A stretch of DNA of 64,000 nt from Oscillospiraceae bacterium (GTDB lineage: Bacteria > Bacillota > Clostridia > Oscillospirales > CAG-272). A program made the translations under genes and the position numbers. Position 1 is the first letter of the stretch. Each line of letters begins with the position of its first letter. A model generated the notes under the pieces. That model searched no databases. It saw only the letters and a list, made by a program, of their open reading frames with translations, and was not told the origin of the DNA. Shown here piece after piece: positions 1-64,000 of this stretch. The stretch is from positions 149,811 through 213,810 of the forward strand of contig SVRS01000001.1 of the NCBI GenBank assembly GCA_015064695.1. Reading direction: 5' to 3'.

Positions 1-222
1 CATGTGGGTCTCGTAGCCCGACATGCCTGTGTCCTTGGAAATGGAGATGAAGTACATGTAGAACATCCCGTCCTTGCGGAAGACCGTGGGGCTGTCGGTC
101 CAGTCGTTGTCGAGCTTCATGACAGCACCGTATTTTACGGGGGTCTTGATGGCGTTGTAGGTCTGCTCCATCACCTCGGGGGGAACGGAGGCGGGCAGGC
201 TGGTGGTTTTGAAGGGAAGCAT
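1..222 (-). CDS. Glycosylase / five-bladed beta-propeller glycoside hydrolase-like protein (5' part; runs off the window)
   Basis: Not in the ORF track. Manual translation MLPFKTTSLPASVPPEVMEQTYNAIKTPVKYGAVMKLDNDWTDSPTVFRKDGMFYMYF... with GGAGGT RBS; the KTPxKYG...DxPTVFR motif resembles GH130/GH43-like glycosylases. Confidence 0.6.
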   Translation of the reverse strand, partial: MLPFKTTSLPASVPPEVMEQTYNAIKTPVKYGAVMKLDNDWTDSPTVFRKDGMFYMYFISISKDTGMSGYETHM

Positions 223-261
223 TCGGATACCTCCGGATTGACTGGATTCGGGAATGGGGGA

Positions 262-1755
262 TCAATCCTGCTCTGCGAGTCCGTCCAGCTTGCGCATCAG
301 GACCGTGAGTCGATTCTTCAGGGTTTTGAGGGATATTCTGTACGTAGAGGTAACGGTGTTCTGCTTGCTCAAAATGATGTCGCGGAAGGGGTTCTGGAAG
401 CCGCTCAAGGCATCGGTGTAGAAGATACCCGAGTCGGTGGTGAGGCTGTTGATGATCAGATCCATCATGACGGAGGACTGGGGGTCCTGAACGATCTTGG
501 TGCGCAGGGTCTCCTCATAGTACACGGGCTTAACCACCTTATAGCCGGTGGAGGAGAGGGCCTCCAGTGTGGCAGAGATCATGTCCAGGCGATCCCCTGC
601 CGTGGTGGGTACGGCAACGACCGAGAAGCGGTCGTGGAGCATGGTGTGATATTCCTTCTGGGTCTCATCGTACTTGGGCATGGGGACGATACCGAACTTG
701 TCGGTCATGTTGCGGAACGTTTCCCGCTCAAGGCCCATGATGCGGATGGTGGCCATGGCACCATTGCCCTCCGCGAACATATCGCAGCAGCCGTCCATGT
801 GTTCATCGGCGCCGTACGTGTCGAAGATGTAGGCGGAGTCATCGGTTTCGTAGTACAGCTCCAGAACCTTCTCGGCCACGCCGTGGAGCTTTCCCGACTC
901 AAAGACGATGGTAAAATCGCCGTCCTCGTCACGGGCGAGAATATCCACCTCGCAGGATGCCCAGTAGGGGTCCACGCTGATGTGCTGCGTAGATATGTAT
1001 CCATATATGTCGCCCTCCTGGTCTTGGATGCCGTTGCCGTCGTCGCGATGGAAAACGGGGACCAGGGAGATCTGCTTATCCAGGGTCCAGGTGCCATCCT
1101 CCACGTATTCGTAGAGGTACTTCTGGCCCGCATCGTCAAAGAGCTTTTGGTTAAACACGGTGGCGTAGGCGAAGCGGTAGATAGACAGGAGCATGGAGCC
1201 GGTCAGCACGTATTGGGTACCCTTATAAAGAGTGGCATCGTTGAGGCCCTCAGACCACCAGGGCTGATCGAAATCAATGTATTCGCTATCGCGGAGGTTT
1301 GCATAAATACCGCGAGGTGTCTGACCGAGGGTAATGAAGCAGGCAGCGGAGATGACGTCATACTCATGGGTGCCTGCATTAACAGCCAGCTCTACTTCCT
1401 CGCAGGGCTCGTCCTTGTCGGGAACATTGGCAATCTTGATGCGCAAACGATCCTCAACGATCTTGTTGCGTTCGTAAACCGCGTCGTTGATGGGCTCACC
1501 GTTTATGTTGTCGATCCAGATCTCGCGATCGTACCAACCGTCACGGTCGCGGCTGATGAAGGTGATCGTCTCGCCGCCGTAGTTCAGGTTGTCGGGGAGC
1601 TTATCGGTCAGCTCGGTTTCTCCATCGGCGGCGGAGGTGGATTGGCCGGGCTTTTTGGTTTCGGCGGGGGGCTCGTCTCCGTTGGCGCAGGCGGTCAGAG
1701 TGCTTGTCAGCATGAGAGCTACAAGAAGGGATGCGAGAATGCGATGGGCTTTCAT
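262..1755 (-). CDS. Extracellular solute-binding lipoprotein (SBP copy 1)
   Basis: Lipobox LTAC, EPINDAVYERN, GTWTLDK and FGIVPMPKYDE motifs; GGAGGT RBS before ATG at 1755. Confidence 0.88.
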   Translation of the reverse strand: MKAHRILASLLVALMLTSTLTACANGDEPPAETKKPGQSTSAADGETELTDKLPDNLNYGGETITFISRDRDGWYDREIWIDNINGEPINDAVYERNKIVEDRLRIKIANVPDKDEPCEEVELAVNAGTHEYDVISAACFITLGQTPRGIYANLRDSEYIDFDQPWWSEGLNDATLYKGTQYVLTGSMLLSIYRFAYATVFNQKLFDDAGQKYLYEYVEDGTWTLDKQISLVPVFHRDDGNGIQDQEGDIYGYISTQHISVDPYWASCEVDILARDEDGDFTIVFESGKLHGVAEKVLELYYETDDSAYIFDTYGADEHMDGCCDMFAEGNGAMATIRIMGLERETFRNMTDKFGIVPMPKYDETQKEYHTMLHDRFSVVAVPTTAGDRLDMISATLEALSSTGYKVVKPVYYEETLRTKIVQDPQSSVMMDLIINSLTTDSGIFYTDALSGFQNPFRDIILSKQNTVTSTYRISLKTLKNRLTVLMRKLDGLAEQD

Positions 1756-1781
1756 GGTGAACCTCCGTGTTTTTTTCATTA

Positions 1782-1810
1782 ATTATAGCAGGATTGGTCG
1801 GATTTGTCAA
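1782..1810 (-). promoter_or_regulatory. sigmaA promoter of SBP1
   Basis: TTGACA-N17-TATAAT with extended -10 TG; almost identical copy upstream of SBP2. Confidence 0.85.
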
Positions 1811-1823
1811 GGGGAAACATCGG

Positions 1824-1855
1824 AAATCCCCCTGCCGAGGGGGGCAGAGGGATTT
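1824..1855 (-). terminator. Intrinsic terminator-like hairpin
   Basis: AAATCCCTCTGCC/GGCAGGGGGATTT stem; paralogous hairpin near 3731-3758. Confidence 0.6.
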
Positions 1856-1860
1856 GATGG

Positions 1861-2106
1861 TTATTTCGCATCGAAGAGCATTTTGTTCAGCTTCCTGTTG
1901 AGGCCGGTCGTCTGGTTCTTCATTTGCTTGGAGACGGACTTAAAGCGAGAGGCGGTATCGTTTATGCCGCCCTGCATCAGTCCTCGGAACTGATCGTGAA
2001 AGCTCCCCAAAAATTCGCAGTACAGGAGGCCTGCGCCTCGTCATACTTAGGCATGGGAATCACGCCGAGCTTGGATTCCATATACGGCGTCGTTGACCGG
2101 TTCGCT
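1861..2106 (-). pseudogene. Multiply deleted remnant of a fourth SBP paralog
   Basis: Three frameshifted fragments: SEPVNDAVY | MESKLGVIPMPKYDEAQ | AGLLYCEFLGSFHDQFRGLMQGGINDTASRFKSVSKQMKNQTTGLNRKLNKMLFDAK*. They match N-terminal, middle and C-terminal motifs of the flanking SBPs. Confidence 0.85.
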
Positions 2107-2125
2107 GATGATCCATATGACGTTA

Positions 2126-3655
2126 TCAGGACCGTGATCCCTGAGCTGCCTGCTTGGCGGCGACCTTGTCCAGCTTTTGGATCATATTGGTCAAGCTCTT
2201 CCTGGCGGCCAAGTCCTTGGCACGGTAGATGGAGACGGTGTTGTTGACGCCGCTGGACACGATGGAGCGGAGGGAACCGTTGAAGCCGTTGAGGGCGGAG
2301 TTATAGAGAATACCGGCATCCACGTGGATACTGTCGATGACCAACTCCATCATCTCCGAGGACTGGGGATCCTGGGCAATCTTGGTGCGCAGGGTTTCCT
2401 CGTAATAGACGGGCTTGACAATCGTGTAGCTGGCGGAGCCCATGGCCTCGAGAACTGCGCTGACTTCCTCCAGGCGATCACCGGATATGGTGGTGGGGAT
2501 GCCTATGACGGTGAACTGATCGTGGAGGTATGTATAGTAGCGGTCCTGTGCCTGATTGTATTTGGGCATGGGCACGACACCGAATTGATCCTCCATATTC
2601 CGCACGGATGCGTTTTCCAGCTCCAGAACGCGGAGGGTAGCCATGGCGGCGTAGCCCTTGGAGAACATATCGCGGATCTCGTCTTGCTCGGCGTCCCAAG
2701 TCCGTTTGGGCAGGCAGAGCACGGCGTTATCGGTGTGGTGATACAGCTCGATCAGCTTTTCGGCTACGTCGTGCAGCTTACCCGAATCGAATACCAGCGT
2801 GAAATCTCCATCGGCGTCCTTTTGGACGATATCCACCTTGCAGGAGCTCCAATAGGGGTCAATGCTGAGCACGTTACTGCTGATGAGACCGTAAACGTCG
2901 CCGTCCCTGTCCTGGTTGCCGTTGCCGTCATCCTTATGGAACAGGGGGACCAGCTCAATCTGCTTATCCAAGGTCCAGGTACCGTCCTCCACGTATTTGT
3001 AGAGGAAGGGCTGCTCGGCGTTGGTAAACAGGCTTTGGTTGAAGACCGTCACGAAGGAGAAGCGGTAGACGGACAGGAGCATGGAACCGGTGGTGAGATA
3101 CAGGCTGTTGCGGTATTCCAGTACCTCATTGATACCTTGGGTCCACCAGGGCTTGGTCAGGTCCAAATATTCGGTGTTCATCAGGTTCACGAAGATTCCG
3201 CGCAGGGCCTGATCGGTGGACGTGAGGCAGGCGGCGGCCATGATGTCGTACTCGTGAGTACCGGCATTGACGGCGAGGGCGACCTTATTGGGGACGGCAC
3301 TGTAATCCGAGTTGTTGTCCTCAATGCTGTTGATGGTCACGCTCAGCCGCTCCTCTACGGCCTTGTTCCGCTCGTAGACGGCATCGTTGACGGGCTCACT
3401 TCGGAGACTCTCCACGGCGATTTCGCCCGAGGTCCAGCCCTCCTGATAGCGGCTGATGATGGAGATCTCGTCACCGCCGTAGTCGAGGTTATCGGGGAGA
3501 TTGTCGGTCAGCTCGGTCTCGCCCTCGACGGAGGAGGTGGACTGGCCGGAGTCTTTTGTTTCGGCGGGGGTATCTTCGCCGTTGGCGCAGGCGGTCAGAG
3601 CGCCCGTTAGCAGGAGGGCGGCAAGGAGGGATGTGAGAATGCGGTTGACTTTCAT
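2126..3655 (-). CDS. Extracellular solute-binding lipoprotein (SBP copy 2)
   Basis: Start MKVNRIL with GGAGGT RBS; lipobox LTAC; paralog of SBP1 and SBP3. Confidence 0.88.
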   Translation of the reverse strand: MKVNRILTSLLAALLLTGALTACANGEDTPAETKDSGQSTSSVEGETELTDNLPDNLDYGGDEISIISRYQEGWTSGEIAVESLRSEPVNDAVYERNKAVEERLSVTINSIEDNNSDYSAVPNKVALAVNAGTHEYDIMAAACLTSTDQALRGIFVNLMNTEYLDLTKPWWTQGINEVLEYRNSLYLTTGSMLLSVYRFSFVTVFNQSLFTNAEQPFLYKYVEDGTWTLDKQIELVPLFHKDDGNGNQDRDGDVYGLISSNVLSIDPYWSSCKVDIVQKDADGDFTLVFDSGKLHDVAEKLIELYHHTDNAVLCLPKRTWDAEQDEIRDMFSKGYAAMATLRVLELENASVRNMEDQFGVVPMPKYNQAQDRYYTYLHDQFTVIGIPTTISGDRLEEVSAVLEAMGSASYTIVKPVYYEETLRTKIAQDPQSSEMMELVIDSIHVDAGILYNSALNGFNGSLRSIVSSGVNNTVSIYRAKDLAARKSLTNMIQKLDKVAAKQAAQGSRS

Positions 3656-3689
3656 GGGAAACCTCCGTAATGTTTTTATATTCCTCTTA

Positions 3690-3718
3690 ATTATAGCAGG
3701 ATTGGTCGGCTTTGTCAA
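3690..3718 (-). promoter_or_regulatory. sigmaA promoter of SBP2
   Basis: TTGACA-N17-TATAAT; 35/36 identical to 1779-1814. Confidence 0.85.
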
Positions 3719-3770
3719 GGGGGGCACCGAAAATCCCCCTGCCGGGGGGCAGGGGGATCGATGGGGAGAC

Positions 3771-5285
3771 TTAGCCGGCTTGCTTTTGTGCGACGCGGTC
3801 CAGCTTTTTTATGATGGCCAGCAGGGAAGTCCGTGTCTTCTTGGAGACGGCCGTAAAGCGAGAGATCGCATCATTATTTTTACCATTGACCAGGCTGCGG
3901 AGCTCACCCTGGAAACCGGGGAGGCTCATAACGTAAAGAATGCCCGCATCGATGTAGATGCCGTCGATGACTCTTTCCATCATCTCGGAGGACTGGGGGT
4001 CTTGAGCGATCTTGGTGCGGAGGGTGGTCTCGTAGTAGGCAGGCTTAACGATCCTGTAGCTGGCGGAGGCCAGAGCCTCCAGAACCGCGCTGACCTGATC
4101 CAGGCGGGCTCCCGTGACGGTGGTGGGGATGGTGAAGACGGTAAGCTGGTCCTGGAGCAGAGTGTGGTAGTCTTTTTGGATTTCGTCGTACTTGGGCATG
4201 GGGACTACGCCGAATTTCTGAGCCATGTTTCGCATGGAGGAGCGCTCCAGCTCGATGATGCGGAGGGTGGCCATAGCACTATACCCGGCGGCAAACAGCT
4301 CGCGGATGTCATCGTGCTCGGCGCCCATGCCGTGAGGCGTGAAAATACGGCTGGCACCGTCGGTACCGTGGAAGAGGGCGAGGATCTTTTCAGCAGCGCC
4401 GTGAAGCCTATCCATATCCAGCACGACCTCGTACAGACCGTCGGCATCCTTCCGGATAATATCCAACTGGCAGGAGCTCCAGTAGGCATCGATGCTGGCC
4501 ATACCGCCGCTGGCGAAGCCGTACACGTCACCCTGATCGTCCTGGATGCCGTTGCCGTCGTCGCGATGGAAAACGGGGACCAGGGAGATCTGCTTATCCA
4601 GGGTCCAGGTACCGTCCTCCACGTATTTGTAGAGGTAGGGTTGGCCGGCATCCATGAACAGGTTCTGGTTGAATACGGTCACGAAGGCAAAGCGGTAGGT
4701 GGAGATGAGGGCATCGCCGGTGGCGACGTACTGGGCATCGTCGTATTCCACTACCTCATTGAAGCCGGGAGTCCACCAGCTTTGGTTGAAATCCAAATAG
4801 CGGGTATTCCGCAGGTTCACGAAGGTACCGTTCAGGGTCTCGGGGAGGGTGGTATAGCAGGCGGAGGCGGCCAGGTCATATTCCTGCGTGCCCGCCCTGA
4901 CGGCGGTAGCCACCTTATTGACGACGACGGAGGCATCGGCGCTGTCATCCAGAATGCTATTGATCTTGATGTTCAGCCGCTGCTCGACGGCCTTATTGCG
5001 CTCAAAGATGGAGTCGTTCACGGGATCGCTGTTGAGGGCACTGACCGAGATTTCGCCTCGGGTCCAGCCCTCGTAGTCGCGGCTGATGACGGTGATCGTC
5101 TCGCCGCCGTAGCTCAGGTCGGCGGGGAGATTATCAGTCGGCTCGTTTTCTCCATCGGTGGAGCCGGTGGACTGGCCGGGATTTTGTGTTCCTGCGGGGA
5201 GATCGTCGCCGTTGGCACAGGCGGCCAAAGAGCCGGTCAGCATGAGGGTCGCCAGGACAGCGGATAGGGCTCGCTTGAACTTCAT
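3771..5285 (-). CDS. Extracellular solute-binding lipoprotein (SBP copy 3)
   Basis: Lipobox LAAC; same conserved motifs; GGAGG RBS. Confidence 0.88.
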   Translation of the reverse strand: MKFKRALSAVLATLMLTGSLAACANGDDLPAGTQNPGQSTGSTDGENEPTDNLPADLSYGGETITVISRDYEGWTRGEISVSALNSDPVNDSIFERNKAVEQRLNIKINSILDDSADASVVVNKVATAVRAGTQEYDLAASACYTTLPETLNGTFVNLRNTRYLDFNQSWWTPGFNEVVEYDDAQYVATGDALISTYRFAFVTVFNQNLFMDAGQPYLYKYVEDGTWTLDKQISLVPVFHRDDGNGIQDDQGDVYGFASGGMASIDAYWSSCQLDIIRKDADGLYEVVLDMDRLHGAAEKILALFHGTDGASRIFTPHGMGAEHDDIRELFAAGYSAMATLRIIELERSSMRNMAQKFGVVPMPKYDEIQKDYHTLLQDQLTVFTIPTTVTGARLDQVSAVLEALASASYRIVKPAYYETTLRTKIAQDPQSSEMMERVIDGIYIDAGILYVMSLPGFQGELRSLVNGKNNDAISRFTAVSKKTRTSLLAIIKKLDRVAQKQAG

Positions 5286-5384
5286 GTGAAACCTCCTGTA
5301 TGGTGGATTGATATATCACAAAGTCGAGGTGCTCTGTCAAGGGCAATATTGCCCGGCTCAGGGGGGCAAGGTAACGGTCGTTGA

Positions 5385-7061
5385 TCATTGTACGGCTTCG
5401 GCAATCAGCTCGTCGATTCTCGCGCGGATGGCCAGCATGGTATCGGCGGAGCGGGCGCAGCGGGAGAATTTCAGCTCCTCGCCGAAGATGCCCTCGATCT
5501 CGGCCACCACGCGGTCCTTACCGTAGAAGGATTCGCAGAGCTTCATGGCGCGGATGTCCTCCAGGGCCTCGTGGAAGACAATGATGCGGGTAGATTCGTA
5601 GGCGGTACCGTCCTGGGCGGGGTAGACCGAGCAGGTGTCTCCTGCGGGGACCCAATAATCGCCGCAGGAATCGGCGAAGGGGTTGACGGTATCCACCGAG
5701 TGCATATTGTTGTAGAAGTTGTAGCCCCACTGGAGGAAGCCTGCGATGTCATACTTGTACATCTGCATGCCGATGGAGCGGTTGCGCCAGGCAGGCATGG
5801 CTATGAGGCGGTTGGACACGTCCAGGCACTGACCGCTGCAATAGTAGGTCCACAATCCGGGAACCTGCCCCTCGATGAAGGGCTCGATGCGGCTGTTGGA
5901 GGGGATGGGGGTTTTGACAACACCCTGACGGTAGAATTCGTAGTTGGACAGGGCGTCCATAATGGTGTAGTCGGCCAGGATGTCGTCAACAACGGCCTTG
6001 GACCTCTGATACTGCTCAAGCTGATCCAGACCCGGCTCGTCGGAGACGTGGAAGAAGCAACGCTTGTCATTGCCGCTCTTCTTCAGGTGACACAGGAGGG
6101 CAGGGAGCATGGTGCGGAGAAAGTGGGTGTAGTCCTCGCCCGTGGCGTCGGTATCCCAGCCGAAGATGCGCTTATATTCGCTCGTGCCGTCGGGGGCTTG
6201 CACCGTAGCCATGACCTTGGGGGCATGACGGGCGCCCCACTGGGTAAAGAGGTGGGAAATCTCCATGTAGGGAATGTCCAGGCGGTCACACATATCTACC
6301 CAGCGGTCCACCTTGTCAAAGCCGAAGATATAGTCCCCATCGGGGGTGACGGTCACGTCCAGAAGCTGGGTGGTGGTGCGCTCGCCTCCCTCGCGGGTAT
6401 CCAGGGGCGGGGTAAGGATGGGGGTGAGGAGGAGGGTGATTCCGTTCTTACGGGCGGTGCGGGCGAAATTCTCCACGATCTCCCAATGGCGTTCCGACCA
6501 GGGCTCGCAGTTGTAGTAGTTGGCCAGGCAGTCGCAATGGAACCACTGGGTGACGTACACGGTCTGGGGGGGCAGCTCGGCGTTGACCATTTCGATGGTG
6601 AGGGTCTCGGCGGAGACGGTGTCCTCGCCGTTCATGAGCTTGACGGTAACGGTATAGGTGCCCGCGGGGACGGCTCCTTGAGGATCGAAGTCGATCCAAA
6701 TGGCGCGGAGCTGACTGCGGATAACCTGGACGGTGGCACCGTAGTGGAGGGGCTGGAGCCAGTCGGGGTAGAGGCCGGGGGCCTTGGAGAGGTAGTTGTC
6801 GTCGGGAATATGGGGGTCGACGGGGTGGGAGACGGGCACCAGCTCTACGGTGCGGGCGGTGACGTAGTCTGCGGGCAATCCCTCGATAACGAGGGTCAGC
6901 ATGGCACGATGGGAGGGCTCGTCGGGGGTGGCGGTGTGGAAGAGCTGGAAGGAGAGACGCTGGTTCTTCATCATGCGGATGAAGGAGAGGGGGGCGAAAT
7001 TCTCAATGGAATCCTGCAGGAAGGGCTTTTCCAGGGATGAGACGAGCTTGGTTCGGATCAT
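5385..7061 (-). CDS. DUF4091-domain glycoside hydrolase (GH123-related, putative beta-N-acetylgalactosaminidase)
   Basis: VSSLEK N-terminus, TQWFHCDCLA, SHLFTQWGA, adjacent acidic pair in FHVSDEP, GFLQWGYNFY, GDTCSVYP; no signal peptide. Confidence 0.75.
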   Translation of the reverse strand: MIRTKLVSSLEKPFLQDSIENFAPLSFIRMMKNQRLSFQLFHTATPDEPSHRAMLTLVIEGLPADYVTARTVELVPVSHPVDPHIPDDNYLSKAPGLYPDWLQPLHYGATVQVIRSQLRAIWIDFDPQGAVPAGTYTVTVKLMNGEDTVSAETLTIEMVNAELPPQTVYVTQWFHCDCLANYYNCEPWSERHWEIVENFARTARKNGITLLLTPILTPPLDTREGGERTTTQLLDVTVTPDGDYIFGFDKVDRWVDMCDRLDIPYMEISHLFTQWGARHAPKVMATVQAPDGTSEYKRIFGWDTDATGEDYTHFLRTMLPALLCHLKKSGNDKRCFFHVSDEPGLDQLEQYQRSKAVVDDILADYTIMDALSNYEFYRQGVVKTPIPSNSRIEPFIEGQVPGLWTYYCSGQCLDVSNRLIAMPAWRNRSIGMQMYKYDIAGFLQWGYNFYNNMHSVDTVNPFADSCGDYWVPAGDTCSVYPAQDGTAYESTRIIVFHEALEDIRAMKLCESFYGKDRVVAEIEGIFGEELKFSRCARSADTMLAIRARIDELIAEAVQ

Positions 7062-7090
7062 GGCGGATGATTCCTTTCTGTTTTATTGTT

Positions 7091-9094
7091 TTATTGCAGG
7101 GTAATGCTCTTGATAAAGATGGTATCGCCATCGTCGGCGGCGCCGAAGTAATCCAGGCGAATGCCGTGGATATCGCCGGTCCAGAAGCTCAGCTCAGAGA
7201 GGTTCAAGGTCAGGGTGTGGTACTGTCCGTCGGCGTAGATCGTGCCGCCGATCGATTTGCCGCCGGTGGCGGTTTTGATGTCACCGGTCATGAGGAACAG
7301 CTCCATGTAGTTGGTTTCCCGACTGTTGGAGGTGGGGCACATGTAGGTGATCTCAATGGAGGAATAGTCCTCGGCGGTGTAGGTGGTGGGCGCCAGGGTG
7401 TAGTCGATCATGAGCTGGGGGTCGGAGCCGTTTCCGTCGATGACGAGCTTCATGGCCTGTTCGACCACGTCATGCTCGCCCATCAGAACGGTGCAGGTAT
7501 CCTGATTGGAAAAATCCAAACGGATCATGTCGCCTACCTCGTCGGGGAAGCGCTTGGTTTTGCCGAAGCGGTCGTCGTTCAAGTCGGGGTTGGTGGAGAA
7601 ATCCTTGTGGGCGGTAAAGATTTCGCGGATCTGTGCAACGCTGCCCGTGGCGAGGAGGTAATCGTATTCCAGAGACTCAAAGGAAACCAATTTGACGGCG
7701 CGGGAGGCCGAGATGTAGTTGCAGGGGCCGCCGCTTGCCTCCTTGGTTCCGTCGTACAGGAGACGTCCGCCGAGATAGGTGTCAATGTTGGGCACGTAGA
7801 TACCCATGCCGAAATCGTCCTGGGCGTTGTACCAGGCGCACCAGGTTTCGGAGTTGGATTTGCGGTAATGGGTACGGGCTATAGGCTCGCCCGCGTTGGA
7901 GGAGCCCCAAAAGCCCAGATCGTGGTAGTAGGACAGCTCGTCACCCGTCCAGGGACGGATGCCCTCGTAGCAGACGTAGTCGCCCAGGTAGCTGACGGTG
8001 TAAAAGGCGGGCAGCTCCTGGTCGCCGTAGGGATGCTCCCAGCCGGAGTAATCCGTGAAGCGGTTTTTGACCTCCACGTAGTCCTCGTGGAGGATGTAGC
8101 GATTTTCCATATAGCTCGGGGTGATCTGACCGTCCAAAGCCCAGTCCTGTGGTTGGGCCTTGACGTAGATCTCATTTTCGGATATGACGAAATCGATCAA
8201 TCGGCTTTTGTTCTTATACTGGTCGCCGCCCTGAACGGGGTTATACTTCCAGTCGCGATTGTCGTAGTGACCGTCGGCCTCGTAGCCGCCCTCAAAGGGG
8301 AAGGTACCGTAGTAGGATTGCTGAATGAGGCGGCCCTCGTCGAAGGTGTTGACGAGATTGGTGAGCCCGTCTATTGAGCAGCTTTTATCTTCCAGATGAC
8401 TGATGGCTCCGCCCCAGCCCAGGGAGATGCCCAGCTTCAACCGCTGGTTTTCCAGAAAGACGGTGGCGTTGGCTGCCAGCGACGGAACGTCGGTCTGCTC
8501 AATGGATATGTCCGTCAGGGTGAAGGTGGTGGTTTCCTCGGTGCAGGCGGCAACGGTCATAGCGGTGAGTCTGCGACGGTGCCTGCCCTCCAGGAAATCG
8601 GGAACAACGGCGGAGAAGGTATCGTCGCCTGCCTCCAGGAAATAGGAATCCTTTTCGGTGGAACCCACCGAAAGGGCGATCTGCAGAGGTTGATCCGAGG
8701 TGTAGTCCATGGTGAAGCGGTTAAACTTGGTGTTCAGAGCCTCGTCGGTCATGGTGACGGTCAGCTCCCCCGAGAAGGTGACCGACCCTGTTGCGGAATC
8801 GATGCTATCGTAGCCTGCAAGGTCATAGGACAACCCCGTGGGGGTCACGACGTGGGCGGTATCTCCGTTTACGGTGACCTCAAAGGAGGCGGCGGGATCG
8901 GTTTCGGACTCCGTATCGGTTTCGGTATCCGTCTCGGTGTCGGTTTCGCCGGCCTGCGTGTCGGCGGAGGTGGTTGCCGAGGTGGCGGCGTTGGTGGTAT
9001 CGGGATTTCCGCCATCCGGCTTTTGGCAGGAGGTGGAGGCGGTCAGCAGGAGAGCGGCCAGCAGGATCGAGGTGACGCGATTGGTGTATTTCAT
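7091..9094 (-). CDS. Uncharacterised lipoprotein with putative C-terminal carbohydrate-binding module (paralog A)
   Basis: Lipobox-like STSC, T/E/D linker, core GRLIQQSYY...YNPVQGGD...QELPAFY, C-terminal WTGDIHGIRLDYF. Confidence 0.75.
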   Translation of the reverse strand: MKYTNRVTSILLAALLLTASTSCQKPDGGNPDTTNAATSATTSADTQAGETDTETDTETDTESETDPAASFEVTVNGDTAHVVTPTGLSYDLAGYDSIDSATGSVTFSGELTVTMTDEALNTKFNRFTMDYTSDQPLQIALSVGSTEKDSYFLEAGDDTFSAVVPDFLEGRHRRRLTAMTVAACTEETTTFTLTDISIEQTDVPSLAANATVFLENQRLKLGISLGWGGAISHLEDKSCSIDGLTNLVNTFDEGRLIQQSYYGTFPFEGGYEADGHYDNRDWKYNPVQGGDQYKNKSRLIDFVISENEIYVKAQPQDWALDGQITPSYMENRYILHEDYVEVKNRFTDYSGWEHPYGDQELPAFYTVSYLGDYVCYEGIRPWTGDELSYYHDLGFWGSSNAGEPIARTHYRKSNSETWCAWYNAQDDFGMGIYVPNIDTYLGGRLLYDGTKEASGGPCNYISASRAVKLVSFESLEYDYLLATGSVAQIREIFTAHKDFSTNPDLNDDRFGKTKRFPDEVGDMIRLDFSNQDTCTVLMGEHDVVEQAMKLVIDGNGSDPQLMIDYTLAPTTYTAEDYSSIEITYMCPTSNSRETNYMELFLMTGDIKTATGGKSIGGTIYADGQYHTLTLNLSELSFWTGDIHGIRLDYFGAADDGDTIFIKSITLQ

Positions 9095-9124
9095 ACGTGA
9101 TGCTCCTTATGGTGTATTGACTTC

Positions 9125-9153
9125 AGTATAGCATATTTCGATAGGGAAGTCAA
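9125..9153 (-). promoter_or_regulatory. sigmaA promoter
   Basis: TTGACT-N17-TATACT; 31/33 identical to 13143-13175. Confidence 0.75.
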
Positions 9154-9223
9154 GGGGGATTTGTGATCTTGAACAAGAAAAGCCGAAACCGTCGAAAAAA
9201 AGTGACGGTTTCGGCAAAATTGG

Positions 9224-11269
9224 TTATGCGAGGGTGATGCTTTTGATGTAGATGACGTCGCCTATGGCGGAAGCGCCCTCAAAGAAATCGAAGCGGATCT
9301 GATGGATGTCGCCTGTCCAGAAGGTGCAATCGGAGAGATCGGCTTCCAGGGTATGGAACTGGCCGTCTGCCGTAATGTTCACGCTGAAGTAGGCCTCGGG
9401 GGTGGCGTAATGGTAATCACCCGCGCTGAGGAACAGACCGAATTGATAAGAGTCGGCGGAATTGGTAGCGGGGATCATATATTCGATCTTCACGGTCTTG
9501 TAGGTGTCGGCGGAAAGCGCCTCGGAGTAGGGAACGGTGAAGTTCGGGTCTCCGCCCAGGGTACATAAGGTCATGGCCCCCTGTTCTGCGTCGTAGAAAA
9601 GCTCGGTGGAGCCGTTGGGCGAGATGTGCTTGCCGTTGAACTCCTTAGTCAGATCCAGATTCTCCGAGATGGGATCGGCCTGAGGAATGGGCTCGCCGTA
9701 TTTATACTCGTTATAGGTAGCGGAGCGGTCGGTGATACGGCCCGACGAGTTGTTTCGGTTCAGATCCGCGTTGTCGGCGAAATCCTTATGCTGAGTAAAG
9801 AGGTCGCGGATGCCCTGCAGGGAGCCGGTGGTGATGAGGTAGCTGTATTCCAGCGCCTCAAAGGAGGTGAGCTTGAGGTGCTTTAGGGGGGCTACATAGT
9901 TACAGGGATTCAATTTGGAAACGGGGGTTCCGTCGTAGAGAAATCGGCCTGCCAGGTGGGTATCTACGTTGGGGACGAACAGGCCGATGCCAAAGTCGTC
10001 CTCGGTATTGGTCCACGCGCACCAGGTCTCGGTGTTGCTTTCTCTGAGACCGAAGCAGCCTCTCTCCGGCCCTGCCCAGAAGGACAGATCGTCACGGTAG
10101 GACAGGGTATCCCCCGTCCAGGGCTTGGTGCCGTTGTAGAAGGAGAAGGTGCCGAGGTAGCTGACCGTGTAGAAGGCGGGAAGCTCCTGAGAGCGGATAT
10201 TGTGCTCCCAGCCCGAAAAGTCCACGAAGCGGTTGTCTACCTGTACGCGGTCGTCGTACACGGTGTAGGTGTTTTCCATGTAGGCGGGGGCAATATCCAC
10301 GCCGGCCGACCAGTCGCAGGGCTGGGACTTGACGTAAGCCGAGGCGTCGGTCACGACCACATCGATGATGCGGCTATGGCCTCCCTTGACGTCGCCGCCC
10401 TGGACGGGATTATAGCACCAAAGGGTATCGCCGTAGTAGCCGGGGGTATACTCGTCGGTTTTGGGATCGCTGTAGTAGGACTGCTGGATCATGCGGCCGG
10501 GGTCGTACTCGTTGATGAGGTTTTTCAGCCGCGTATGGTTGTCCTGCTTATCCTCCAGGTAGGTGATGCCGCCGCCCCAATTCATGCGGATGCCCACCTT
10601 GAAGCGATCGTTTTCCAGGTAGTATACGTTTTTGCGGTCGCTTTTGTAAATGGGGTGTTCTTCGGTCTGAAGAACGCACAGGGCGAAATCGGCGGATTGG
10701 TCGTTACAGGTCTCCAACTGCATGGAAGCGATGCGGATGCCCATTTTGCCGTCCAGGTATTGGCCGATCACGCAGGAGAAGGTATTCGTCCCTGCTTCCA
10801 GATAGAAATCATCGGTGACCGAGGCGCCGTCGATCTCGTAGGTGATGGTGCCGTACAGGGGCTGGGTGGATACGTAGCCCATGATGAAGCGGTTGAAGCT
10901 CTCTGCCGTATCGGCGGGGTCGAAGGTCAGGGTCAAGCCCTTGGTAAAGGTCAGCAGGTTATTCCGGGCGGACGTGTAGCCCGTGGCGGTATAGGAAAGA
11001 CCGTCCTCATGGGTGACGGCGGCGGAGTCCTGCGCCTCGGTTACGGTTACGGAGGGGGTGAAGGACAGTTGGGTGGGCTCGGCTTTGATGCTGGGGGGTG
11101 CGTCGGTCATAGCTGAGGTCTCCTCTTGACTTGAAGATTCGGTTGCTTCGGCTTGCGTGTCGTCGCCCTCGGTGGTGGCGGTTCCGTTACCCTTGCCCGT
11201 ACAGGCCACAGAGCTTGTCAGCAGGAGGGTAGCCAGAAGCAGAGCGGAGAGCCTGCGCGTGTGTTTCAT
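9224..11269 (-). CDS. Uncharacterised lipoprotein (paralog B of 7091-9094)
   Basis: Lipobox SVAC; shares GRMIQQSYY, YNPVQGGD, QELPAFYTVSYLG, SNTETWCAW and WTGDIHQIRFDFF with paralog A. Confidence 0.75.
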   Translation of the reverse strand: MKHTRRLSALLLATLLLTSSVACTGKGNGTATTEGDDTQAEATESSSQEETSAMTDAPPSIKAEPTQLSFTPSVTVTEAQDSAAVTHEDGLSYTATGYTSARNNLLTFTKGLTLTFDPADTAESFNRFIMGYVSTQPLYGTITYEIDGASVTDDFYLEAGTNTFSCVIGQYLDGKMGIRIASMQLETCNDQSADFALCVLQTEEHPIYKSDRKNVYYLENDRFKVGIRMNWGGGITYLEDKQDNHTRLKNLINEYDPGRMIQQSYYSDPKTDEYTPGYYGDTLWCYNPVQGGDVKGGHSRIIDVVVTDASAYVKSQPCDWSAGVDIAPAYMENTYTVYDDRVQVDNRFVDFSGWEHNIRSQELPAFYTVSYLGTFSFYNGTKPWTGDTLSYRDDLSFWAGPERGCFGLRESNTETWCAWTNTEDDFGIGLFVPNVDTHLAGRFLYDGTPVSKLNPCNYVAPLKHLKLTSFEALEYSYLITTGSLQGIRDLFTQHKDFADNADLNRNNSSGRITDRSATYNEYKYGEPIPQADPISENLDLTKEFNGKHISPNGSTELFYDAEQGAMTLCTLGGDPNFTVPYSEALSADTYKTVKIEYMIPATNSADSYQFGLFLSAGDYHYATPEAYFSVNITADGQFHTLEADLSDCTFWTGDIHQIRFDFFEGASAIGDVIYIKSITLA

Positions 11270-11287
11270 AGTCCGTACTCCTTTCGG

Positions 11288-13105
11288 TTAGTAGTCCCAA
11301 TCCCAGTGATCGGGGGGTAAGGCCAGATTGGCTTTTTCGGGGAGCTTAGTGGTGCGCCACTCGTTCCAGTAGACGCCGGCGGCCTCCACGTCGGCCACGA
11401 ATACCTTGGCTACCTCCTCGTTGGGATGGAGCATCAGTTGAATGTAACGCCACTGCAGGCGGGAACGCTGCACGAAGGCCAGCCGATCGCCCGCCAACTC
11501 TTCGGCCTTATTCCACCACGCGTCGAGGGTCTCCTCCATGGCGCGGTATTTTTCCTCGGGGACCAGGTCGAAGGGATTGGAGCGGATGCTCGAATGAGCC
11601 GAGGCGGCCTCGCCGCAGACGTAGTCGATGTACGCACGAATATACATCCAGCCATCGCCGTAGTAGGCCTTCAGGAATTCGTCCATGTGTTGATAGTAGG
11701 TGGCTGCGGTCATGTAGGGATCCATCATGAGCTTGGCCAGCAGATACTGACGAAGCTCTCCGAACTCACCCGATGCGGAGGAGAAATTACCCTGGGGGAA
11801 CATCCCCTTTACGCCATGGTCGGCAAAAAAGCGCATATTGTCCCGAAGCACGTTGAAGTTGGGGTAGGTGGGGATGTAGTAGCTGAAATTGGCGGTATAG
11901 TCCCAAATGTAGATGCGGTCGCAGATCTCGTTCCACGCCAACAGATCCTGCACGAAGGCGGCGTTGACCTCGCAGGTGGGGTCGGACATGGGATGCATCC
12001 AGCAGCACTCAATGGAACAAAGACGGATGCAGACGTTGGGGAGGGGACGAGTCTTGAGGGGGGGCTTGCGGGTGTACTGGTAGGCCAGGGTGTCAATGAC
12101 CACGTGGGGGTAGTCCTCGGCAATGTCGGCGGCCACGGCGTTGACGAAGCGGAGCAGGGTGCCGGCGGGGCTCCCTTCCTCGGCATCGACGGCGGCGCAA
12201 CGGTCGCAGGTACAGTAATTTTGGTTATCGTTTTGGGAGACCGAGAGGAGTCGGGCGTCGGGGCGGGCGGCCAGTACCTCTCGCACCTTGGCGATGGTCT
12301 TTTCCAGAATGGCCGGATCGGTCAGACAGGGCTGTGCGGAGGAATCGGTGCCGGTCAAGGAGGACAGGGTATGCACGAAGTAGCCTCCGTAGCTCCAATC
12401 GTCGCCCATCTCTGCGGGGATACTGCCCGAATTGCAGTTGATGCCGTTCTTGACGCTCCATGCGGCGTCGGTTTTGGCAGAGAACCAGTTGTTCTCCCGG
12501 AACTCAAAGGCGGGCTGATACGCCTCGTAACCCGTGGTGATCATCATTTTCCCTTCAGGAACCACCTCCAGCTGGGGGGTGAAATAGCGGATTCCGGCCT
12601 GATTCTCCAAAAAACGGTACACGCCGTAGAGCAGACCGCGGCCGTTACCGGCCGTAATGGTTGTGCCGTCGTTATTTTTGCGAAACACGGCGATCTTATA
12701 GCTGTCTTCCTCCATAGCAGGATCGATTTTGAGCTTGATGCGGTAGCTGTCCTCTTGGATCGTAACCCCCTTCATGCCCAGGTATTTGGTCAGCTCAGAT
12801 ACCGCGTAGGCCTCCGCGGCGGATTCTCCCGCAACGATGGTGACACTGGAGAGGGAGCGGCCGGCTCCCACTTCGGGCATAGGGTCATTGTCGGTTTCGG
12901 TTTCGATATCAGTATCGGTTTCGGGAACGGTATCGGTTTCGGTTTCGCCTACGGTTTCCTCCGGGGGCGAGACGGTGGTGACCTCGGCCGGGGTGTCCTG
13001 CCCTACGGTGGTGGCGGTGCCGTCACCCTTGCCCGTACAGGCTACCGAGCCCGTGAGCATGAGGGCGGCCAAAAGCAGGGTGGTGAGCTTGCGGGGATAT
13101 TTCAT
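11288..13105 (-). CDS. DUF4838-domain lipoprotein (putative glycoside hydrolase)
   Basis: RGLLYGVYRFLE, QPCLTDP, SVSQNDNQNYCTC, DTLAYQYT, IYIWDY; start MKYPRKL with RBS; lipobox SVAC. Confidence 0.78.
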   Translation of the reverse strand: MKYPRKLTTLLLAALMLTGSVACTGKGDGTATTVGQDTPAEVTTVSPPEETVGETETDTVPETDTDIETETDNDPMPEVGAGRSLSSVTIVAGESAAEAYAVSELTKYLGMKGVTIQEDSYRIKLKIDPAMEEDSYKIAVFRKNNDGTTITAGNGRGLLYGVYRFLENQAGIRYFTPQLEVVPEGKMMITTGYEAYQPAFEFRENNWFSAKTDAAWSVKNGINCNSGSIPAEMGDDWSYGGYFVHTLSSLTGTDSSAQPCLTDPAILEKTIAKVREVLAARPDARLLSVSQNDNQNYCTCDRCAAVDAEEGSPAGTLLRFVNAVAADIAEDYPHVVIDTLAYQYTRKPPLKTRPLPNVCIRLCSIECCWMHPMSDPTCEVNAAFVQDLLAWNEICDRIYIWDYTANFSYYIPTYPNFNVLRDNMRFFADHGVKGMFPQGNFSSASGEFGELRQYLLAKLMMDPYMTAATYYQHMDEFLKAYYGDGWMYIRAYIDYVCGEAASAHSSIRSNPFDLVPEEKYRAMEETLDAWWNKAEELAGDRLAFVQRSRLQWRYIQLMLHPNEEVAKVFVADVEAAGVYWNEWRTTKLPEKANLALPPDHWDWDY

Positions 13106-13145
13106 AGCTGTTATTCTCCTTGGAAGCAGATTGGTGGTTGGGTTC

Positions 13146-13174
13146 AGTATAGCATATTTTGACAGGGAAGTCAA
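13146..13174 (-). promoter_or_regulatory. sigmaA promoter
   Basis: TTGACT-N17-TATACT; duplicate of 9125-9153. Confidence 0.75.
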
Positions 13175-13339
13175 GAGGTTATACCCGATTTGGGGGATTT
13201 TTGGAGGGCTTTTGTGTCAACATATACAAAAACATACCGTGCGCCTTTGTGTAATATCGTTTTTTTCAATCTTTTCAAAATCCGTCGGATGTGGTATAAT
13301 AAGATGTTAAATTTGTAATCCCGTAATTTATAAAGAAGG

Positions 13340-15196
13340 ATGGATAAAGCATTGATTCGTACTGATCTGAGAAACGTAGCCATCATCGCCCACGTTGACC
13401 ACGGTAAGACTACCCTGGTGGACGGACTTCTGAAGCAGGGCGGTATTTACCGCGACAACCAGGACACCACGATTCGCGTCATGGACTCGGGCGACCTGGA
13501 AAAGGAGCGCGGTATCACCATTCTGGCCAAGAACACCGCCGTTCACTACAAGGACACCAAGATCAACATCATTGACACCCCCGGCCACGCCGACTTCGGC
13601 GGTGAGGTAGAGCGGGTGCTGAAGATGGTCAACGGCGTTATCCTCCTGGTGGATGCCGCCGAGGGTCCCATGCCCCAGACTCGCTTCGTGCTGCAGAAGG
13701 CCCTGGCGTTGAACCACCGTGTCATCGTCTGCATCAACAAGATCGATAAGCCCGACGCTCGCCTGGGTGAGGTGGAGGACGAGATCCTGGAGCTGCTCAT
13801 CGACCTGGAGGCCTCCGACGAGCAGTTGGATTCCCCCATGCTCTACTGCTCCGGCCGTGACGGTAAGGCTTCCTTTGATCCCGATAACCTGGGGGATGAT
13901 CTGACTCCCCTCTTTGAGACCATTGTGGACTATATTCCAGCTCCCGAGGGCGACGAGAACGGTCCTCTCCAGTTGCTGGTCTCCTCCATCGACTACAGCG
14001 ACTACGTGGGTCGTATCGGTATCGGCCGCATCGAGAGGGGCTCCATCAATGTTGGCCAGGAGGCGCTCATTTGCAACTATCACTCCGAGGCTGCTCCCCG
14101 TAAGACCAAGATCGTCACCGTCATGCAGATCGACGGTCTGGTGCGCAAGCCCGTAGAGACCGCTACCGTGGGCGATATCGTTTGCTTCTCGGGTGCCGGT
14201 GAGATCACCATTGGTGATACCGTTACCGCCTTGGAATGCCCCGAGCCCCTGGAGTTTGTCAAGGTCTCCGAGCCTACCCTGGAAATGACCTTTGCGGTCA
14301 ATGATTCTCCTTTGGCGGGCAAGGAGGGTAAGTTCGTCACCTCCCGTCAGATCCGCGACCGTCTGTACCGCGAGCTGCTCAAGGACGTTTCCCTCCGTGT
14401 CAGCGACGGCGAAACCACCGACGAGTTCCGCGTGGCCGGCCGCGGTGAGATGCATCTGTCCATCCTCATTGAGACCATGCGCCGCGAGGGCTTTGAGCTG
14501 ACCTGCTCCAATCCCAGAGTTCTGTACAAGGAGATCGATGGGGAGCGCTGTGAGCCCATGGAGCATATCACCCTGGACGTGCCCAACGATTACGTAGGTC
14601 CTGTGGTGGAGAAGCTGGGTCAGCGCAAGGGCGATCTGTTGGAAATGACGCCCCTTGGATCCGGTAACCGTATGCGCATTGAGTACAAGATCCCCACCCG
14701 TTGCCTGTTTGGATACCGTTCCGAGTTCTTGACGGCTACCCATGGCGAGGGCATCATGAACACCCTGTTTGCGGGCTACGAGCCCTATCGCGGCGAGGTC
14801 GTCATGAGATTTACCGGCTCCCTGGTAGCATCCGAGGCAGGCGAGACAACCCGCTACGGTCTGTACAAGACCCAGGAGCGCGGTCAGATGTTCGTTGGCC
14901 CTCAGACTCAGGTATACGAGGGTATGATCGTGGGTGAGAATCCCAAGAACGACGACATCGCCCTGAATCCCTGCCAGACCAAGCACATGACTGCCGTTCG
15001 TTCTACCGGCGCGGATGAGAAGCTGCTTCTGACCCCTCCCCGCATTTTCACCCTGGAGGAGGCCATCGAGTACATCAACGACGACGAGCTGATCGAGGTC
15101 ACCCCCAAGTCCATTCGTCTCCGCAAGGTGATTTTGGACACCGAGACCCGCATGAAGGAAATGATGAAGAAGCGCCGTGCGCTGCAGGGGAAGTAA
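13340..15196 (+). CDS. typA: Translational GTPase TypA/BipA
   Basis: AHVDHGKTT, ERGITILAKNT, DTPGHADFGGEVER, NKID, GRGEMHLSIL, EVTPKSIRLRK. Confidence 0.97.
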   Translation: MDKALIRTDLRNVAIIAHVDHGKTTLVDGLLKQGGIYRDNQDTTIRVMDSGDLEKERGITILAKNTAVHYKDTKINIIDTPGHADFGGEVERVLKMVNGVILLVDAAEGPMPQTRFVLQKALALNHRVIVCINKIDKPDARLGEVEDEILELLIDLEASDEQLDSPMLYCSGRDGKASFDPDNLGDDLTPLFETIVDYIPAPEGDENGPLQLLVSSIDYSDYVGRIGIGRIERGSINVGQEALICNYHSEAAPRKTKIVTVMQIDGLVRKPVETATVGDIVCFSGAGEITIGDTVTALECPEPLEFVKVSEPTLEMTFAVNDSPLAGKEGKFVTSRQIRDRLYRELLKDVSLRVSDGETTDEFRVAGRGEMHLSILIETMRREGFELTCSNPRVLYKEIDGERCEPMEHITLDVPNDYVGPVVEKLGQRKGDLLEMTPLGSGNRMRIEYKIPTRCLFGYRSEFLTATHGEGIMNTLFAGYEPYRGEVVMRFTGSLVASEAGETTRYGLYKTQERGQMFVGPQTQVYEGMIVGENPKNDDIALNPCQTKHMTAVRSTGADEKLLLTPPRIFTLEEAIEYINDDELIEVTPKSIRLRKVILDTETRMKEMMKKRRALQGK

Positions 15197-15268
15197 GCGC
15201 CTTTTGTCACTGCCTGATTCTACCGTAAATATACTATTTAACCCCAAATACACAAGCAGAAAAACAGC

Positions 15269-15304
15269 AGGACGGAATTCACATGATGGAATTCCGTCCT
15301 TTTG
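15269..15304 (+). terminator. Rho-independent terminator after typA
   Basis: AGGACGGAATTC/GAATTCCGTCCT stem followed by a T-run. Confidence 0.75.
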
Positions 15305-15679
15305 GTATATATAGGGGGACTTATACGATTATCAGATTCTTGAGTGGGAGAGGGTGCCTCCGGCGGCGTATATTGCCGACGAACCCCCGGTCAAAGCCAT
15401 TTTGACGGGGTACAGGCACTACGATTATGAAAGAATTTTCGCAGAGCGGATTCCGCAGATCTGCACCAACTGCACGACCCTGCGGGTGGTGGAATTCAAA
15501 TAATCCGCGCGCCCTCCATCTCGGAGATACGTATTCCTGCTTTTCAATGCACGAACCGTCCCCACAGATCACGGTGGGGATGGCTTTGTTTTTGATTTTT
15601 TTCTCGTATCCCCTTGCAAAATCGGGCGGGATTTGCTATAATAGAGTCGAAAAAATGCCATCCGAAGGGGGTTTATTAT

Positions 15680-16849
15680 ATGAACAACTGTCTGATTCAC
15701 AACGCGCAGGTCTACAACAGCACTCTGCGGGGATTCTACTACGGCTCCGTTCTGGTCATGAAGGGAAGGATCGCCATTCTGCATCGCGGGGATGTGACAT
15801 CCGCTCCTGCGGGGGTGGAGGTGTACGATGCCGAGGGGAAGATGTTGATTCCCGGTCTGGTGGATATTCATACCCACGGGCGAGCCGGCGGAGATTTCAA
15901 TACGGCGGATGCATCTCTTATGGAGCAAATGGCGGTATCCTACCTGGATAGCGGTGTGACCGCGGTGATGCCTACCCTGGCCTCTGCCACCATGGATTCC
16001 TTGGAGAATTCCATTGATCTCATCAACGATCTCCGTGCTGCTTCGGTCGAATCCGAGGGACGGTTGGCCTATATTGCGGGGGTCCATCTGGAGGGTCGAT
16101 ACCTCAACGTGAAGCGCCGAGGCGCTCACGCCGCTGAGCTTCTGGTGACCCCCGATGCCGCCGAGCTGGCAAGCCTCATGGGGCGCGTGGCGGGCGCACG
16201 GCACATTTCCGCAGCCCTGGAGCAGGAGGGCGGCGAGGAATTTTTGACCCGCGCCCTGGCTATGGGGGCTACGGTAAGTCTGGGACACACGGACGCCGGC
16301 TTCGAGGTGGCCAACCGCTTGATTGCCAAGGGCGTGACGGGCCTTACTCACACCTTCAATGCTATGCCGCCTTTGCATCATCGAGACGGTGGCGCGGTGG
16401 CCGCGGGGCTTCTGTCGGATCGCGTCTACTGTGAGCTGATCTGCGACGGCTTCCACATTGCTCCCCATATGGTTAAGCTGGCCTATCGTCTGGCAGGTCG
16501 TCGGCTGACGCTGATTACCGATTCTATGGAGGCCACGGGCTGTCCCGATGGTGAATACTCCATTGCGGGGAATCCCGTGACCGTAAAGGATGGTAAGGCG
16601 CGGACCCATGACGGCGCCATTGCAGGCTCGACTCTGTCCATGTGGGAGGCGGTGCAGAATCTCCGTTCCTTTGCCGATGCGACCTTGGGAGATGCGATCT
16701 ACGCCGCCACGATGGCGCCCGCATTGGAGGCGGGGCTGGCGGATGAGGTGGGCTCCATTGAGGTAAACAAGCGGGCGGATCTTCTTCTGTTGGATGCGGA
16801 GGGGCTTTCCATCGACCGCATCATGTGCGGCGGCTACTGGCACCGTTGA
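15680..16849 (+). CDS. nagA: N-acetylglucosamine-6-phosphate deacetylase
   Basis: PGLVDIHTHG, GVHLEG, GHT, THTFNAMPPLHHR, ELICDGFH, LITDSM, IAGSTL. Confidence 0.95.
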   Translation: MNNCLIHNAQVYNSTLRGFYYGSVLVMKGRIAILHRGDVTSAPAGVEVYDAEGKMLIPGLVDIHTHGRAGGDFNTADASLMEQMAVSYLDSGVTAVMPTLASATMDSLENSIDLINDLRAASVESEGRLAYIAGVHLEGRYLNVKRRGAHAAELLVTPDAAELASLMGRVAGARHISAALEQEGGEEFLTRALAMGATVSLGHTDAGFEVANRLIAKGVTGLTHTFNAMPPLHHRDGGAVAAGLLSDRVYCELICDGFHIAPHMVKLAYRLAGRRLTLITDSMEATGCPDGEYSIAGNPVTVKDGKARTHDGAIAGSTLSMWEAVQNLRSFADATLGDAIYAATMAPALEAGLADEVGSIEVNKRADLLLLDAEGLSIDRIMCGGYWHR

Positions 16850-16857
16850 CGGTAGGA

Positions 16858-17736
16858 ATGGCGGATATGAAAATGCGTACGCGGCATGATTCCGCGGCAG
16901 GAGGCTTCGCTATGCCCACGGGGACGGCGGAGCTTCGCAGCTTGGCTCGTAAAGCACTGGATGGAGGAATCTCCAAAAATCACCGCTTGACGTTGATTTT
17001 AGGCGTGGTCCTGCTCCTCACAGTGACCGTTGGTGGCTACGAGATCCTGCGCGGCTTGTATATAGTGGGATATCTTTGCCTGGGCGATGCGCCCTGGCTG
17101 GAGGCGGTATGGGCTCTTGCGGAGATCCTCGCGGGGCTTTTCGTGGCTCTGCCTCTGGCGGCCTCTTTGTTCCGTCTGGCCTGCTTGGTGGTTCTGCAGA
17201 CCCATCGGGTCGCTTTTCCGGAGGACTTGCCGATCACCGTGGCCGAACCGGATTTGAGACAGATCTTCTATCCCTTCACCTCTCTGCGGGCTTACGGACG
17301 TTGTATGTCCGTGGGGCTGGAGGCCCTTGGGTGGCTGGTTCTGTGGGGCGGGATCCCTGTGGTGGGCTTCCGCGTCCTTGCGACTCAGTTTGACCGGATG
17401 GCGCACCGTGGGGTGCTGATGGAGCTCTGCCAGGTACTGACGGGGGCTTCGTTTCTCGTATGCCTCCTGTTCGGGGTACTGATGCTGTTTCTGTCGGGAC
17501 GGCGGGCCGGTTTCGGATATTTCGTGTTCATCCATGAGGATCTGTCCGTGGGGGAGCTCAATGATTATTTCAAGGGGTTAAGACGCGGATTTTTGCGGCC
17601 GTTCCTGTTGCGGCTGAGCTTGGTGGGGTGGATTGCCCTGTCCATTGTGGCGGTGCTGGTGCCCTTCGTGATTCACACCGTGCCCTACGGTCTATGCTGC
17701 GGGGCGGTTTATGGGGCGGAATTGAAGCGGAAATAA
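16858..17736 (+). CDS. Multi-pass membrane protein (DUF975-like)
   Basis: ELRSLARKAL N-terminus, several hydrophobic helices, LRLSLVGW; start codon uncertain. Confidence 0.55.
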   Translation: MADMKMRTRHDSAAGGFAMPTGTAELRSLARKALDGGISKNHRLTLILGVVLLLTVTVGGYEILRGLYIVGYLCLGDAPWLEAVWALAEILAGLFVALPLAASLFRLACLVVLQTHRVAFPEDLPITVAEPDLRQIFYPFTSLRAYGRCMSVGLEALGWLVLWGGIPVVGFRVLATQFDRMAHRGVLMELCQVLTGASFLVCLLFGVLMLFLSGRRAGFGYFVFIHEDLSVGELNDYFKGLRRGFLRPFLLRLSLVGWIALSIVAVLVPFVIHTVPYGLCCGAVYGAELKRK

Positions 17737-17794
17737 AAAAACGGGTACGCAATGCCTGATGCTTTGCGTATCCGTTTCGTTTTGGGGGCGGGGA

Positions 17795-18925
17795 TCATTC
17801 CCATATACGGCGCGCGGGCTTATGGGCCTTGACCGAATGGACCATGCCGATGAGGATGTAGGTGGCCAGCAGAGAGGAGCCTCCGCAGGAGAGGAAGGGA
17901 AGGGTAATGCCTACCACGGGGAGGATGGCCAGACACATACCCACGTTTTCCAGGGTTTGGGCGATGAGCACTGCCGCCACGCCTGCGGCGATGAACATAC
18001 CGTAATCGTGGCTGGATTGACGGCCGATCCACAGTACCCGCAGAACCAGCACGACCAGGGTCAGAATGACGATGGTGCCGCCGATGAAGCCGAATTTTTC
18101 ACAAATCGTGGCCAGGATGAAGTCGGTGTGGGAGGCGGTGAGCTGCTCGTAATCGCCGCCGCTGTGGAGGCCTACGCCCCAAAGACCGCCGTTTTCAATG
18201 CATTGCTGGGAAAGAAGGGGCTGCCAGCCCTTATCCATGGGATCCAAATCGGGGTTGAAGCCAACCACGATGCGATCCTGCTGATAGGCAGCCAGATAAT
18301 CCCATAGGAAGGGGAAGGCCACCGTGACCACGCCGCCCAGGGCGGCAAAGTAGCCCCAATGGAGTCCGGCACAGAATAGCATGACCAGCACCAGGACCAT
18401 ATAGACCAGGGCCACGCCCAAATCTCCCGAGACAAGGATCAAGCCCACGATGAGCAGGGCGTGGAGGCCCAGACCCACCAGGGGACGGAATTTGTTTATG
18501 GTGGCCTGCACCGATGAAAGGTGCTTGGCGAAGGTACAGATGAAGGTGATCTTGACGAATTCCGAGGGCTGAATGGCGATGCCGATGACGGGAATGGTGA
18601 TCCAGCTCTTGTTGGCGGTCTCCATGCCCGCGCCTGTGTCGCCGGCCACCAGGGTCAGTCCCAGGATACCCACCGAGAACAGGAGCATCACGAGCCACAA
18701 GCGATCCAGGATGACGTGGTAATCCAGATTGGCCACGATGAAGGTAAGGAGGATGCCGGCCACAGTCATGGCGAACTGCATCCTCAGCTTGCTCATGCCG
18801 AAATTCTCGACCGCGCCGTAGACCGTTACCAGGCTGATGATCGACAGGATAGTGGTACAGAGCAGGAGAATGGGATCCACGCGGCGCACCGCGTCGGAGA
18901 GAAACAGCTTGATCTTTTCGCCCAT
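17795..18925 (-). CDS. rodA: SEDS-family peptidoglycan polymerase RodA/FtsW
   Basis: SWI...IQPSEFVKI, DLG, HTDFI, GITLPFLSCGGSS. Confidence 0.88.
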   Translation of the reverse strand: MGEKIKLFLSDAVRRVDPILLLCTTILSIISLVTVYGAVENFGMSKLRMQFAMTVAGILLTFIVANLDYHVILDRLWLVMLLFSVGILGLTLVAGDTGAGMETANKSWITIPVIGIAIQPSEFVKITFICTFAKHLSSVQATINKFRPLVGLGLHALLIVGLILVSGDLGVALVYMVLVLVMLFCAGLHWGYFAALGGVVTVAFPFLWDYLAAYQQDRIVVGFNPDLDPMDKGWQPLLSQQCIENGGLWGVGLHSGGDYEQLTASHTDFILATICEKFGFIGGTIVILTLVVLVLRVLWIGRQSSHDYGMFIAAGVAAVLIAQTLENVGMCLAILPVVGITLPFLSCGGSSLLATYILIGMVHSVKAHKPARRIWE

Positions 18926-18994
18926 GGCGGTGCTCCTTTCTGCAGAGAAAATGGGGGGATGCGGGTAGAACTACGGAGGGCGGGCTTGCGCGTC

Positions 18995-19861
18995 TCAGGG
19001 CTTGATTTTAGGTTGGTAGCGGATCTCGCCCACCGAGTAGACCGTCACGAAGGCCTTGGGATCCACACGACGGACAAATTCCATCAGCTTACGGTATTCG
19101 TGCTTGTCCACAATGGTGATGACCTCCTTGCGGGGGGTATTATCGTAGGCACCGATGATCTCGTTGAGGGTGGCGCCGCTATGCAGGTCGTGGAGGATGA
19201 ATTGGACGATCTCATCCAGCTTGGGGGAGATCACGCAGACCCTGCGCTTGATATTGAGACCGAAGATGAAATGATCCACGACGATACCCCCGAAGTAGGT
19301 ACCCAGCACACTCAGCACGACGGTTTTGGTATCGTAGCAGAGGGCGGAGGTCAGCGCTACGGCGATACCGGCTAACGCGCCGGCACGTCCCAGCTCGATC
19401 TTGAAGAACTTGTTGAGGATCTTGGCTACGATGTCCAGGCCTCCCGAGGATGCGTTACGGGAGAAAAGGATGGCCATGGCCATGCCCACGATCAGAATGT
19501 AGCAGATCAGATCCAGAAGGGGATCCTGGGTGAGGGATTGGAAGTTGGGGAACAGCCATTCGAATACACCCATGAAGATGGGGAGCATGATGGAGGTATA
19601 AACGGTTTTGGCACCGAAGGCGGGGCCGATCAAAATGAACCCGATGGTCAAGAGGATCACGTTGAGGGCCAAGGACAGCACCGACACGGGCAGGGGGATG
19701 TAATTGCTCGCCACCATGGCCAGCGCCGAGCCGCTTCCCACGGCGATGTGGCTTGGGAGCATGAAGAAATAGATCGCCACGGCTGCCAGTAACGCGCCGA
19801 AATTGATGATGAGAAACTCTTTCAGATAGAAGAGGAACTGTTTCCTGTTCAGCTTTTTCAT
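18995..19861 (-). CDS. YitT-family membrane protein
   Basis: SSGGLDIVA, GATLNEIIGAY, DPKAFV C-terminal DUF2179-like motifs. Confidence 0.88.
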   Translation of the reverse strand: MKKLNRKQFLFYLKEFLIINFGALLAAVAIYFFMLPSHIAVGSGSALAMVASNYIPLPVSVLSLALNVILLTIGFILIGPAFGAKTVYTSIMLPIFMGVFEWLFPNFQSLTQDPLLDLICYILIVGMAMAILFSRNASSGGLDIVAKILNKFFKIELGRAGALAGIAVALTSALCYDTKTVVLSVLGTYFGGIVVDHFIFGLNIKRRVCVISPKLDEIVQFILHDLHSGATLNEIIGAYDNTPRKEVITIVDKHEYRKLMEFVRRVDPKAFVTVYSVGEIRYQPKIKP

Positions 19862-19927
19862 TCCATATCCTTTCCTTGGGGAGAGCCCCAAAAAGGAGGG
19901 CTATACCCTCCTTTTTTTGGCGTACTA

Positions 19928-20326
19928 TTATTTTCCTGCGCGAATGCCCGGACCGATGGCGATGGGGTGGTCGGTTTGAGGATCAATCACCACACCCAGG
20001 GGAGTCAGGGCGGGATGGCTATCAAGGGAATCCAGGAGTGTACGCAGATCCCCTTCGATAATGAGGAATCCTTGCCGCCCGATGGAGGCGAGGAAACGGT
20101 TGCATTCGGCCTTGGACGTAAAGGCGGGATAGTGCTGCAGATCGTTTTCGCGGTTGGATAGCACCCATAGCCGGGTGCGTCCTGCCCGATCCTCCCCGAA
20201 GGGAGTGGAGTAGCAGACCGTAGCCTCTGCATTCAGATTCACGAATTCCTGCGGAGAGATCTCACCGGCCTCGTAGGCCTCTGTCGAGAGGAAGCGGCTT
20301 TTTTTCTTGAACAACTTACCGAACAT
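19928..20326 (-). CDS. SseB-family-like hypothetical protein
   Basis: YPAFTS...GVVIDP pattern; GGAGG RBS. Confidence 0.5.
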   Translation of the reverse strand: MFGKLFKKKSRFLSTEAYEAGEISPQEFVNLNAEATVCYSTPFGEDRAGRTRLWVLSNRENDLQHYPAFTSKAECNRFLASIGRQGFLIIEGDLRTLLDSLDSHPALTPLGVVIDPQTDHPIAIGPGIRAGK

Positions 20327-20359
20327 GGCTGCCTCCGTAGATGTTTTGGAGGGGGAGAA

Positions 20360-21802
20360 TCAATACTGACGGCCCCAAACAACCAAATGCTTGGCGGGCT
20401 TACCGCAGCAGGCGCAGACGTCGGAGGGCTTCTCATGCTCACCGAAGGGGATGCAGCGGGACTTCACGCCGCCGGTCTCGTCCTTGATCTGCTCCTCGCA
20501 GGCGGATTCCCCGCACCACATAGCCTTAATGTAGCCGGGCTTGTTGGCGGCGATATCCAGGAACTCCTCGTGGTTGTGGGCAATATGGGTCTTTTCGGCC
20601 AGGTTCTTTTCGCAACGGGCTACCAGCTCGTTGTGTACCTGGTCCAGCATAGCCGCAACCTCGGCCTCGATGTTGTCCAGGGAGACGAAGCTCTTCTCGC
20701 GGGTCACGCGGCTGACCAGGACGCAGGAGTTGTTGGCGATATCGCGGGGACCGATCTCCAGGCGCACGGGCACACCCTTCATCTCGTACTGGCTGAACTT
20801 CCAGCCGGCGGAGTTGTCACTGTCGTCCAGCTTGACACGGATGCCGGCAGCGGCCAGACGGTTCTTCAGGGCATTGGCATTCTCCAGGACACCCTCCTTA
20901 TGCTGGGCGGCGGGGATGATGACCACCTGGATGGGGGCGATGCGGGGAGGCAGGATCAGACCGCTGTCGTCACCGTGGGCCATGATGATGGCGCCGATCA
21001 TACGGGTGGACACGCCCCAGGAGGTCTGATGGGGGTGCTTGACGGTATTGTCGCGGTCGGTGAAGGTGATGTCAAAGGCCTCGGCAAAGCCGGTGCCGAA
21101 GTAGTGGGAGGTACCGCCCTGGAGCGCCACGCCGTTGTGCATCATGGGCTCGATGGTGTAGGTCTCCACAGCGCCTGCGAACTTCTCCTTCTCGGTCTTC
21201 TGACCCGTGATGGCGGGGATGGCGAGAGAATCGCGGTAGAAGTCCTCGTAGACCTTCAGCATCTGGATGGTCTCGGCGCGTGCCTCCTCCTCAGTGGCGT
21301 GCATGGTGTGACCCTCCTGCCAGAGAAACTCGGAGGTACGGAGGAAGGGGCGGGTGGTCTTTTCCCAGCGGACTACGTTACACCACTGATTATAGAGCTT
21401 GGGCAGGTCGCGGTAGGAGTGGATGATGTCCTTGTAATGCTCACAGAACAGGGTCTCGGAGGTGGGACGGACGATGAGGCGCTCGGAGAGGGTATTCTGA
21501 CCGCCGATGGTGACAATGGCGCACTCGGGTGCGAAGCCCTCTACGTGATCCTTTTCCTTCTGGAGCAGGCTCTCGGGGATGAACATGGGCATACAGACGT
21601 TCTCGTGACCCAGGGCCTTGAAGCGGGCGTCCAGATCCTTCTGGATGTTTTCCCAGATGGCGTAGCCGTAGGGGCGGATGACCATGCATCCCTTTACGCC
21701 GGAGTAATCGGCCAGCTCGGCCTTCTTGACCACGTCGGTGTACCACTGGGTAAAGTCCACGTCCATGGAGGTGATTTGTTCGACAAGCTTATCCTTTGCC
21801 AT
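20360..21802 (-). CDS. proS: Proline--tRNA ligase (archaeal/eukaryote-like type)
   Basis: [42 protein letters not shown]-terminal Zn domain ending in GRQY. Confidence 0.97.
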
Positions 21803-21846
21803 ATTGTAAAACCTTCTTTCTCGGTAATAGAATCAATAGATATTTT

Positions 21847-21875
21847 ATTATAACTCATGATGAGAAATTTGTCAA
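21847..21875 (-). promoter_or_regulatory. sigmaA promoter of proS
   Basis: TTGACA-N17-TATAAT about 45 bp upstream of the start. Confidence 0.85.
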
Positions 21876-21949
21876 GGGGGTAAAGGATTTTTCGCAAGGG
21901 GATATCTGATACGAATTATCAATAAAGCCCTTGAAACGTCTATAAACAC

Positions 21950-21975
21950 GCAGGGGCGCTCTTTGAACGCCCCCA
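21950..21975. repeat. REP-like palindrome (second copy 43061-43087)
   Basis: GCAGGGGCG(C/T)TCTTTGAACGCCCC at both sites. Confidence 0.6.
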
Positions 21976-21999
21976 CGTGTTTTGGGTTCAATGCTTTAA

Positions 22000-22150
22000 G
22001 GGAACCTCTAAAAATTCTTCGCAGAGGATAAGCTCTGCGCGCGATTTTTTGTTTAGCGCCGCAGGGCGGGCTGACGAAAAATCTTCTCGCCGCCGAGCTC
22101 ACTCGGCTCTCGCCGCACGCAGAATATTTAGAGGTCCCCCAGAGGCTCCC
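22000..22150. mobile_element. MITE (non-autonomous) with 4-bp TTAA target duplication
   Basis: Left end GGGAACCTCTAAAAATTC, right end GAATATTTAGAGGTCCC plus a duplicated AGAGGCTCCC; TTAA on both flanks; 35 bp identical to the 52492-52683 copy. Confidence 0.8.
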
Positions 22151-22400
22151 TTAAATGTGAATTCGTATAAGGCTTGCTTGAAGTATACATATTCGGCATA
22201 CAAAGAGTCCTCTGGCAAGATCGGGTGAGGCGCTTTTGGCGGGATGGTTTTTCAGCGGCGTTCTTCGGGGGTGCCTGCAAAAAAAGGCCGCCCCGAACGT
22301 ATCGATCGGGGGGCCTTTTTGGGAGAGTGCTGCACCGCGGAATTCGCGGCTCACGCCCTTTCTGCTCGTGTGCCGTACGGCGAGAATCGTGCTTGTGGCC

Positions 22401-23168
22401 TTAATTTTTGAAGCCGTACTGGTGGAACAGGCTGAAGGGGAGCAGGGAAAGGGCTTCCGTCGGTGTGTTGACGACTTCTGCACCGTCTACGTGGCTGTAC
22501 AGGATGGTGAACTCGTACGAGGGGGCCCCATCGTTGAAGTGCTCGATCATGGATTCCGCGCGACGGAGAATACTAAAATTGGTGCTGCGATTTCGGATCA
22601 GAACGAACTCCTTGTCCTTGACGGTGTACCGGAAGCTTGTGGAATAATCCTCTGTGACCGGCTGGTAGGCGGGATCGGGCAGACCCGTTTCACGATCAAT
22701 GCGGAACTGGTAGGAGGTGCATTGCATCTGCACAAATAAGGTTTCCACCCCGTCGGGACGGTCGATGTAGACGTTTTCCTGCATGAGCAGAATGCCATAG
22801 CTGTATTTATTTCGAAAGGCAACGACTTGGAAGTTGAACTGTCCTTGGAGTCGGAGCGGCTTTCGGAGGATGGAGACCAGCTCGGTGGCATCCGAAGCTT
22901 GCGGCAAAACGAAAAGCTCAAGAAAATGGGGGGCTTCGGCGTTCACGTCGGGGAGGGAGACGTAGCTTGTCGTATCGCTTTTGCTGATTAAGGGGAACTG
23001 GAAAAAAAGGGGGGATTCGGACGTGCCCTCGGTTTCGGAAGGCATATCTGCTGCAGGGGGCGGGCTTGTGGAATCGAAGGGCTGTGGAGTGGGGGTGGCA
23101 TGGCCGCAGGCGGTGGCCATACACAGAGCAGCCAGGCAAGACAGCGCTGCACGGAATGCTTTTTTCAT
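22401..23168 (-). CDS. Hypothetical lipoprotein, last gene of ECF cassette 2
   Basis: Start MKKAFRAA, lipobox ATAC, Pro/Ser/Thr linker. Confidence 0.7.
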   Translation of the reverse strand: MKKAFRAALSCLAALCMATACGHATPTPQPFDSTSPPPAADMPSETEGTSESPLFFQFPLISKSDTTSYVSLPDVNAEAPHFLELFVLPQASDATELVSILRKPLRLQGQFNFQVVAFRNKYSYGILLMQENVYIDRPDGVETLFVQMQCTSYQFRIDRETGLPDPAYQPVTEDYSTSFRYTVKDKEFVLIRNRSTNFSILRRAESMIEHFNDGAPSYEFTILYSHVDGAEVVNTPTEALSLLPFSLFHQYGFKN

Positions 23169-23212
23169 GGTAGGTAGGCTCCTTCTGTGTGAATGGTAGA
23201 GAATCAAACGGA

Positions 23213-25159
23213 TTATTCAAGGGATTCGACCAGGTCTCCGTCGGTGCAGGATACGGTGAAATCGGAATGGGGCTGCTCCAGACTGCCGAAGCCAACTCCC
23301 AAGGTCAGAGCCTTCCATTGCGCCTGGGTTCCGCCGTAATCGACGTGGTTGACCGAGACGCACCCTGCAAAGAGGCCGTACCGAACCGACGTCAAGGACA
23401 CGGGGATGGAAATGCTTTTCAGACCGGTACAATTCTCAAACAGATTATTTCCCAGGGACTCCAGGTGGGAGGGGAAGGAGACGGATTTCAGGGCGGTGCA
23501 GTTCTGGAACGCGTAGGAGTCGATCTCGGTCAGCGAGTCGGGGAAGGAGACGCTTTGCAGCTGTGAGCATCCCGAGAAGGCGCACATACCAATCTTGGTG
23601 ATGGGATCGGGAATGGTGATGCTTTGCATCCGGCGACCGCGGAATGCGGAGTCACCGATCTCGGTGACGGAGCCGTCGGAGGGAATGACAGCGTTGCATC
23701 CGCCCAGGACCAGGATCTTCTTGTCCTTTTGGATGATGCAGTTGTTCACTGCGGTGTACACGGGATTGTTCTCGTCTACGGTGAGCGTTGTCAAGGAGGG
23801 GCAGCCCGAGAAGCCGACGCCCGACAGATTGGTGACGGAGGCGGGAATATGGATGGCGGTCAAGGACGTGCAGTTTTCAAAGGCGAGGTCGATGCTGGTG
23901 ATGGCATCGTGGAGGATAATCTCCTTGAGAGAGGTGCAATCCTTGAAGTGATTCACGCCGACCTCGGTTACAAGGGGCGGGTAGGTAAAGGAGGTGAGGG
24001 AGGAGCATTCCTGGAATACGAAGTTCCCCATGCGCGTAACGGTGTCCGGCAAGGTAATGGCGGTCAGAGAGGTGCATCCGCAGAAGACATGGTTACCCAC
24101 GTGGGTCAGCTGAGCGGGTAAGCGTAGGTCGGACAGCACGGGGCAGTATGCAAACAGGCCGTCGTTGAGTTTGGTGACACCGTCGGGCAGGGAGACCTTA
24201 CGCAACCGCTTGCAGTTTGTGAAAGCGCTATCGCCCAGGGTGACCACACTATCGGGAAGAACTACCTCCGTGAGACCGGGGCAGTAGCCAAAGGCCATGT
24301 CGCCGATCTCGGTCAAGCCCTCGGGGAGATGGATCTCGGTAAAGGAATTGCAGGCGGTGAAGGCCATGCTGCCGATTTTTTTCAAGCCTGACGGGAACCG
24401 GACGTTCTGGAGGTTCGTGCAATGATCAAAGGCGTTTTTTTCGATGGTATGCACGGTATCGGGAATGACGATCTCCCGGAGCGTACTGTCATACTCGAAC
24501 AGCTCGCCGGAAATCACAGTTACGGGTACCATTTTTTCGGTTCCCACGTCATAAACGAGATTGGGAAGAATGATTTTTTCACCCTCGGCACCGTCTCTGC
24601 GGGAGATGCGGGCGCCTACCGATCCGTCCTCCTCCCGTTGGGTACGGAAGATGAAGCGCATATCCGCTCCCTCAATCGTGCCGCAAACCGTGCAGTAGCC
24701 GTTTTCATGGGTATGGGGGAGGGGATCTATGCTTTCGGTGACATAATTTCCGCAGACCGGGCAGGTTGCATTGCGCAAGCCGTTCACGTAACAGGTGGGC
24801 TCCCGTTCGATGGTCCAGCTTTCCACGTGATGGCCGTCCTGGCAGGAAAGGGTGAGGCGTGTTTCGGATTCGGATTCGGTTTCGGGAGAGGATTGCGTTG
24901 CGTCATCCGTCGTGGTGCCGTCCGGCGGAGTGACGGGGGGATTTTGTCCTGCCCAAACAATGGCGCAGACAACGCTGACGGAGATCACGGCGCAGAGGAG
25001 TGCGACACCCCAGCCGCCGGTCAGAAAGCGGGCGAGGGGGGAGGACTTCCGGTGGAGATGGGGTTGGGAGGGCTTCATAAGGCTTAGCTTTTCGGCGGCC
25101 TCCAGAATGAGGTCGTCCTGCATATCGGTCAAGGCAAAAAAGGCTCGTTCTCCGTTCAT
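23213..25159 (-). CDS. Putative anti-sigma factor with extracellular BspA-type LRR domain (about 16 repeats)
   Basis: Cytoplasmic ALTDMQDDLILEAA, TM GWGVALLCAVISVSVVCAIVW, linker, His/Cys repeat, LRR_5 units, YGGTQAQW cap; 4-bp overlap with the sigma gene. Confidence 0.8.
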   Translation of the reverse strand: MNGERAFFALTDMQDDLILEAAEKLSLMKPSQPHLHRKSSPLARFLTGGWGVALLCAVISVSVVCAIVWAGQNPPVTPPDGTTTDDATQSSPETESESETRLTLSCQDGHHVESWTIEREPTCYVNGLRNATCPVCGNYVTESIDPLPHTHENGYCTVCGTIEGADMRFIFRTQREEDGSVGARISRRDGAEGEKIILPNLVYDVGTEKMVPVTVISGELFEYDSTLREIVIPDTVHTIEKNAFDHCTNLQNVRFPSGLKKIGSMAFTACNSFTEIHLPEGLTEIGDMAFGYCPGLTEVVLPDSVVTLGDSAFTNCKRLRKVSLPDGVTKLNDGLFAYCPVLSDLRLPAQLTHVGNHVFCGCTSLTAITLPDTVTRMGNFVFQECSSLTSFTYPPLVTEVGVNHFKDCTSLKEIILHDAITSIDLAFENCTSLTAIHIPASVTNLSGVGFSGCPSLTTLTVDENNPVYTAVNNCIIQKDKKILVLGGCNAVIPSDGSVTEIGDSAFRGRRMQSITIPDPITKIGMCAFSGCSQLQSVSFPDSLTEIDSYAFQNCTALKSVSFPSHLESLGNNLFENCTGLKSISIPVSLTSVRYGLFAGCVSVNHVDYGGTQAQWKALTLGVGFGSLEQPHSDFTVSCTDGDLVESLE

Positions 25160-25698
25160 ACGTGATACCCCCCTTCCGCTAAGTGGGCGCGCAGGCGCTC
25201 GCGCAGCTTAAAGAGCCGCTGATTGACGGCGTTCGGGGTCATATTCATGCGGGCGGCCAGATCCTTTACCGAGCAGGCGTACCAGTATCGGCCCATGAAC
25301 AGAAGGCGGTCCGTCTCTCCTTGGCGGGTGAGAAAGTCGGACAGCATGGCGGCCAGATCATCGCTTCGCTCGTCGGGCATGGGAATGCAGGACTCCAGCT
25401 CGTCGAAGGACAGGGTCAGATCCCGATCCCTACGGCGGCGGTGCAGATCCCGCAGGCGGTTCAGGGATAGGTTTCGAACGATGCGGCAAACGAAGGCTCC
25501 GAGGGATCGGGGCTTGGTGGGGGGGATGCTGTTCCAGGTTTTCAAGTACGTATCGTTGACGCATTCCTCGGCGTCGGGAGAACTGTTCAGGATGTTCATG
25601 GACACCTGCATACAGACTCCGCCGTACTTGTCGGCCGTCTCGCGGATGGCCTGCTCGTTACGGTCAAAGTACAGAGCAACAATGTCTTGATCGTTCAT
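25156..25698 (-). CDS. ECF RNA polymerase sigma factor (cassette 2)
   Basis: DAEECVNDTYLKTWNSIPP (region 2), LFMGRYWY...AVNQRLFKLRERLR (region 4); GGAGGT RBS before ATG 25698. Confidence 0.92.
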   Translation of the reverse strand: MNDQDIVALYFDRNEQAIRETADKYGGVCMQVSMNILNSSPDAEECVNDTYLKTWNSIPPTKPRSLGAFVCRIVRNLSLNRLRDLHRRRRDRDLTLSFDELESCIPMPDERSDDLAAMLSDFLTRQGETDRLLFMGRYWYACSVKDLAARMNMTPNAVNQRLFKLRERLRAHLAEGGYHV

Positions 25699-25724
25699 GG
25701 TTACCTCCATTTAATATGTGTCTG

Positions 25725-25760
25725 TACTTATTATGACACCGTTTCATGTACGATTATTAT
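25725..25760 (-). promoter_or_regulatory. Putative ECF autoregulatory promoter (cassette 2)
   Basis: GTGTCATAATAAGTA, 13/15 identical to the motif upstream of the other sigma gene. Confidence 0.5.
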
Positions 25761-25788
25761 GGTTTGTTTGAATATTTCGTAAAAATAA

Positions 25789-25820
25789 GGAAAAAACGCA
25801 CCGCCCCGAGGGGCGATGCG
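25789..25820 (-). terminator. Terminator separating the two ECF cassettes
   Basis: CGCATCGCCCC/GGGGCGGTGCG stem followed by TTTTTT on the minus strand. Confidence 0.75.
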
Positions 25821-25841
25821 GTGAGAACTGAAAAAGGAAGA

Positions 25842-27164
25842 TTATCGGGGGCGGGCGTTGACATGAACCGTAACGCTTTCGGGAATCTGCGCCTGCAGGG
25901 CGTTCCACTGGGTCTCGGTGCCCGCAAAGTAGATGTCGGTCAAGGCGGGACATTCGTCAAAAACACCGTTTTCCAGCGTCTCAAGGCCGGCGGGGAGATA
26001 GACCTCGGTCAGGGAGGTGCATCCGCGGAAGGCGCAGGACTGGATCTCCTGTACCTTATTGGGGATTGTGAGGGATGTCAGAGAGGCACAATTCTCAAAG
26101 GCGTACATCCGAACCGTGATCAGATTTTTGGGGAGGGTGAGGTCGATCAGGGAGGTGCAGCCTGCGAAGGTTGAGGGATGTATGGTAAAGACGTTGTCGG
26201 GCAGGACGACCTTGGTCAGCTTCGAACAGCCGTAAAAGGCGTCGGGCTGCAGCTCCAGGAGGCTGTTGGGCAGAGTTAACTCGGTCAAAGACGTGCAGAA
26301 GGCGAAGGCGGCGGTCTCAATGGTATCCACCGTCTCGGGCAGGGTGAGGGCGGTGAGCATCTCGTCTCTGAAAAAGGCCTGCTCGGTGATGAATTTGATC
26401 TCACGGCCGTCTACGTAGGCGGGGATATAGACTGCGGCGGCGGTGCATTCTCCACGACCCGTGACGGCGTAGTAATTTGCCCCCTCGGAGAACCCGAAGG
26501 CCAGATCGGTATGCCCGATGTAGGGAACGATTTGGGGCTCGACCAGGACCTTACTGCATACCGAGCATTGGATGCCGTTGGCAGAGCCGTTTTCGGTCAG
26601 GGTGGGGGCTACGGCGGGAATGGAGATTCCCTTGTGATCGGTTTTGGCGATGGATTTGGATTCGATTTTCCCGCAGGAGCAGGTACGCTCCTGCTTGCCG
26701 ATGCTACGGCAGGTGGCCTCCTTGAGAACGGTCCAATCTCCGAAGGTATGGACGTGGGAATCGGGATTTTCCCAGGGGATGATGATCTCTCCGGTTACCG
26801 CATCCACCCAAATATTCTCCACCGTGGAATAGTGGGAGCTTTCGGGAAGCTCAACCAGCCAGCGGAGGAATACGTTGTAGACGGATCGTCCGTCGGGAGC
26901 TTGGAGGATCCCTTGGGACTCAATGCGGTAGACGAAGCCGCTGTCGGGGTCTACGTCCCCGGTTTTGATGTTCCAGTGGGCCGAGGCGAGGTCCATGGCT
27001 TGGGATTCGGAGATGGTCTGCAAATCGGTATCGGCGGTACCGGAATTCTGAGGGAGGTCGGGGCCGCTTTCGGCGGGATCTTGTCCTCTGTCGCAGGCGG
27101 GAAGGATGCACAGGGCAACCGTCAAGAGCAGAGGAAGGGTGAGCTTACGTGGAATGAATTTCAT
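25842..27164 (-). CDS. Lipoprotein with PepSY-like domain, His/Cys repeat and about 7 BspA-type LRRs
   Basis: Lipobox LPAC; ISESQAMDLA...WVDAVTGEII; HVHTFGDW..TC..G..RTCSCG; LRR_5; YFAGTETQW cap. Confidence 0.8.
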   Translation of the reverse strand: MKFIPRKLTLPLLLTVALCILPACDRGQDPAESGPDLPQNSGTADTDLQTISESQAMDLASAHWNIKTGDVDPDSGFVYRIESQGILQAPDGRSVYNVFLRWLVELPESSHYSTVENIWVDAVTGEIIIPWENPDSHVHTFGDWTVLKEATCRSIGKQERTCSCGKIESKSIAKTDHKGISIPAVAPTLTENGSANGIQCSVCSKVLVEPQIVPYIGHTDLAFGFSEGANYYAVTGRGECTAAAVYIPAYVDGREIKFITEQAFFRDEMLTALTLPETVDTIETAAFAFCTSLTELTLPNSLLELQPDAFYGCSKLTKVVLPDNVFTIHPSTFAGCTSLIDLTLPKNLITVRMYAFENCASLTSLTIPNKVQEIQSCAFRGCTSLTEVYLPAGLETLENGVFDECPALTDIYFAGTETQWNALQAQIPESVTVHVNARPR

Positions 27165-27210
27165 GATTTTCTCCTTTTGAGATGCGGATGCTTATCGTGT
27201 GATCGGGCCG

Positions 27211-28629
27211 TTAACGGCCATAGGACCGGATGGCGTGCTCGTAGTGTACGGTGGCTTCCAGGAAAGGGGCGTTTGTTCCTTGGAGGTTGCCCACGGCTAT
27301 GGCGTTCCATTGCTCCTCGGTGCCGCTATAGTAGATGTCCGTCAGATTCACACAGCCTCCAAAGGCGTGGGATTCGATGCTCGTGACGTTCACGCCCAGG
27401 GAAATCGACGTCAGCGACGTGCAATTTTCAAAGGCGTAGGATTTGATCTCGGTCACCGTGGCGGGGATCGTGATCTCGGTCAGGGAGGAGCAACCCGCGA
27501 AGTCGAAGCTTCGAATGGAGGTAATAGGCGCTTGGATGGTCACAGACTGCAGGGCGGTCAGATTCTGGAAGCCGCTGAGGTCGGTGACCTTGCCATCCCG
27601 AATGATGACGTGCTTCACGGCAGTCACGTCGCTGCCGAAAAGGAAATCGAGGCTGAAATGTGTGGGCATGGTAACGGTGGCCAGGCGGGAGCAGCCCTGG
27701 AACACGAGCAGACCATATTCCTCCAGGGACTCCGGCAGCTCCAGGGAGGTGAGGCCGATGCAATCCACGAAGGCATGGTTCCCCAGGGTCTTCAATCCTT
27801 CGGGAAGGGTGATAGAGGAAAGCATCTTGCAGCCTCGGAAGGCGCTTGAATCGATGCAGGTCACACCGTCGGGGATGCGGATGGACTCCAGCGACTTGCA
27901 GAGGATAAACGCATCGTGCTCGATGACGGTTACGCCTGCGGGAATGACAAGCTCGGTAAGCTTTCCGCAGTTACTGAAGGTAGAGGAGGGAATGACCGTC
28001 AAGCCTTCGGGGAGGGTGCAGGAGGCAAGGCTCGTACAACCTGCGAAGACACCGTAGCCAAAGTCGGTCACGCTGTTCGGAACGGCTATGGAGGTCAGGG
28101 AAAAGCAGCCGGTGAAGGCCCAGTCACCCAGCTTTTTCAGCCCGCTTGGAAGGGTGACGTCGCTCAGCAGTGGGCAATTGGCGAAGGCCCAGTCCTCGAT
28201 GGACGTCAAGCCGGCGGGTAATTCCACCCGTGTCAGATCGGAGCATTCCGAGAAGGCGTTCTCTCCAATGGCGGTCACGGGGGCGCCGTTATAGGTGGAG
28301 GGAATCACGATCTCGGTGTTGGTACAGCCTTTGATGCCCGATACCGCGTAGCTTCCATCGCTTTGCTTGGAGAATACCAGCCCCTCGAAGGCGTTCCCCG
28401 GTTCGGTTTCCGATTCTGCTTCGGTAACCGCATCCGTAACCGTATCCGTATCCGAATTCGTATCCGCATCCGTATCCGTGTCGCTATCCCTGTCCGCGGT
28501 TGTGGCCGCGGAGGGAGGTTGGTCGGTGGTTTGATGATTTTCACCCTCGGGCGCTATGGCGCAGGCGGTCATGCCTACGGCCAGCAGGATGACCGAGAGG
28601 GCAATGGAGATTCCGGTGGTTGATTTCAT
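27211..28629 (-). CDS. BspA-type LRR lipoprotein (about 13-14 repeats)
   Basis: Start MKSTTGIS with AAAGGA RBS; lipobox MTAC; LRR_5 repeats; YYSGTEEQW cap. Confidence 0.85.
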   Translation of the reverse strand: MKSTTGISIALSVILLAVGMTACAIAPEGENHQTTDQPPSAATTADRDSDTDTDADTNSDTDTVTDAVTEAESETEPGNAFEGLVFSKQSDGSYAVSGIKGCTNTEIVIPSTYNGAPVTAIGENAFSECSDLTRVELPAGLTSIEDWAFANCPLLSDVTLPSGLKKLGDWAFTGCFSLTSIAVPNSVTDFGYGVFAGCTSLASCTLPEGLTVIPSSTFSNCGKLTELVIPAGVTVIEHDAFILCKSLESIRIPDGVTCIDSSAFRGCKMLSSITLPEGLKTLGNHAFVDCIGLTSLELPESLEEYGLLVFQGCSRLATVTMPTHFSLDFLFGSDVTAVKHVIIRDGKVTDLSGFQNLTALQSVTIQAPITSIRSFDFAGCSSLTEITIPATVTEIKSYAFENCTSLTSISLGVNVTSIESHAFGGCVNLTDIYYSGTEEQWNAIAVGNLQGTNAPFLEATVHYEHAIRSYGR

Positions 28630-28664
28630 AGGCGTATCCTTTCTGATTGCGGGGAGGCGGAGGA

Positions 28665-30617
28665 TCAAGATTGGAGGAAATAAACGTTTTCTTCGAGAAT
28701 GGGGGGGTTGTGATTCGCGATTTGGATGCGGCTCCATTGCTGATCGGTGCCGCGGAAATAGATCCTTGTCAGCGCCTCACAGCTGTGGAAGGCGAATTCT
28801 CCGATAGAGGTCAAGCTGCTCCCCAGGGTGAGGGAATTCAGAGCATTACAATCATAGAATGCATACCGATCAATGGTGACCACACCGTTGGGGATGGTGA
28901 TCGACGTCAAGCTCTGGCAGCTGTAGAAGGCCTCTTTTCCAATGGAGGTGATGCTTTCGGGGAGGATCACCTCGGTCAGCGCGGTACAACAGGCGAAGGC
29001 ACTCGGGGAGATTTCGGTGACTCCTTCGGGAACGGTTATGGAGGTAAGGGCGTAACAATCGCAGAAGGCGTATTCTCCGATGGAGGTCACAGTGTCGGGG
29101 AGTGTGATGGAGGGGAGTGCATTGCAGTTGGCGAAGGCGGCGTATTCCAGCGTGGTCAATCCCTCGGGGAGGGTCACCTCGATCAGGCTTCTGCAATTAC
29201 TGAATGCTTCCTTGCGGATGACCGTGACCCGGGGCGGCAGCGCTACGGAGGTCAGACCGGTGCATTGTCCAAAGGCGCTGGCTCCGATATCGGTAACCGT
29301 GTCGGGGATATCGATCTCGGTCAAGGCGGAGCAAGCGAAGAAGGCCTCGTCCCCGATGACGGTGACGGTGTCGGGTATGGATATATGAGGCAGATCATGG
29401 CAATAGCCAAAGGCACCTTCTCCAATGGTGAGGAGGCCGTCGGGGAGAATAACCGAGGTCAGGGATTGACACCCCAAGAAGGTCTGGGCATCAACGGTGC
29501 GGATCCCATCGGGGATGCGAATGGATACGAGCTTCGGGCAATCGGAGAAGACGGCCTGCCCCATGGAGAGAAGGCGCTCGGGGAGAGAGACCGATACCAG
29601 ACTATGGCAACAGGCAAAAACGTGGTGGCCCAGGGAGGTCACGCTCCGGGGAACCGTAACCTCGGTCAGACTGCGGCAGTTCATAAAGGCTTGGCTTCCG
29701 ATTTCCGTCACACCGTTGGGAATGGTGATTTCGGTCAGTACCCTACATTCGTTGAGGAATTCTTCCGGAATTTCGGTGATGCGCTGAGGCAGGCGGATGC
29801 TTTTCAGCTCCACGCAGTAGGAGAAGACGCCGGCGCCGAGGTGGGTGATGCTGTCGGGCAGGGTGGCCCGGGTCAGCTTGGAGCAGTTGGCAAAGGCGTT
29901 ATCCCCTAAGAAGGTGACACTGTCCGGGAGGGTGATTTCAGTCAGCTTGGAGCAGTTGGCGAAGGCCGCTTGCTCGATGCGGGTAACACTGTTGGGAATC
30001 CGGACGGAGGTCAATTCCCTGCAGTTGCGGAAGGCGTTGACACCGATGGAGGTAATGCCCTCGGGAATGAACACCGAGGTCATGCAATCGTAGCCGATAA
30101 AGGCGTCATCTCCAATGGCGGTGATGGGATATCCCTCGCAGGAATCGGGAATATGAACGGAGGATCTGTAGACTTCCCCGACGCTTGTAAGGGTATAGGA
30201 GCGGGTGTCCCGATTGTAGGAAAAGGTCATTCCGTCGAGGGTCACCGTGGCGGGGGAAGGGACGGTCTCCTGGGTGGTGACCTCCTCGTGGGGCTCCGTA
30301 TCGGTTTCGGGAGGTGGGGAGACGGATTCCGTATCGGGGGAGGGCTTGGTTCCCACGGGGCCGATGACGGGCGGTCGGGAGCCCACCCACATGAGGGCGC
30401 AGACGGTGCTGAGGGCTACGGCGGCACAGAGCAGGGCAACACCCCAGCCGCTTTGCATGAAGCGAGTCAGAGGATTGTTTCTTGCTTCGCGGTATACGCG
30501 AGGACGGACTCCCACGATGGGCGTGGGGTCATCCAAAAGCCCCAGGACCTCGGCGGCTTCCTCGATGAAGTCGTCGCGGATCAGAGACAATACGTCAAAT
30601 GCTTGTTGTCCTGTCAT
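28665..30617 (-). CDS. Putative anti-sigma factor with extracellular BspA-type LRR domain (about 20 repeats)
   Basis: Cytoplasmic VLSLIRDDFIEEAA, TM GWGVALLCAAVALSTVCALMW, 23-aa LRR_5 units; 4-bp overlap with the sigma gene. Confidence 0.82.
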   Translation of the reverse strand: MTGQQAFDVLSLIRDDFIEEAAEVLGLLDDPTPIVGVRPRVYREARNNPLTRFMQSGWGVALLCAAVALSTVCALMWVGSRPPVIGPVGTKPSPDTESVSPPPETDTEPHEEVTTQETVPSPATVTLDGMTFSYNRDTRSYTLTSVGEVYRSSVHIPDSCEGYPITAIGDDAFIGYDCMTSVFIPEGITSIGVNAFRNCRELTSVRIPNSVTRIEQAAFANCSKLTEITLPDSVTFLGDNAFANCSKLTRATLPDSITHLGAGVFSYCVELKSIRLPQRITEIPEEFLNECRVLTEITIPNGVTEIGSQAFMNCRSLTEVTVPRSVTSLGHHVFACCHSLVSVSLPERLLSMGQAVFSDCPKLVSIRIPDGIRTVDAQTFLGCQSLTSVILPDGLLTIGEGAFGYCHDLPHISIPDTVTVIGDEAFFACSALTEIDIPDTVTDIGASAFGQCTGLTSVALPPRVTVIRKEAFSNCRSLIEVTLPEGLTTLEYAAFANCNALPSITLPDTVTSIGEYAFCDCYALTSITVPEGVTEISPSAFACCTALTEVILPESITSIGKEAFYSCQSLTSITIPNGVVTIDRYAFYDCNALNSLTLGSSLTSIGEFAFHSCEALTRIYFRGTDQQWSRIQIANHNPPILEENVYFLQS

Positions 30618-31174
30618 AGACGGTACCCTCTTTCTGTCAGGTAGGCCCGTAGCTTCTCCCGAATCCTATGCAATCGTATAGAGGCGGCGTTGGAGGTCAG
30701 ATCCAGGCGAGCGGCCAGATCCTGCACGGGACGGGCGTACCAGTACCGTCCCACGAACAGGGCACGGTCTTCTTTATTTAATGAAGCAAGGAAATCGTTC
30801 AACAGGTCGGGAAGCTGCGAGGAGGATTCGGACAGGGGAATGCAGGACTCCAGCTCTTGAAGAGACAGGGTCAGCTCTCGATTGCGCTTGGCGGCTCGCA
30901 TATCCCGCAGTCGATTCAGGGACAGGTTGCGTACGATGCGGCAGACGAAGGCGCACAGGGACGCGGGACGGGTGGGCGGAATGGAATTCCAGGTTTTCAG
31001 ATAGGTATCGTTGAGGCATTCCTCTGCGTCGGGCTGGCTATTTACGATATCCATGGATATCTGCAGGCAGAGCTTTCCGTATTTGGCGTCGGTCTCACGG
31101 ATGGCTTGCTCGTTTCGGGCAAAGTACAGCTCCACGATTTCGGTGTCGGAGCAAAAGGGGGGCGCGTGTTTCAT
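30614..31174 (-). CDS. ECF RNA polymerase sigma factor (cassette 1)
   Basis: DAEECLNDTYLKTWNSIPP, LFVGRYWY...AASIRLHRIREKLR; AAAGGAG RBS. Confidence 0.92.
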   Translation of the reverse strand: MKHAPPFCSDTEIVELYFARNEQAIRETDAKYGKLCLQISMDIVNSQPDAEECLNDTYLKTWNSIPPTRPASLCAFVCRIVRNLSLNRLRDMRAAKRNRELTLSLQELESCIPLSESSSQLPDLLNDFLASLNKEDRALFVGRYWYARPVQDLAARLDLTSNAASIRLHRIREKLRAYLTERGYRL

Positions 31175-31196
31175 AGAGGGACTCCTTTCGGTGTTC

Positions 31197-31233
31197 TACC
31201 TATTAAGACACGGAACGTGGGGTGAATCTTTCC
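31197..31233 (-). promoter_or_regulatory. Putative ECF autoregulatory promoter (cassette 1)
   Basis: GTGTCTTAATAGGTA preceded by GGAAAG; matches the motif at 25725-25739. Confidence 0.5.
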
Positions 31234-31240
31234 GAAATGC

Positions 31241-31278
31241 AAAAAAAATGTGTGGGATCCGCATGGCAGATCCCACGG
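31241..31278 (-). terminator. Terminator after GH3
   Basis: GTGGGATC/GATCCCAC stem and a T8 tract on the minus strand. Confidence 0.7.
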
Positions 31279-31299
31279 AGCTTCTTGGGAGGGGGGTGA

Positions 31300-33552
31300 T
31301 CAGGAAACCACGATGGTTTGATTCAGACGAATATCATTGGAGGATGCGCCCACCATGATCTCGAACTCGCCGGGCTCAACCACCCACTTCCAATCGCGGT
31401 TCAGCAGCTTGAAGTCGTCGAAGTCAAGCTCGAAGCGGATCTCACAGGCCTCGCCTGCTTCCAGGGTGACGCGCTTGAACTTGCGGAGTACCTTTTCGGG
31501 GGTGACGATGGAGCTTTCGGGATCGTTTACGTAGAGCTGAGCCACCTCGTCGCCGGCGCGGTCGCCCACGTTCTTGACGGTGAAGGTTACCTCAAAGCGG
31601 TACAGGCCCAGAGACTTGATGGAAAGGTCGCTATACTCAAATTTCGTATAGGACAGACCGAAGCCGAAGGGGTACATGGGTGCGCGGGGTCCCTCCAGGT
31701 AATCGCAGGAGCCGCCGGGCAGACGGGTGTAGTAGCAGGGGATCATGCCCTCGTCGTAGGGGTAGGACACGGTCAGACGGCCTGCGGGGTTGACGTCACC
31801 CGCCAGAGTGTTGACGATGGCCTTGGCACCGAATTCGCCGCCGAAGCCGGCTACCAGAATGGAGGCGCAGACGGGGGTTTCGGCGGAGAGGTCTACCGCC
31901 TTTCCGTTCTCCAGCACCAGCACCACGGGGGTACCCGTCTCGGCTACCTTCAGGATCAGCTCTCGCTGACGGCCGGCCAGCACCAGGCGGGAGCGGTCAC
32001 AGCCCTCGCCGCTGGATACGGTGTTGTCACCGCAGACCAGGATGGCGATCTCGGAATTCCTGGCAATCTCCACGGCCTCGTCGATCATGTCCGCGATGTC
32101 GGCATCCAGCATACGGGTCAGGTGGGGCTGACCGTCCACGTAACGAACGGTTTCACCATGGGTGTGGGTGATGGCGCAACCGTCGCACTGGTGGATCTCG
32201 GCGGCAGGATAGCGCTCCTTCAGCTCGTCGTAGACAGACTTGATGGTGTAGCCCATGGGGACGGAGGAATAGCCGCCGATCTTTTGGGCGGCGGAGCAGG
32301 GACCGATGACGGCGATCTTCTTGTAGCCGTCCTTCAAAGGCAGGATTCCGTTGTTGGTCAGAAGGACCATGGCCTCCTCGGCGGACTTGAGGGAGACGGC
32401 GGCGTGCTTGTCACAACGCAGGATATCCTTGTAGGCGTTTTCGTCGGCGTAGGGATTCTCAAAGAGACCCAGCTCGAACTTCATCTTGAGGATGCGGAGG
32501 ACCGAATCGTCGATCCGGGATTCCTGGAGCTTACCGGCCTTAACCAGGTCATAGACGGTCTTGTTCCAGAAGCGGGCATCGTAATCGCAGGCACCCTGCA
32601 TATCCAGACCGCCGGAGAGACAGCGGCGGACGCACTCCTCCCGGGTCTTGGCGACCTTGTGGTAGCCGATCAAACGGCCGACGCCGCCCCAGTCGGCGCG
32701 GGACACGCCTCGCATACCCCAGCGCTCCTTCAGCACCTCGGTCATGTAGTAGGGGCTTTCGGTGACGATCTCGCCGTCGATGCTGTTGTAGGAGGACATG
32801 ACGTTGTAGGCACCGCCACGCACGATGCCGGCCTCGAATACGGGCAGGTAGACGGTCTCCACCTCGCGGCGGCCCACACGGGCGGGAGCGCAGTTGATGC
32901 CGCCCTCGGGCGTACCGTACACGCAGTAGTGCTTGGGCTCGGCAATAACCGTGTCACCACGGGAAATGTCACCCTTCTGCTCACCGGAAATGATGGCTAC
33001 GGCCATTTCGGAGGACAGGTAGGTGTCCTCACCGAAGGTCTCCTCCATGCGGCCCCAGCGGGGATCGCGGGCCACGTCCAGGTTGGGCGCCAGGATCTCG
33101 TGATGGCCCATGACACGTGTCTCATGGGCAATACCGTCACCGATGGCGTTGACGATCTCGGGGTCAAAGGACTGGGACAGGGTCAGGGGAACGGGGAAAA
33201 TGGATGCACCGTGGAAGGCGAGACCGTGCAGGGCCTCGGCGGTGAAGATGGCGGGGATACCCAAACGGGTCTTTTCCACCAGGTACCGCTGCATACGGTT
33301 CTTGATGAAGGGCTCGGAGTAGATATCGTGAATGTAGCCGATACCCTGGGTGCCGACGTATTCCTGATACCGATCCTCCATGAAGGTGTCGTCGGGCTCA
33401 ACGGTGCAACAATCGGTCCTATCGCTGTCTACGTGGAAATTGGTGCCTCGGATAATGTTGATTTGAGCAATTTTTTCCTCAAGGGTCATGCGGGCGAGCA
33501 GGTCCTTCGCGCGCTCCTCGGGAGTCAGGGCGGGATTCTTGTACGCTTCCAT
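31300..33552 (-). CDS. Glycoside hydrolase family 3 (beta-glucosidase/beta-xylosidase)
   Basis: EALHG, RDPRWGRMEETFGED, PKHY, ADW nucleophile motif, YPFGFGLSYT, Fn3-like C-terminus; start MEAYKNP. Confidence 0.93.
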   Translation of the reverse strand: MEAYKNPALTPEERAKDLLARMTLEEKIAQINIIRGTNFHVDSDRTDCCTVEPDDTFMEDRYQEYVGTQGIGYIHDIYSEPFIKNRMQRYLVEKTRLGIPAIFTAEALHGLAFHGASIFPVPLTLSQSFDPEIVNAIGDGIAHETRVMGHHEILAPNLDVARDPRWGRMEETFGEDTYLSSEMAVAIISGEQKGDISRGDTVIAEPKHYCVYGTPEGGINCAPARVGRREVETVYLPVFEAGIVRGGAYNVMSSYNSIDGEIVTESPYYMTEVLKERWGMRGVSRADWGGVGRLIGYHKVAKTREECVRRCLSGGLDMQGACDYDARFWNKTVYDLVKAGKLQESRIDDSVLRILKMKFELGLFENPYADENAYKDILRCDKHAAVSLKSAEEAMVLLTNNGILPLKDGYKKIAVIGPCSAAQKIGGYSSVPMGYTIKSVYDELKERYPAAEIHQCDGCAITHTHGETVRYVDGQPHLTRMLDADIADMIDEAVEIARNSEIAILVCGDNTVSSGEGCDRSRLVLAGRQRELILKVAETGTPVVLVLENGKAVDLSAETPVCASILVAGFGGEFGAKAIVNTLAGDVNPAGRLTVSYPYDEGMIPCYYTRLPGGSCDYLEGPRAPMYPFGFGLSYTKFEYSDLSIKSLGLYRFEVTFTVKNVGDRAGDEVAQLYVNDPESSIVTPEKVLRKFKRVTLEAGEACEIRFELDFDDFKLLNRDWKWVVEPGEFEIMVGASSNDIRLNQTIVVS

Positions 33553-33580
33553 AGTGAGTTCTCCTTTTCGATTGTCTTTT

Positions 33581-33653
33581 AGGAACCTCTGCAATTTCGT
33601 CATGCGAAAAATCGTCCTGCCGATTTTCGGATGCTGAGTATGTAGAAGCACCC
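33581..33653. mobile_element. Degenerate short MITE copy in the GH3 5' leader
   Basis: AGGAACCTCTGCAATTTC...GCTGAGTATGTAGAAGCACCC resembles the ends of the 22000 and 52492 elements. Confidence 0.5.
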
Positions 33654-33691
33654 CGGTGGGATGAAAATCAACGGAATTGCTGATTGGAATT

Positions 33692-33720
33692 ATTATACCA
33701 TAGATTTCTGTGCGTGTCAA
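33692..33720 (-). promoter_or_regulatory. sigmaA promoter of GH3
   Basis: TTGACA-N17-TATAAT with TG extension. Confidence 0.8.
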
Positions 33721-33954
33721 GTTTTTTTGTGGGAAATCCCGCAGCCGTTTGGACGGTAGTCTGAACTTTTTTCGTGACAAAATTCACAGAAATTCATGAA
33801 AAATCCTCTTGCTATTCCGAAAGAATTATGCTATAATATTATGTGGAATTTTTTCGTATTCTGCGGACGTTCGGTGGCGGAGCTTTTTTCGGCTCGCTCG
33901 ACGCAGAATCATGAAAGATCTCCCATTATCTGCACATTGGAGGAGCCTTGTCCC

Positions 33955-34539
33955 GTGAATCTTGTTCTTGCGTCTGCCTCTCCCCGTCGGCGGGAGATCC
34001 TGTCGACCCTGGGATTGGAATTTACCGTTTGTACCGCCGATGCGGACGAGACCTGCGAGCTGTCAGATCCCGGCGCACGGGTGGAGGCCATTTCTCTTCG
34101 TAAGTGTCTGGCTGTTCAGGAGCTTCTTGAAGCAAGGGGGGAGCTTATGCCCGATACCGTGATCCTGGCATCGGATACGTTGGTGACTCTGGACGGAGTA
34201 TTTCTCGGTAAGCCTGCCGACGAGGCGGACGCCCGTCGTATGCTTCGGATGTTGCAGGGACGCAGTCATGCGGTAGCCAGCGGATTGGCGATCTGGAAGG
34301 ATGGAAGGACGGTCGCGGCCCACGAGCTGACACAGGTGACCTTTGCTCCCATGACCGAGGAGGAGATCGGGATCTACGTGTCCACGGGCGAATCCTTCGG
34401 TAAAGCCGGCGCCTACGCCGTGCAGGGCTATGCATCCCGTTATATTGCGGGGATTCGGGGAGACTACTTCAACGTGGTTGGCCTGCCTGTCCGCCGCCTG
34501 TATGAGACAATGCGGGACGGCTTCGGTATGACACTGTAA
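33955..34539 (+). CDS. maf: Maf nucleotide pyrophosphatase
   Basis: LVLASASPRRREIL, ASDT, GKP, GKAGAYAVQG, NVVGLP; GTG start after GGAGG. Confidence 0.93.
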   Translation: MNLVLASASPRRREILSTLGLEFTVCTADADETCELSDPGARVEAISLRKCLAVQELLEARGELMPDTVILASDTLVTLDGVFLGKPADEADARRMLRMLQGRSHAVASGLAIWKDGRTVAAHELTQVTFAPMTEEEIGIYVSTGESFGKAGAYAVQGYASRYIAGIRGDYFNVVGLPVRRLYETMRDGFGMTL

Positions 34540-34589
34540 TTTTTGCTTCAATATCTTGCGTTCCCAAGCTGTGGAGAAAGGAGGCCCTC

Positions 34590-35597
34590 ATGGCCCGTTT
34601 GGTCGGACTTGACATTGGAACTACATATACGCGCATCTGGACCCAGGACGGCGGCGTTGTTTTGCGTTGCCCTTCGGCGGCGGCCATTGACGGCCAGACC
34701 CGTAAGCTGGTGGCCTTGGGAGCTGAGGCACGCAAGATGCTTGGAAAAACGCCCCAGGATATCCTGGCCTCTTGCCCGATCAAGGAGGGAATGGTATCCG
34801 AATTTGACGTGGCCGCCCGTATGGTTCGGACCATGTTTCTGAATAAAAAAATCTGCTCCACCTTCAACCGCCCGGCAGTTCTGCTGGCCACGCCCTACCG
34901 TATCGATCAGGTGCAACAGCTGGCCGCAGAAAATACCGTCATTGAGGCGGGAGCGCGGGCCGTTGCTCAGGTGCCTGCTATTTTTGCCGCAGCGGCGGGG
35001 GCCGGATTGCGGGTAGCATCTCCCCGCGGATGCATGATCCTGGATATTGGAGGAGGCTTGTCCGAGACGGCTGTTATCAGTCTGGGTGGAATCATAGCCG
35101 GCCGATCGCTCAAGGTAGCGGGAGAGAAATTCGATGCCGCTATCATGAATTATCTGAGGCAGAAGCGGAATCTGGTGGTAGGCGCCGCCACCGCCGAGGA
35201 GCTTCGGGTTCGGATCGGCGTTTGCGACAGTCACATGGATCGAGGCAGCATGACGGTATACGGCCGTAACGCCCGCACGGGACTCGCTTCCCGCCAGGAG
35301 GTATTCTCATCGGAAATCTGCGAGGCGATCACACCGGCCATCGTGGCCATTGCCCGCACGGCAATCAGCCTGTTGGAGGAGGTCCCTCCCGAGATTGCGG
35401 CGGATATTTATGATTACGGTATGATGCTGACGGGTGGGTGCGCCCTGATGCCGGGTATGGCGGAGGCGCTCCACCGCGAGACGGGCCTACGGGTTACGCC
35501 GGCCGAGCATCCCCGGGATTCGGTCATCCACGGTCTGGGACGGATCCTGAATCACCCCACCCTGTGGGGGACGCCCCTGGAGTACCGCTTAAAATGA
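34590..35597 (+). CDS. Divergent MreB/Mbl-like actin homolog
   Basis: GLDIGT, RKMLGKTP, LDIGGG, AGEKFD, TAEELR, LTGGCAL; catalytic EEP region altered. Confidence 0.85.
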   Translation: MARLVGLDIGTTYTRIWTQDGGVVLRCPSAAAIDGQTRKLVALGAEARKMLGKTPQDILASCPIKEGMVSEFDVAARMVRTMFLNKKICSTFNRPAVLLATPYRIDQVQQLAAENTVIEAGARAVAQVPAIFAAAAGAGLRVASPRGCMILDIGGGLSETAVISLGGIIAGRSLKVAGEKFDAAIMNYLRQKRNLVVGAATAEELRVRIGVCDSHMDRGSMTVYGRNARTGLASRQEVFSSEICEAITPAIVAIARTAISLLEEVPPEIAADIYDYGMMLTGGCALMPGMAEALHRETGLRVTPAEHPRDSVIHGLGRILNHPTLWGTPLEYRLK

Positions 35598-35723
35598 TTC
35601 TTTTTGCGCTTCGCTTCCGCCGATCGTGGAGGTGAAGGCATCCCGTTCTATCGGGGGGTGACCGCGCAAGGCTCGGTACCTCCTGATTTTCAAATTTCAC
35701 CGTCTCGCATGAAAGGAGCTTCC

Positions 35724-36770
35724 ATGAATTCCGATTTCTACGTGCCCTCCGAGGTATCGCGTCAGGATGCGGCTCTGCCGCCGAATGAGGATAATACGGC
35801 GGAGATCCGTCGGCATTTTTCCAAGCTGGGCTTGGCATATCTCGTCATGACTGCGGCCTTTATGGCGGCGGCCTACGGCTTGCAGTACGCCGTGTGGCTG
35901 CTTCACCCGTCTTTACTGGCGGAGTGGTGGTTCAGCTGGGCCGTATCCCTGCTTCCTCTGTACGGAGTAGGCCTTCCGCTTCTTTTGTTGCTTTTGAGAA
36001 GGGTCCCCGCCTCTCCCCATAATACGGACTATACGCTTCGCGGGGTGACGGATGAAAAGCCGCGCTTTCACGTGGGCCATTGGCTGATCCTGTTGGCTAT
36101 AGCCTTTGCCTGTACCACGGCAGGGAGCGTAGTCGGCAACATCATTATGGCGGTGCTGTCTGCGGTGATGGACTACGATTACGCCTTTTCCCTGAACAGC
36201 ATGGTGCAAAGCACCCCCGTTTGGTTTACCTGCGTTTGTACCTGCATCTGTGCGCCCTTGGGTGAGGAGCTGCTTTTCCGTAAGCTGCTCATTGACCGCA
36301 CCCGCCGTTACGGAGACCTGACCGCGATCCTGCTTTCGGGCTTGCTTTTCGGTTTGTTCCACGGCAATTTGTTTCAGTTCTTCTACGCCGCCATGGTTGG
36401 TATGATCCTGGCGTACGTCTATACCCGATCGGGGAAGTATTGGTGGTGTGTGGCGATGCATGCCGCTATTAATCTGATGGGCAGTATCGTGATTCCGTCG
36501 CTGGCCGCCTATCTTCCCACCGCCCCCGGGAGCGCGATGGATCTCCGTGCGCTGCTGGTGAGCCTGGTCATTCTGCTTTGGCAGTACGGCATGCTGGCCT
36601 GCGGAATCGCACTCCTTTGCGTGTTCCTCGGCCGCCGCAAGCTTTCCGTGGGACGGGAGAGCCCGGAGGAGAAACGCCGCTTTTCCGTGATCCTACTGAA
36701 TCCCGGCATGATCGCCTATGGGATCGTCTTGATCCTTCTGCTGCTGGTCAGTCTTATCCCCGTCCGATAA
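35724..36770 (+). CDS. CPBP (Abi/CAAX) intramembrane metalloprotease
   Basis: APLGEELLFRK, FGLFHGN, HAAIN. Confidence 0.9.
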   Translation: MNSDFYVPSEVSRQDAALPPNEDNTAEIRRHFSKLGLAYLVMTAAFMAAAYGLQYAVWLLHPSLLAEWWFSWAVSLLPLYGVGLPLLLLLLRRVPASPHNTDYTLRGVTDEKPRFHVGHWLILLAIAFACTTAGSVVGNIIMAVLSAVMDYDYAFSLNSMVQSTPVWFTCVCTCICAPLGEELLFRKLLIDRTRRYGDLTAILLSGLLFGLFHGNLFQFFYAAMVGMILAYVYTRSGKYWWCVAMHAAINLMGSIVIPSLAAYLPTAPGSAMDLRALLVSLVILLWQYGMLACGIALLCVFLGRRKLSVGRESPEEKRRFSVILLNPGMIAYGIVLILLLLVSLIPVR

Positions 36771-36820
36771 AATTGCGAATTTGATTTTTACGACGATTTT
36801 TTTCCGAAAGGAGGCACCCC

Positions 36821-38965
36821 ATGAATCCCCCCGTCCGTAGTCGCCGCACGTCCCGTATGTGGGGATTGGGCGTTGTCTTTTTACTGGTTTGCCTGTTTTA
36901 CATCATTCGGTTGGCTGCGCTGGAATTGAATCCTGCCAACATCAAGGGACATAAGCAGGATGGCACCACCGAGCGCACCGTGGTGGTGCAGGCGGTCAGA
37001 GGGCAGATCTACGACCGAAACGGCGTTCCCCTGGTGATCAATCAGTACACCTACCATCTGACCATCGACTACTCGGTGCTTCCTGCCGAGACCAATGCCC
37101 GCAACGATGTTGTACTGCAGGCTCTCCGTATGCTGGAGGCTTGCGGAGACGTGGGAAAATTCTGTACGTATTCCTTTCCCTTTGATGGGTACTATCCCAA
37201 TCTGACCTATAAATCCACGGCCCTGGACCCGGCATCGGATACCTACGATACGGTCACGTCGGTGGTACAGGCCAACGGACTGCGTCGTGAGGCGATTCTG
37301 CGCATCAAGGACGAAAAGCACATGAACACCGCCGAGGCTACCGAGTATTATGAATCCACCCCTCTCACCTGTATCACCGCGGAGCGGCTCACCCGGTATT
37401 TTGTGAAGGAATACGATTTGGACGCCGTTGACGAGAACGGAAAGCGGCGCTACTCCAACGGCGATATCGACCGCTTGATCCGCATTCTGTGGGGCATGGA
37501 GGCCAGCGGCTTTTCCCGGGCTAACGATTACGTGATGGCAAGGGACGTGACCATGGAGACCATCACCCGTGAAAAGGAAATGGGAATTCCCGGAATCGGA
37601 TTCACTACGGACGTGGCGCGGGTGTACTGCTATCCCGGGATTGCCTCCCATATCCTGGGGCAAACGGGTCCGATTTACGCCGAGGAGTGGCCGATGTATA
37701 AGGAGCTTGGCTACTCCATGAATGCCATCGTTGGGAAATCAGGATGTGAGGCCGCCTTTGAGGAATACCTCCACGGCCGAGACGGAATCAAGGTGATCGT
37801 GGAGGACGAGGATGGCAATATCGTCCGCGAGTACATGAAGAGTGAGGCCGTTGCGGGGAAGGACGTGTACCTGACCATCGATATTGAGCTTCAGATGGCC
37901 GCCGAGGCCGCGTTGGCCGAAAACATTGCCTATATCCGCCAAACCTACAATCGGAACGAGTGTGAAAAGGGCGCCATCGTGGCGATGGATCCTAACGGCG
38001 GCGGCATTTTAGCCATCGCCTCCTACCCGACCTACGATCTGGCTACCTATAATCGTGACTATAATTCTTTGGCCGCAGACGAGCGGCAGCCTCTTTTGAA
38101 TCGCGCGTTGGGCGGCTTGTATGCTCCCGGCTCCACCTTTAAGCCGGGCATGGTTGCCGCCGCGCTCACCGAGGGGGTCATCACCGCCTCCACCAAGCTG
38201 GAGTGCGCGGGAACCTATACCTACTACCAAAGCTACCAGCCCGATTGCTGGATCCATAACAGCGGCGGCTCGGTCAGACAGCACGGCTGGATCAACGCCG
38301 CTACGGCCCTGCAGGTGTCCTGCAACTGCTACTTTTACGAGGTGGGACGGTTGATGGGAATCGAAAGAATGAACCGCTACTGCAGTCTGTTTGGGTTGGG
38401 TGAGCCCACGGGCATAGAGCTGGGCGAGCAGATCGGCTCCTTGGCAGGGCCGGCCCATCGCCAGGATCTTCACGGCCTGGAATGGCAGCCCACGGATACC
38501 ATTGCCGCGGCCATCGGTCAGTCGGATAATGCCTTCACGCCTCTGCAGCTGGGAGTGTATATCTCTACGGTGGTCAACGGCGGAAATCGCTACGCGGCCC
38601 ATCTGCTCCACAAGGTGCGGGATTTCTCTACCCGTGAGGACGTGCTGGTGACCAGGCCGATTCTGCTGAATTCCGTGGACTTGCCCGAGGCGCACCGTCT
38701 GAGTGTGATCGAGGGCATGGAAAAAATGATCACGGGCTCCTCCTCGGTGAGCCACTACATGCGAAACGTTCCCGTTACTGTGGCGGGAAAAACGGGTACG
38801 GCTCAAACGGGTTCAAAGTCTACCGAGAACGGTCTCTTTGTCTGCTGCGCGCCCTCCCGCAATCCCGAGATCGTGGTGGTTTCGGTGATCGAGCGAGCCG
38901 GCGGCGGCTCCTACTCCGCCATGTCGGCGGGAGCAGTGCTGGAGGCATATTATGCGGGGAAGTGA
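36821..38965 (+). CDS. mrdA: Class B penicillin-binding protein (PBP2/MrdA-like)
   Basis: N-terminal TM, RGQIYDRNG, PGSTFK (SxxK), SCN, GKTGTAQ. Confidence 0.88.
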   Translation: MNPPVRSRRTSRMWGLGVVFLLVCLFYIIRLAALELNPANIKGHKQDGTTERTVVVQAVRGQIYDRNGVPLVINQYTYHLTIDYSVLPAETNARNDVVLQALRMLEACGDVGKFCTYSFPFDGYYPNLTYKSTALDPASDTYDTVTSVVQANGLRREAILRIKDEKHMNTAEATEYYESTPLTCITAERLTRYFVKEYDLDAVDENGKRRYSNGDIDRLIRILWGMEASGFSRANDYVMARDVTMETITREKEMGIPGIGFTTDVARVYCYPGIASHILGQTGPIYAEEWPMYKELGYSMNAIVGKSGCEAAFEEYLHGRDGIKVIVEDEDGNIVREYMKSEAVAGKDVYLTIDIELQMAAEAALAENIAYIRQTYNRNECEKGAIVAMDPNGGGILAIASYPTYDLATYNRDYNSLAADERQPLLNRALGGLYAPGSTFKPGMVAAALTEGVITASTKLECAGTYTYYQSYQPDCWIHNSGGSVRQHGWINAATALQVSCNCYFYEVGRLMGIERMNRYCSLFGLGEPTGIELGEQIGSLAGPAHRQDLHGLEWQPTDTIAAAIGQSDNAFTPLQLGVYISTVVNGGNRYAAHLLHKVRDFSTREDVLVTRPILLNSVDLPEAHRLSVIEGMEKMITGSSSVSHYMRNVPVTVAGKTGTAQTGSKSTENGLFVCCAPSRNPEIVVVSVIERAGGGSYSAMSAGAVLEAYYAGK

Positions 38966-39026
38966 GGAGCGGGGAAGGATCTTCCCGTATGGCGCTTCAT
39001 CCTCCCTCCCAAGAAAGGAGCTTTCC

Positions 39027-39374
39027 ATGGAACAAAAACGCTTTTCAAAGCTGGACGACGGATTCACCTGCGTCCATTGCGGGCGCGAGGTCAAGCCCTT
39101 GGGCTATTCCTCCCGCAATCACTGTCCCTTCTGCCTTTGGTCGCGGCACGTGGACATCAATCCCGGCGACCGTGCCAATCCCTGCGGCGGTGATCTGGAA
39201 CCGATTTCGGCGGAGCCGGACCCCAAAAAGGGGTACGTGATCATTTCCAAGTGTCAGAAATGTGGGGAGATCCGCCGTTGCCGCGCCGCCCATGAGGCGA
39301 AGGTACAACCCGACGATCTCATGCTCATAATCCGGCTGACCGCCCGAGGAAGGGCAGAGCGCCCGAAGCGCTGA
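39027..39374 (+). CDS. RNHCP-domain protein
   Basis: FTCVHCG...SRNHCPFCLWSRHVD..PGDRAN.CGG. Confidence 0.9.
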   Translation: MEQKRFSKLDDGFTCVHCGREVKPLGYSSRNHCPFCLWSRHVDINPGDRANPCGGDLEPISAEPDPKKGYVIISKCQKCGEIRRCRAAHEAKVQPDDLMLIIRLTARGRAERPKR

Positions 39375-39443
39375 GCCTATCCGGCTTGGGCACAGGTGAA
39401 ATCCTTCGGGTTCAAATTACCAAATATTATAAGGAATACGATC

Positions 39444-39941
39444 ATGAAACGATTACTGGATATTCGAGGCAAGCTTTTGGGCGTGGATTTTGGAGATAAG
39501 CGCACGGGACTGGCCATTTCCAACGATATGAGAACCCTGGCGTCGGGCATCACCCAGATCTCGGTGGGAGGGATGCAGAAAACCGCCGCCGCCGTGGCCG
39601 AGATGGCTCGTGATCGAGGGGTGGTGGGTGTCATTGTGGGACTTCCCGTCAATATGGACGGCTCTCACGGCCCCCGCGCTCAGCACGCTGAGAAGTTCGC
39701 AGGGCTTTTGGAGGGAGCTTTGGAGGCTCTGGGGGCATCGATTCCCGTTGTGATGCAGGATGAACGCATGACCACCATGGCGGCCTCCCGTTACCTCAAC
39801 GAGACCGATACCCGCGGCTCCAAGCGAAAGGGAGTCATTGATACGCTTTCGGCGGAAATCATCCTGCAGAATGCGCTGGACAAGCTCCGCTTCATGAGGG
39901 AGCGTGAGGAAAAAAACGATTCCGGTGAGAAAGCGGAGTGA
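39444..39941 (+). CDS. ruvX: Holliday junction resolvase RuvX / pre-16S rRNA nuclease YqgF
   Basis: GVDFGDKRTGLA, VGLPVNMDG, DERMTT, IDTLSAEIILQ. Confidence 0.93.
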   Translation: MKRLLDIRGKLLGVDFGDKRTGLAISNDMRTLASGITQISVGGMQKTAAAVAEMARDRGVVGVIVGLPVNMDGSHGPRAQHAEKFAGLLEGALEALGASIPVVMQDERMTTMAASRYLNETDTRGSKRKGVIDTLSAEIILQNALDKLRFMREREEKNDSGEKAE

Positions 39942-40010
39942 CGGACCTGGAGTCGGAAGCTTGTCCCAAGAAAGATTGTGCCGCTATCGTGCGGCGGAAT
40001 GGAGATTGTT

Positions 40011-40754
40011 ATGAGTGAACGTACGAGAGAATCCCTGCCCATCCGCATCATCAAGATGACGGTAAAGATCATCGGCCTTGTTCTGGTATTCGGAACCACC
40101 CTGTTCTTCCTGTGGCGCGCGTTTATTTCCACCATCGTGCCCAAGGAGGTGGACGGCCTGGCGCCCAATGCCAACCTGTACGCCGCCTGGAAGGCTGCGG
40201 AGAAGGAGGGGGAGGAGCTGACCTATTTCATGCAGGATCAGAACAAGACGACCACTGCTGAGCATAATTACAGTTATTTCACCGCCCATGAGGTGGCCTT
40301 CCTGGAGGATGCCAACCAGATCCAGGTGCTGTTCCGCTACAACAACGCCACCATTCGCAGCTTGGTGAAGGATTACGAGCTTCCGGAGATCCCTGATCGG
40401 ACGACGGATCTTTACGACGTGACTCTGTACGTGGCCTACGATCTGACCCCCGACGACGTGACCGACAACGACGGAAATGACCCCGATAGCGTTCGGTTCG
40501 TCCGCTACTACCCCACGGCGACCCAGTCAGCGACCTCTCTCATGTACAATTACCGCCGACTAACCTTTGACGGGATTGATATGAACGTGACCGACAATCC
40601 CGTTCTGGCGGTATACGTTGACGTATACTACGTGGAGGACATCGACTACGAAAAGGACTCCTACGGAACGCTCTGTATTTATGATTACGCCACCAAGAAG
40701 GAGTACTGCACGTTGACCAAGGACGAGGCGGAAGCTCTTCGGAATTTTCAATGA
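40011..40754 (+). CDS. Hypothetical membrane-anchored protein
   Basis: Single N-terminal TM followed by an acidic, Tyr-rich domain. Confidence 0.7.
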   Translation: MSERTRESLPIRIIKMTVKIIGLVLVFGTTLFFLWRAFISTIVPKEVDGLAPNANLYAAWKAAEKEGEELTYFMQDQNKTTTAEHNYSYFTAHEVAFLEDANQIQVLFRYNNATIRSLVKDYELPEIPDRTTDLYDVTLYVAYDLTPDDVTDNDGNDPDSVRFVRYYPTATQSATSLMYNYRRLTFDGIDMNVTDNPVLAVYVDVYYVEDIDYEKDSYGTLCIYDYATKKEYCTLTKDEAEALRNFQ

Positions 40755-40985
40755 GGGGCGCAGGGATACGGGAGAATATATCCCATAGAACAGACCCGGG
40801 CGGTCGGAGAAGAGGCGAATCAGCCTCTCTTCGACCGCCCTTTGTGAAAGATACCCGAAAAAAACTGTCGCGGCGAGGGGAATATTTCCGCCTTCGCCCT
40901 TGACTTTTTTTCACTTCCGTGATAGAATGTTTTTTTGGAGATCCCCGTTAGAAGGCTTCTATTTTTTGCAGATCGAGGTGCTTTT

Positions 40986-42311
40986 ATGACCCCAACCGTC
41001 GCTGTTCTGACTCTGTTTCTTGTTGCTTGCGCCGCTCTTATTGCGTTGGTTTTCGTTAAGCCCTCGGTTATGCTGGGAGGCAAGAAGATCAGTATTTTTT
41101 GGCTGGCTCCCCTGGTGGGAGCAGTTTCTTTGATGATCGGCGGGTATCTGACTCCCTCCGAGATCGTCGCAGGGCTGACCGCTGCCGGAGACGTGAATCC
41201 GCTGAAGATCTTGATTCTCTTTTTCTCTATGACCATGATGTCGGTGTATCTGGACGAGATTGGCTTTTTCCGCCTCCTGGCTCACAAGGTACTGGCCAGG
41301 GCGCGCGGTAGTCAGATCACCCTGTTCTTTCTGCTCTATGCTTTGGTGTCGGTTCTGACGGTGTTCACCTCAAACGACATCATCGTTCTGACCTTTACAC
41401 CCTTTATCTGCCATTTCGCCAAGAGTGCGCGAATCGATCCGCTCCCCTATCTGGTGACCGAGTTCGTGGCGGCCAACACCTGGAGCATGGCGCTCATCAT
41501 CGGCAACCCCACCAATATCTACCTCATGAGCGGAACGGGCGTTTCCTTCCCGGCCTATACTGCCCGCATGATCCTGGCTACTGCTATGGCCGGCTTGACC
41601 TCTCTGGCGGTTCTGTACCTTTTGTTCCGTAAAAAGCTGAAGGATCCCCTGAACCCCGAGGAATCCCCCGCGCCCCGCGTGGATCTGCCCACCGAGGTGG
41701 TGGGACTTAGTCATCTGGGCGGTTGCATCCTGCTTTTGTCGGTGTCCTCCTTCATCAATCTGCCCATGTGGCTCATTACCTGTCTGTTCTTCGTCAGCTT
41801 GATCGTATTCACCATGGCCATCAGCTTTTTCCGGCGCCGCGGAATCTTCCTCATTGCCCGCTGTGTCATCCGCGCTCCCTGGGATCTGGTGCCTTTCGTT
41901 ATTTCCATGTTCATCCTGGTCCTGGCACTGGATAAGTACGGTATCACGGCGGCCTTGGGCGGATTCCTTTCCAAGCCCGTCACGGTGGGGGGGACGGTGG
42001 TTTCCTTCGGCGTCAGCTCCTTCTTCGCCGCCAACGTGGTCAACAACATTCCCATGAGTGTGCTGTACAGCTCGGTCATCGGAGGGATGGAGGCGGGGGC
42101 GGTTACTACGGCCGCTCTCTATGCGACGGTGATCGGCTCCAACCTCGGCGCCTTCTTTACCCCTACGGGTGCGCTGGCAGGTATCATGTGGACGGGCCAG
42201 CTTCATGACCACGGCGTATCCTTCTCCTTTACCCGCTTCGTTCGATACGGTGTGACGGTAGCCGTTCCTGCGCTGATCGCGGCACTTTTGGGCCTGCGGC
42301 TGTGTTGCTGA
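40986..42311 (+). CDS. ArsB/NhaD/citrate-family (IT superfamily) transporter
   Basis: FTSNDIIVLTFTP, AANTWSMALIIGNPTN, VNNIPMS, GSNLGAFFTPTGALAG. Confidence 0.85.
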   Translation: MTPTVAVLTLFLVACAALIALVFVKPSVMLGGKKISIFWLAPLVGAVSLMIGGYLTPSEIVAGLTAAGDVNPLKILILFFSMTMMSVYLDEIGFFRLLAHKVLARARGSQITLFFLLYALVSVLTVFTSNDIIVLTFTPFICHFAKSARIDPLPYLVTEFVAANTWSMALIIGNPTNIYLMSGTGVSFPAYTARMILATAMAGLTSLAVLYLLFRKKLKDPLNPEESPAPRVDLPTEVVGLSHLGGCILLLSVSSFINLPMWLITCLFFVSLIVFTMAISFFRRRGIFLIARCVIRAPWDLVPFVISMFILVLALDKYGITAALGGFLSKPVTVGGTVVSFGVSSFFAANVVNNIPMSVLYSSVIGGMEAGAVTTAALYATVIGSNLGAFFTPTGALAGIMWTGQLHDHGVSFSFTRFVRYGVTVAVPALIAALLGLRLCC

Positions 42312-42370
42312 CGGAAACCGTGCATGGCGTGAAAATAAAAAACATATAGAATTTTCGGAGGTATCTTGCT

Positions 42371-43027
42371 ATGAGCAACGTTGCTATTTCGCTTTTGACT
42401 GATACGTTTTCCTCTTTGATCAGCCTGCTGACCTATCTGGCCGCGGCCTACGGCTTGTACTGTATGTCTGCGTCCATTGGCCTAAAAAACAACTGGATGG
42501 CATGGATCCCCTTCTGTCGGGAATACGTCCTGGGCTACGTGGCCGATGAATACTGCCGGCGAAACGAGAATCGCAGTACCTCGTATCGCAAAAAGCTTTT
42601 GGGATGGATGATCGCGTTAACCGCCGCGCTTGCTCTGCTTTTCGTGGTTTTGAGCGTTCTTGTGGTGGTTTTGGTGATTATGGGTATTGCCACAAGTCTC
42701 TATGACTCAGAAGCCATCATGAACGGAGTTTCCAATCTGGACGGTGGATTTTTGCTGGGAATTGGTTTGTTCGTGTTGATTGCTGTGGTTGTCATTCTGC
42801 CCGTAGTGGTTGTGTATACGGTGTTCCGCTACACCGCCCTGCACAAGGTCTACAAGCTGTTTGCCCCCGATTCCGCTACCCTCTACCTGGTTCTGTCGAT
42901 TTTCGTTCCGCTGGCGGAGCCTATCCTGTTCATAGTCCTGGCGAAAAAGTCGCCCGTATTCACCGATAGTGTCGGAGAGATTTCTGAAAAAGCCGCCGAG
43001 GCGCAGACCTGGGATTGGAACGAGTAA
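42371..43027 (+). CDS. Hypothetical multi-pass membrane protein
   Basis: WMAWIPF motif and 4-5 hydrophobic helices; GGAGG RBS. Confidence 0.7.
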   Translation: MSNVAISLLTDTFSSLISLLTYLAAAYGLYCMSASIGLKNNWMAWIPFCREYVLGYVADEYCRRNENRSTSYRKKLLGWMIALTAALALLFVVLSVLVVVLVIMGIATSLYDSEAIMNGVSNLDGGFLLGIGLFVLIAVVVILPVVVVYTVFRYTALHKVYKLFAPDSATLYLVLSIFVPLAEPILFIVLAKKSPVFTDSVGEISEKAAEAQTWDWNE

Positions 43028-43060
43028 TACGAATCTGTTTATAAAAATCTTGAGTTCTTT

Positions 43061-43087
43061 GCAGGGGCGTTCTTTGAACGCCCCTGC
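43061..43087. repeat. REP-like palindrome
   Basis: GCAGGGGCGTTC-TTT-GAACGCCCCTGC perfect hairpin; related to 21950-21975. Confidence 0.6.
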
Positions 43088-43264
43088 CGAGGATATGTTC
43101 AATATTTCTATCAGAGAATAGTATAAGTCGGGGCTGATCTATATAGAATCCGGCACGTGAAAAGCCCACCGGGGGTAAAGCATAATGTTCCGATAAAAAA
43201 GAAGAGAGAGTAACACGGAAGGAAAATCCGTGAAGCTCTCTCTTTTCTGTATGGAAAGGGATTA

Positions 43265-44122
43265 TCAATCTCTTGCGGCCATCTTTCTGGCGATGCGGAT
43301 CATATCCATGAGGGTGCCCAGCATAGGCTCGAATTTGACACCGTAGGTGTGGTTAGCGTCACCGCGGGTGTTCTCCATGCAGATGAGGACGAAGTCGGCG
43401 GCGATCTTGGCGGCGGTGTAGGCATCCAGTCCCTTCATGAGGGCGCCCGTGAAGGCAGAGGCGTAGACATCGCCGGTGCCGTGGCAGCTTTGGCTGAGAC
43501 GGCGGTGGGGATAGTAGGAGAGAACCCCCTGCTCCGAAATCATGACGCCGGTTTGCTCAGGGTGGAAGCTCACGCCCGTCAGCACCACGGTCTTGGCGCC
43601 CAGATCATGGAGAGCGGTCATCAATTGGTTGATGTAGGCCTCGTCGTAGGTCTCACGGTACTCGATACCCGTGAGGAAGCAGGCCTCGGTGACGTTGGGC
43701 AGAAGGTAATCGGCGGTGGCGCAGAGCTTCTTCATGGCCTCCACGTAAGTCATGTCAAAGAGGGAGTAGAGCTTGCCGTTGTCGGCCATAGCGGGGTCCA
43801 CGATGCGCAATCCTTTCTCGGTCAGAGAGGTGTTCATGATTTCCAGGACGTAGTCAATCTGGCTTACAGAGCCCAGATAACCGGTATAGATGGCTTCAAA
43901 CTGCAGACCCTCCTTCTGCCAATGGGCATTGATGGCGGGCATATCGGCGGACAGATCGCGGAAGGTAAAGCCGGTAAAGCCGCCCGTGTGGGTGGACAGG
44001 ACCGCAGAGGGAAGGATGGCGGTCTCGTGGCCGCTGGCGGAGAGAATGGGCAGGGCAACGGTCAGAGAGCATTGACCCACGCAGGAAATGTCTTGGATGG
44101 TGAGAATTCTTTTGTATGCCAT
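43265..44122 (-). CDS. pdxK: Pyridoxamine/pyridoxal kinase
   Basis: IQDISCVGQCSL, LSTHTGGF, YTGYLGS, VDPAMADNG, PNVTEA, HGTGD. Confidence 0.9.
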   Translation of the reverse strand: MAYKRILTIQDISCVGQCSLTVALPILSASGHETAILPSAVLSTHTGGFTGFTFRDLSADMPAINAHWQKEGLQFEAIYTGYLGSVSQIDYVLEIMNTSLTEKGLRIVDPAMADNGKLYSLFDMTYVEAMKKLCATADYLLPNVTEACFLTGIEYRETYDEAYINQLMTALHDLGAKTVVLTGVSFHPEQTGVMISEQGVLSYYPHRRLSQSCHGTGDVYASAFTGALMKGLDAYTAAKIAADFVLICMENTRGDANHTYGVKFEPMLGTLMDMIRIARKMAARD

Positions 44123-44133
44123 GATTGGCCTCC

Positions 44134-44664
44134 TTATGTAGGCTCCCCGTCAAAGTGGGAGCAGAGTGTGTTCAGGACGTCTCCAATGCGGTCGGATTGT
44201 GTCTCGTCCACGATGATGTCGGCGTACTTTTCGTACAGGGCGCACCGCTCGTCGTAGAGGTCACGGAGGGTGTAGCCCTCGGGCATGACCACACCCCGAT
44301 GGGTGAAGTTGCCCAGGCGTTTCTTGACGGTCTCGTAGGACAGCCGCAGGTAGACCACGGTGCCCACTGCCTTGAAATGCTCCATGGCGGCCTCGCTGTA
44401 GACCGCGCTCCCGCCTGTGGCAATTACCGCAGGGACCGACGCGGGCTTGCCCAGGGTCAGATTGACCCGCTCCTCAATGGCAAGGAAGCCTGCCTGTCCC
44501 TCCTCGGCAATGATGCGGTGGAGGCGGCGGCCGTCGGTCTCCTGGATGACCAGGTCGGAATCGATGAAGCGGTAGCCCAGAGCCTTGGCGGCCAGCACCC
44601 CGACGGTGCTTTTTCCGCAGGCGGGCATACCGATGAGAATGATGTGGGGCTTGGAGGATGTCAT
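44134..44664 (-). CDS. aroK: Shikimate kinase
   Basis: GMPACGKST, DSD, ATGGSAV, R..LYEKYAD. Confidence 0.85.
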   Translation of the reverse strand: MTSSKPHIILIGMPACGKSTVGVLAAKALGYRFIDSDLVIQETDGRRLHRIIAEEGQAGFLAIEERVNLTLGKPASVPAVIATGGSAVYSEAAMEHFKAVGTVVYLRLSYETVKKRLGNFTHRGVVMPEGYTLRDLYDERCALYEKYADIIVDETQSDRIGDVLNTLCSHFDGEPT

Positions 44665-44731
44665 GGAACAGCCTTTCTGCGAAATGTTTACAAAATACGC
44701 TTGTATTTTGTGCTTGATTCTATTATACTCT

Positions 44732-44783
44732 AATTTGGTATTATGTAAATGCCCAATTTAATGTTTTTTGATAATACCAGATT
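44732..44783. promoter_or_regulatory. Putative MocR/PdxR operator (inverted repeat)
   Basis: AATTTGGTATTAT...ATAATACCAGATT (12/13 inverted match, ATACCA core), overlapping a TTTACA-N16-TATAAT minus-strand promoter. Confidence 0.65.
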
Positions 44784-44793
44784 GGAGGTCTCC

Positions 44794-46194
44794 ATGCTGC
44801 ATTACGATCTTGAATCCCTCCCCGGACGCTCCCTGTACGAAAAGCTCACCGATTGCATCCGCACCGATATCCGCAACGGTGTCCTGCGGGCGGGGATCAA
44901 GCTTCCGTCCAAGCGCCGCGCCGCCCAGGAGCTGGGGGTCAGCGTGGTGACGGTTCAGAGTGCCTATGACCAGCTGTTGGCCGAGGGGTACATCACCTCG
45001 GCGGAACGTTCGGGGTATTTTGTGGCGCAGATCGAGTCCCGTCCCACCGAGAATCCCGTCTCTGTCCACCCCGCCGTTCGGGCGGCTTCAAGCCGGGTCC
45101 CCTCCGAGGAGGAGCGAGACGTCATTGACTTGGTACAGAGTGCCCTGTCCCCCGACCTGTTCCCCCTGTCGGTGTGGACCCGTCTCTCCCATCGCGTATA
45201 CAGCGATGAAGGTGCGAATCTGCTTCGCCGTGTCCCTTACAACGGTCTGCTTCCTCTGCGGGAGGCCATCGCGGACATTCTGTTCGAGAGTCGCGGGATC
45301 CGAACGACCCCTGACAATATCGTGGTCAGTGCCGGGAACGAGCAGCTTTACTCGGTCCTTTTGTCCTATTTCGGGCGAGATGCGGTCTTCGGGGTGGAGG
45401 ATCCGGGGCATCGCTTGATCTCCCGCCTGTACGAGGAGAACGGTGCGGCCGTCCGCTACCTGCCTCTGGACGAGCATGGCGTGATCCCCGAGGCTCTGGA
45501 GGCGTCGGGGGCGGGCATTCTCCACATTTCCCCTGCCCACCATTTTCCTACGGGGGTGGTGACCCCCATCGGGCGGCGGCAGGAGCTTCTTGCCTGGGCC
45601 GAGCGGCGGGGCGGGTATATTATAGAGGACGACTACGACAGCGAATTCCGTATGGCGGGCCGCCCCATCCCCTCCCTCCAGGAGATGGACCGCGGGGGGC
45701 GGGTCATCTACATAAACACCTTTTCCAAGACCATAGCCCCTGCCCTCCGCATCGCTTACGCCGTCCTGCCTCCTGCTCTGGCCGCTGACTATCGGGAGCG
45801 GTTCGGGTTCCTTTCCTGCCCCGTGACCGCCGCCGAGCAGTTGATCCTGGCGGCCTTCATTCGTGAGGGCTATTTTGAGCGTCACATCAATCGCACCCGT
45901 ACCCGCTACCGCGCCCTGCGGGATGCCCTTCTGACCGCCATCCAGGGCTCTCCCAAGGCTCACCGCTACAAGGTCACCCAGGCCGACGGAGGTCTCCACT
46001 TCCTGCTCCGCATCGACACCGACCGCCCCGACTCCGACCTGCGGGAGGCCGCGGCGGCCGCGGGCATCCGGGTGTATTGCCTGTCGGACTATGCGCACAA
46101 GGCCGAGGACACCCACACGCTGGTCATCAGCTATGCGGGGTTGCCCGAGGGGCGGGTGGAGGAGTTTGTGGGGAGGTTGGATGGGTTGGTATGA
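44794..46194 (+). CDS. MocR-family (GntR + PLP aminotransferase) regulator, PdxR-like
   Basis: LPSKR..A..LGVSVVTV..AYDQLLAEGYI, IIEDDYDSEFR, TFSKTIAPALR; divergent from pdxK. Confidence 0.92.
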   Translation: MLHYDLESLPGRSLYEKLTDCIRTDIRNGVLRAGIKLPSKRRAAQELGVSVVTVQSAYDQLLAEGYITSAERSGYFVAQIESRPTENPVSVHPAVRAASSRVPSEEERDVIDLVQSALSPDLFPLSVWTRLSHRVYSDEGANLLRRVPYNGLLPLREAIADILFESRGIRTTPDNIVVSAGNEQLYSVLLSYFGRDAVFGVEDPGHRLISRLYEENGAAVRYLPLDEHGVIPEALEASGAGILHISPAHHFPTGVVTPIGRRQELLAWAERRGGYIIEDDYDSEFRMAGRPIPSLQEMDRGGRVIYINTFSKTIAPALRIAYAVLPPALAADYRERFGFLSCPVTAAEQLILAAFIREGYFERHINRTRTRYRALRDALLTAIQGSPKAHRYKVTQADGGLHFLLRIDTDRPDSDLREAAAAAGIRVYCLSDYAHKAEDTHTLVISYAGLPEGRVEEFVGRLDGLV

Positions 46195-46224
46195 TCCGAA
46201 AAGACGGTGAAAGAGGAAAAACTA

Positions 46225-46253
46225 TTGACAAAATCCGCAACATCTATTATAAT
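46225..46253 (+). promoter_or_regulatory. sigmaA promoter
   Basis: TTGACA-N17-TATAAT. Confidence 0.85.
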
Positions 46254-46288
46254 AAAGCCATCACCAAGCTGAAAAGGAGACTCTGACT

Positions 46289-48244
46289 ATGAAACGCATA
46301 ACCCACTTGACGCGTATCTTCCTCCCTATGTTGTTGGCTTCGGTCCAGTTGCTGACAGCCTGCGGTCCTGCCGCTGCGCCGCCGTCCGATACCGACGAAA
46401 AAACGACCGCTGCGGTCACTTCGGATAACGGCGACACCACCGAGGCGGAGACCGTTCCTGCTCCCTTTGAGCCCGCTACCATGCAGGCTCTTGACATGAC
46501 GGCTATCAAGCCGATTACGGTCAAGAAGCTGGACACCTCCCCCGACAGCCGTCGGGTGGTCAATACCGAAAATCCCATGTTCCTGTTCCGCTCCTACCTC
46601 GGTGTGGAGAATATGCTGACCCTTTGGAATATGCTCCCCGAGGACATTCGGGAATATTCGGTCATCCATCTGGACTACGACCAGACTAAGCCCATCGCGG
46701 AGGTCCTCCCCGCCATTGAGGAGATGCTGACTGTAGCAGACCGCGAGGGTATTCCCGTGATGTGGCAGATCGAGAACTGGGACAGTGTCTCTACCCGCGA
46801 GGGCTTTACCGAAAGCCAACTGCTCGACTATCTGGATGCCCACCCCTCGGTGATCGGATTCGCGCATACCGAAATGAGCTGCGGTACCTGTGAGCCCGAG
46901 GAGCTGGCCCGCATGAAGACCACCCTCCGTGCCTGCCAGCAGCGCGGTGCGTTGTTCGTTTGGCTGGATATGGAATACGCGGGCAACCGCAACGTATTCG
47001 CCCGCTTTATGGAGGATGAGGAGTTTCACAATATGCTGTCCGCCTATTCCCACAATGTAGTGCTGATGGATAAGCACAATGGCCAGGGCCGTCATTTTGC
47101 GGTGCAGAGTGCGGCTATGGGTATGTGGCTGTCCGACGTGTGTGGAAACTGGGGCTCCAACGTGGAGAGCTGGCTTTGGTATGAGGAGGGCTTCGGTCAG
47201 TACGACGACGCAGGCGGGACTCACAGAAGCTATCCCTGGTATTTCATCCGCCAATATCCTGCCGCCATGTTCGGTATAGATACCCTGAACGATGCCGTGG
47301 GCGGTGCCACCGTTTTTTCCTTTGAGGAAGGCGTGATGACCCTGCAAAACGAGGCGGGGGAGACCGTCTTTACCCCCGGGTTTTACAACATTTGCTACCC
47401 CATTTACCAAAAGATCGTGGCGGGAGGGCTGATCCCCACCAAGGAGCAGGTCAAGGAAAAGGTCAAGGTCGCCTTCCAGTACACCGACATTGACGCGGAC
47501 ATTGTCGACGCCGATGCAACGGAGGGCTTTGAGGCCTCGCTGTTCGTGGACCTGTACGGCCCGACCCGTAAATCGCTGAACCTGTACAAGCCTCTCCGCG
47601 TCAGCAAAAAATGGTTGCCCACTACGGGGCGGTACTACATTGTCCCCTCTTTGTCGAAGTATGTGGATGCCGCGAAGCTGTTGCCCGATGCCGCGATCAT
47701 TACCGCAGAAAACGCGGCGGAGCTTAGAAATTCCAAAAAGAAGCTGGAATTTTTTGATGAGCGTTACGCTGAATTTTATAAGGGAACCGCCACTATGTAC
47801 GATATGGGGGGCTACTCTTTGCTGTTCAACAATCACGAGAATATCACCGTGGATGCCCTGCAGGATGCGGCGTTTACTCTGGATTCGGGAAAGAGCATGA
47901 ACGTGACCCTCCCCGAGCATACCTACGTGATGCTGTACGATCAGGGCAACACGCTGGAGCTGGAGCTGTACAACTACCGCTACGATGCCCGCGCTATGCT
48001 GTCCGACAAAGAGACCATGGATGCGTTCCATTACGCCTACATCAAGGGCGAGCGGGACAGCAACGAGCTGGACTTCCGTACCGTTACCTTCTCGGTTGAG
48101 GGCTTGACTGCCGCTCCCCGTATCACGGCGGAGGGGAATAACAATGCAAGCATCACCACTGAGTGGGATGCTGACAGTGGCGTACTGCATGTGACTATCA
48201 CCATGAACGGTGTGGTGAAGCTGCAGATTCAGGGGATGAAATGA
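46289..48244 (+). CDS. GH98-like glycoside hydrolase lipoprotein
   Basis: Lipobox LTAC; RRVVNTENPMFL, WNMLPEDIREYSVI, GMWLS...WGSNVESWLWYE, GGATVFSFE, IPTKEQV, TGRYYIVP resemble the GH98 catalytic domain. Confidence 0.7.
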   Translation: MKRITHLTRIFLPMLLASVQLLTACGPAAAPPSDTDEKTTAAVTSDNGDTTEAETVPAPFEPATMQALDMTAIKPITVKKLDTSPDSRRVVNTENPMFLFRSYLGVENMLTLWNMLPEDIREYSVIHLDYDQTKPIAEVLPAIEEMLTVADREGIPVMWQIENWDSVSTREGFTESQLLDYLDAHPSVIGFAHTEMSCGTCEPEELARMKTTLRACQQRGALFVWLDMEYAGNRNVFARFMEDEEFHNMLSAYSHNVVLMDKHNGQGRHFAVQSAAMGMWLSDVCGNWGSNVESWLWYEEGFGQYDDAGGTHRSYPWYFIRQYPAAMFGIDTLNDAVGGATVFSFEEGVMTLQNEAGETVFTPGFYNICYPIYQKIVAGGLIPTKEQVKEKVKVAFQYTDIDADIVDADATEGFEASLFVDLYGPTRKSLNLYKPLRVSKKWLPTTGRYYIVPSLSKYVDAAKLLPDAAIITAENAAELRNSKKKLEFFDERYAEFYKGTATMYDMGGYSLLFNNHENITVDALQDAAFTLDSGKSMNVTLPEHTYVMLYDQGNTLELELYNYRYDARAMLSDKETMDAFHYAYIKGERDSNELDFRTVTFSVEGLTAAPRITAEGNNNASITTEWDADSGVLHVTITMNGVVKLQIQGMK

Positions 48245-48293
48245 TTTTGAGGGGATGCTGCAGATGCGGCATCCCCTTTTTTGACCCAAGGTA

Positions 48294-49403
48294 TTACTGC
48301 AAGATTCCCGGCATCTCCCGCATCATATTGTCAATGAATATCCCATACCCGCTTGTCGGGTCATTGATCAAGACGTGGGTCACAGCTCCGACGAGCTTGC
48401 CGTTCTGGATGATGGGTGAGCCGCTCATGCCCTGGACGATACCACCCGTTTTCTCGATCAAGGCGGGATCGGTCACGGAGATGGTAAAGCATTTGGAGCC
48501 TGTGGCGGCGTAGTCCACCGAGGTGATCTTCACCTTATACCGCCCCACTTTGCCGTTGTCCAGGGTGCAGAGGATGGTGGCGTTTCCTTCGGTGACGTCT
48601 TGCCGCCGTCCTATGGGGAGCTTTTCGGTGGCCGACGGAGGCAGGGTGGCGAAGATACCGTAGACCCCGCACTCGGTATTCCCCAGGAGAGACCCTGTCT
48701 TACCGGGGGCAAAGTAGCCTTTGATGGCCCCGGGCGCACCGGGCTTGCCCTTGTCCACGCCGCTGACGGTTACATCTGTGACCTGTCCCTTCTGCATGGG
48801 GATGAGATCTCCGGTATCTCCGTCGCAGATACCGTGTCCCAGCCCCGCAAAGGCGTTGCTGTCAGGAAGGATGAAGGTCACGGTCCCAATGCCCGCGCCG
48901 CTGTCCCGTACCCAAAGACCCGTCTTGTAGCGGTTCTCCGATGCGGAGTAGGCAGGGGTGACCGTTACGGTCAACTGAGAGGAGGGACGGGGTGTGTTCG
49001 CCTTGGTGTTATTCCGCGCGGCGGTGTAACGCTTGACTGTCAAGGTCACGGGTCGGCCGCCCGATTCCTCTACGGCCTTGGTGAGGGAGGCGGCCCCTGC
49101 GGGTGTTTGGCCGTTGACTGCGGTGATGACGTCCCTCATTTTCAGACCTGCGCTTTTGGCCGGGTTGACGTTGCGGGTGCCGCTGTTTCCTGCCGTGACG
49201 TCTACGTCGCAAAAGCCCACCACCAGAATCCCTTCCGTATAGAATTTGACGCCGAAGGGCATGCCGCCTACGAATACCCGATCGGGGGTGCTTTGGCTTG
49301 ACGCGCTTCCCGCCGAAGCTGCCGAGGCGGTGATGGTACCGCTCGTCACCAGGAGGGCAACGGCCAAAAGCAAGGCCCATAATTTCATATATTTACTGTT
49401 CAT
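48294..49403 (-). CDS. spoIVB: Stage IV sporulation peptidase SpoIVB
   Basis: GGMPFGVK, GLWVRDSGAGIGTVTF, LGHGI, GGIVQGMSGSPIIQNGKLVGAVTHV. Confidence 0.96.
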   Translation of the reverse strand: MNSKYMKLWALLLAVALLVTSGTITASAASAGSASSQSTPDRVFVGGMPFGVKFYTEGILVVGFCDVDVTAGNSGTRNVNPAKSAGLKMRDVITAVNGQTPAGAASLTKAVEESGGRPVTLTVKRYTAARNNTKANTPRPSSQLTVTVTPAYSASENRYKTGLWVRDSGAGIGTVTFILPDSNAFAGLGHGICDGDTGDLIPMQKGQVTDVTVSGVDKGKPGAPGAIKGYFAPGKTGSLLGNTECGVYGIFATLPPSATEKLPIGRRQDVTEGNATILCTLDNGKVGRYKVKITSVDYAATGSKCFTISVTDPALIEKTGGIVQGMSGSPIIQNGKLVGAVTHVLINDPTSGYGIFIDNMMREMPGILQ

Positions 49404-49464
49404 TTCGGAAATCCCCTTGTTCTTTTTTGAATGCTGCTTTGCATGGCTGAAAGCCCGCCGCTTT

Positions 49465-49494
49465 TACTATGTCCCGAAATCGGCGGTATCATGT
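49465..49494 (-). promoter_or_regulatory. Putative forespore sigmaF/sigmaG promoter of spoIVB
   Basis: ACATG-N15-GGACATAGTA. Confidence 0.5.
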
Positions 49495-49680
49495 GTAGCA
49501 GATTCTGCGGGATGGGGGAAAAAGAGTTAATCGGCGTTTTTTTATCATTAATGTAATCATATGTACGAACAGTATGGTCGCATGATCCAACGTTATTCTT
49601 GCCAAATTTTTCATTGAATCTTGACTTTTTTTAGTTTTATGTTATAATGAAATTGCATATCTGAATGGAGGAAATTGCAC

Positions 49681-51531
49681 ATGCTAAAATATGGGAAATA
49701 CCTGCATCGCGCTGTAATCTTCATGCTTTCTTGTGCGCTTTTGGCTGGATGCCAAGCCCCCAAGGTGCCCGATGGTGGAGATGATGGGACAAAACCCTCC
49801 GCAACGACGGTTGAGGATGGCGGCGGTGAGTCGGGAACGGACGATACCGCCGACGGAACCGAAACGACAAAAGGCACGGAGGAGACAACTATGTCGAATG
49901 AAGTGGGGAAGACGCCCCAAGAGGATGGATTGTACTTGTGGATCGACCCTTCTGCAAAGGGGAAGGTGATCGGCAACAAGGTCAGTGATATGAACGTGTG
50001 GATGCATACCACCTGGAGCAATCCCCTGCACGAGGGATACATGGCCGAGGTATATCCGTTCGTGGAGACGATGCAGTTCATGACAGCCACGGGAGGAGAC
50101 TACAACCGAGACCTGTTCGTGGACCCCTACAATACAGAGGTGCTGGACGACTACAACTTCGCGCCGCTGATCAAGTCCTGTCGGAACGTCGTGGATCAGG
50201 GTATTAAGCCTATGATCAAGACGGGCAATATTCCCCGTAAGTATTCCTCTGTTTCTACGACGGGGCTTTTCGGCGTGAACGTGTATCCGCCGGACGACTA
50301 TGGTGTATACTACAACTACATCAAAGCGCTGACGCAGGCACTGGTGGATGAGTTTGGTATGGAAGAGGTAAAGTCCTGGCGTTGGGGATGCTTTACCGAG
50401 TACGAGAACGGCGACTGGTTCCAGGGAACCTGCGAGGACTACTGCAAGATTTACGACTATACGACGGCGGCTATCCAGAGTGTACTGGGCTTTGATATCA
50501 AGATTGGTGCCCACAGCATGACGGTTACGGAGGGAATTTGGGACGAGCGGGAATTTATCGATCATTGCATCAACGGTATCAACTACTGTACCGGTGAGCA
50601 GGGGACCCGCTTGACCTACATTGCGGTTTCCTATTACGAAAGCTCCATGAGCTCCATGATTGCCAAGACCGATCGATTGGCTAAGGCGGTGGACATTGTC
50701 CGCAATCAAGTGAATTCGTCTATTGATGTGGCTCTGGCATCAGGGATCACACGGGCGCATTTGGATCAATTGGGGGTAACCTCCATCTATTACGGTGTGG
50801 ACGAGGGCCGTATCCATTCTGAATCTCCGGGTCGAGATGCGGCCGAGCTGATCAGCCGCATCGTGGGGCATACCAAGCAAGGAGCCTACGACGCCATGCT
50901 GTTGAATCTGATGGTGGAGGAGGATATTGATTATTTCTCCGCTTGGGAATACCACACGGATAAATACTACGGCTTGCCTACCGTTTCCTATCACGTAGCC
51001 AACGAGTTCTATAAGATGGTGGGAACCACGCAGGTAGAGTCCACCTTGAAGCGCTATGCCGGCGGCGGTGCCCGAAGCACAAGTAAGTTCTGGGACGCGT
51101 TGACCTCCACCGACGAGGACGGCAGCCTGTACGTCATGGCCTACGCCTTTGGCGAGTTTAAGTTCTTGGAATCAGACAAAAATTTCCATATTCAGACCGA
51201 CCTGGATTGCCAAAAGGCCCGCGTTACGGTTTCCTACATCAACGACGATGCCAATTTCTTTGACGAGTGGATGGAGGTTTGTGCAGAAAACGGGCTGGGA
51301 CAGAATGATTTTTCATGGTCTCCCGACGGTACCCAGCTTCCGGAAAGACTGGTCACAGATCACGCAAGGCAGGTTTACAGTGAAAATCTGACCGCGGGCA
51401 AAAACTTTGCGGAATGTGCCAGGCTGAAGAGTGAATCCTTTGAGGTGGACGTGATTGACGGAAAACTGGATTTCGCGACGGTTTTGGATCAGAATACTGT
51501 GGTGTTCCTGAAAATTGAACCAATAGAATGA
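49681..51531 (+). CDS. GH39-like (clan GH-A) glycoside hydrolase lipoprotein
   Basis: Lipobox LAGC; YNFAPL...GIKPMI, PPDDY..YYNYIKA...FGMEEVKSWRWGCFTEYE..WF; TTGACT-N16-TATAAT upstream. Confidence 0.65.
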   Translation: MLKYGKYLHRAVIFMLSCALLAGCQAPKVPDGGDDGTKPSATTVEDGGGESGTDDTADGTETTKGTEETTMSNEVGKTPQEDGLYLWIDPSAKGKVIGNKVSDMNVWMHTTWSNPLHEGYMAEVYPFVETMQFMTATGGDYNRDLFVDPYNTEVLDDYNFAPLIKSCRNVVDQGIKPMIKTGNIPRKYSSVSTTGLFGVNVYPPDDYGVYYNYIKALTQALVDEFGMEEVKSWRWGCFTEYENGDWFQGTCEDYCKIYDYTTAAIQSVLGFDIKIGAHSMTVTEGIWDEREFIDHCINGINYCTGEQGTRLTYIAVSYYESSMSSMIAKTDRLAKAVDIVRNQVNSSIDVALASGITRAHLDQLGVTSIYYGVDEGRIHSESPGRDAAELISRIVGHTKQGAYDAMLLNLMVEEDIDYFSAWEYHTDKYYGLPTVSYHVANEFYKMVGTTQVESTLKRYAGGGARSTSKFWDALTSTDEDGSLYVMAYAFGEFKFLESDKNFHIQTDLDCQKARVTVSYINDDANFFDEWMEVCAENGLGQNDFSWSPDGTQLPERLVTDHARQVYSENLTAGKNFAECARLKSESFEVDVIDGKLDFATVLDQNTVVFLKIEPIE

Positions 51532-52439
51532 TGAAGAAAGCTGCGCAAATACAGTCCGTTGAAGGCACGGTCACTCCGACCGAGGCTCTCCGCTTTGCCG
51601 CCATCGCTGACGAGGTGATCACGTCTCCCAAATACCGCATGGCGGGACGGGCCGCCCGCAAGACCGACGGGGATTCGCCCCATATCGGCACCCTGCGTGA
51701 AAAACGCCTCCATGCCGCTATTAAGCTCTACCTATGCCCCGACGAGACTTGCCACGAGCGCCCTGTGGCGGATATGCTGACCACCGAGGGAGAGGGCGGG
51801 GAAGCATCGACCCCCAAACGCCGCATGGTGGCGGATATTCTGGTGGACGGGCACATTTTTGAGGTCCAGACGGGGGGATTTTTCCCGCTGAAGGAAAAGA
51901 TTGCCTGGTATTTGACCCATACCCCCTGCCGTGTCACGGTGGTCCACCCCATCCCCGCGGTGCGTTACCTGTCCTGGATCGACCCTGAGGACGGCTCCAT
52001 CATCAGCCGCCGCAAGTCTCCCAAGCGGGGGCGAGTCCGCGACGTGGCCAAGGAGCTATACTGGCTCTCGGAGTTCATCGACGATCCTCGGTTTTCCCTG
52101 CGGTTGCTTCTCATTGAGCTGGAGGAATACCGCATGGCTGACGGCTGGAGTCGTGACGGCAAGCGGGGCTCCAACCGCTACGAGCGGTTTCCCACCGCCC
52201 TTTTAGGGGACGTGACCCTGGCCACCCCCGCCGATTACGCCGCATATTTCTTGCCCGACGCGCTTTCGTCGCCCGATGCCGACGGGGGGTATCCCACGTT
52301 TACTGCCGCCGAATACGCCCGAGCGACGGGAATTCGGGGGAAGGCAACGTATAGTATGATCCACCTCCTGGAGCGGCTGGAATTGATCGCCGAGGACGAG
52401 GAGCGGGTGGGGAGAAGCAAGGCGTATCGGAAAATTTGA
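51528..52439 (+). CDS. Hypothetical protein, PD-(D/E)XK nuclease-like
   Basis: IGTLREKRLHAAIK, VADIL...FEVQT; C-terminal wHTH-like segment. Confidence 0.6.
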   Translation: MMKKAAQIQSVEGTVTPTEALRFAAIADEVITSPKYRMAGRAARKTDGDSPHIGTLREKRLHAAIKLYLCPDETCHERPVADMLTTEGEGGEASTPKRRMVADILVDGHIFEVQTGGFFPLKEKIAWYLTHTPCRVTVVHPIPAVRYLSWIDPEDGSIISRRKSPKRGRVRDVAKELYWLSEFIDDPRFSLRLLLIELEEYRMADGWSRDGKRGSNRYERFPTALLGDVTLATPADYAAYFLPDALSSPDADGGYPTFTAAEYARATGIRGKATYSMIHLLERLELIAEDEERVGRSKAYRKI

Positions 52440-52491
52440 TAAAATGACCCGCATCTCGGGTAGAGTTCCCTTGAGATGCGGGTTGTTTTAT

Positions 52492-52683
52492 GGGAACCTC
52501 TAAAAATTCATCGCATGGAGAATCGACGGAATCTTTTCCGTTTGCCCACGAAGTGGGCGCTTCACCAAAAATCCTTCGCGTAGACTCCACTACGCGCGCG
52601 GACTTTTGTTGCGTCTGACAAAAAATCTTCTCGCCGCCGAGCTCACTCGGCTCTCTCCGCACGCTGAATATTTAGAGGTACCC
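52492..52683. mobile_element. MITE with 4-bp TTAT target duplication
   Basis: GGGAACCTCTAAAAATTCA...TGAATATTTAGAGGTACCC inverted ends; TTAT at 52488-52491 and 52684-52687. Confidence 0.85.
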
Positions 52684-53169
52684 TTATGCAAATAAGGACG
52701 ATACCAATACGCCCAAAAAACTGCAGATAACGGTAAGCAGCAGGAATGATCCCACAAACGGAAGCTTGCTATGGGTTAAGCCATGATACTCATCCAGAAC
52801 ACTGCTTGCCGGAAGGCAATTCAGAAGGATACAGGGGAAAACGGTAATAAACCAAACCTCGTGTGTGTATAGGGGAACCAAGGAAACCAAAAGCACACAG
52901 AAATAGGTGGGGCATAAGGCGGTTAGGGAAAACAGGAGGATTTTGGGATAGTCCTTGCCTGTCAATCCGAAATGAACCGCTTTTCGCTCATATTTCTTGA
53001 GCTCGTTCATGCCCTTCATTCCCAGCCCCATACAGACTCCGTATAGGACGAAAATGACCAGGAGAATACAAAGGATCGTTACGGATATTTTGAATAAGCC
53101 GGCGTATATGCAGCTGAATAATGTGACGGACAGAATGAAAAGCAGGATATTGCCGATCATGCGTTTCAT
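52684..53169 (-). CDS. Hypothetical membrane protein (AT-richer)
   Basis: About 5 hydrophobic helices; stop codon coincides with the MITE target site. Confidence 0.7.
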   Translation of the reverse strand: MKRMIGNILLFILSVTLFSCIYAGLFKISVTILCILLVIFVLYGVCMGLGMKGMNELKKYERKAVHFGLTGKDYPKILLFSLTALCPTYFCVLLVSLVPLYTHEVWFITVFPCILLNCLPASSVLDEYHGLTHSKLPFVGSFLLLTVICSFLGVLVSSLFA

Positions 53170-53205
53170 AAGAGATTCCTCGCTTGATAGGTTTTTTAGA
53201 GGAGG

Positions 53206-53919
53206 TCAGGCAAGCAGGCTCTTTATATACTCATTCAGCTCGTCAAATCCCCCGTGAGGATAATCATTCACATCTGCCCCGGGCGTATTGATGAGGCAGT
53301 CGGTCAGCAGGAATCCTTTGATACCGGCCTTTTCGGCGGCCATCATGTCCTCAGCGACGTCGTTGCCTACCATGATGCAATCGGCGGGGGAAAGTCCCAT
53401 GCGGGAGAGGACTTCGCGGTAGTAGTCGGAATTGGGCTTGCAGGTGCCGATGTCCTCGTAGGTGGTGTAGAGCTCAAAATCCTCGGGGGTAAGCCCCGCC
53501 CAGCGGATGCGCTTCTCTGTGGCGATGCGGGGGAACAGGGGATTGGTGGCCAGCGCCACGCGGATTCCTCTCGCGGTCAGGGCGCGGACGGTCTCGGCGG
53601 CCTTGGGGCTATGGCCGCAGGACCCGGCGATCTCGTCGAACTCCTCCTCGTAGAAGCGTTCAAAGATGGGCAGATGCTCCAGCACGCTCTCCCCGCAGAC
53701 GGTGGCGAAGGCCTCCCAAAAGGCGGATTCGTTGGCGCGGCTGCCGTCATTTTCGACCATAGCGTCAATACCTGCCTGCATGGCGGTGAGGAAGGTCTCG
53801 GGGGTGTAGCCCAATGGGCAGATACGGCGGATGAGGCGGCCGAAGTAGGCCTTGGTGAAGATCTTCTGATCCATGGGGAGCAGGGTTCCGTCGAGGTCGA
53901 AGAGTACGGCTTTGAGCAT
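53206..53919 (-). CDS. HAD-superfamily hydrolase
   Basis: FDLDGTL, ATNP, CKP, MVGNDVAED. Confidence 0.92.
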   Translation of the reverse strand: MLKAVLFDLDGTLLPMDQKIFTKAYFGRLIRRICPLGYTPETFLTAMQAGIDAMVENDGSRANESAFWEAFATVCGESVLEHLPIFERFYEEEFDEIAGSCGHSPKAAETVRALTARGIRVALATNPLFPRIATEKRIRWAGLTPEDFELYTTYEDIGTCKPNSDYYREVLSRMGLSPADCIMVGNDVAEDMMAAEKAGIKGFLLTDCLINTPGADVNDYPHGGFDELNEYIKSLLA

Positions 53920-53989
53920 AATGCAGGGGATTCCTTTCGTGGGTTTATGAGGGTATTATACACCATTTTGGGGCGGTTGTCAAGAATAA

Positions 53990-55240
53990 TCACGTCCGCT
54001 CCAGCATATTCACAAAGGAATTTTTGCCGTAGACGGTGTAGCCGTAGAGCTTGGAGGCATTGTCTTGGGGAATCAGCTCGTTGGCGCGGTTGCCGTGGAT
54101 GGCCAGGACACGGGGGGCAGGATCGATCAGGAGGATTTTTTCACCGTCTCCCTCGGGAAATTCAAAGGAATGGTTGGTGTACCACGCGCCGGCGGGGATG
54201 GTGACGAACTGCGCGCCTGCCAGCAGACGGGTTCCGGTTTGGAAGCCGCCGATGCCGCGAAGGGTCATGGCGTACATAAAGCGGTAGACGTTATGATCGC
54301 AGAGGATGATGGTGCCCTTGCGATGACGGCAACTGATCACACCCACGGTGTAGGTGGTGTCGGTTCTCTTTTTGCCATCGGGGTGAGGGGTGTCTACGAT
54401 GGTCAGACCGAAGAACACCTTGTTGAACAGCACCGACAGGTAGGGATGGCCATGTACCGTGAAGGAAAGCTCGCCTTTATCCCGCATGCGGCGAAGGCGC
54501 TTCATGAATTTGCGACGGTCGATCAGTCGGCGGATGAGCCCGATGCAACAGAGAAGGGCAATGACGAAGACAACGGCGGGAGCGATGGGACCCAGAAAGA
54601 GGGTAACGATGCCGATGAAGAAGGAGCCCCATACGGGAATCAGCACGCCTAAGCCCAGGGCGATGAGCAAGAACAGCGCCGCAAACAGAAGGGCGGCGTA
54701 GGCAATGCGGATGATCAGCTTGGGGGGCGTGTTGGTGGTTCGAAGCTCCTTTTGGATCCCCCAGGTATATTCCAGGCGCTGCAGACGCAGGACCGAAAAG
54801 CCCGTCGCGATCCCCAGAGAAACGAGCAGGGAAGCTATGAAGGAGAGGGGGCGCACCAGTCCCAGCCGCAGCAAATGGGTATGGAAGGCGGCGGTCAGAA
54901 TCGGGGTGACGGTCAGAGCTGTGAGAGCCAGGCCAACGCGGTAGGCAGGCTCCTGCAAAAGCCGCGGGGGCTCGGATGCGGCGCAGAAGCGGTGAAAGCT
55001 TCGGTCATCAATGCCGTCGTAGTAGCGCCACAGGGCGACAAAGAGAATGGCGGAGATGACGGGGTGAATCAGCCCCAAGAGATGCCGCATATTTTTTGAC
55101 AGGGCGAATTCCAAGTGTAGCCAATCAATGAAATGTGCGACTCTTTGCTCCGTGAGAATATCCAGGAACCAAAGTTGGATGGCGCAGAGCAGGGCTTTCC
55201 CGCCATGCCACAGACAGTCTTTCGTGCGTTCTTTCGTCAT
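53990..55240 (-). CDS. Hypothetical multi-pass membrane protein
   Basis: Start MTKERTK with AGGAG RBS; about 6 TMs plus a soluble C-terminal domain. Confidence 0.7.
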   Translation of the reverse strand: MTKERTKDCLWHGGKALLCAIQLWFLDILTEQRVAHFIDWLHLEFALSKNMRHLLGLIHPVISAILFVALWRYYDGIDDRSFHRFCAASEPPRLLQEPAYRVGLALTALTVTPILTAAFHTHLLRLGLVRPLSFIASLLVSLGIATGFSVLRLQRLEYTWGIQKELRTTNTPPKLIIRIAYAALLFAALFLLIALGLGVLIPVWGSFFIGIVTLFLGPIAPAVVFVIALLCCIGLIRRLIDRRKFMKRLRRMRDKGELSFTVHGHPYLSVLFNKVFFGLTIVDTPHPDGKKRTDTTYTVGVISCRHRKGTIILCDHNVYRFMYAMTLRGIGGFQTGTRLLAGAQFVTIPAGAWYTNHSFEFPEGDGEKILLIDPAPRVLAIHGNRANELIPQDNASKLYGYTVYGKNSFVNMLERT

Positions 55241-55347
55241 GATCGTTTTCTCCTGATTACATAAGATGCCCGATGAAGCGGACCGCGCAGGGTACGTCAA
55301 AGGGGGGCGGATTTTCAGAGATTCCCAAGGTAGTCGTCGGGTTATTC

Positions 55348-55575
55348 CTATTTCTCGTCGCGGCGAGAGGAGCCGCTGATCTGCAGCAGCTCGTCGGCGG
55401 AAATGCCCAGTATGTCGCACAGGGCAGGGAGGAGCAGAATATCCGGCAGACTTTTGCCGCATTCCCATTTGGATACGGCCTGGCAGGATACGCCCAAATG
55501 ATCAGCCAGCTTCCGTTGGCTGAGACCGTGGGCAATTCTCTGCTTGCGGATGATTTCGTGTATGGTTGGCTTCAT
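55348..55575 (-). CDS. XRE-family HTH regulator
   Basis: GLSQRKLADHLGVSCQAVSKWECGKSLPDI. Confidence 0.88.
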   Translation of the reverse strand: MKPTIHEIIRKQRIAHGLSQRKLADHLGVSCQAVSKWECGKSLPDILLLPALCDILGISADELLQISGSSRRDEK

Positions 55576-55628
55576 GGCTGTACGTATCCTTTCTGTGCAA
55601 GCCCGTGCTTGCTTCGTTGATCCTTGCG

Positions 55629-56102
55629 CTAATTGTTGTCCTGCTCCATGGCGCAGTCGATGGCCAACACCAGGGCGAGGGCCTGAATTTCGTCGGCCGG
55701 GTCACGGATATCCAACACGTAACAATCTCCCCAGGTGAACCATTCCTTCTGAATGGAGACGATGGGCTCGCCGCTCCGATAGACGGTGTAGTCGTGTGAC
55801 CAGAATTCTCCCTCCACGTCCCAATCCGCTCCCTCTACGGTATAGCGGGGGCGGAAGAAGGAGAACTCCCGCACGACCTCTCCAATCAGTTCACCGTGGG
55901 CGTATACGGCGTAGCGGGGACGGAAGGTGAAATGCTGCTGCTCGATGTAGGCAACCTCGCGCCCGGTGGTTGTGGTGACGTGGAGCTTCTTGCCCCAGGA
56001 GAACAGCTCGCCCTCCACAAGGTAGCGGTCATTTCCGTTTTCATCGCGGATCGTGAAACGGTCCCGCCAGGTGAATACCTGCTCTTCAATCAGCAATTTC
56101 AT
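55629..56102 (-). CDS. LURP-one-related / scramblase family protein
   Basis: VFTWRDRFTI, FSWGKKL, KEWFTWGDCY, LVLAID. Confidence 0.88.
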   Translation of the reverse strand: MKLLIEEQVFTWRDRFTIRDENGNDRYLVEGELFSWGKKLHVTTTTGREVAYIEQQHFTFRPRYAVYAHGELIGEVVREFSFFRPRYTVEGADWDVEGEFWSHDYTVYRSGEPIVSIQKEWFTWGDCYVLDIRDPADEIQALALVLAIDCAMEQDNN

Positions 56103-56384
56103 GAGATAAACACATCCTTTCCTAAAACATTTTGTATTATTGTCCATATTATAGCACATAGTCGCGTGATTGTCAATGGGTTTCGCGAAATAATATTAAA
56201 AAATCTTTTGTATTATGTATTGAATATTAAAGCAGGGCTTTTCGGGGGGGATCACGTGACTTTGACGGGTATCGGAGAAAAAATCGACAAATTCCGTCGA
56301 AGGGTATTGCTTTTTTTTGAAAAATATGCTACAATATATAGCTATGGGGGGAACCCCGGATTTTTTGGATATAGGAAAGGAAGA

Positions 56385-57401
56385 ATGAGTATGACGACTT
56401 TCGTTTTCGGCATGTTGATTGCCATTGCCGGTATCGTCACCGGTGTTATTTTTGCGCTCCAGCGAACCAACCTGCGCAAGCTGATGCTGCTCCCCATGTT
56501 GGGCGGCATTGTTTTGGGCGTGATCCTTACGGTTGTCGGATGTGTGGCGGAGGTTCCTACCGGACATACCGGCGTCCTGACCACCTTCGGACGAGTAGAG
56601 AACGTGACCTTCGATGCAGGTCTGAACATGAAAGCCCCCTGGCAAAAGGTTGTGAATATGGACAACCGCGTACAGAAGGCCAGCACCTCGCTGTCCTGCT
56701 TCTCCTCGGATATTCAGGAGGTGTCCATCGCGTACACGCTGAACTATCAGATCGACAAGGAGAATGCGCAGGAGATCTACCGCACGGTGGGTATTTCCTA
56801 CTACGATACCGTGATCGTGCCCAATATTGCCGAGGCCGTCAAGGTTGTGACTGCCAAGTACACCGCCGAGGACCTGGTGTCCTCCCGTGCGGATCTGGCC
56901 GCGGCCATTGAGGCGGTGCTGACCAAGAGCCTCGCCAGGTACAACATTCAAGTCGTGTCTGCCGCTATTGAGGACATGGACTTTACCGATGCTTTTACCG
57001 CTGCCGTTGAGGCCAAGCAGGTCGCGGCGCAGAACAAGCTACAGGCCGAGATCGAGCAGGCACAGAAGGTCATGGAGCAGGAGGCCGCCGCGCAGATGGC
57101 TGTGATCCAGGCAAACGCCGCCGCTGAAACTGCCAAGATCCAGGCTCAGGCCAAGGCAGAAACCGCCAAGATTCAGGCCGAGGCCGAGCTGGAGGTCGTG
57201 AAGATTGAGGCGGACGGTGTGGAGTACGCCGGTCAGAAGGAGGCGGCCGCCAACAAGGCGATTGCCGAGAGCATTACGGATGAGCTGCTTCAGTACCAGT
57301 ATATTGAGCAGTGGAACGGCCAGCTTCCCGATACATACGTGGGATCTGAGGACGTCAGCACGATCATCACGGGCTCGACGGGCGCTCAGCAAGGGAAATA
57401 A
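56385..57401 (+). CDS. SPFH/prohibitin-family membrane protein
   Basis: Two TMs, VPTGHTGV..TFG, GLNMKAPW, AVEAKQVA, IEQWNGQLP. Confidence 0.92.
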   Translation: MSMTTFVFGMLIAIAGIVTGVIFALQRTNLRKLMLLPMLGGIVLGVILTVVGCVAEVPTGHTGVLTTFGRVENVTFDAGLNMKAPWQKVVNMDNRVQKASTSLSCFSSDIQEVSIAYTLNYQIDKENAQEIYRTVGISYYDTVIVPNIAEAVKVVTAKYTAEDLVSSRADLAAAIEAVLTKSLARYNIQVVSAAIEDMDFTDAFTAAVEAKQVAAQNKLQAEIEQAQKVMEQEAAAQMAVIQANAAAETAKIQAQAKAETAKIQAEAELEVVKIEADGVEYAGQKEAAANKAIAESITDELLQYQYIEQWNGQLPDTYVGSEDVSTIITGSTGAQQGK

Positions 57402-57492
57402 TGGAATGAAGGCAGGGAAGGGATCGGCCGCGCGGCCGGTCCCTTTGTCAAAAGAAGCTGAAAAAAATTATAAAAAATTTTTGCAAAACCCC

Positions 57493-57547
57493 TTGACAAA
57501 TCCGCGGGTATGGTGTATAATTAAATCACACCAAAACGGTGTTGATT
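57493..57547 (+). promoter_or_regulatory. sigmaA promoter with downstream palindrome (putative Rrf2 operator)
   Basis: TTGACA-N17-TATAAT followed by AATCACACC-AAAAC-GGTGTTGATT. Confidence 0.75.
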
Positions 57548-57562
57548 AAGGAGGCGACCGAC

Positions 57563-58015
57563 ATGAAGATCACACAGGAAGCGGATTACGCCCTGCGTAT
57601 GATGTGTCTTCTGGCCAAGCAGTCCGCCGCGGGAGTTCCCACCGTGGGCGCGGCTATCCTGGCTGAGGGCGTGGCCGTCCCCACACGGTTCGGGCTCAAA
57701 ATTCTCCACAAGCTTTCCCAGACCGGTCTGGTCAAGACCAGCCGAGGGGCGGCGGGGGGATACAGCCTGAACACCGACCCTGCGACCCTGACGGTACGGC
57801 AGGTCATCGAGGCCATTGACGGGCCCATCGAGATCAATCGGTGCTTGGCCGAGACGCACATCTGCCTCAACAACCCCAACAAGGACTGCTGTCGTTTGCA
57901 CCACGTATTCGAAGAGCTCAACCGAATGCTCACCGAGCGGCTGGACCGCCTGACAGTGTCTATGGTGGTGGACGACGGGATCGGGTTAGGAGACCTGATA
58001 CGCGTGATCAGTTAA
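57563..58015 (+). CDS. Rrf2-family regulator with Fe-S-type cysteines
   Basis: ITQEADYALR, SRGAAGGYSL, IEAIDG, C-x5-C-x6-CC. Confidence 0.92.
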   Translation: MKITQEADYALRMMCLLAKQSAAGVPTVGAAILAEGVAVPTRFGLKILHKLSQTGLVKTSRGAAGGYSLNTDPATLTVRQVIEAIDGPIEINRCLAETHICLNNPNKDCCRLHHVFEELNRMLTERLDRLTVSMVVDDGIGLGDLIRVIS

Positions 58016-58089
58016 AGCCCGCCAAGGACGGAAAACGTCATACGAAAACAAATTAAAATTTAAATTTCAATTTCAGGAGGAATTTACAC

Positions 58090-58641
58090 ATGAAAAAGTT
58101 TAGATGCAAGGTTTGCGGTGAGATCATCGAGAGCGAGGGCGTTCCCGCTCAGTGCCCCAGATGCAAGGTCAAGGGCGATGACAAGTTTGAAGAGGTAACC
58201 GAGAACAAGATGACCTGGGCTGCCGAGCATATTGTCGGCGTTGCCAAGGACGCTCCCGAGCATATCAAGGAAGGTCTGCGTGCCAACTTCGAAGGCGAGT
58301 GCTCTGAGGTCGGTATGTACCTGGCTATGTCTCGCGTAGCTGCTCGTGAGGGTTACCCTGAGATCGCTCTGTACTGGGAAAAGGCCGCCTTTGAGGAGGC
58401 TGAGCATGCCGCAAAGTTTGCTGAGCTGCTGGGCGAGTGCCTGACCGACTCTACCGAGAAGAACCTGGAGATGCGCGTTGCCGCTGAGAACGGCGCAACC
58501 GCCGGCAAGTTCGAGCTGGCTAAGGCCGCCAAGGAGCTGAACCTGGATGCCATCCACGACACCGTCCACGAGATGGCTCGCGACGAGGCTCGCCACGGCA
58601 AGGCGTTCGCAGGTCTGCTGGCAAGATACTTCGGTAAGTAA
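58090..58641 (+). CDS. rbr: Reverse rubrerythrin (NADH peroxidase)
   Basis: N-terminal CKVC...CPRC, then [21 protein letters not shown] diiron motifs. Confidence 0.92.
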
Positions 58642-58652
58642 GATTGGAGAGC

Positions 58653-58721
58653 GTCAAGGGCTCTGCCCTTGACCCGCTTGAACCCTTTTTGAGAAAAGGG
58701 TTCAAGACTCCCAAAATCTTT
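58653..58721. repeat. REP-like double-hairpin element
   Basis: GTCAAGGGC/GCCCTTGAC and CTTGAACCCTTTT/AAAAGGGTTCAAG stems ending CCCAAAATCTTT; related inverted copy at 59831-59900. Confidence 0.6.
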
Positions 58722-58728
58722 CAATACA

Positions 58729-58812
58729 TTCGTAGGGCGGCGGGTGCAAATCCCTGCCCTGCGAACGGAGGAGCCAAGCGGCTACGGTGTGGTGCGATTC
58801 CACCCTTCTCCA
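58729..58812 (+). ncRNA. Candidate structured RNA with two T-loop hairpins (tRNA-like)
   Basis: About 14-bp stem capped by GG-TGCAAAT-CC, then a 7-bp GGAGGAG/CTTCTCC stem stacked on GTGG-TGCGATT-CCAC. Confidence 0.4.
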
Positions 58813-58881
58813 CAAAACAAGAAATAAAAACGCCGAAACCCGGCAATACTGAATTTTACAAACACGAAAGGAATCAACATT

Positions 58882-59037
58882 ATGAAATACGTTTGTCCCT
58901 GCGGCTATGAGTACGACCCCGCCCTCGGTGATCCCGACAACGGCATCGAGCCCGGCACTGCCTGGGAGGACCTGCCCGAGGATTTCGTCTGCCCCGTTTG
59001 CGGGTTGGACAAGGATGCTTTTGAGAAGGAAGAGTAA
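58882..59037 (+). CDS. Rubredoxin
   Basis: Not in the ORF track. [51 protein letters not shown]; AAAGGA RBS. Confidence 0.95.
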
Positions 59038-59068
59038 TTTTCTCGGAGCGGAAATTGAATAAAAAATG

Positions 59069-59097
59069 AGGGAGCCCTTTTGAGAAGGGCTCCCTTT
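59069..59097. terminator. Terminator hairpin after rubredoxin
   Basis: AGGGAGCCCTT/AAGGGCTCCCT stem between convergent genes. Confidence 0.7.
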
Positions 59098-59193
59098 GTC
59101 GGTGGTTAGAATTGGAACGGGTAGATCGGAGAAGGGGGAGATGGCCGGCACACACATGGGCGTGCCCCTGCCAATTCAGTTAAACGTAAACGG

Positions 59194-59433
59194 TTATCGC
59201 AGAACCTTTTTCTTTTTCTTGGCGTCGGCGATGGCCCAAGGGTCGTCATATATGTATGCGGGGCAAGCCCGGTGGGGGGAGAAGCATACGGGACGGTCGG
59301 GGGTATCTTCTCCCGGACAGCAGTAGTCCACACAGGTGTGACAGCGGGACATGGGCTCGTATCCGCAGTGAACGCAGAAACGGGCTTGGGTGGAAACGAC
59401 TTTTCCACATTCGGTACATCTTTTTAGAGCCAT
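59194..59433 (-). CDS. Small Cys-rich zinc-ribbon protein
   Basis: MALKRCTECG..VS..A.FCVHCG plus further Cys residues; GAGG RBS. Confidence 0.72.
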   Translation of the reverse strand: MALKRCTECGKVVSTQARFCVHCGYEPMSRCHTCVDYCCPGEDTPDRPVCFSPHRACPAYIYDDPWAIADAKKKKKVLR

Positions 59434-59458
59434 GATTTAATACCTCGTTTTTTTATAT

Positions 59459-59571
59459 TAACTGAAAAGAGTTATAATATAATTATAACACAAACGAATC
59501 GGGCTTTCAACTCATTTGAATTAACTCTTTGAGAACGTTCTGTGTACAATAGAGTTAACTTTAAAGAGTTA
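59459..59571. promoter_or_regulatory. Array of palindromic operators, consensus TAACTC-N4-GAGTTA
   Basis: Sites at 59459, 59508, 59522 and 59556, plus a half site near 59552, in an AT-rich divergent intergenic region. Confidence 0.65.
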
Positions 59572-59581
59572 GGGGATTGAC

Positions 59582-59824
59582 ATGAGAATTGGTGAAGCCG
59601 TTCGCTTGCGCATACTTGAATTGTGCAGAGAAAAATTAATTACCGTAAACGGCTTGTCCTACATTTGCGGTATCACGCAATCTACCTTGAGCAACATCAT
59701 GACAGGTCGTAATCAAAGCACCACCATTTCCACCATCAAAAAAATCTGCGACGGTCTGGAGATCACCATTCAGGATTTTTTCAATTCTCCTATTTTTGAT
59801 GACCTGGAGCAAGAAATCAAATAA
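59582..59824 (+). CDS. XRE/Cro-family HTH regulator
   Basis: ITVNGLSYICGITQSTLSNI...TIKKICDGLEITIQDFF. Confidence 0.9.
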   Translation: MRIGEAVRLRILELCREKLITVNGLSYICGITQSTLSNIMTGRNQSTTISTIKKICDGLEITIQDFFNSPIFDDLEQEIK

Positions 59825-59830
59825 TTTCCC

Positions 59831-59900
59831 CAAAGGTTTTTGGGGGATTCCAAAGGGGGCTCTCCGAGTATGCGCTTGGGTTCAAAAAGCCCCCTTTGGC
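59831..59900. repeat. REP-like element (inverted relative of 58653-58721)
   Basis: AAAGGTTTTTGGGGGATT followed by a CCAAAGGGGGCT/AGCCCCCTTTGG stem. Confidence 0.5.
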
Positions 59901-59926
59901 GTTTTTTATTCCTCCTCTCTCCCGCT

Positions 59927-60400
59927 CTACATCTCCTCCAAAAGGGCCTCCAGCTGTCGATAATGCCCCTGCTCCTCGGAAATTATGGCCCGTAGCTCAG
60001 AGAGAATGGCGGCGTCGCTTGCGGCGGCGGCTAAGGATTCCAGCTCAGTGATGGCGGCGGCCTCGGATTGCAGATCTGCGCGGAGCATCCGTCGCACCAC
60101 GGGCAGGGCGCGGCAGGAGGCGTCCCCCGACAGATCTACCCGGGGGGTACGGAGGCGGACGGCAACTCCCGGGTCACCCCCAAGGGCGCGGATGAGGCGG
60201 CCCAGGGTGTGGAAATGGGCCATATCCTCCTGCGCAAGGCTTGAGAACAGCTCGGAGGCTTCACTGTCCAGCCCCTCGGTGAGCAGATGCTGATAGGTGT
60301 ACGTAACCACCTGGTTGATCTCGTCATTGTAGGCGCGCATCATGCGGGCGGCCAGACGGGGATCGGGACGGATCATGGGGGTGGGGAAGGTTTGGTTCAT
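59927..60400 (-). CDS. Ferritin-like (Mn-catalase/CotJC-like) sporulation protein
   Basis: EINQVVTYTYQH, EDMAHF..LG..I..LGGDP, EEQGH; upstream AC-N16-CATATACT sigmaK-like promoter (60433-60458). Confidence 0.7.
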   Translation of the reverse strand: MNQTFPTPMIRPDPRLAARMMRAYNDEINQVVTYTYQHLLTEGLDSEASELFSSLAQEDMAHFHTLGRLIRALGGDPGVAVRLRTPRVDLSGDASCRALPVVRRMLRADLQSEAAAITELESLAAAASDAAILSELRAIISEEQGHYRQLEALLEEM

Positions 60401-60594
60401 GCAGGGTAACCTCCTATATATGGACTACCACCAGTATATGTGCCGTTGCTTCGCGTGTTGAGGAATTTTGACGGAATTTTGGAATTTTTATGATGGATGT
60501 CTTGACATTTCGCCGATTTTCGGGTAAAATAAAAGTGTTTATTCCGGTATGCGAATTCAACCGCCTGTATTCCATCGCAAAAGGAGATGTTTCT

Positions 60595-61560
60595 ATGTCT
60601 GATCTGCTTCAAGCGACTCGTATGGAGTCCCCGGAGACTATTCCCGTCAGTATCAGCTTCCTCCCCTCTGCCTGGCTTAAATACGGCAAGGAGCTTCAAC
60701 GCCTCATCGATCAGTACCCTCAGTTTTTCGGCGGCCGTCAGGTCGATCTGGAGCATGTCAAGGACAATATGGTGTCCACGTACCATAAGGGTACCCATAT
60801 CGACGAGTGGGGCTGTGTGTGGGAAAACGAGATCGACGGCGCCGAGGCCATCGTCAAGGGGCATCCTCTCAGGACCGAGGAGGACGTGTTTGACCTGAAG
60901 ATCCCCGACTGTCGGAGCGGCCGGTTGCCCCACGGCTTTATGTATCTCCGTCTGCTGGATCTGTGTGGCTTTGAGAATGCCATGATCTACTTTGCCGAGG
61001 AGGGCGAGGTCATCCGGACTCTGATCGACAAGGTGCTGGAGTACAATCTGTACCAGATCGCCGCTGTCCTGCCCCGTATGGGGGAGATGATCTTCTTCGG
61101 GGACGACCTGGGTATGCAGAAGGGGCTGGCCATCGGCGCCGAGCGATGGAGAAAGTACCTCGCCCCTTGCTACCGTAAGATGTACGGTCTCATCAAGGCC
61201 TACCGTCCGAGTCAACTCATCTACATGCACACCGACGGCTGTATCCATGAGATTATGCCCGATCTGGTGGCCTGCGGTGTGGACATGATCAATCCGCAGT
61301 TCCGTGCCAACGGCCTTGACAACCTGGTGCGGGTCTGCCGCCGTGAGCAGATCATCCCCATTAACCTGGATCTGGACCGCCAGCTTTTCCCCTTCGCTAC
61401 CCGCTCGGAGCTTTTCGACCATGTGGGTGAGTGCGTGGAGTCCCTGTACCTGCCCGAGGGCGGTCTGGGCCTGAACGTGGAGCTGGATCACGGCGTGCCG
61501 CTGGAGAATATGGCGGCGGTGTTGGATGCGGTGGAGCAGTATCGGCATTATAAAGGATGA
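60595..61560 (+). CDS. Uroporphyrinogen decarboxylase / MtaA-CmuA superfamily protein
   Basis: DEWGCVW, LCGFEN, FGDDLGMQ, MHTDG, HGVPLEN. Confidence 0.82.
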   Translation: MSDLLQATRMESPETIPVSISFLPSAWLKYGKELQRLIDQYPQFFGGRQVDLEHVKDNMVSTYHKGTHIDEWGCVWENEIDGAEAIVKGHPLRTEEDVFDLKIPDCRSGRLPHGFMYLRLLDLCGFENAMIYFAEEGEVIRTLIDKVLEYNLYQIAAVLPRMGEMIFFGDDLGMQKGLAIGAERWRKYLAPCYRKMYGLIKAYRPSQLIYMHTDGCIHEIMPDLVACGVDMINPQFRANGLDNLVRVCRREQIIPINLDLDRQLFPFATRSELFDHVGECVESLYLPEGGLGLNVELDHGVPLENMAAVLDAVEQYRHYKG

Positions 61561-61671
61561 TATCTCGCTTGCGGTAGGGCGCATTTGGCTGAGTGCTACT
61601 CAGCGGTGTCTGCCCGCTAAACGAAAAAATGACCCCTATTATATGAGTCTTGAAAACAAAGGAGGCATACT

Positions 61672-63096
61672 ATGATCAAATTCGGTACAGGTGGATGGCG
61701 TGCCGTCATTGGTGCGGATTTTATTGAAAAGAATATCTGCCTGGTGGCAGAGGGCATCTGCGCTTTAATGAAGGAAGAGGGGAAGGCCGACAAGCCTCTC
61801 ATTGTGGGCTACGATCATCGGTTTTTGTCGGATGTGGCCGCCAAATGGATGGCTGAGGTGTTCGCCGCCAACGGCGTGACGGTTTGGTTCATGAACCGCT
61901 CCGCCCCTACCCCCTTGGTCATGCACACCGTCAAGAGGCAGAACCTGTACTACGGCGTGGAGATCACCGCCAGCCACAATCCCTCGGACTACAACGGTAT
62001 CAAGCTTATCGTAGAGGAGGGGCGAGATGCTCCTCTGGAGATCACCGCCCGGCTGGAGGAACTGATTGCTGAGATTGAGGCTCAGAATATCCCATCCCCC
62101 CGCGTCCCCTTCGCTGAGGCCTGCGAGCAGGGGCTGGTGATCTACCGCAAGAATCCCTTCAACGATTTTATCGACGACATTCTGGACGTGCTGGACGTGC
62201 AGACCATCCGCGACCACGGCGCGCGGGTGCTATTCGATCCTATGTACGGATCGGGTACTTACCCTCTCATGGTTATCCTTTGCACCGCGCGATGCACCGT
62301 GGATATGATCCACAACACCCGTGACGCTCACTTTGGCGGCCACCATCCCGCCCCTTCTGTGGCCGGCCTGGAGGAGCTGCGCACCCGTGTGGTGGCAGGG
62401 AAGTATGAGCTGGGCATCGCATTCGACGGCGACGGCGATCGCCTGGGTATCATCGATGGCAACGGCCGCTACCTGTCTGCCAACGAGATTTTGGTCATGC
62501 TCTACTGGTATCTCCACGAGATCAAGGGCTGGAAGGGACCCGTGGTCCGCAACCTGGCCACCACCCATATGCTGGACGTCATGGCTGCCGATTTCGGCGA
62601 GGTTTGCTACGAGGTTCCCGTGGGATTCAAGTACATATCCTCCAAGATCGACGAGGTGGATGCCGTTCTGGGCGGCGAGTCCTCGGGCGGTCTGACGGTG
62701 CGCGGTCACATCCACGGCAAGGATTCCATATACGCCGCCTCCCTGTTCGTGGAGATGATCTCGGCTGTGGGTAAATCCCCCTCGGTTATCATGGACGAGC
62801 TGGAGTGTAAGTATGGTCACTTCGAGTTGGTGGAGGATAACATCACCTTTACCTTGGAGCAGAAGGAGATCGTCAACCGTATTATTTTTGAAGAAATGAA
62901 GCTGCCCTTCTTCGGCAAGCCTATTGATCTGGTGAGCTATGAGGACGGCTGTAAGGTTTACTTTGCCGATAACAGCTACGTCATCTGTCGTTTCTCGGGC
63001 ACCGAGCCTCTGCTCCGTATTTTTGCCGAGGCGGGGGATGCGGCTACGGCCAAGGGGTATATTCAGGCGTTCCGGGATCTTCTGGCACTGGCGTAA
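61672..63096 (+). CDS. Phosphoglucomutase/phosphomannomutase
   Basis: FGTGGWR, ITASHNP, FDGDGDR, GGESSGG, RFSGTEP. Confidence 0.94.
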   Translation: MIKFGTGGWRAVIGADFIEKNICLVAEGICALMKEEGKADKPLIVGYDHRFLSDVAAKWMAEVFAANGVTVWFMNRSAPTPLVMHTVKRQNLYYGVEITASHNPSDYNGIKLIVEEGRDAPLEITARLEELIAEIEAQNIPSPRVPFAEACEQGLVIYRKNPFNDFIDDILDVLDVQTIRDHGARVLFDPMYGSGTYPLMVILCTARCTVDMIHNTRDAHFGGHHPAPSVAGLEELRTRVVAGKYELGIAFDGDGDRLGIIDGNGRYLSANEILVMLYWYLHEIKGWKGPVVRNLATTHMLDVMAADFGEVCYEVPVGFKYISSKIDEVDAVLGGESSGGLTVRGHIHGKDSIYAASLFVEMISAVGKSPSVIMDELECKYGHFELVEDNITFTLEQKEIVNRIIFEEMKLPFFGKPIDLVSYEDGCKVYFADNSYVICRFSGTEPLLRIFAEAGDAATAKGYIQAFRDLLALA

Positions 63097-63159
63097 GCCA
63101 CAGGATGTTTGTGCCAATTTCGTGTGTTAAAAAATGAAATACAGAAAGGAATCATCACT

Positions 63160-64000
63160 ATGAACAAGTTCATGCTTAACGAGACCTCCTACCACGGTGC
63201 AGGTGCCATCGCCGCCATCACTGACGAGATCAAGGCAAGAGGCTTCAAGAAGGCCTTCGTCGCCACCGACCCCGATCTCATCAAGTTCGGCGTGGCCGCC
63301 AAGGTCACCGACCTGCTGGACGCCGCCGCCATCCCCTACGAGATTTTCTCGGACATCAAGCCCAATCCCACCATTGAGAACGTCCAGAACGGCGTGAAGG
63401 CCTTTAAGGCCGCCGAGGCGGATTGTATCGTAGCCATCGGCGGTGGTTCCTCTATGGATACCGCCAAGGCCATCGGCATCATCATCACCAACCCCGAGTT
63501 CGCTGACGTTCGTTCTCTGGAGGGTGTTGCCCCTACCAAGAATCCCTGCGTGCCCATCATCGCCGTTCCTACCACCGCCGGTACTGCCGCTGAGGTCACC
63601 ATCAACTACGTCATCACCGACGTGGAGAAGAAGCGGAAGTTCGTCTGCGTGGATGCCCACGACATTCCCGTGGTGGCCGTGGTAGATCCCGATATGATGG
63701 CCACCATGCCCGCAGGCCTGACCGCTGCCACGGGTATGGATGCCCTGACCCACGCCATTGAGGGCTACATCACCAAGGGCGCCTGGGCGCTGTCGGATAT
63801 GTTCCACATTGAGGCCATCCGCATCATCGCCGCCTCCCTGCGGGGCGCGGTGAACAACACCGCCGAGGGCCGTGAGGGCATGGCTCTGGGCCAGTACGTG
63901 GCCGGTATGGGCTTCTCCAACGTGGGCCTTGGCGTGGATCACTCCATGGCACACACCCTGTCCGCTTACTACGATATGCCCCACGGTAAGGCCTGTGCTA
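63160..64000 (+). CDS. fucO: Lactaldehyde reductase (iron-containing alcohol dehydrogenase), truncated by the window end
   Basis: Not in the ORF track. MNKFMLNETSYHGAGAI..., KPNPTIENV, GGGSSMD, PTTAGTAAEVTINYVITD, DALTHAIEGY. Confidence 0.9.
   Translation, partial: MNKFMLNETSYHGAGAIAAITDEIKARGFKKAFVATDPDLIKFGVAAKVTDLLDAAAIPYEIFSDIKPNPTIENVQNGVKAFKAAEADCIVAIGGGSSMDTAKAIGIIITNPEFADVRSLEGVAPTKNPCVPIIAVPTTAGTAAEVTINYVITDVEKKRKFVCVDAHDIPVVAVVDPDMMATMPAGLTAATGMDALTHAIEGYITKGAWALSDMFHIEAIRIIAASLRGAVNNTAEGREGMALGQYVAGMGFSNVGLGVDHSMAHTLSAYYDMPHGKACA

Follow-up and report, generated by a model that had tools for sequence, protein, structure and literature searches.

Two adjoining gene cassettes on the minus strand of an uncultured animal-gut Clostridia bacterium each combine an ECF sigma factor with a single-pass LRR membrane protein. 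We consider it probable that each cassette is a self-contained transmembrane ECF sigma/anti-sigma signalling unit, with ligand-triggered release and an autoregulated operon. For an LRR-solenoid sensor on a predicted sigma-holding tail we found no published description and no public annotation that recognises the design: the literature searched describes no LRR anti-sigma factor, in keeping with an earlier note on this DNA that knew of no characterised example, and the names given in public records are 'leucine-rich repeat domain-containing' or 'hypothetical'.

Two sigma–LRR cassettes

Positions are those of the window, the whole 64,000-nucleotide stretch of DNA analysed.

31252-31276, minus strand: hairpin terminator upstream of cassette 1 (11-bp stem, T-run; -19.8 kcal/mol)
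31193-31244, minus strand: promoter-like motif upstream of sig1 (GGAAAGA, N14, CGTGTCTTAATAGGTA); candidate autoregulated ECF promoter
30614-31174, minus strand: sig1, ECF sigma factor, 186 aa, sigma2 + sigma4 only (Pfam, TIGR02937)
28665-30617, minus strand: asLRR1, putative anti-sigma factor, 650 aa
27211-28632 (ORF up to 28737), minus strand: lipoLRR_a, probable LRR_5 lipoprotein; likely start 28632, M36 of the ORF
25842-27164, minus strand: lipoLRR_b, probable lipoprotein; LRR_5 repeats, a segment rich in Cys, weak PepSY-like match
25797-25820, minus strand: hairpin terminator between cassettes 1 and 2 (10-bp stem, 8 GC pairs; -21.7 kcal/mol)
25721-25772, minus strand: promoter-like motif upstream of sig2 (CGGTGTCATAATAAGTACAGA); -35-like part not conserved
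25156-25710, minus strand: sig2, ECF sigma factor, 184 aa
23213-25159, minus strand: asLRR2, putative anti-sigma factor, 648 aa
22401-23168 (ORF up to 23207), minus strand: lipoX, probable lipoprotein, beta-rich domain; likely start 23168, M14
22279-22315, minus strand: hairpin terminator after lipoX, end of cassette 2 (by eye; -23.9 kcal/mol)

The gene coordinates agree with the earlier description of an ECF sigma gene running by 4 bp into the gene for an LRR membrane protein, in sig1/asLRR1 (ATGA) as in sig2/asLRR2. Cassette 1 comprises sig1, asLRR1 and two LRR lipoproteins, and cassette 2 comprises sig2, asLRR2 and one non-LRR lipoprotein, again as first described: Pfam finds LRR_5 in lipoLRR_a and lipoLRR_b and none in lipoX, which has no Pfam match at all and whose beta-rich domain is without known family. 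All three are probable lipoproteins, each with a hydrophobic stretch that resembles a signal and ends in Cys (GMTAC, ILPAC and MATAC); a strict lipobox pattern matched none of the three. The likely start of lipoLRR_a is preceded by AGAAAGGA and lies 32 nt downstream of the asLRR1 stop. Hairpins flank each cassette on both sides, in line with the insulation proposed earlier, and the one at 22279-22315 was missed by the consensus scan. An 826-aa gene (ORF 31300-33780) precedes cassette 1 and is ended by the terminator at 31252-31276. RNA-library contigs lie on all seven genes, a weak hint; the RNA run may hold DNA.

Both sigmas matched Sigma70_r2 and Sigma70_r4_2 (Pfam) and exceeded the TIGR02937 cut-off of 42.9 bits (66.6 for sig1, 62.2 for sig2). 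They are 64% identical to each other (E 8e-79). At ~180 aa, with sigma2 and sigma4 and an ECF model above its cut-off, they are by sequence ECF (group 4) sigma-70 factors; no equivalog or subfamily model reached cut-off for either in the NCBIfam-type model scan that included TIGR02937.

Hydropathy and charge analysis gave a single hydrophobic segment per LRR protein (residues 56-80 of asLRR1, 45-73 of asLRR2), with K/R commoner before than after it. Because the predicted sigma-binding N-terminus would be cytoplasmic, the TM segment is single and the basic residues lie on its N-side, the LRRs are predicted to be extracellular, as had been proposed. In asLRR1, a predicted sigma-binding helix (2-30) is followed by a TM helix (~56-80), a Pro/Thr/Glu linker (~81-125) and LRR_5 repeats with a C-terminal cap (~150-640). 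The order in asLRR2 is an N-terminal helix, TM helix (~45-73), linker, Cys-rich segment (~105-165) and ~15-16 LRR_5 repeats. The TM helix is conserved and Gly/Ser/Cys-rich, and the linker is disordered. A 23-residue repeat motif matched 18 times in asLRR1, with one double spacing (~19-20 units), and 14 times, with gaps, in the LRR part of asLRR2 (~15-16 units), close to the 20 or so and 16 BspA-type LRRs that the earlier note had placed behind a Pro/Thr/Glu linker.

By Pfam match, the repeats are BspA-type LRRs (LRR_5, PF13306; cut-off 27.7 bits): asLRR1 scored 550 bits (E 6.7e-168), asLRR2 331 (2.8e-100), lipoLRR_a 272 (5.3e-82) and lipoLRR_b 140 (4.6e-41). Solved relatives of the LRR part are PDB 4fs7, 4gt6, 4h09, TpLRR 6mlx and PcpA 4cp6 (E 4.7e-60 to 5.4e-18). 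Judged by names and the literature searched, known BspA-type LRR_5 proteins are described as surface proteins or adhesins, and none is described with a sigma-binding fusion or sigma-gene pairing. These LRRs may bind an external protein.

A short N-terminal module with predicted sigma contacts

Alignment of asLRR1 with asLRR2 (32% identity, E 7e-91) displays a common N-terminal motif (LSLIRDDFIEEAAE and LTDMQDDLILEAAE) and an identical GWGVALLCA, the homologous short cytoplasmic domain and near-identical TM start remarked on before. The module has no match in Pfam, NCBIfam or PDB, including any anti-sigma family. Class I anti-sigma domains are four-helix domains of ~100 aa, often with an Hx3Cx2C motif. 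Such a domain (zf-HC2/ZAS, RseA_N, RskA and similar) was ruled out: only LRR families match asLRR1 and asLRR2 (Pfam, E ≤ 0.01), no conserved His/Cys precedes the TM helix, and just ~55 aa lie on the cytoplasmic side.

The earlier proposal that this module acts as a sigma-binding anti-sigma domain is favoured, at the level of prediction, by two analyses. The 56 N-terminal residues of asLRR1, modelled with sig1 from unpaired 26-row alignments, gave a complex score of 0.74 (median of 0.79, 0.72 and 0.74) against 0.02 for the best of three controls; 116 of 157 solved complexes attain the complex-score mark, as do 2 of 215 mismatched pairs. The runs had at least 81% of contacts in common, and pLDDT of the partner was at least 64. 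Part of this pass may be model memory, since ECF/anti-sigma complexes are in the PDB, yet the partner has no PDB sequence relative. In the predicted complex, residues 2-30 of asLRR1 contact sigma residues 31-38 and 71-90, inside the Sigma70_r2 match, and 105-157, in the linker and sigma4. Covariation across 111 sigma/partner pairs is consistent with these contacts: the 25 best-defined ones had a mean APC-corrected mutual information of 0.075, against 0.0005 overall (s.d. 0.054), and none of 5,000 draws of random sigma columns matched this value, in a set where sequence relatedness inflates covariation. Residues of the predicted interface, 23% of the sigma, take part in half of the 20 top covarying pairs. 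Residues 2-30 are thus predicted to form a minimal anti-sigma domain touching both sigma2 and sigma4.

A similarly small domain is described in the available text on CnrY (PMC7406223), whose class II domain (with CnrH, PDB 4cxf) has <50 aa and no zinc motif and contacts sigma2 and sigma4. The segment described here is likewise very short and lacks a zinc motif, and its contacts on sigma2 and sigma4 are predicted ones. A PDB sequence search detected no similarity to CnrY, and ~30 residues are predicted to make contacts here; moreover, the Cupriavidus metal-sensing system, as far as that text describes it, has a separate periplasmic sensor, whereas the sensor here is fused. On the model, the segment would work like class II (CnrY-type) domains while being unrelated in sequence.

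Relatives, operon products and known systems

The 4-bp overlap was kept in 111 of 113 unique sigma/partner pairs from other genomes across Clostridia, so the pairing is not chance. Among loci found by the N-terminus, a sigma gene lay directly upstream in 29 of 30, the 30th being broken by a contig end. A profile of the N-terminal module matched 487 representative clusters, at the protein N-terminus in all 150 of the matches listed. LRRs were fused in 10 of 28 foreign loci found by the N-terminus, in 12 of 79 partners at loci picked by sigma similarity, and in 16 of the 75 best N-terminal-profile representatives. Tandem sigma–asLRR arrays occurred threefold at one locus (L039) and twofold at another (L044), with one in another genus (L049). 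Sequence comparison thus has LRR fusions recurring in the genus and its kin, a conserved linkage that the earlier note had made a condition of its reading. None of the three outcomes by which that note would have seen its idea refuted (N-terminal domains that do not bind the sigmas, cytoplasmic LRRs, unconserved linkage) came up in these in-silico analyses. The sigma family is hugely expanded, at 23-32 copies in each of five genus genomes; swapping of ectodomains is frequent, and the much-expanded LRR ectodomains turn over fast.

By sequence, sensor ectodomains and the lipoproteins of their own operons are paralogues. Between asLRR1 and the operon lipoproteins, identity of the LRR parts is 30-39%, the lipoX domain forms the ectodomain in anti-sigma paralogues from five other genomes, and a further anti-sigma ectodomain (C36) is 36% identical to its own downstream lipoprotein (E 1e-72). 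The earlier note had offered the lipoproteins as co-receptors or outputs; outputs that are also sensor-domain paralogues are a better reading than demonstrated co-receptors. We infer that they are operon outputs.

Of the known systems, SigI/RsgI and sigma24C/Rsi24C of Clostridium thermocellum come closest. As described in the available parts of four sources (PMC3990059, PMC10328401, PMC12203970, 10.1101/2023.06.27.546760), the anti-sigmas there cross the membrane once, bind sigma through a cytoplasmic N-terminus and carry a large binding module outside the cell; the sensor modules (CBM3, PA14, GH5-like) are of the same kind as those in the regulated surface or secreted proteins, sigma is released by cleavage outside the membrane and then by RseP, and there are nine RsgI factors. 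The present pairs resemble what those parts describe in being clostridial, multi-copy and single-pass, with a cytoplasmic N-terminus (predicted here) and an extracellular module, and their proposed sensor-output logic is like that of RsgI sensors made of cellulosomal binding modules. They differ in having a plain two-domain ECF sigma with an ordinary r4_2 rather than SigI, an LRR solenoid (usually protein-binding) rather than a carbohydrate module, and 23-32 copies per genome against the nine given there. Since Pfam gives LRR families only on asLRR1 and asLRR2, there is no RsgI_N and no autoproteolytic domain. Membership of the SigI/RsgI family was rejected, with no RsgI Pfam match and only ~10 residues from TM helix to disordered linker.

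RsiV/SigV is, in the available text (PMC4183432), a Firmicute pair in which the extracellular domain of the ECF anti-sigma binds lysozyme, a host protein, directly, leading to regulated intramembrane proteolysis. Our putative anti-sigmas would share this design with what is described there, but both anti-sigma and sensor domains differ; RsiV is without LRRs, and its system is a single-copy one for stress rather than an expanded modular family.

Eukaryotic LRR receptors (Toll-like receptors, plant LRR receptor kinases) also link an LRR solenoid outside the cell, through one TM helix, to a signalling part in the cytoplasm. The parallel drawn with them earlier stands only as an analogy of design: the LRR subfamily is a different one, the signalling part is not homologous, and the output here would be direct transcription-factor release. 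The likeness would be convergent at most.

Proposed signalling route and its alternatives

In the reading we prefer, translation of sigma would be coupled to that of a type-II single-pass membrane protein whose residues 2-30 contact sigma2 and sigma4; because they are predicted to touch both, they would keep sigma off RNA polymerase. TM helix and disordered linker would hold the 15-20-repeat BspA-type LRR solenoid beyond the cell wall. An ectodomain event, most likely the binding of a protein or glycoprotein ligand, would cause loss of the ectodomain, after which a site-2 protease would cleave within the membrane, the N-terminal piece would be degraded and sigma would be set free to transcribe its own operon from the conserved promoter, yielding more sensor and the co-encoded surface lipoproteins. 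With ectodomain and lipoproteins paralogous, the sensor would recognise the same kind of target as the output proteins act on. Ligand and proteolytic cascade are the parts that we infer. The window's own genome has an M50 site-2 protease (191 bits), which says little because M50 was found in 14 of 14 control genomes; we identified neither a site-1 protease nor a SEAL domain nor a cleavage motif.

The promoter-like motif is common to 11 of 26 sigma upstream regions, and its strong PWM matches in the window's own genome lie only before sig1 and sig2. The 16-nt -10-region motif matched 13 times in five genomes, nine of them, with all five exact matches among these, immediately ahead of sigma genes belonging to this subfamily, against one match for a reversed control pattern; the other four look like chance or coding sequence. 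Since the motif also resembles the extended -10 of the housekeeping sigma (TGT-CATAAT) and its -35-like part is missing before sig2, autoregulation is a matter of interpretation.

With the motif found only before sigma genes, the operon itself may be the whole regulon, as would suit a self-regulating surface-protein cassette. Here the LRR protein would be the product (an adhesin or binding protein), and its shedding, degradation or mis-assembly would free sigma for replacement or amplification, a homeostatic or damage feedback. Many relatives' cassettes consist of sigma and LRR protein alone, in tandem (as at L039 and L044), the ectodomains are the same domains as in the free lipoproteins, and the long disordered linker would be accessible to proteases. 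However, the regulon search behind this account covered one 16-nt motif in one subfamily, in five genomes and the window's own, and the account leaves 23-32 separate sigma specificities per genome unexplained. It has the same sigma/anti-sigma core as the preferred reading and differs in the trigger alone; we give it a small but real chance of being right.

It seems unlikely that the N-terminal module is no anti-sigma at all, the LRR protein being merely a co-transcribed sigma target whose tail and TM helix serve anchoring, sorting or another partner. The lack of a match to known anti-sigma families fits this idea, and the TM helix with its juxtamembrane motif (SRFxNSGWGVA) is more conserved than the N-terminal helix, which hints at another, in-membrane partner; against it, the complex prediction passes by a wide margin over controls, the predicted contacts covary, and the 4-bp coupling persists in 111 of 113 pairs across Clostridia even with completely different TM sequence and ectodomain. 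A defence switch, with LRRs recognising surface proteins of phage or rivals and sigma activating defence, is very improbable despite the expanded, fast-changing LRR ectodomains and a Myxococcus precedent (a transmembrane anti-sigma/ECF pair controlling defence genes, in the available text of PMC11506125), as none of the seven cassette proteins matches a PADLOC family, the operons encode surface proteins only, and nothing in the list of neighbouring ORFs points to defence genes.

Extending the preferred reading of ligand-triggered release to the whole genus is more tentative. The genus may hold two to three dozen independent receptor-and-sigma channels, in which binding domains of surface proteins have been grafted onto one minimal anti-sigma/TM module, so that the cell senses each surface protein's target and induces that protein alone; the LRR members would then be a convergent counterpart of plant and animal LRR receptor arrays, diversified by frequent ectodomain swapping. 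The ectodomain kinds named for such grafting are LRR_5, the lipoX domain, a binding-protein-like domain and a beta-propeller.

Gene content of the two cassettes

Both cassettes lie entirely on the minus strand. Cassette 1 holds sig1, asLRR1, lipoLRR_a and lipoLRR_b, and cassette 2 holds sig2, asLRR2 and lipoX; sig1 and sig2 are ECF sigma factors, asLRR1 and asLRR2 are putative anti-sigma membrane proteins with an LRR_5 ectodomain, and the remaining three are probable lipoproteins.

Features of the two cassettes (window positions)
31252-31276, minus: hairpin terminator, 5' of cassette 1
30614-31174, minus: sig1, 186 aa
28665-30617, minus: asLRR1, 650 aa; its ATG overlaps the sig1 stop as ATGA
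ORF to 28737, likely start 28632, minus: lipoLRR_a; the likely start is preceded by AGAAAGGA and is 32 nt past the asLRR1 stop
25842-27164, minus: lipoLRR_b
25797-25820, minus: strong terminator in the interval between lipoLRR_b and sig2
25156-25710, minus: sig2, 184 aa
23213-25159, minus: asLRR2, 648 aa; ATGA overlap with sig2 here too
likely start 23168, stop 22401, minus: lipoX
22279-22315, minus: third terminator, -23.9 kcal/mol, missed by the consensus scan

Pfam identified Sigma70_r2 and Sigma70_r4_2 in sig1 and sig2, and LRR_5 in asLRR1, asLRR2, lipoLRR_a and lipoLRR_b (E 6.7e-168 to 4.6e-41); lipoX had no Pfam match. NCBIfam assigned both sigma factors solely to the generic ECF superfamily model TIGR02937, above the cut-off. 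The sigma factors are 64% identical to each other. Their partners asLRR1 and asLRR2 are 32% identical, with a common helix motif near the N-terminus and, where the sole hydrophobic segment begins, an identical GWGVALLCA. The repeats have a period of 23 residues; asLRR1 has about 19-20 of these units, asLRR2 about 15-16. The earlier note had described two cassettes with these genes, 4-bp overlaps, GWGVALLCA, repeats and terminators, and its description proved accurate at every checkable point.

Cys-rich segments were seen between the linker and the LRRs of asLRR2 (residues ~105-165, window 24665-24847) and in lipoLRR_b (residues ~140-215, window 26520-26747). They contain spaced C..C pairs (for example, TCYVNG..ATCPVCG..YCTVCG and ATCRS..RTCSCG..IQCSVCS), had no Pfam match and may form a small extracellular zinc-ribbon-like or disulphide module.

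An N-terminal module coupled to its sigma factor

The N-terminal module of asLRR1 and asLRR2, a predicted sigma-binding helix plus a TM helix, had no match in Pfam, NCBIfam or PDB, and only unnamed Bacillota clusters were returned by the ESM Atlas (score 0.91). The DUF4179 and RsgI_M leads from the same atlas (0.82 and 0.78) fell below a trustworthy level. Four lines of evidence (coupling to sigma genes, predicted binding, covariation and position in the protein) point to an anti-sigma role for this module.

Coupling was analysed from both sides of the pair. Fifteen paralogues of the sigma are encoded in the window's own genome, an assembly of 2.53 Mb with 83.6% completeness. In ten cases, the gene of a single-pass protein whose N-terminal helix is similar overlaps the sigma gene by 4 bp; in three, such a gene lies 25-41 nt downstream, and a partner gene was not found for the other two. 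The 90-residue N-terminus had matches in 16 of the 24 other genus genomes searched, with at most 20 matches each, whereas the 16 genomes taken from other families in the order had none. Of 30 loci found with the N-terminus, 29 have a sigma homologue directly upstream, and a contig end cuts the 30th. A sigma-based scan using one genome per species yielded at least 615 loci, mostly from metagenome-assembled genomes labelled Clostridia, Eubacteriales, Oscillospiraceae or Lachnospiraceae, and isolate names among them often point to animal guts. Of 113 unique sigma/partner pairs across all fetched loci, 111 keep the 4-bp overlap.

When 1.84 billion representatives were searched with the profile, 487 clusters of the close subfamily matched at E <= 0.001 and, with the limit tightened to E <= 1e-10, 256; the module stood at the protein N-terminus in all 150 matches listed. 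Residues 1-90 searched against 5.8 billion sequences gave a single match (P0001), because E-values are too harsh for 90 residues at that database size.

The proposal that these N-terminal domains bind the sigma factors gained support from structure prediction of the cognate sig1/asLRR1 pair. Folding sig1 with asLRR1 residues 1-56, using a 26-row alignment for each, gave a complex score of 0.74 (median of 0.79, 0.72 and 0.74), against 0.02 for the best of three controls; solved complexes attained this score in 116 of 157 cases, mismatched pairs in 2 of 215. At least 81% of contacts were common to the runs, with partner pLDDT of at least 64. Residues 2-30 of asLRR1 were predicted to touch sig1 residues 31-38 and 71-90, within the Sigma70_r2 match, and likewise residues 105-157, a region that covers the linker and a large part of the Sigma70_r4_2 match. 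All three known classes of ECF anti-sigma domain are described as binding in this dual mode, in contact with both sigma domains (PMC7406223). The complex score is a model confidence obtained from our own alignments, and solved ECF/anti-sigma complexes known to the model may have raised it.

Covariation was assessed in 111 sigma/partner pairs, 85 of them outside the alignments used for the complex fold. The 25 best-defined predicted contacts had a mean APC-corrected mutual information of 0.075 versus 0.0005 overall (s.d. 0.054), a value reached in 0 of 5000 draws pairing random sigma columns with the same partner columns. Of the 20 strongest covarying pairs, 10 involved residues of the predicted interface, which amounts to 23% of the sigma. 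Covarying pairs include sigma R137 with partner E20, sigma Y146 with A21 and sigma N126 with F17. Relatedness inflates such covariation, and random columns of the same proteins are a partial control.

Ectodomain exchange and a shared domain pool

The sigma-LRR linkage, on which the earlier reading depended, is conserved in relatives. Among 28 foreign loci identified through the N-terminus, 10 have LRRs in frame with the module, as do 12 of 79 partners from loci picked by sigma similarity and 16 of the 75 best representatives from the N-terminal profile. Seventeen of those 75 had any Pfam match, 16 to LRR_5 and one to an RHS repeat (P0020). Relatives also carry tandem sigma-asLRR arrays (three cassettes in L039, two in L044), and one sigma-asLRR cassette was found in the genome of another genus (L049).

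On a quick tree of 110 sigmas, with SH-aLRT as its only support measure, the LRR label needed 16 changes, at least eight of them forced by well-supported branches. The label was clustered beyond chance (0 of 500 shuffles as low), and all 28 LRR cases fell within one 68-row clade; the sample is non-random, with 11 loci chosen for their LRRs. Even so, this count shows many exchanges of ectodomains relative to the sigma.

Two further loci were observed. L016 (G005:C57:1-2432) has a 203-aa ORF with the N-terminal module followed by LRR fragments in other frames, which may reflect a frameshift in, or decay of, a sigma-asLRR cassette, or else an error of assembly. C36:1150-3084 (L064), in the window's own genome, encodes a Beta_propel ectodomain (PF09826, E 4.2e-66) beside a sigma paralogue.

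Sensors and lipoproteins draw on related domains. The LRR parts of asLRR1, asLRR2, lipoLRR_a and lipoLRR_b share 30-39% mutual identity. Among 28 other genus genomes, 12 have homologues of lipoX; in some of these (for example, G015:C204) the homologue is a separate gene just after a sigma/anti-sigma pair, and in five other species (L006, L008, L009, L013 and L023) the lipoX domain is the ectodomain of an anti-sigma paralogue. A third cassette in the window's own genome (C36:18087-23746; L062, L071 and L072) encodes, in order, a sigma, an anti-sigma with a non-LRR ectodomain, a lipoprotein and an LRR_5 lipoprotein (4-bp overlap), and the anti-sigma ectodomain is 36% identical to the lipoprotein that follows it (E 1e-72). 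For RsgI/Rsi24C of C. thermocellum, sensors built from modules of the regulated proteins are a proposed logic (PMC3990059). By analogy, a sensor that shares its modules with the proteins under its control is most likely the logic here too.

The pLDDT of lipoX rose from 41.5 when folded without relatives to 71.9 with ten relatives. The fold had no convincing match among solved structures (best Foldseek E 0.078), and a wide VIA-align search gave a best Z of 6.0, with partial propeller-blade likeness only. This lack of a structural match is not evidence for a new fold.

The sigma family is strongly expanded: five genomes of the genus (G001, G002, G006, G007 and G018; 2.4-3.5 Mb) hold 23-32 copies each, roughly one per 100 kb. 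This is far above the Firmicute average of 7.1 given in the ECF reclassification (PMC7826278).

The cassettes are predicted to work like a classical ECF sigma/anti-sigma pair and are most like SigI/RsgI; the predicted likeness of the N-terminal module to class II anti-sigma domains is functional only. ECF sigma/anti-sigma pairs are a main bacterial signalling route and, to our knowledge, the input of most anti-sigma sensor domains is not known. Searches of the open full-text literature for anti-sigma factors with LRRs found no such protein described, nor are LRRs mentioned in the main text and supplement of the ECF reclassification, as available to us (PMC7826278). The seven cassette proteins gave no PADLOC matches. 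Among the LRR-fused proteins, public names were attached to 4 of the 29 members examined in ten clusters, about 90% being unnamed, and named copies are called only 'leucine-rich repeat domain-containing protein' or 'hypothetical protein', so that these regulators are invisible in current annotation.

The system combines a signalling principle that is already known with a putative minimal anti-sigma module that lacks annotation, an unusual sensor of the protein-binding kind and striking modular expansion. The module is compact, at about 30 contact residues plus one TM helix, is widespread in gut Clostridia and takes interchangeable ectodomains, the most recognisable being the protein-binding LRR solenoid. 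Should the ectodomain report what the co-encoded surface proteins bind, the cassettes would offer a direct handle on the targets of uncultured gut anaerobes on hosts, food particles or neighbours. The cassettes would also supply a set of small, probably orthogonal sigma/anti-sigma/promoter parts.

Predicted membrane topology, a candidate promoter motif and possible expression

Prediction places the C-terminal part of the asLRR proteins outside the cell, because the N-terminus is predicted to bind the sigma, there is one TM segment, and basic residues are in excess N-terminal to it compared with its C-terminal side. This agrees with the extracellular LRRs of the earlier note. The best-conserved part of the close subfamily is the TM helix with its cytoplasmic flank (SRFxNSGWGVAxxCAxVSLSVLGGIIWAGQxP), and W58, C64, G79 and P87 are invariant in an alignment of 28 N-termini. 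That the TM helix and flanks (asLRR1 residues 52-87) are more conserved than the sigma-binding helix suggests a further constraint in the membrane, for example, a protease or another partner.

The TM helix is rich in Gly, Ser and Cys, a composition that would suit site-2 protease cleavage. The window's own genome encodes an M50 protease (C44:14058-15053), but so do all 14 control genomes. The sigma would be released by proteolysis, after the model of RsiV and RsgI. Since neither a site-1 protease nor an autoproteolytic domain was found, and the stretch between the TM helix and the disordered Pro/Thr/Glu linker is just some ten residues long, we infer this step by analogy with RsiV (PMC4183432) and RsgI (PMC10328401, PMC12203970).

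The motif tGAAAgA-N14-cgGTGTCATAATAggTACAGAGAC is found ahead of 11 of the 26 sigma genes in the close subfamily, and its strong matches in the window's own genome lie before sig1 and sig2 only. Allowing at most one mismatch, the -10 part had 13 matches in five genus genomes, against one for a reversed control pattern. Nine of the 13, including all five exact matches, directly precede best-scoring sigma genes; the other four lie in or beside conserved coding sequence and were read as chance. This distribution fits autoregulation, with the operon as main output. The motif also resembles an extended -10, and the -35-like part is absent before sig2. A 52-column promoter PWM was rejected as overfitted. 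Apart from sig1 and sig2, its sole match in the window's own genome was weak and lay ahead of an unrelated ORF of 142 aa (C24:21443-21494).

In one metatranscriptomic run, short contigs (200-330 nt, 95-100% alike) fell on all seven genes, and one spans the asLRR1/lipoLRR_a junction. Because the library may contain DNA, they are no more than a hint of expression; parts of asLRR1 (~29536-30791) and other bins had no cover, and nothing can be read from these gaps.

The 8.8-kb stretch of the two cassettes was found in runs of 12 gut or faeces metagenome studies, from animals according to their records. Joints between sig1 and sig2 in DNA contigs were set aside, their 20-letter sides being too short to trust. 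One DNA run, X4, yielded a 4.1-kb contig on cassette 2 and a 5.3-kb contig on cassette 1. Both end at the inter-cassette terminator (window 25796-25836) with loose ends unlike the window, as if the cassettes in that strain were non-adjacent or split by other DNA.
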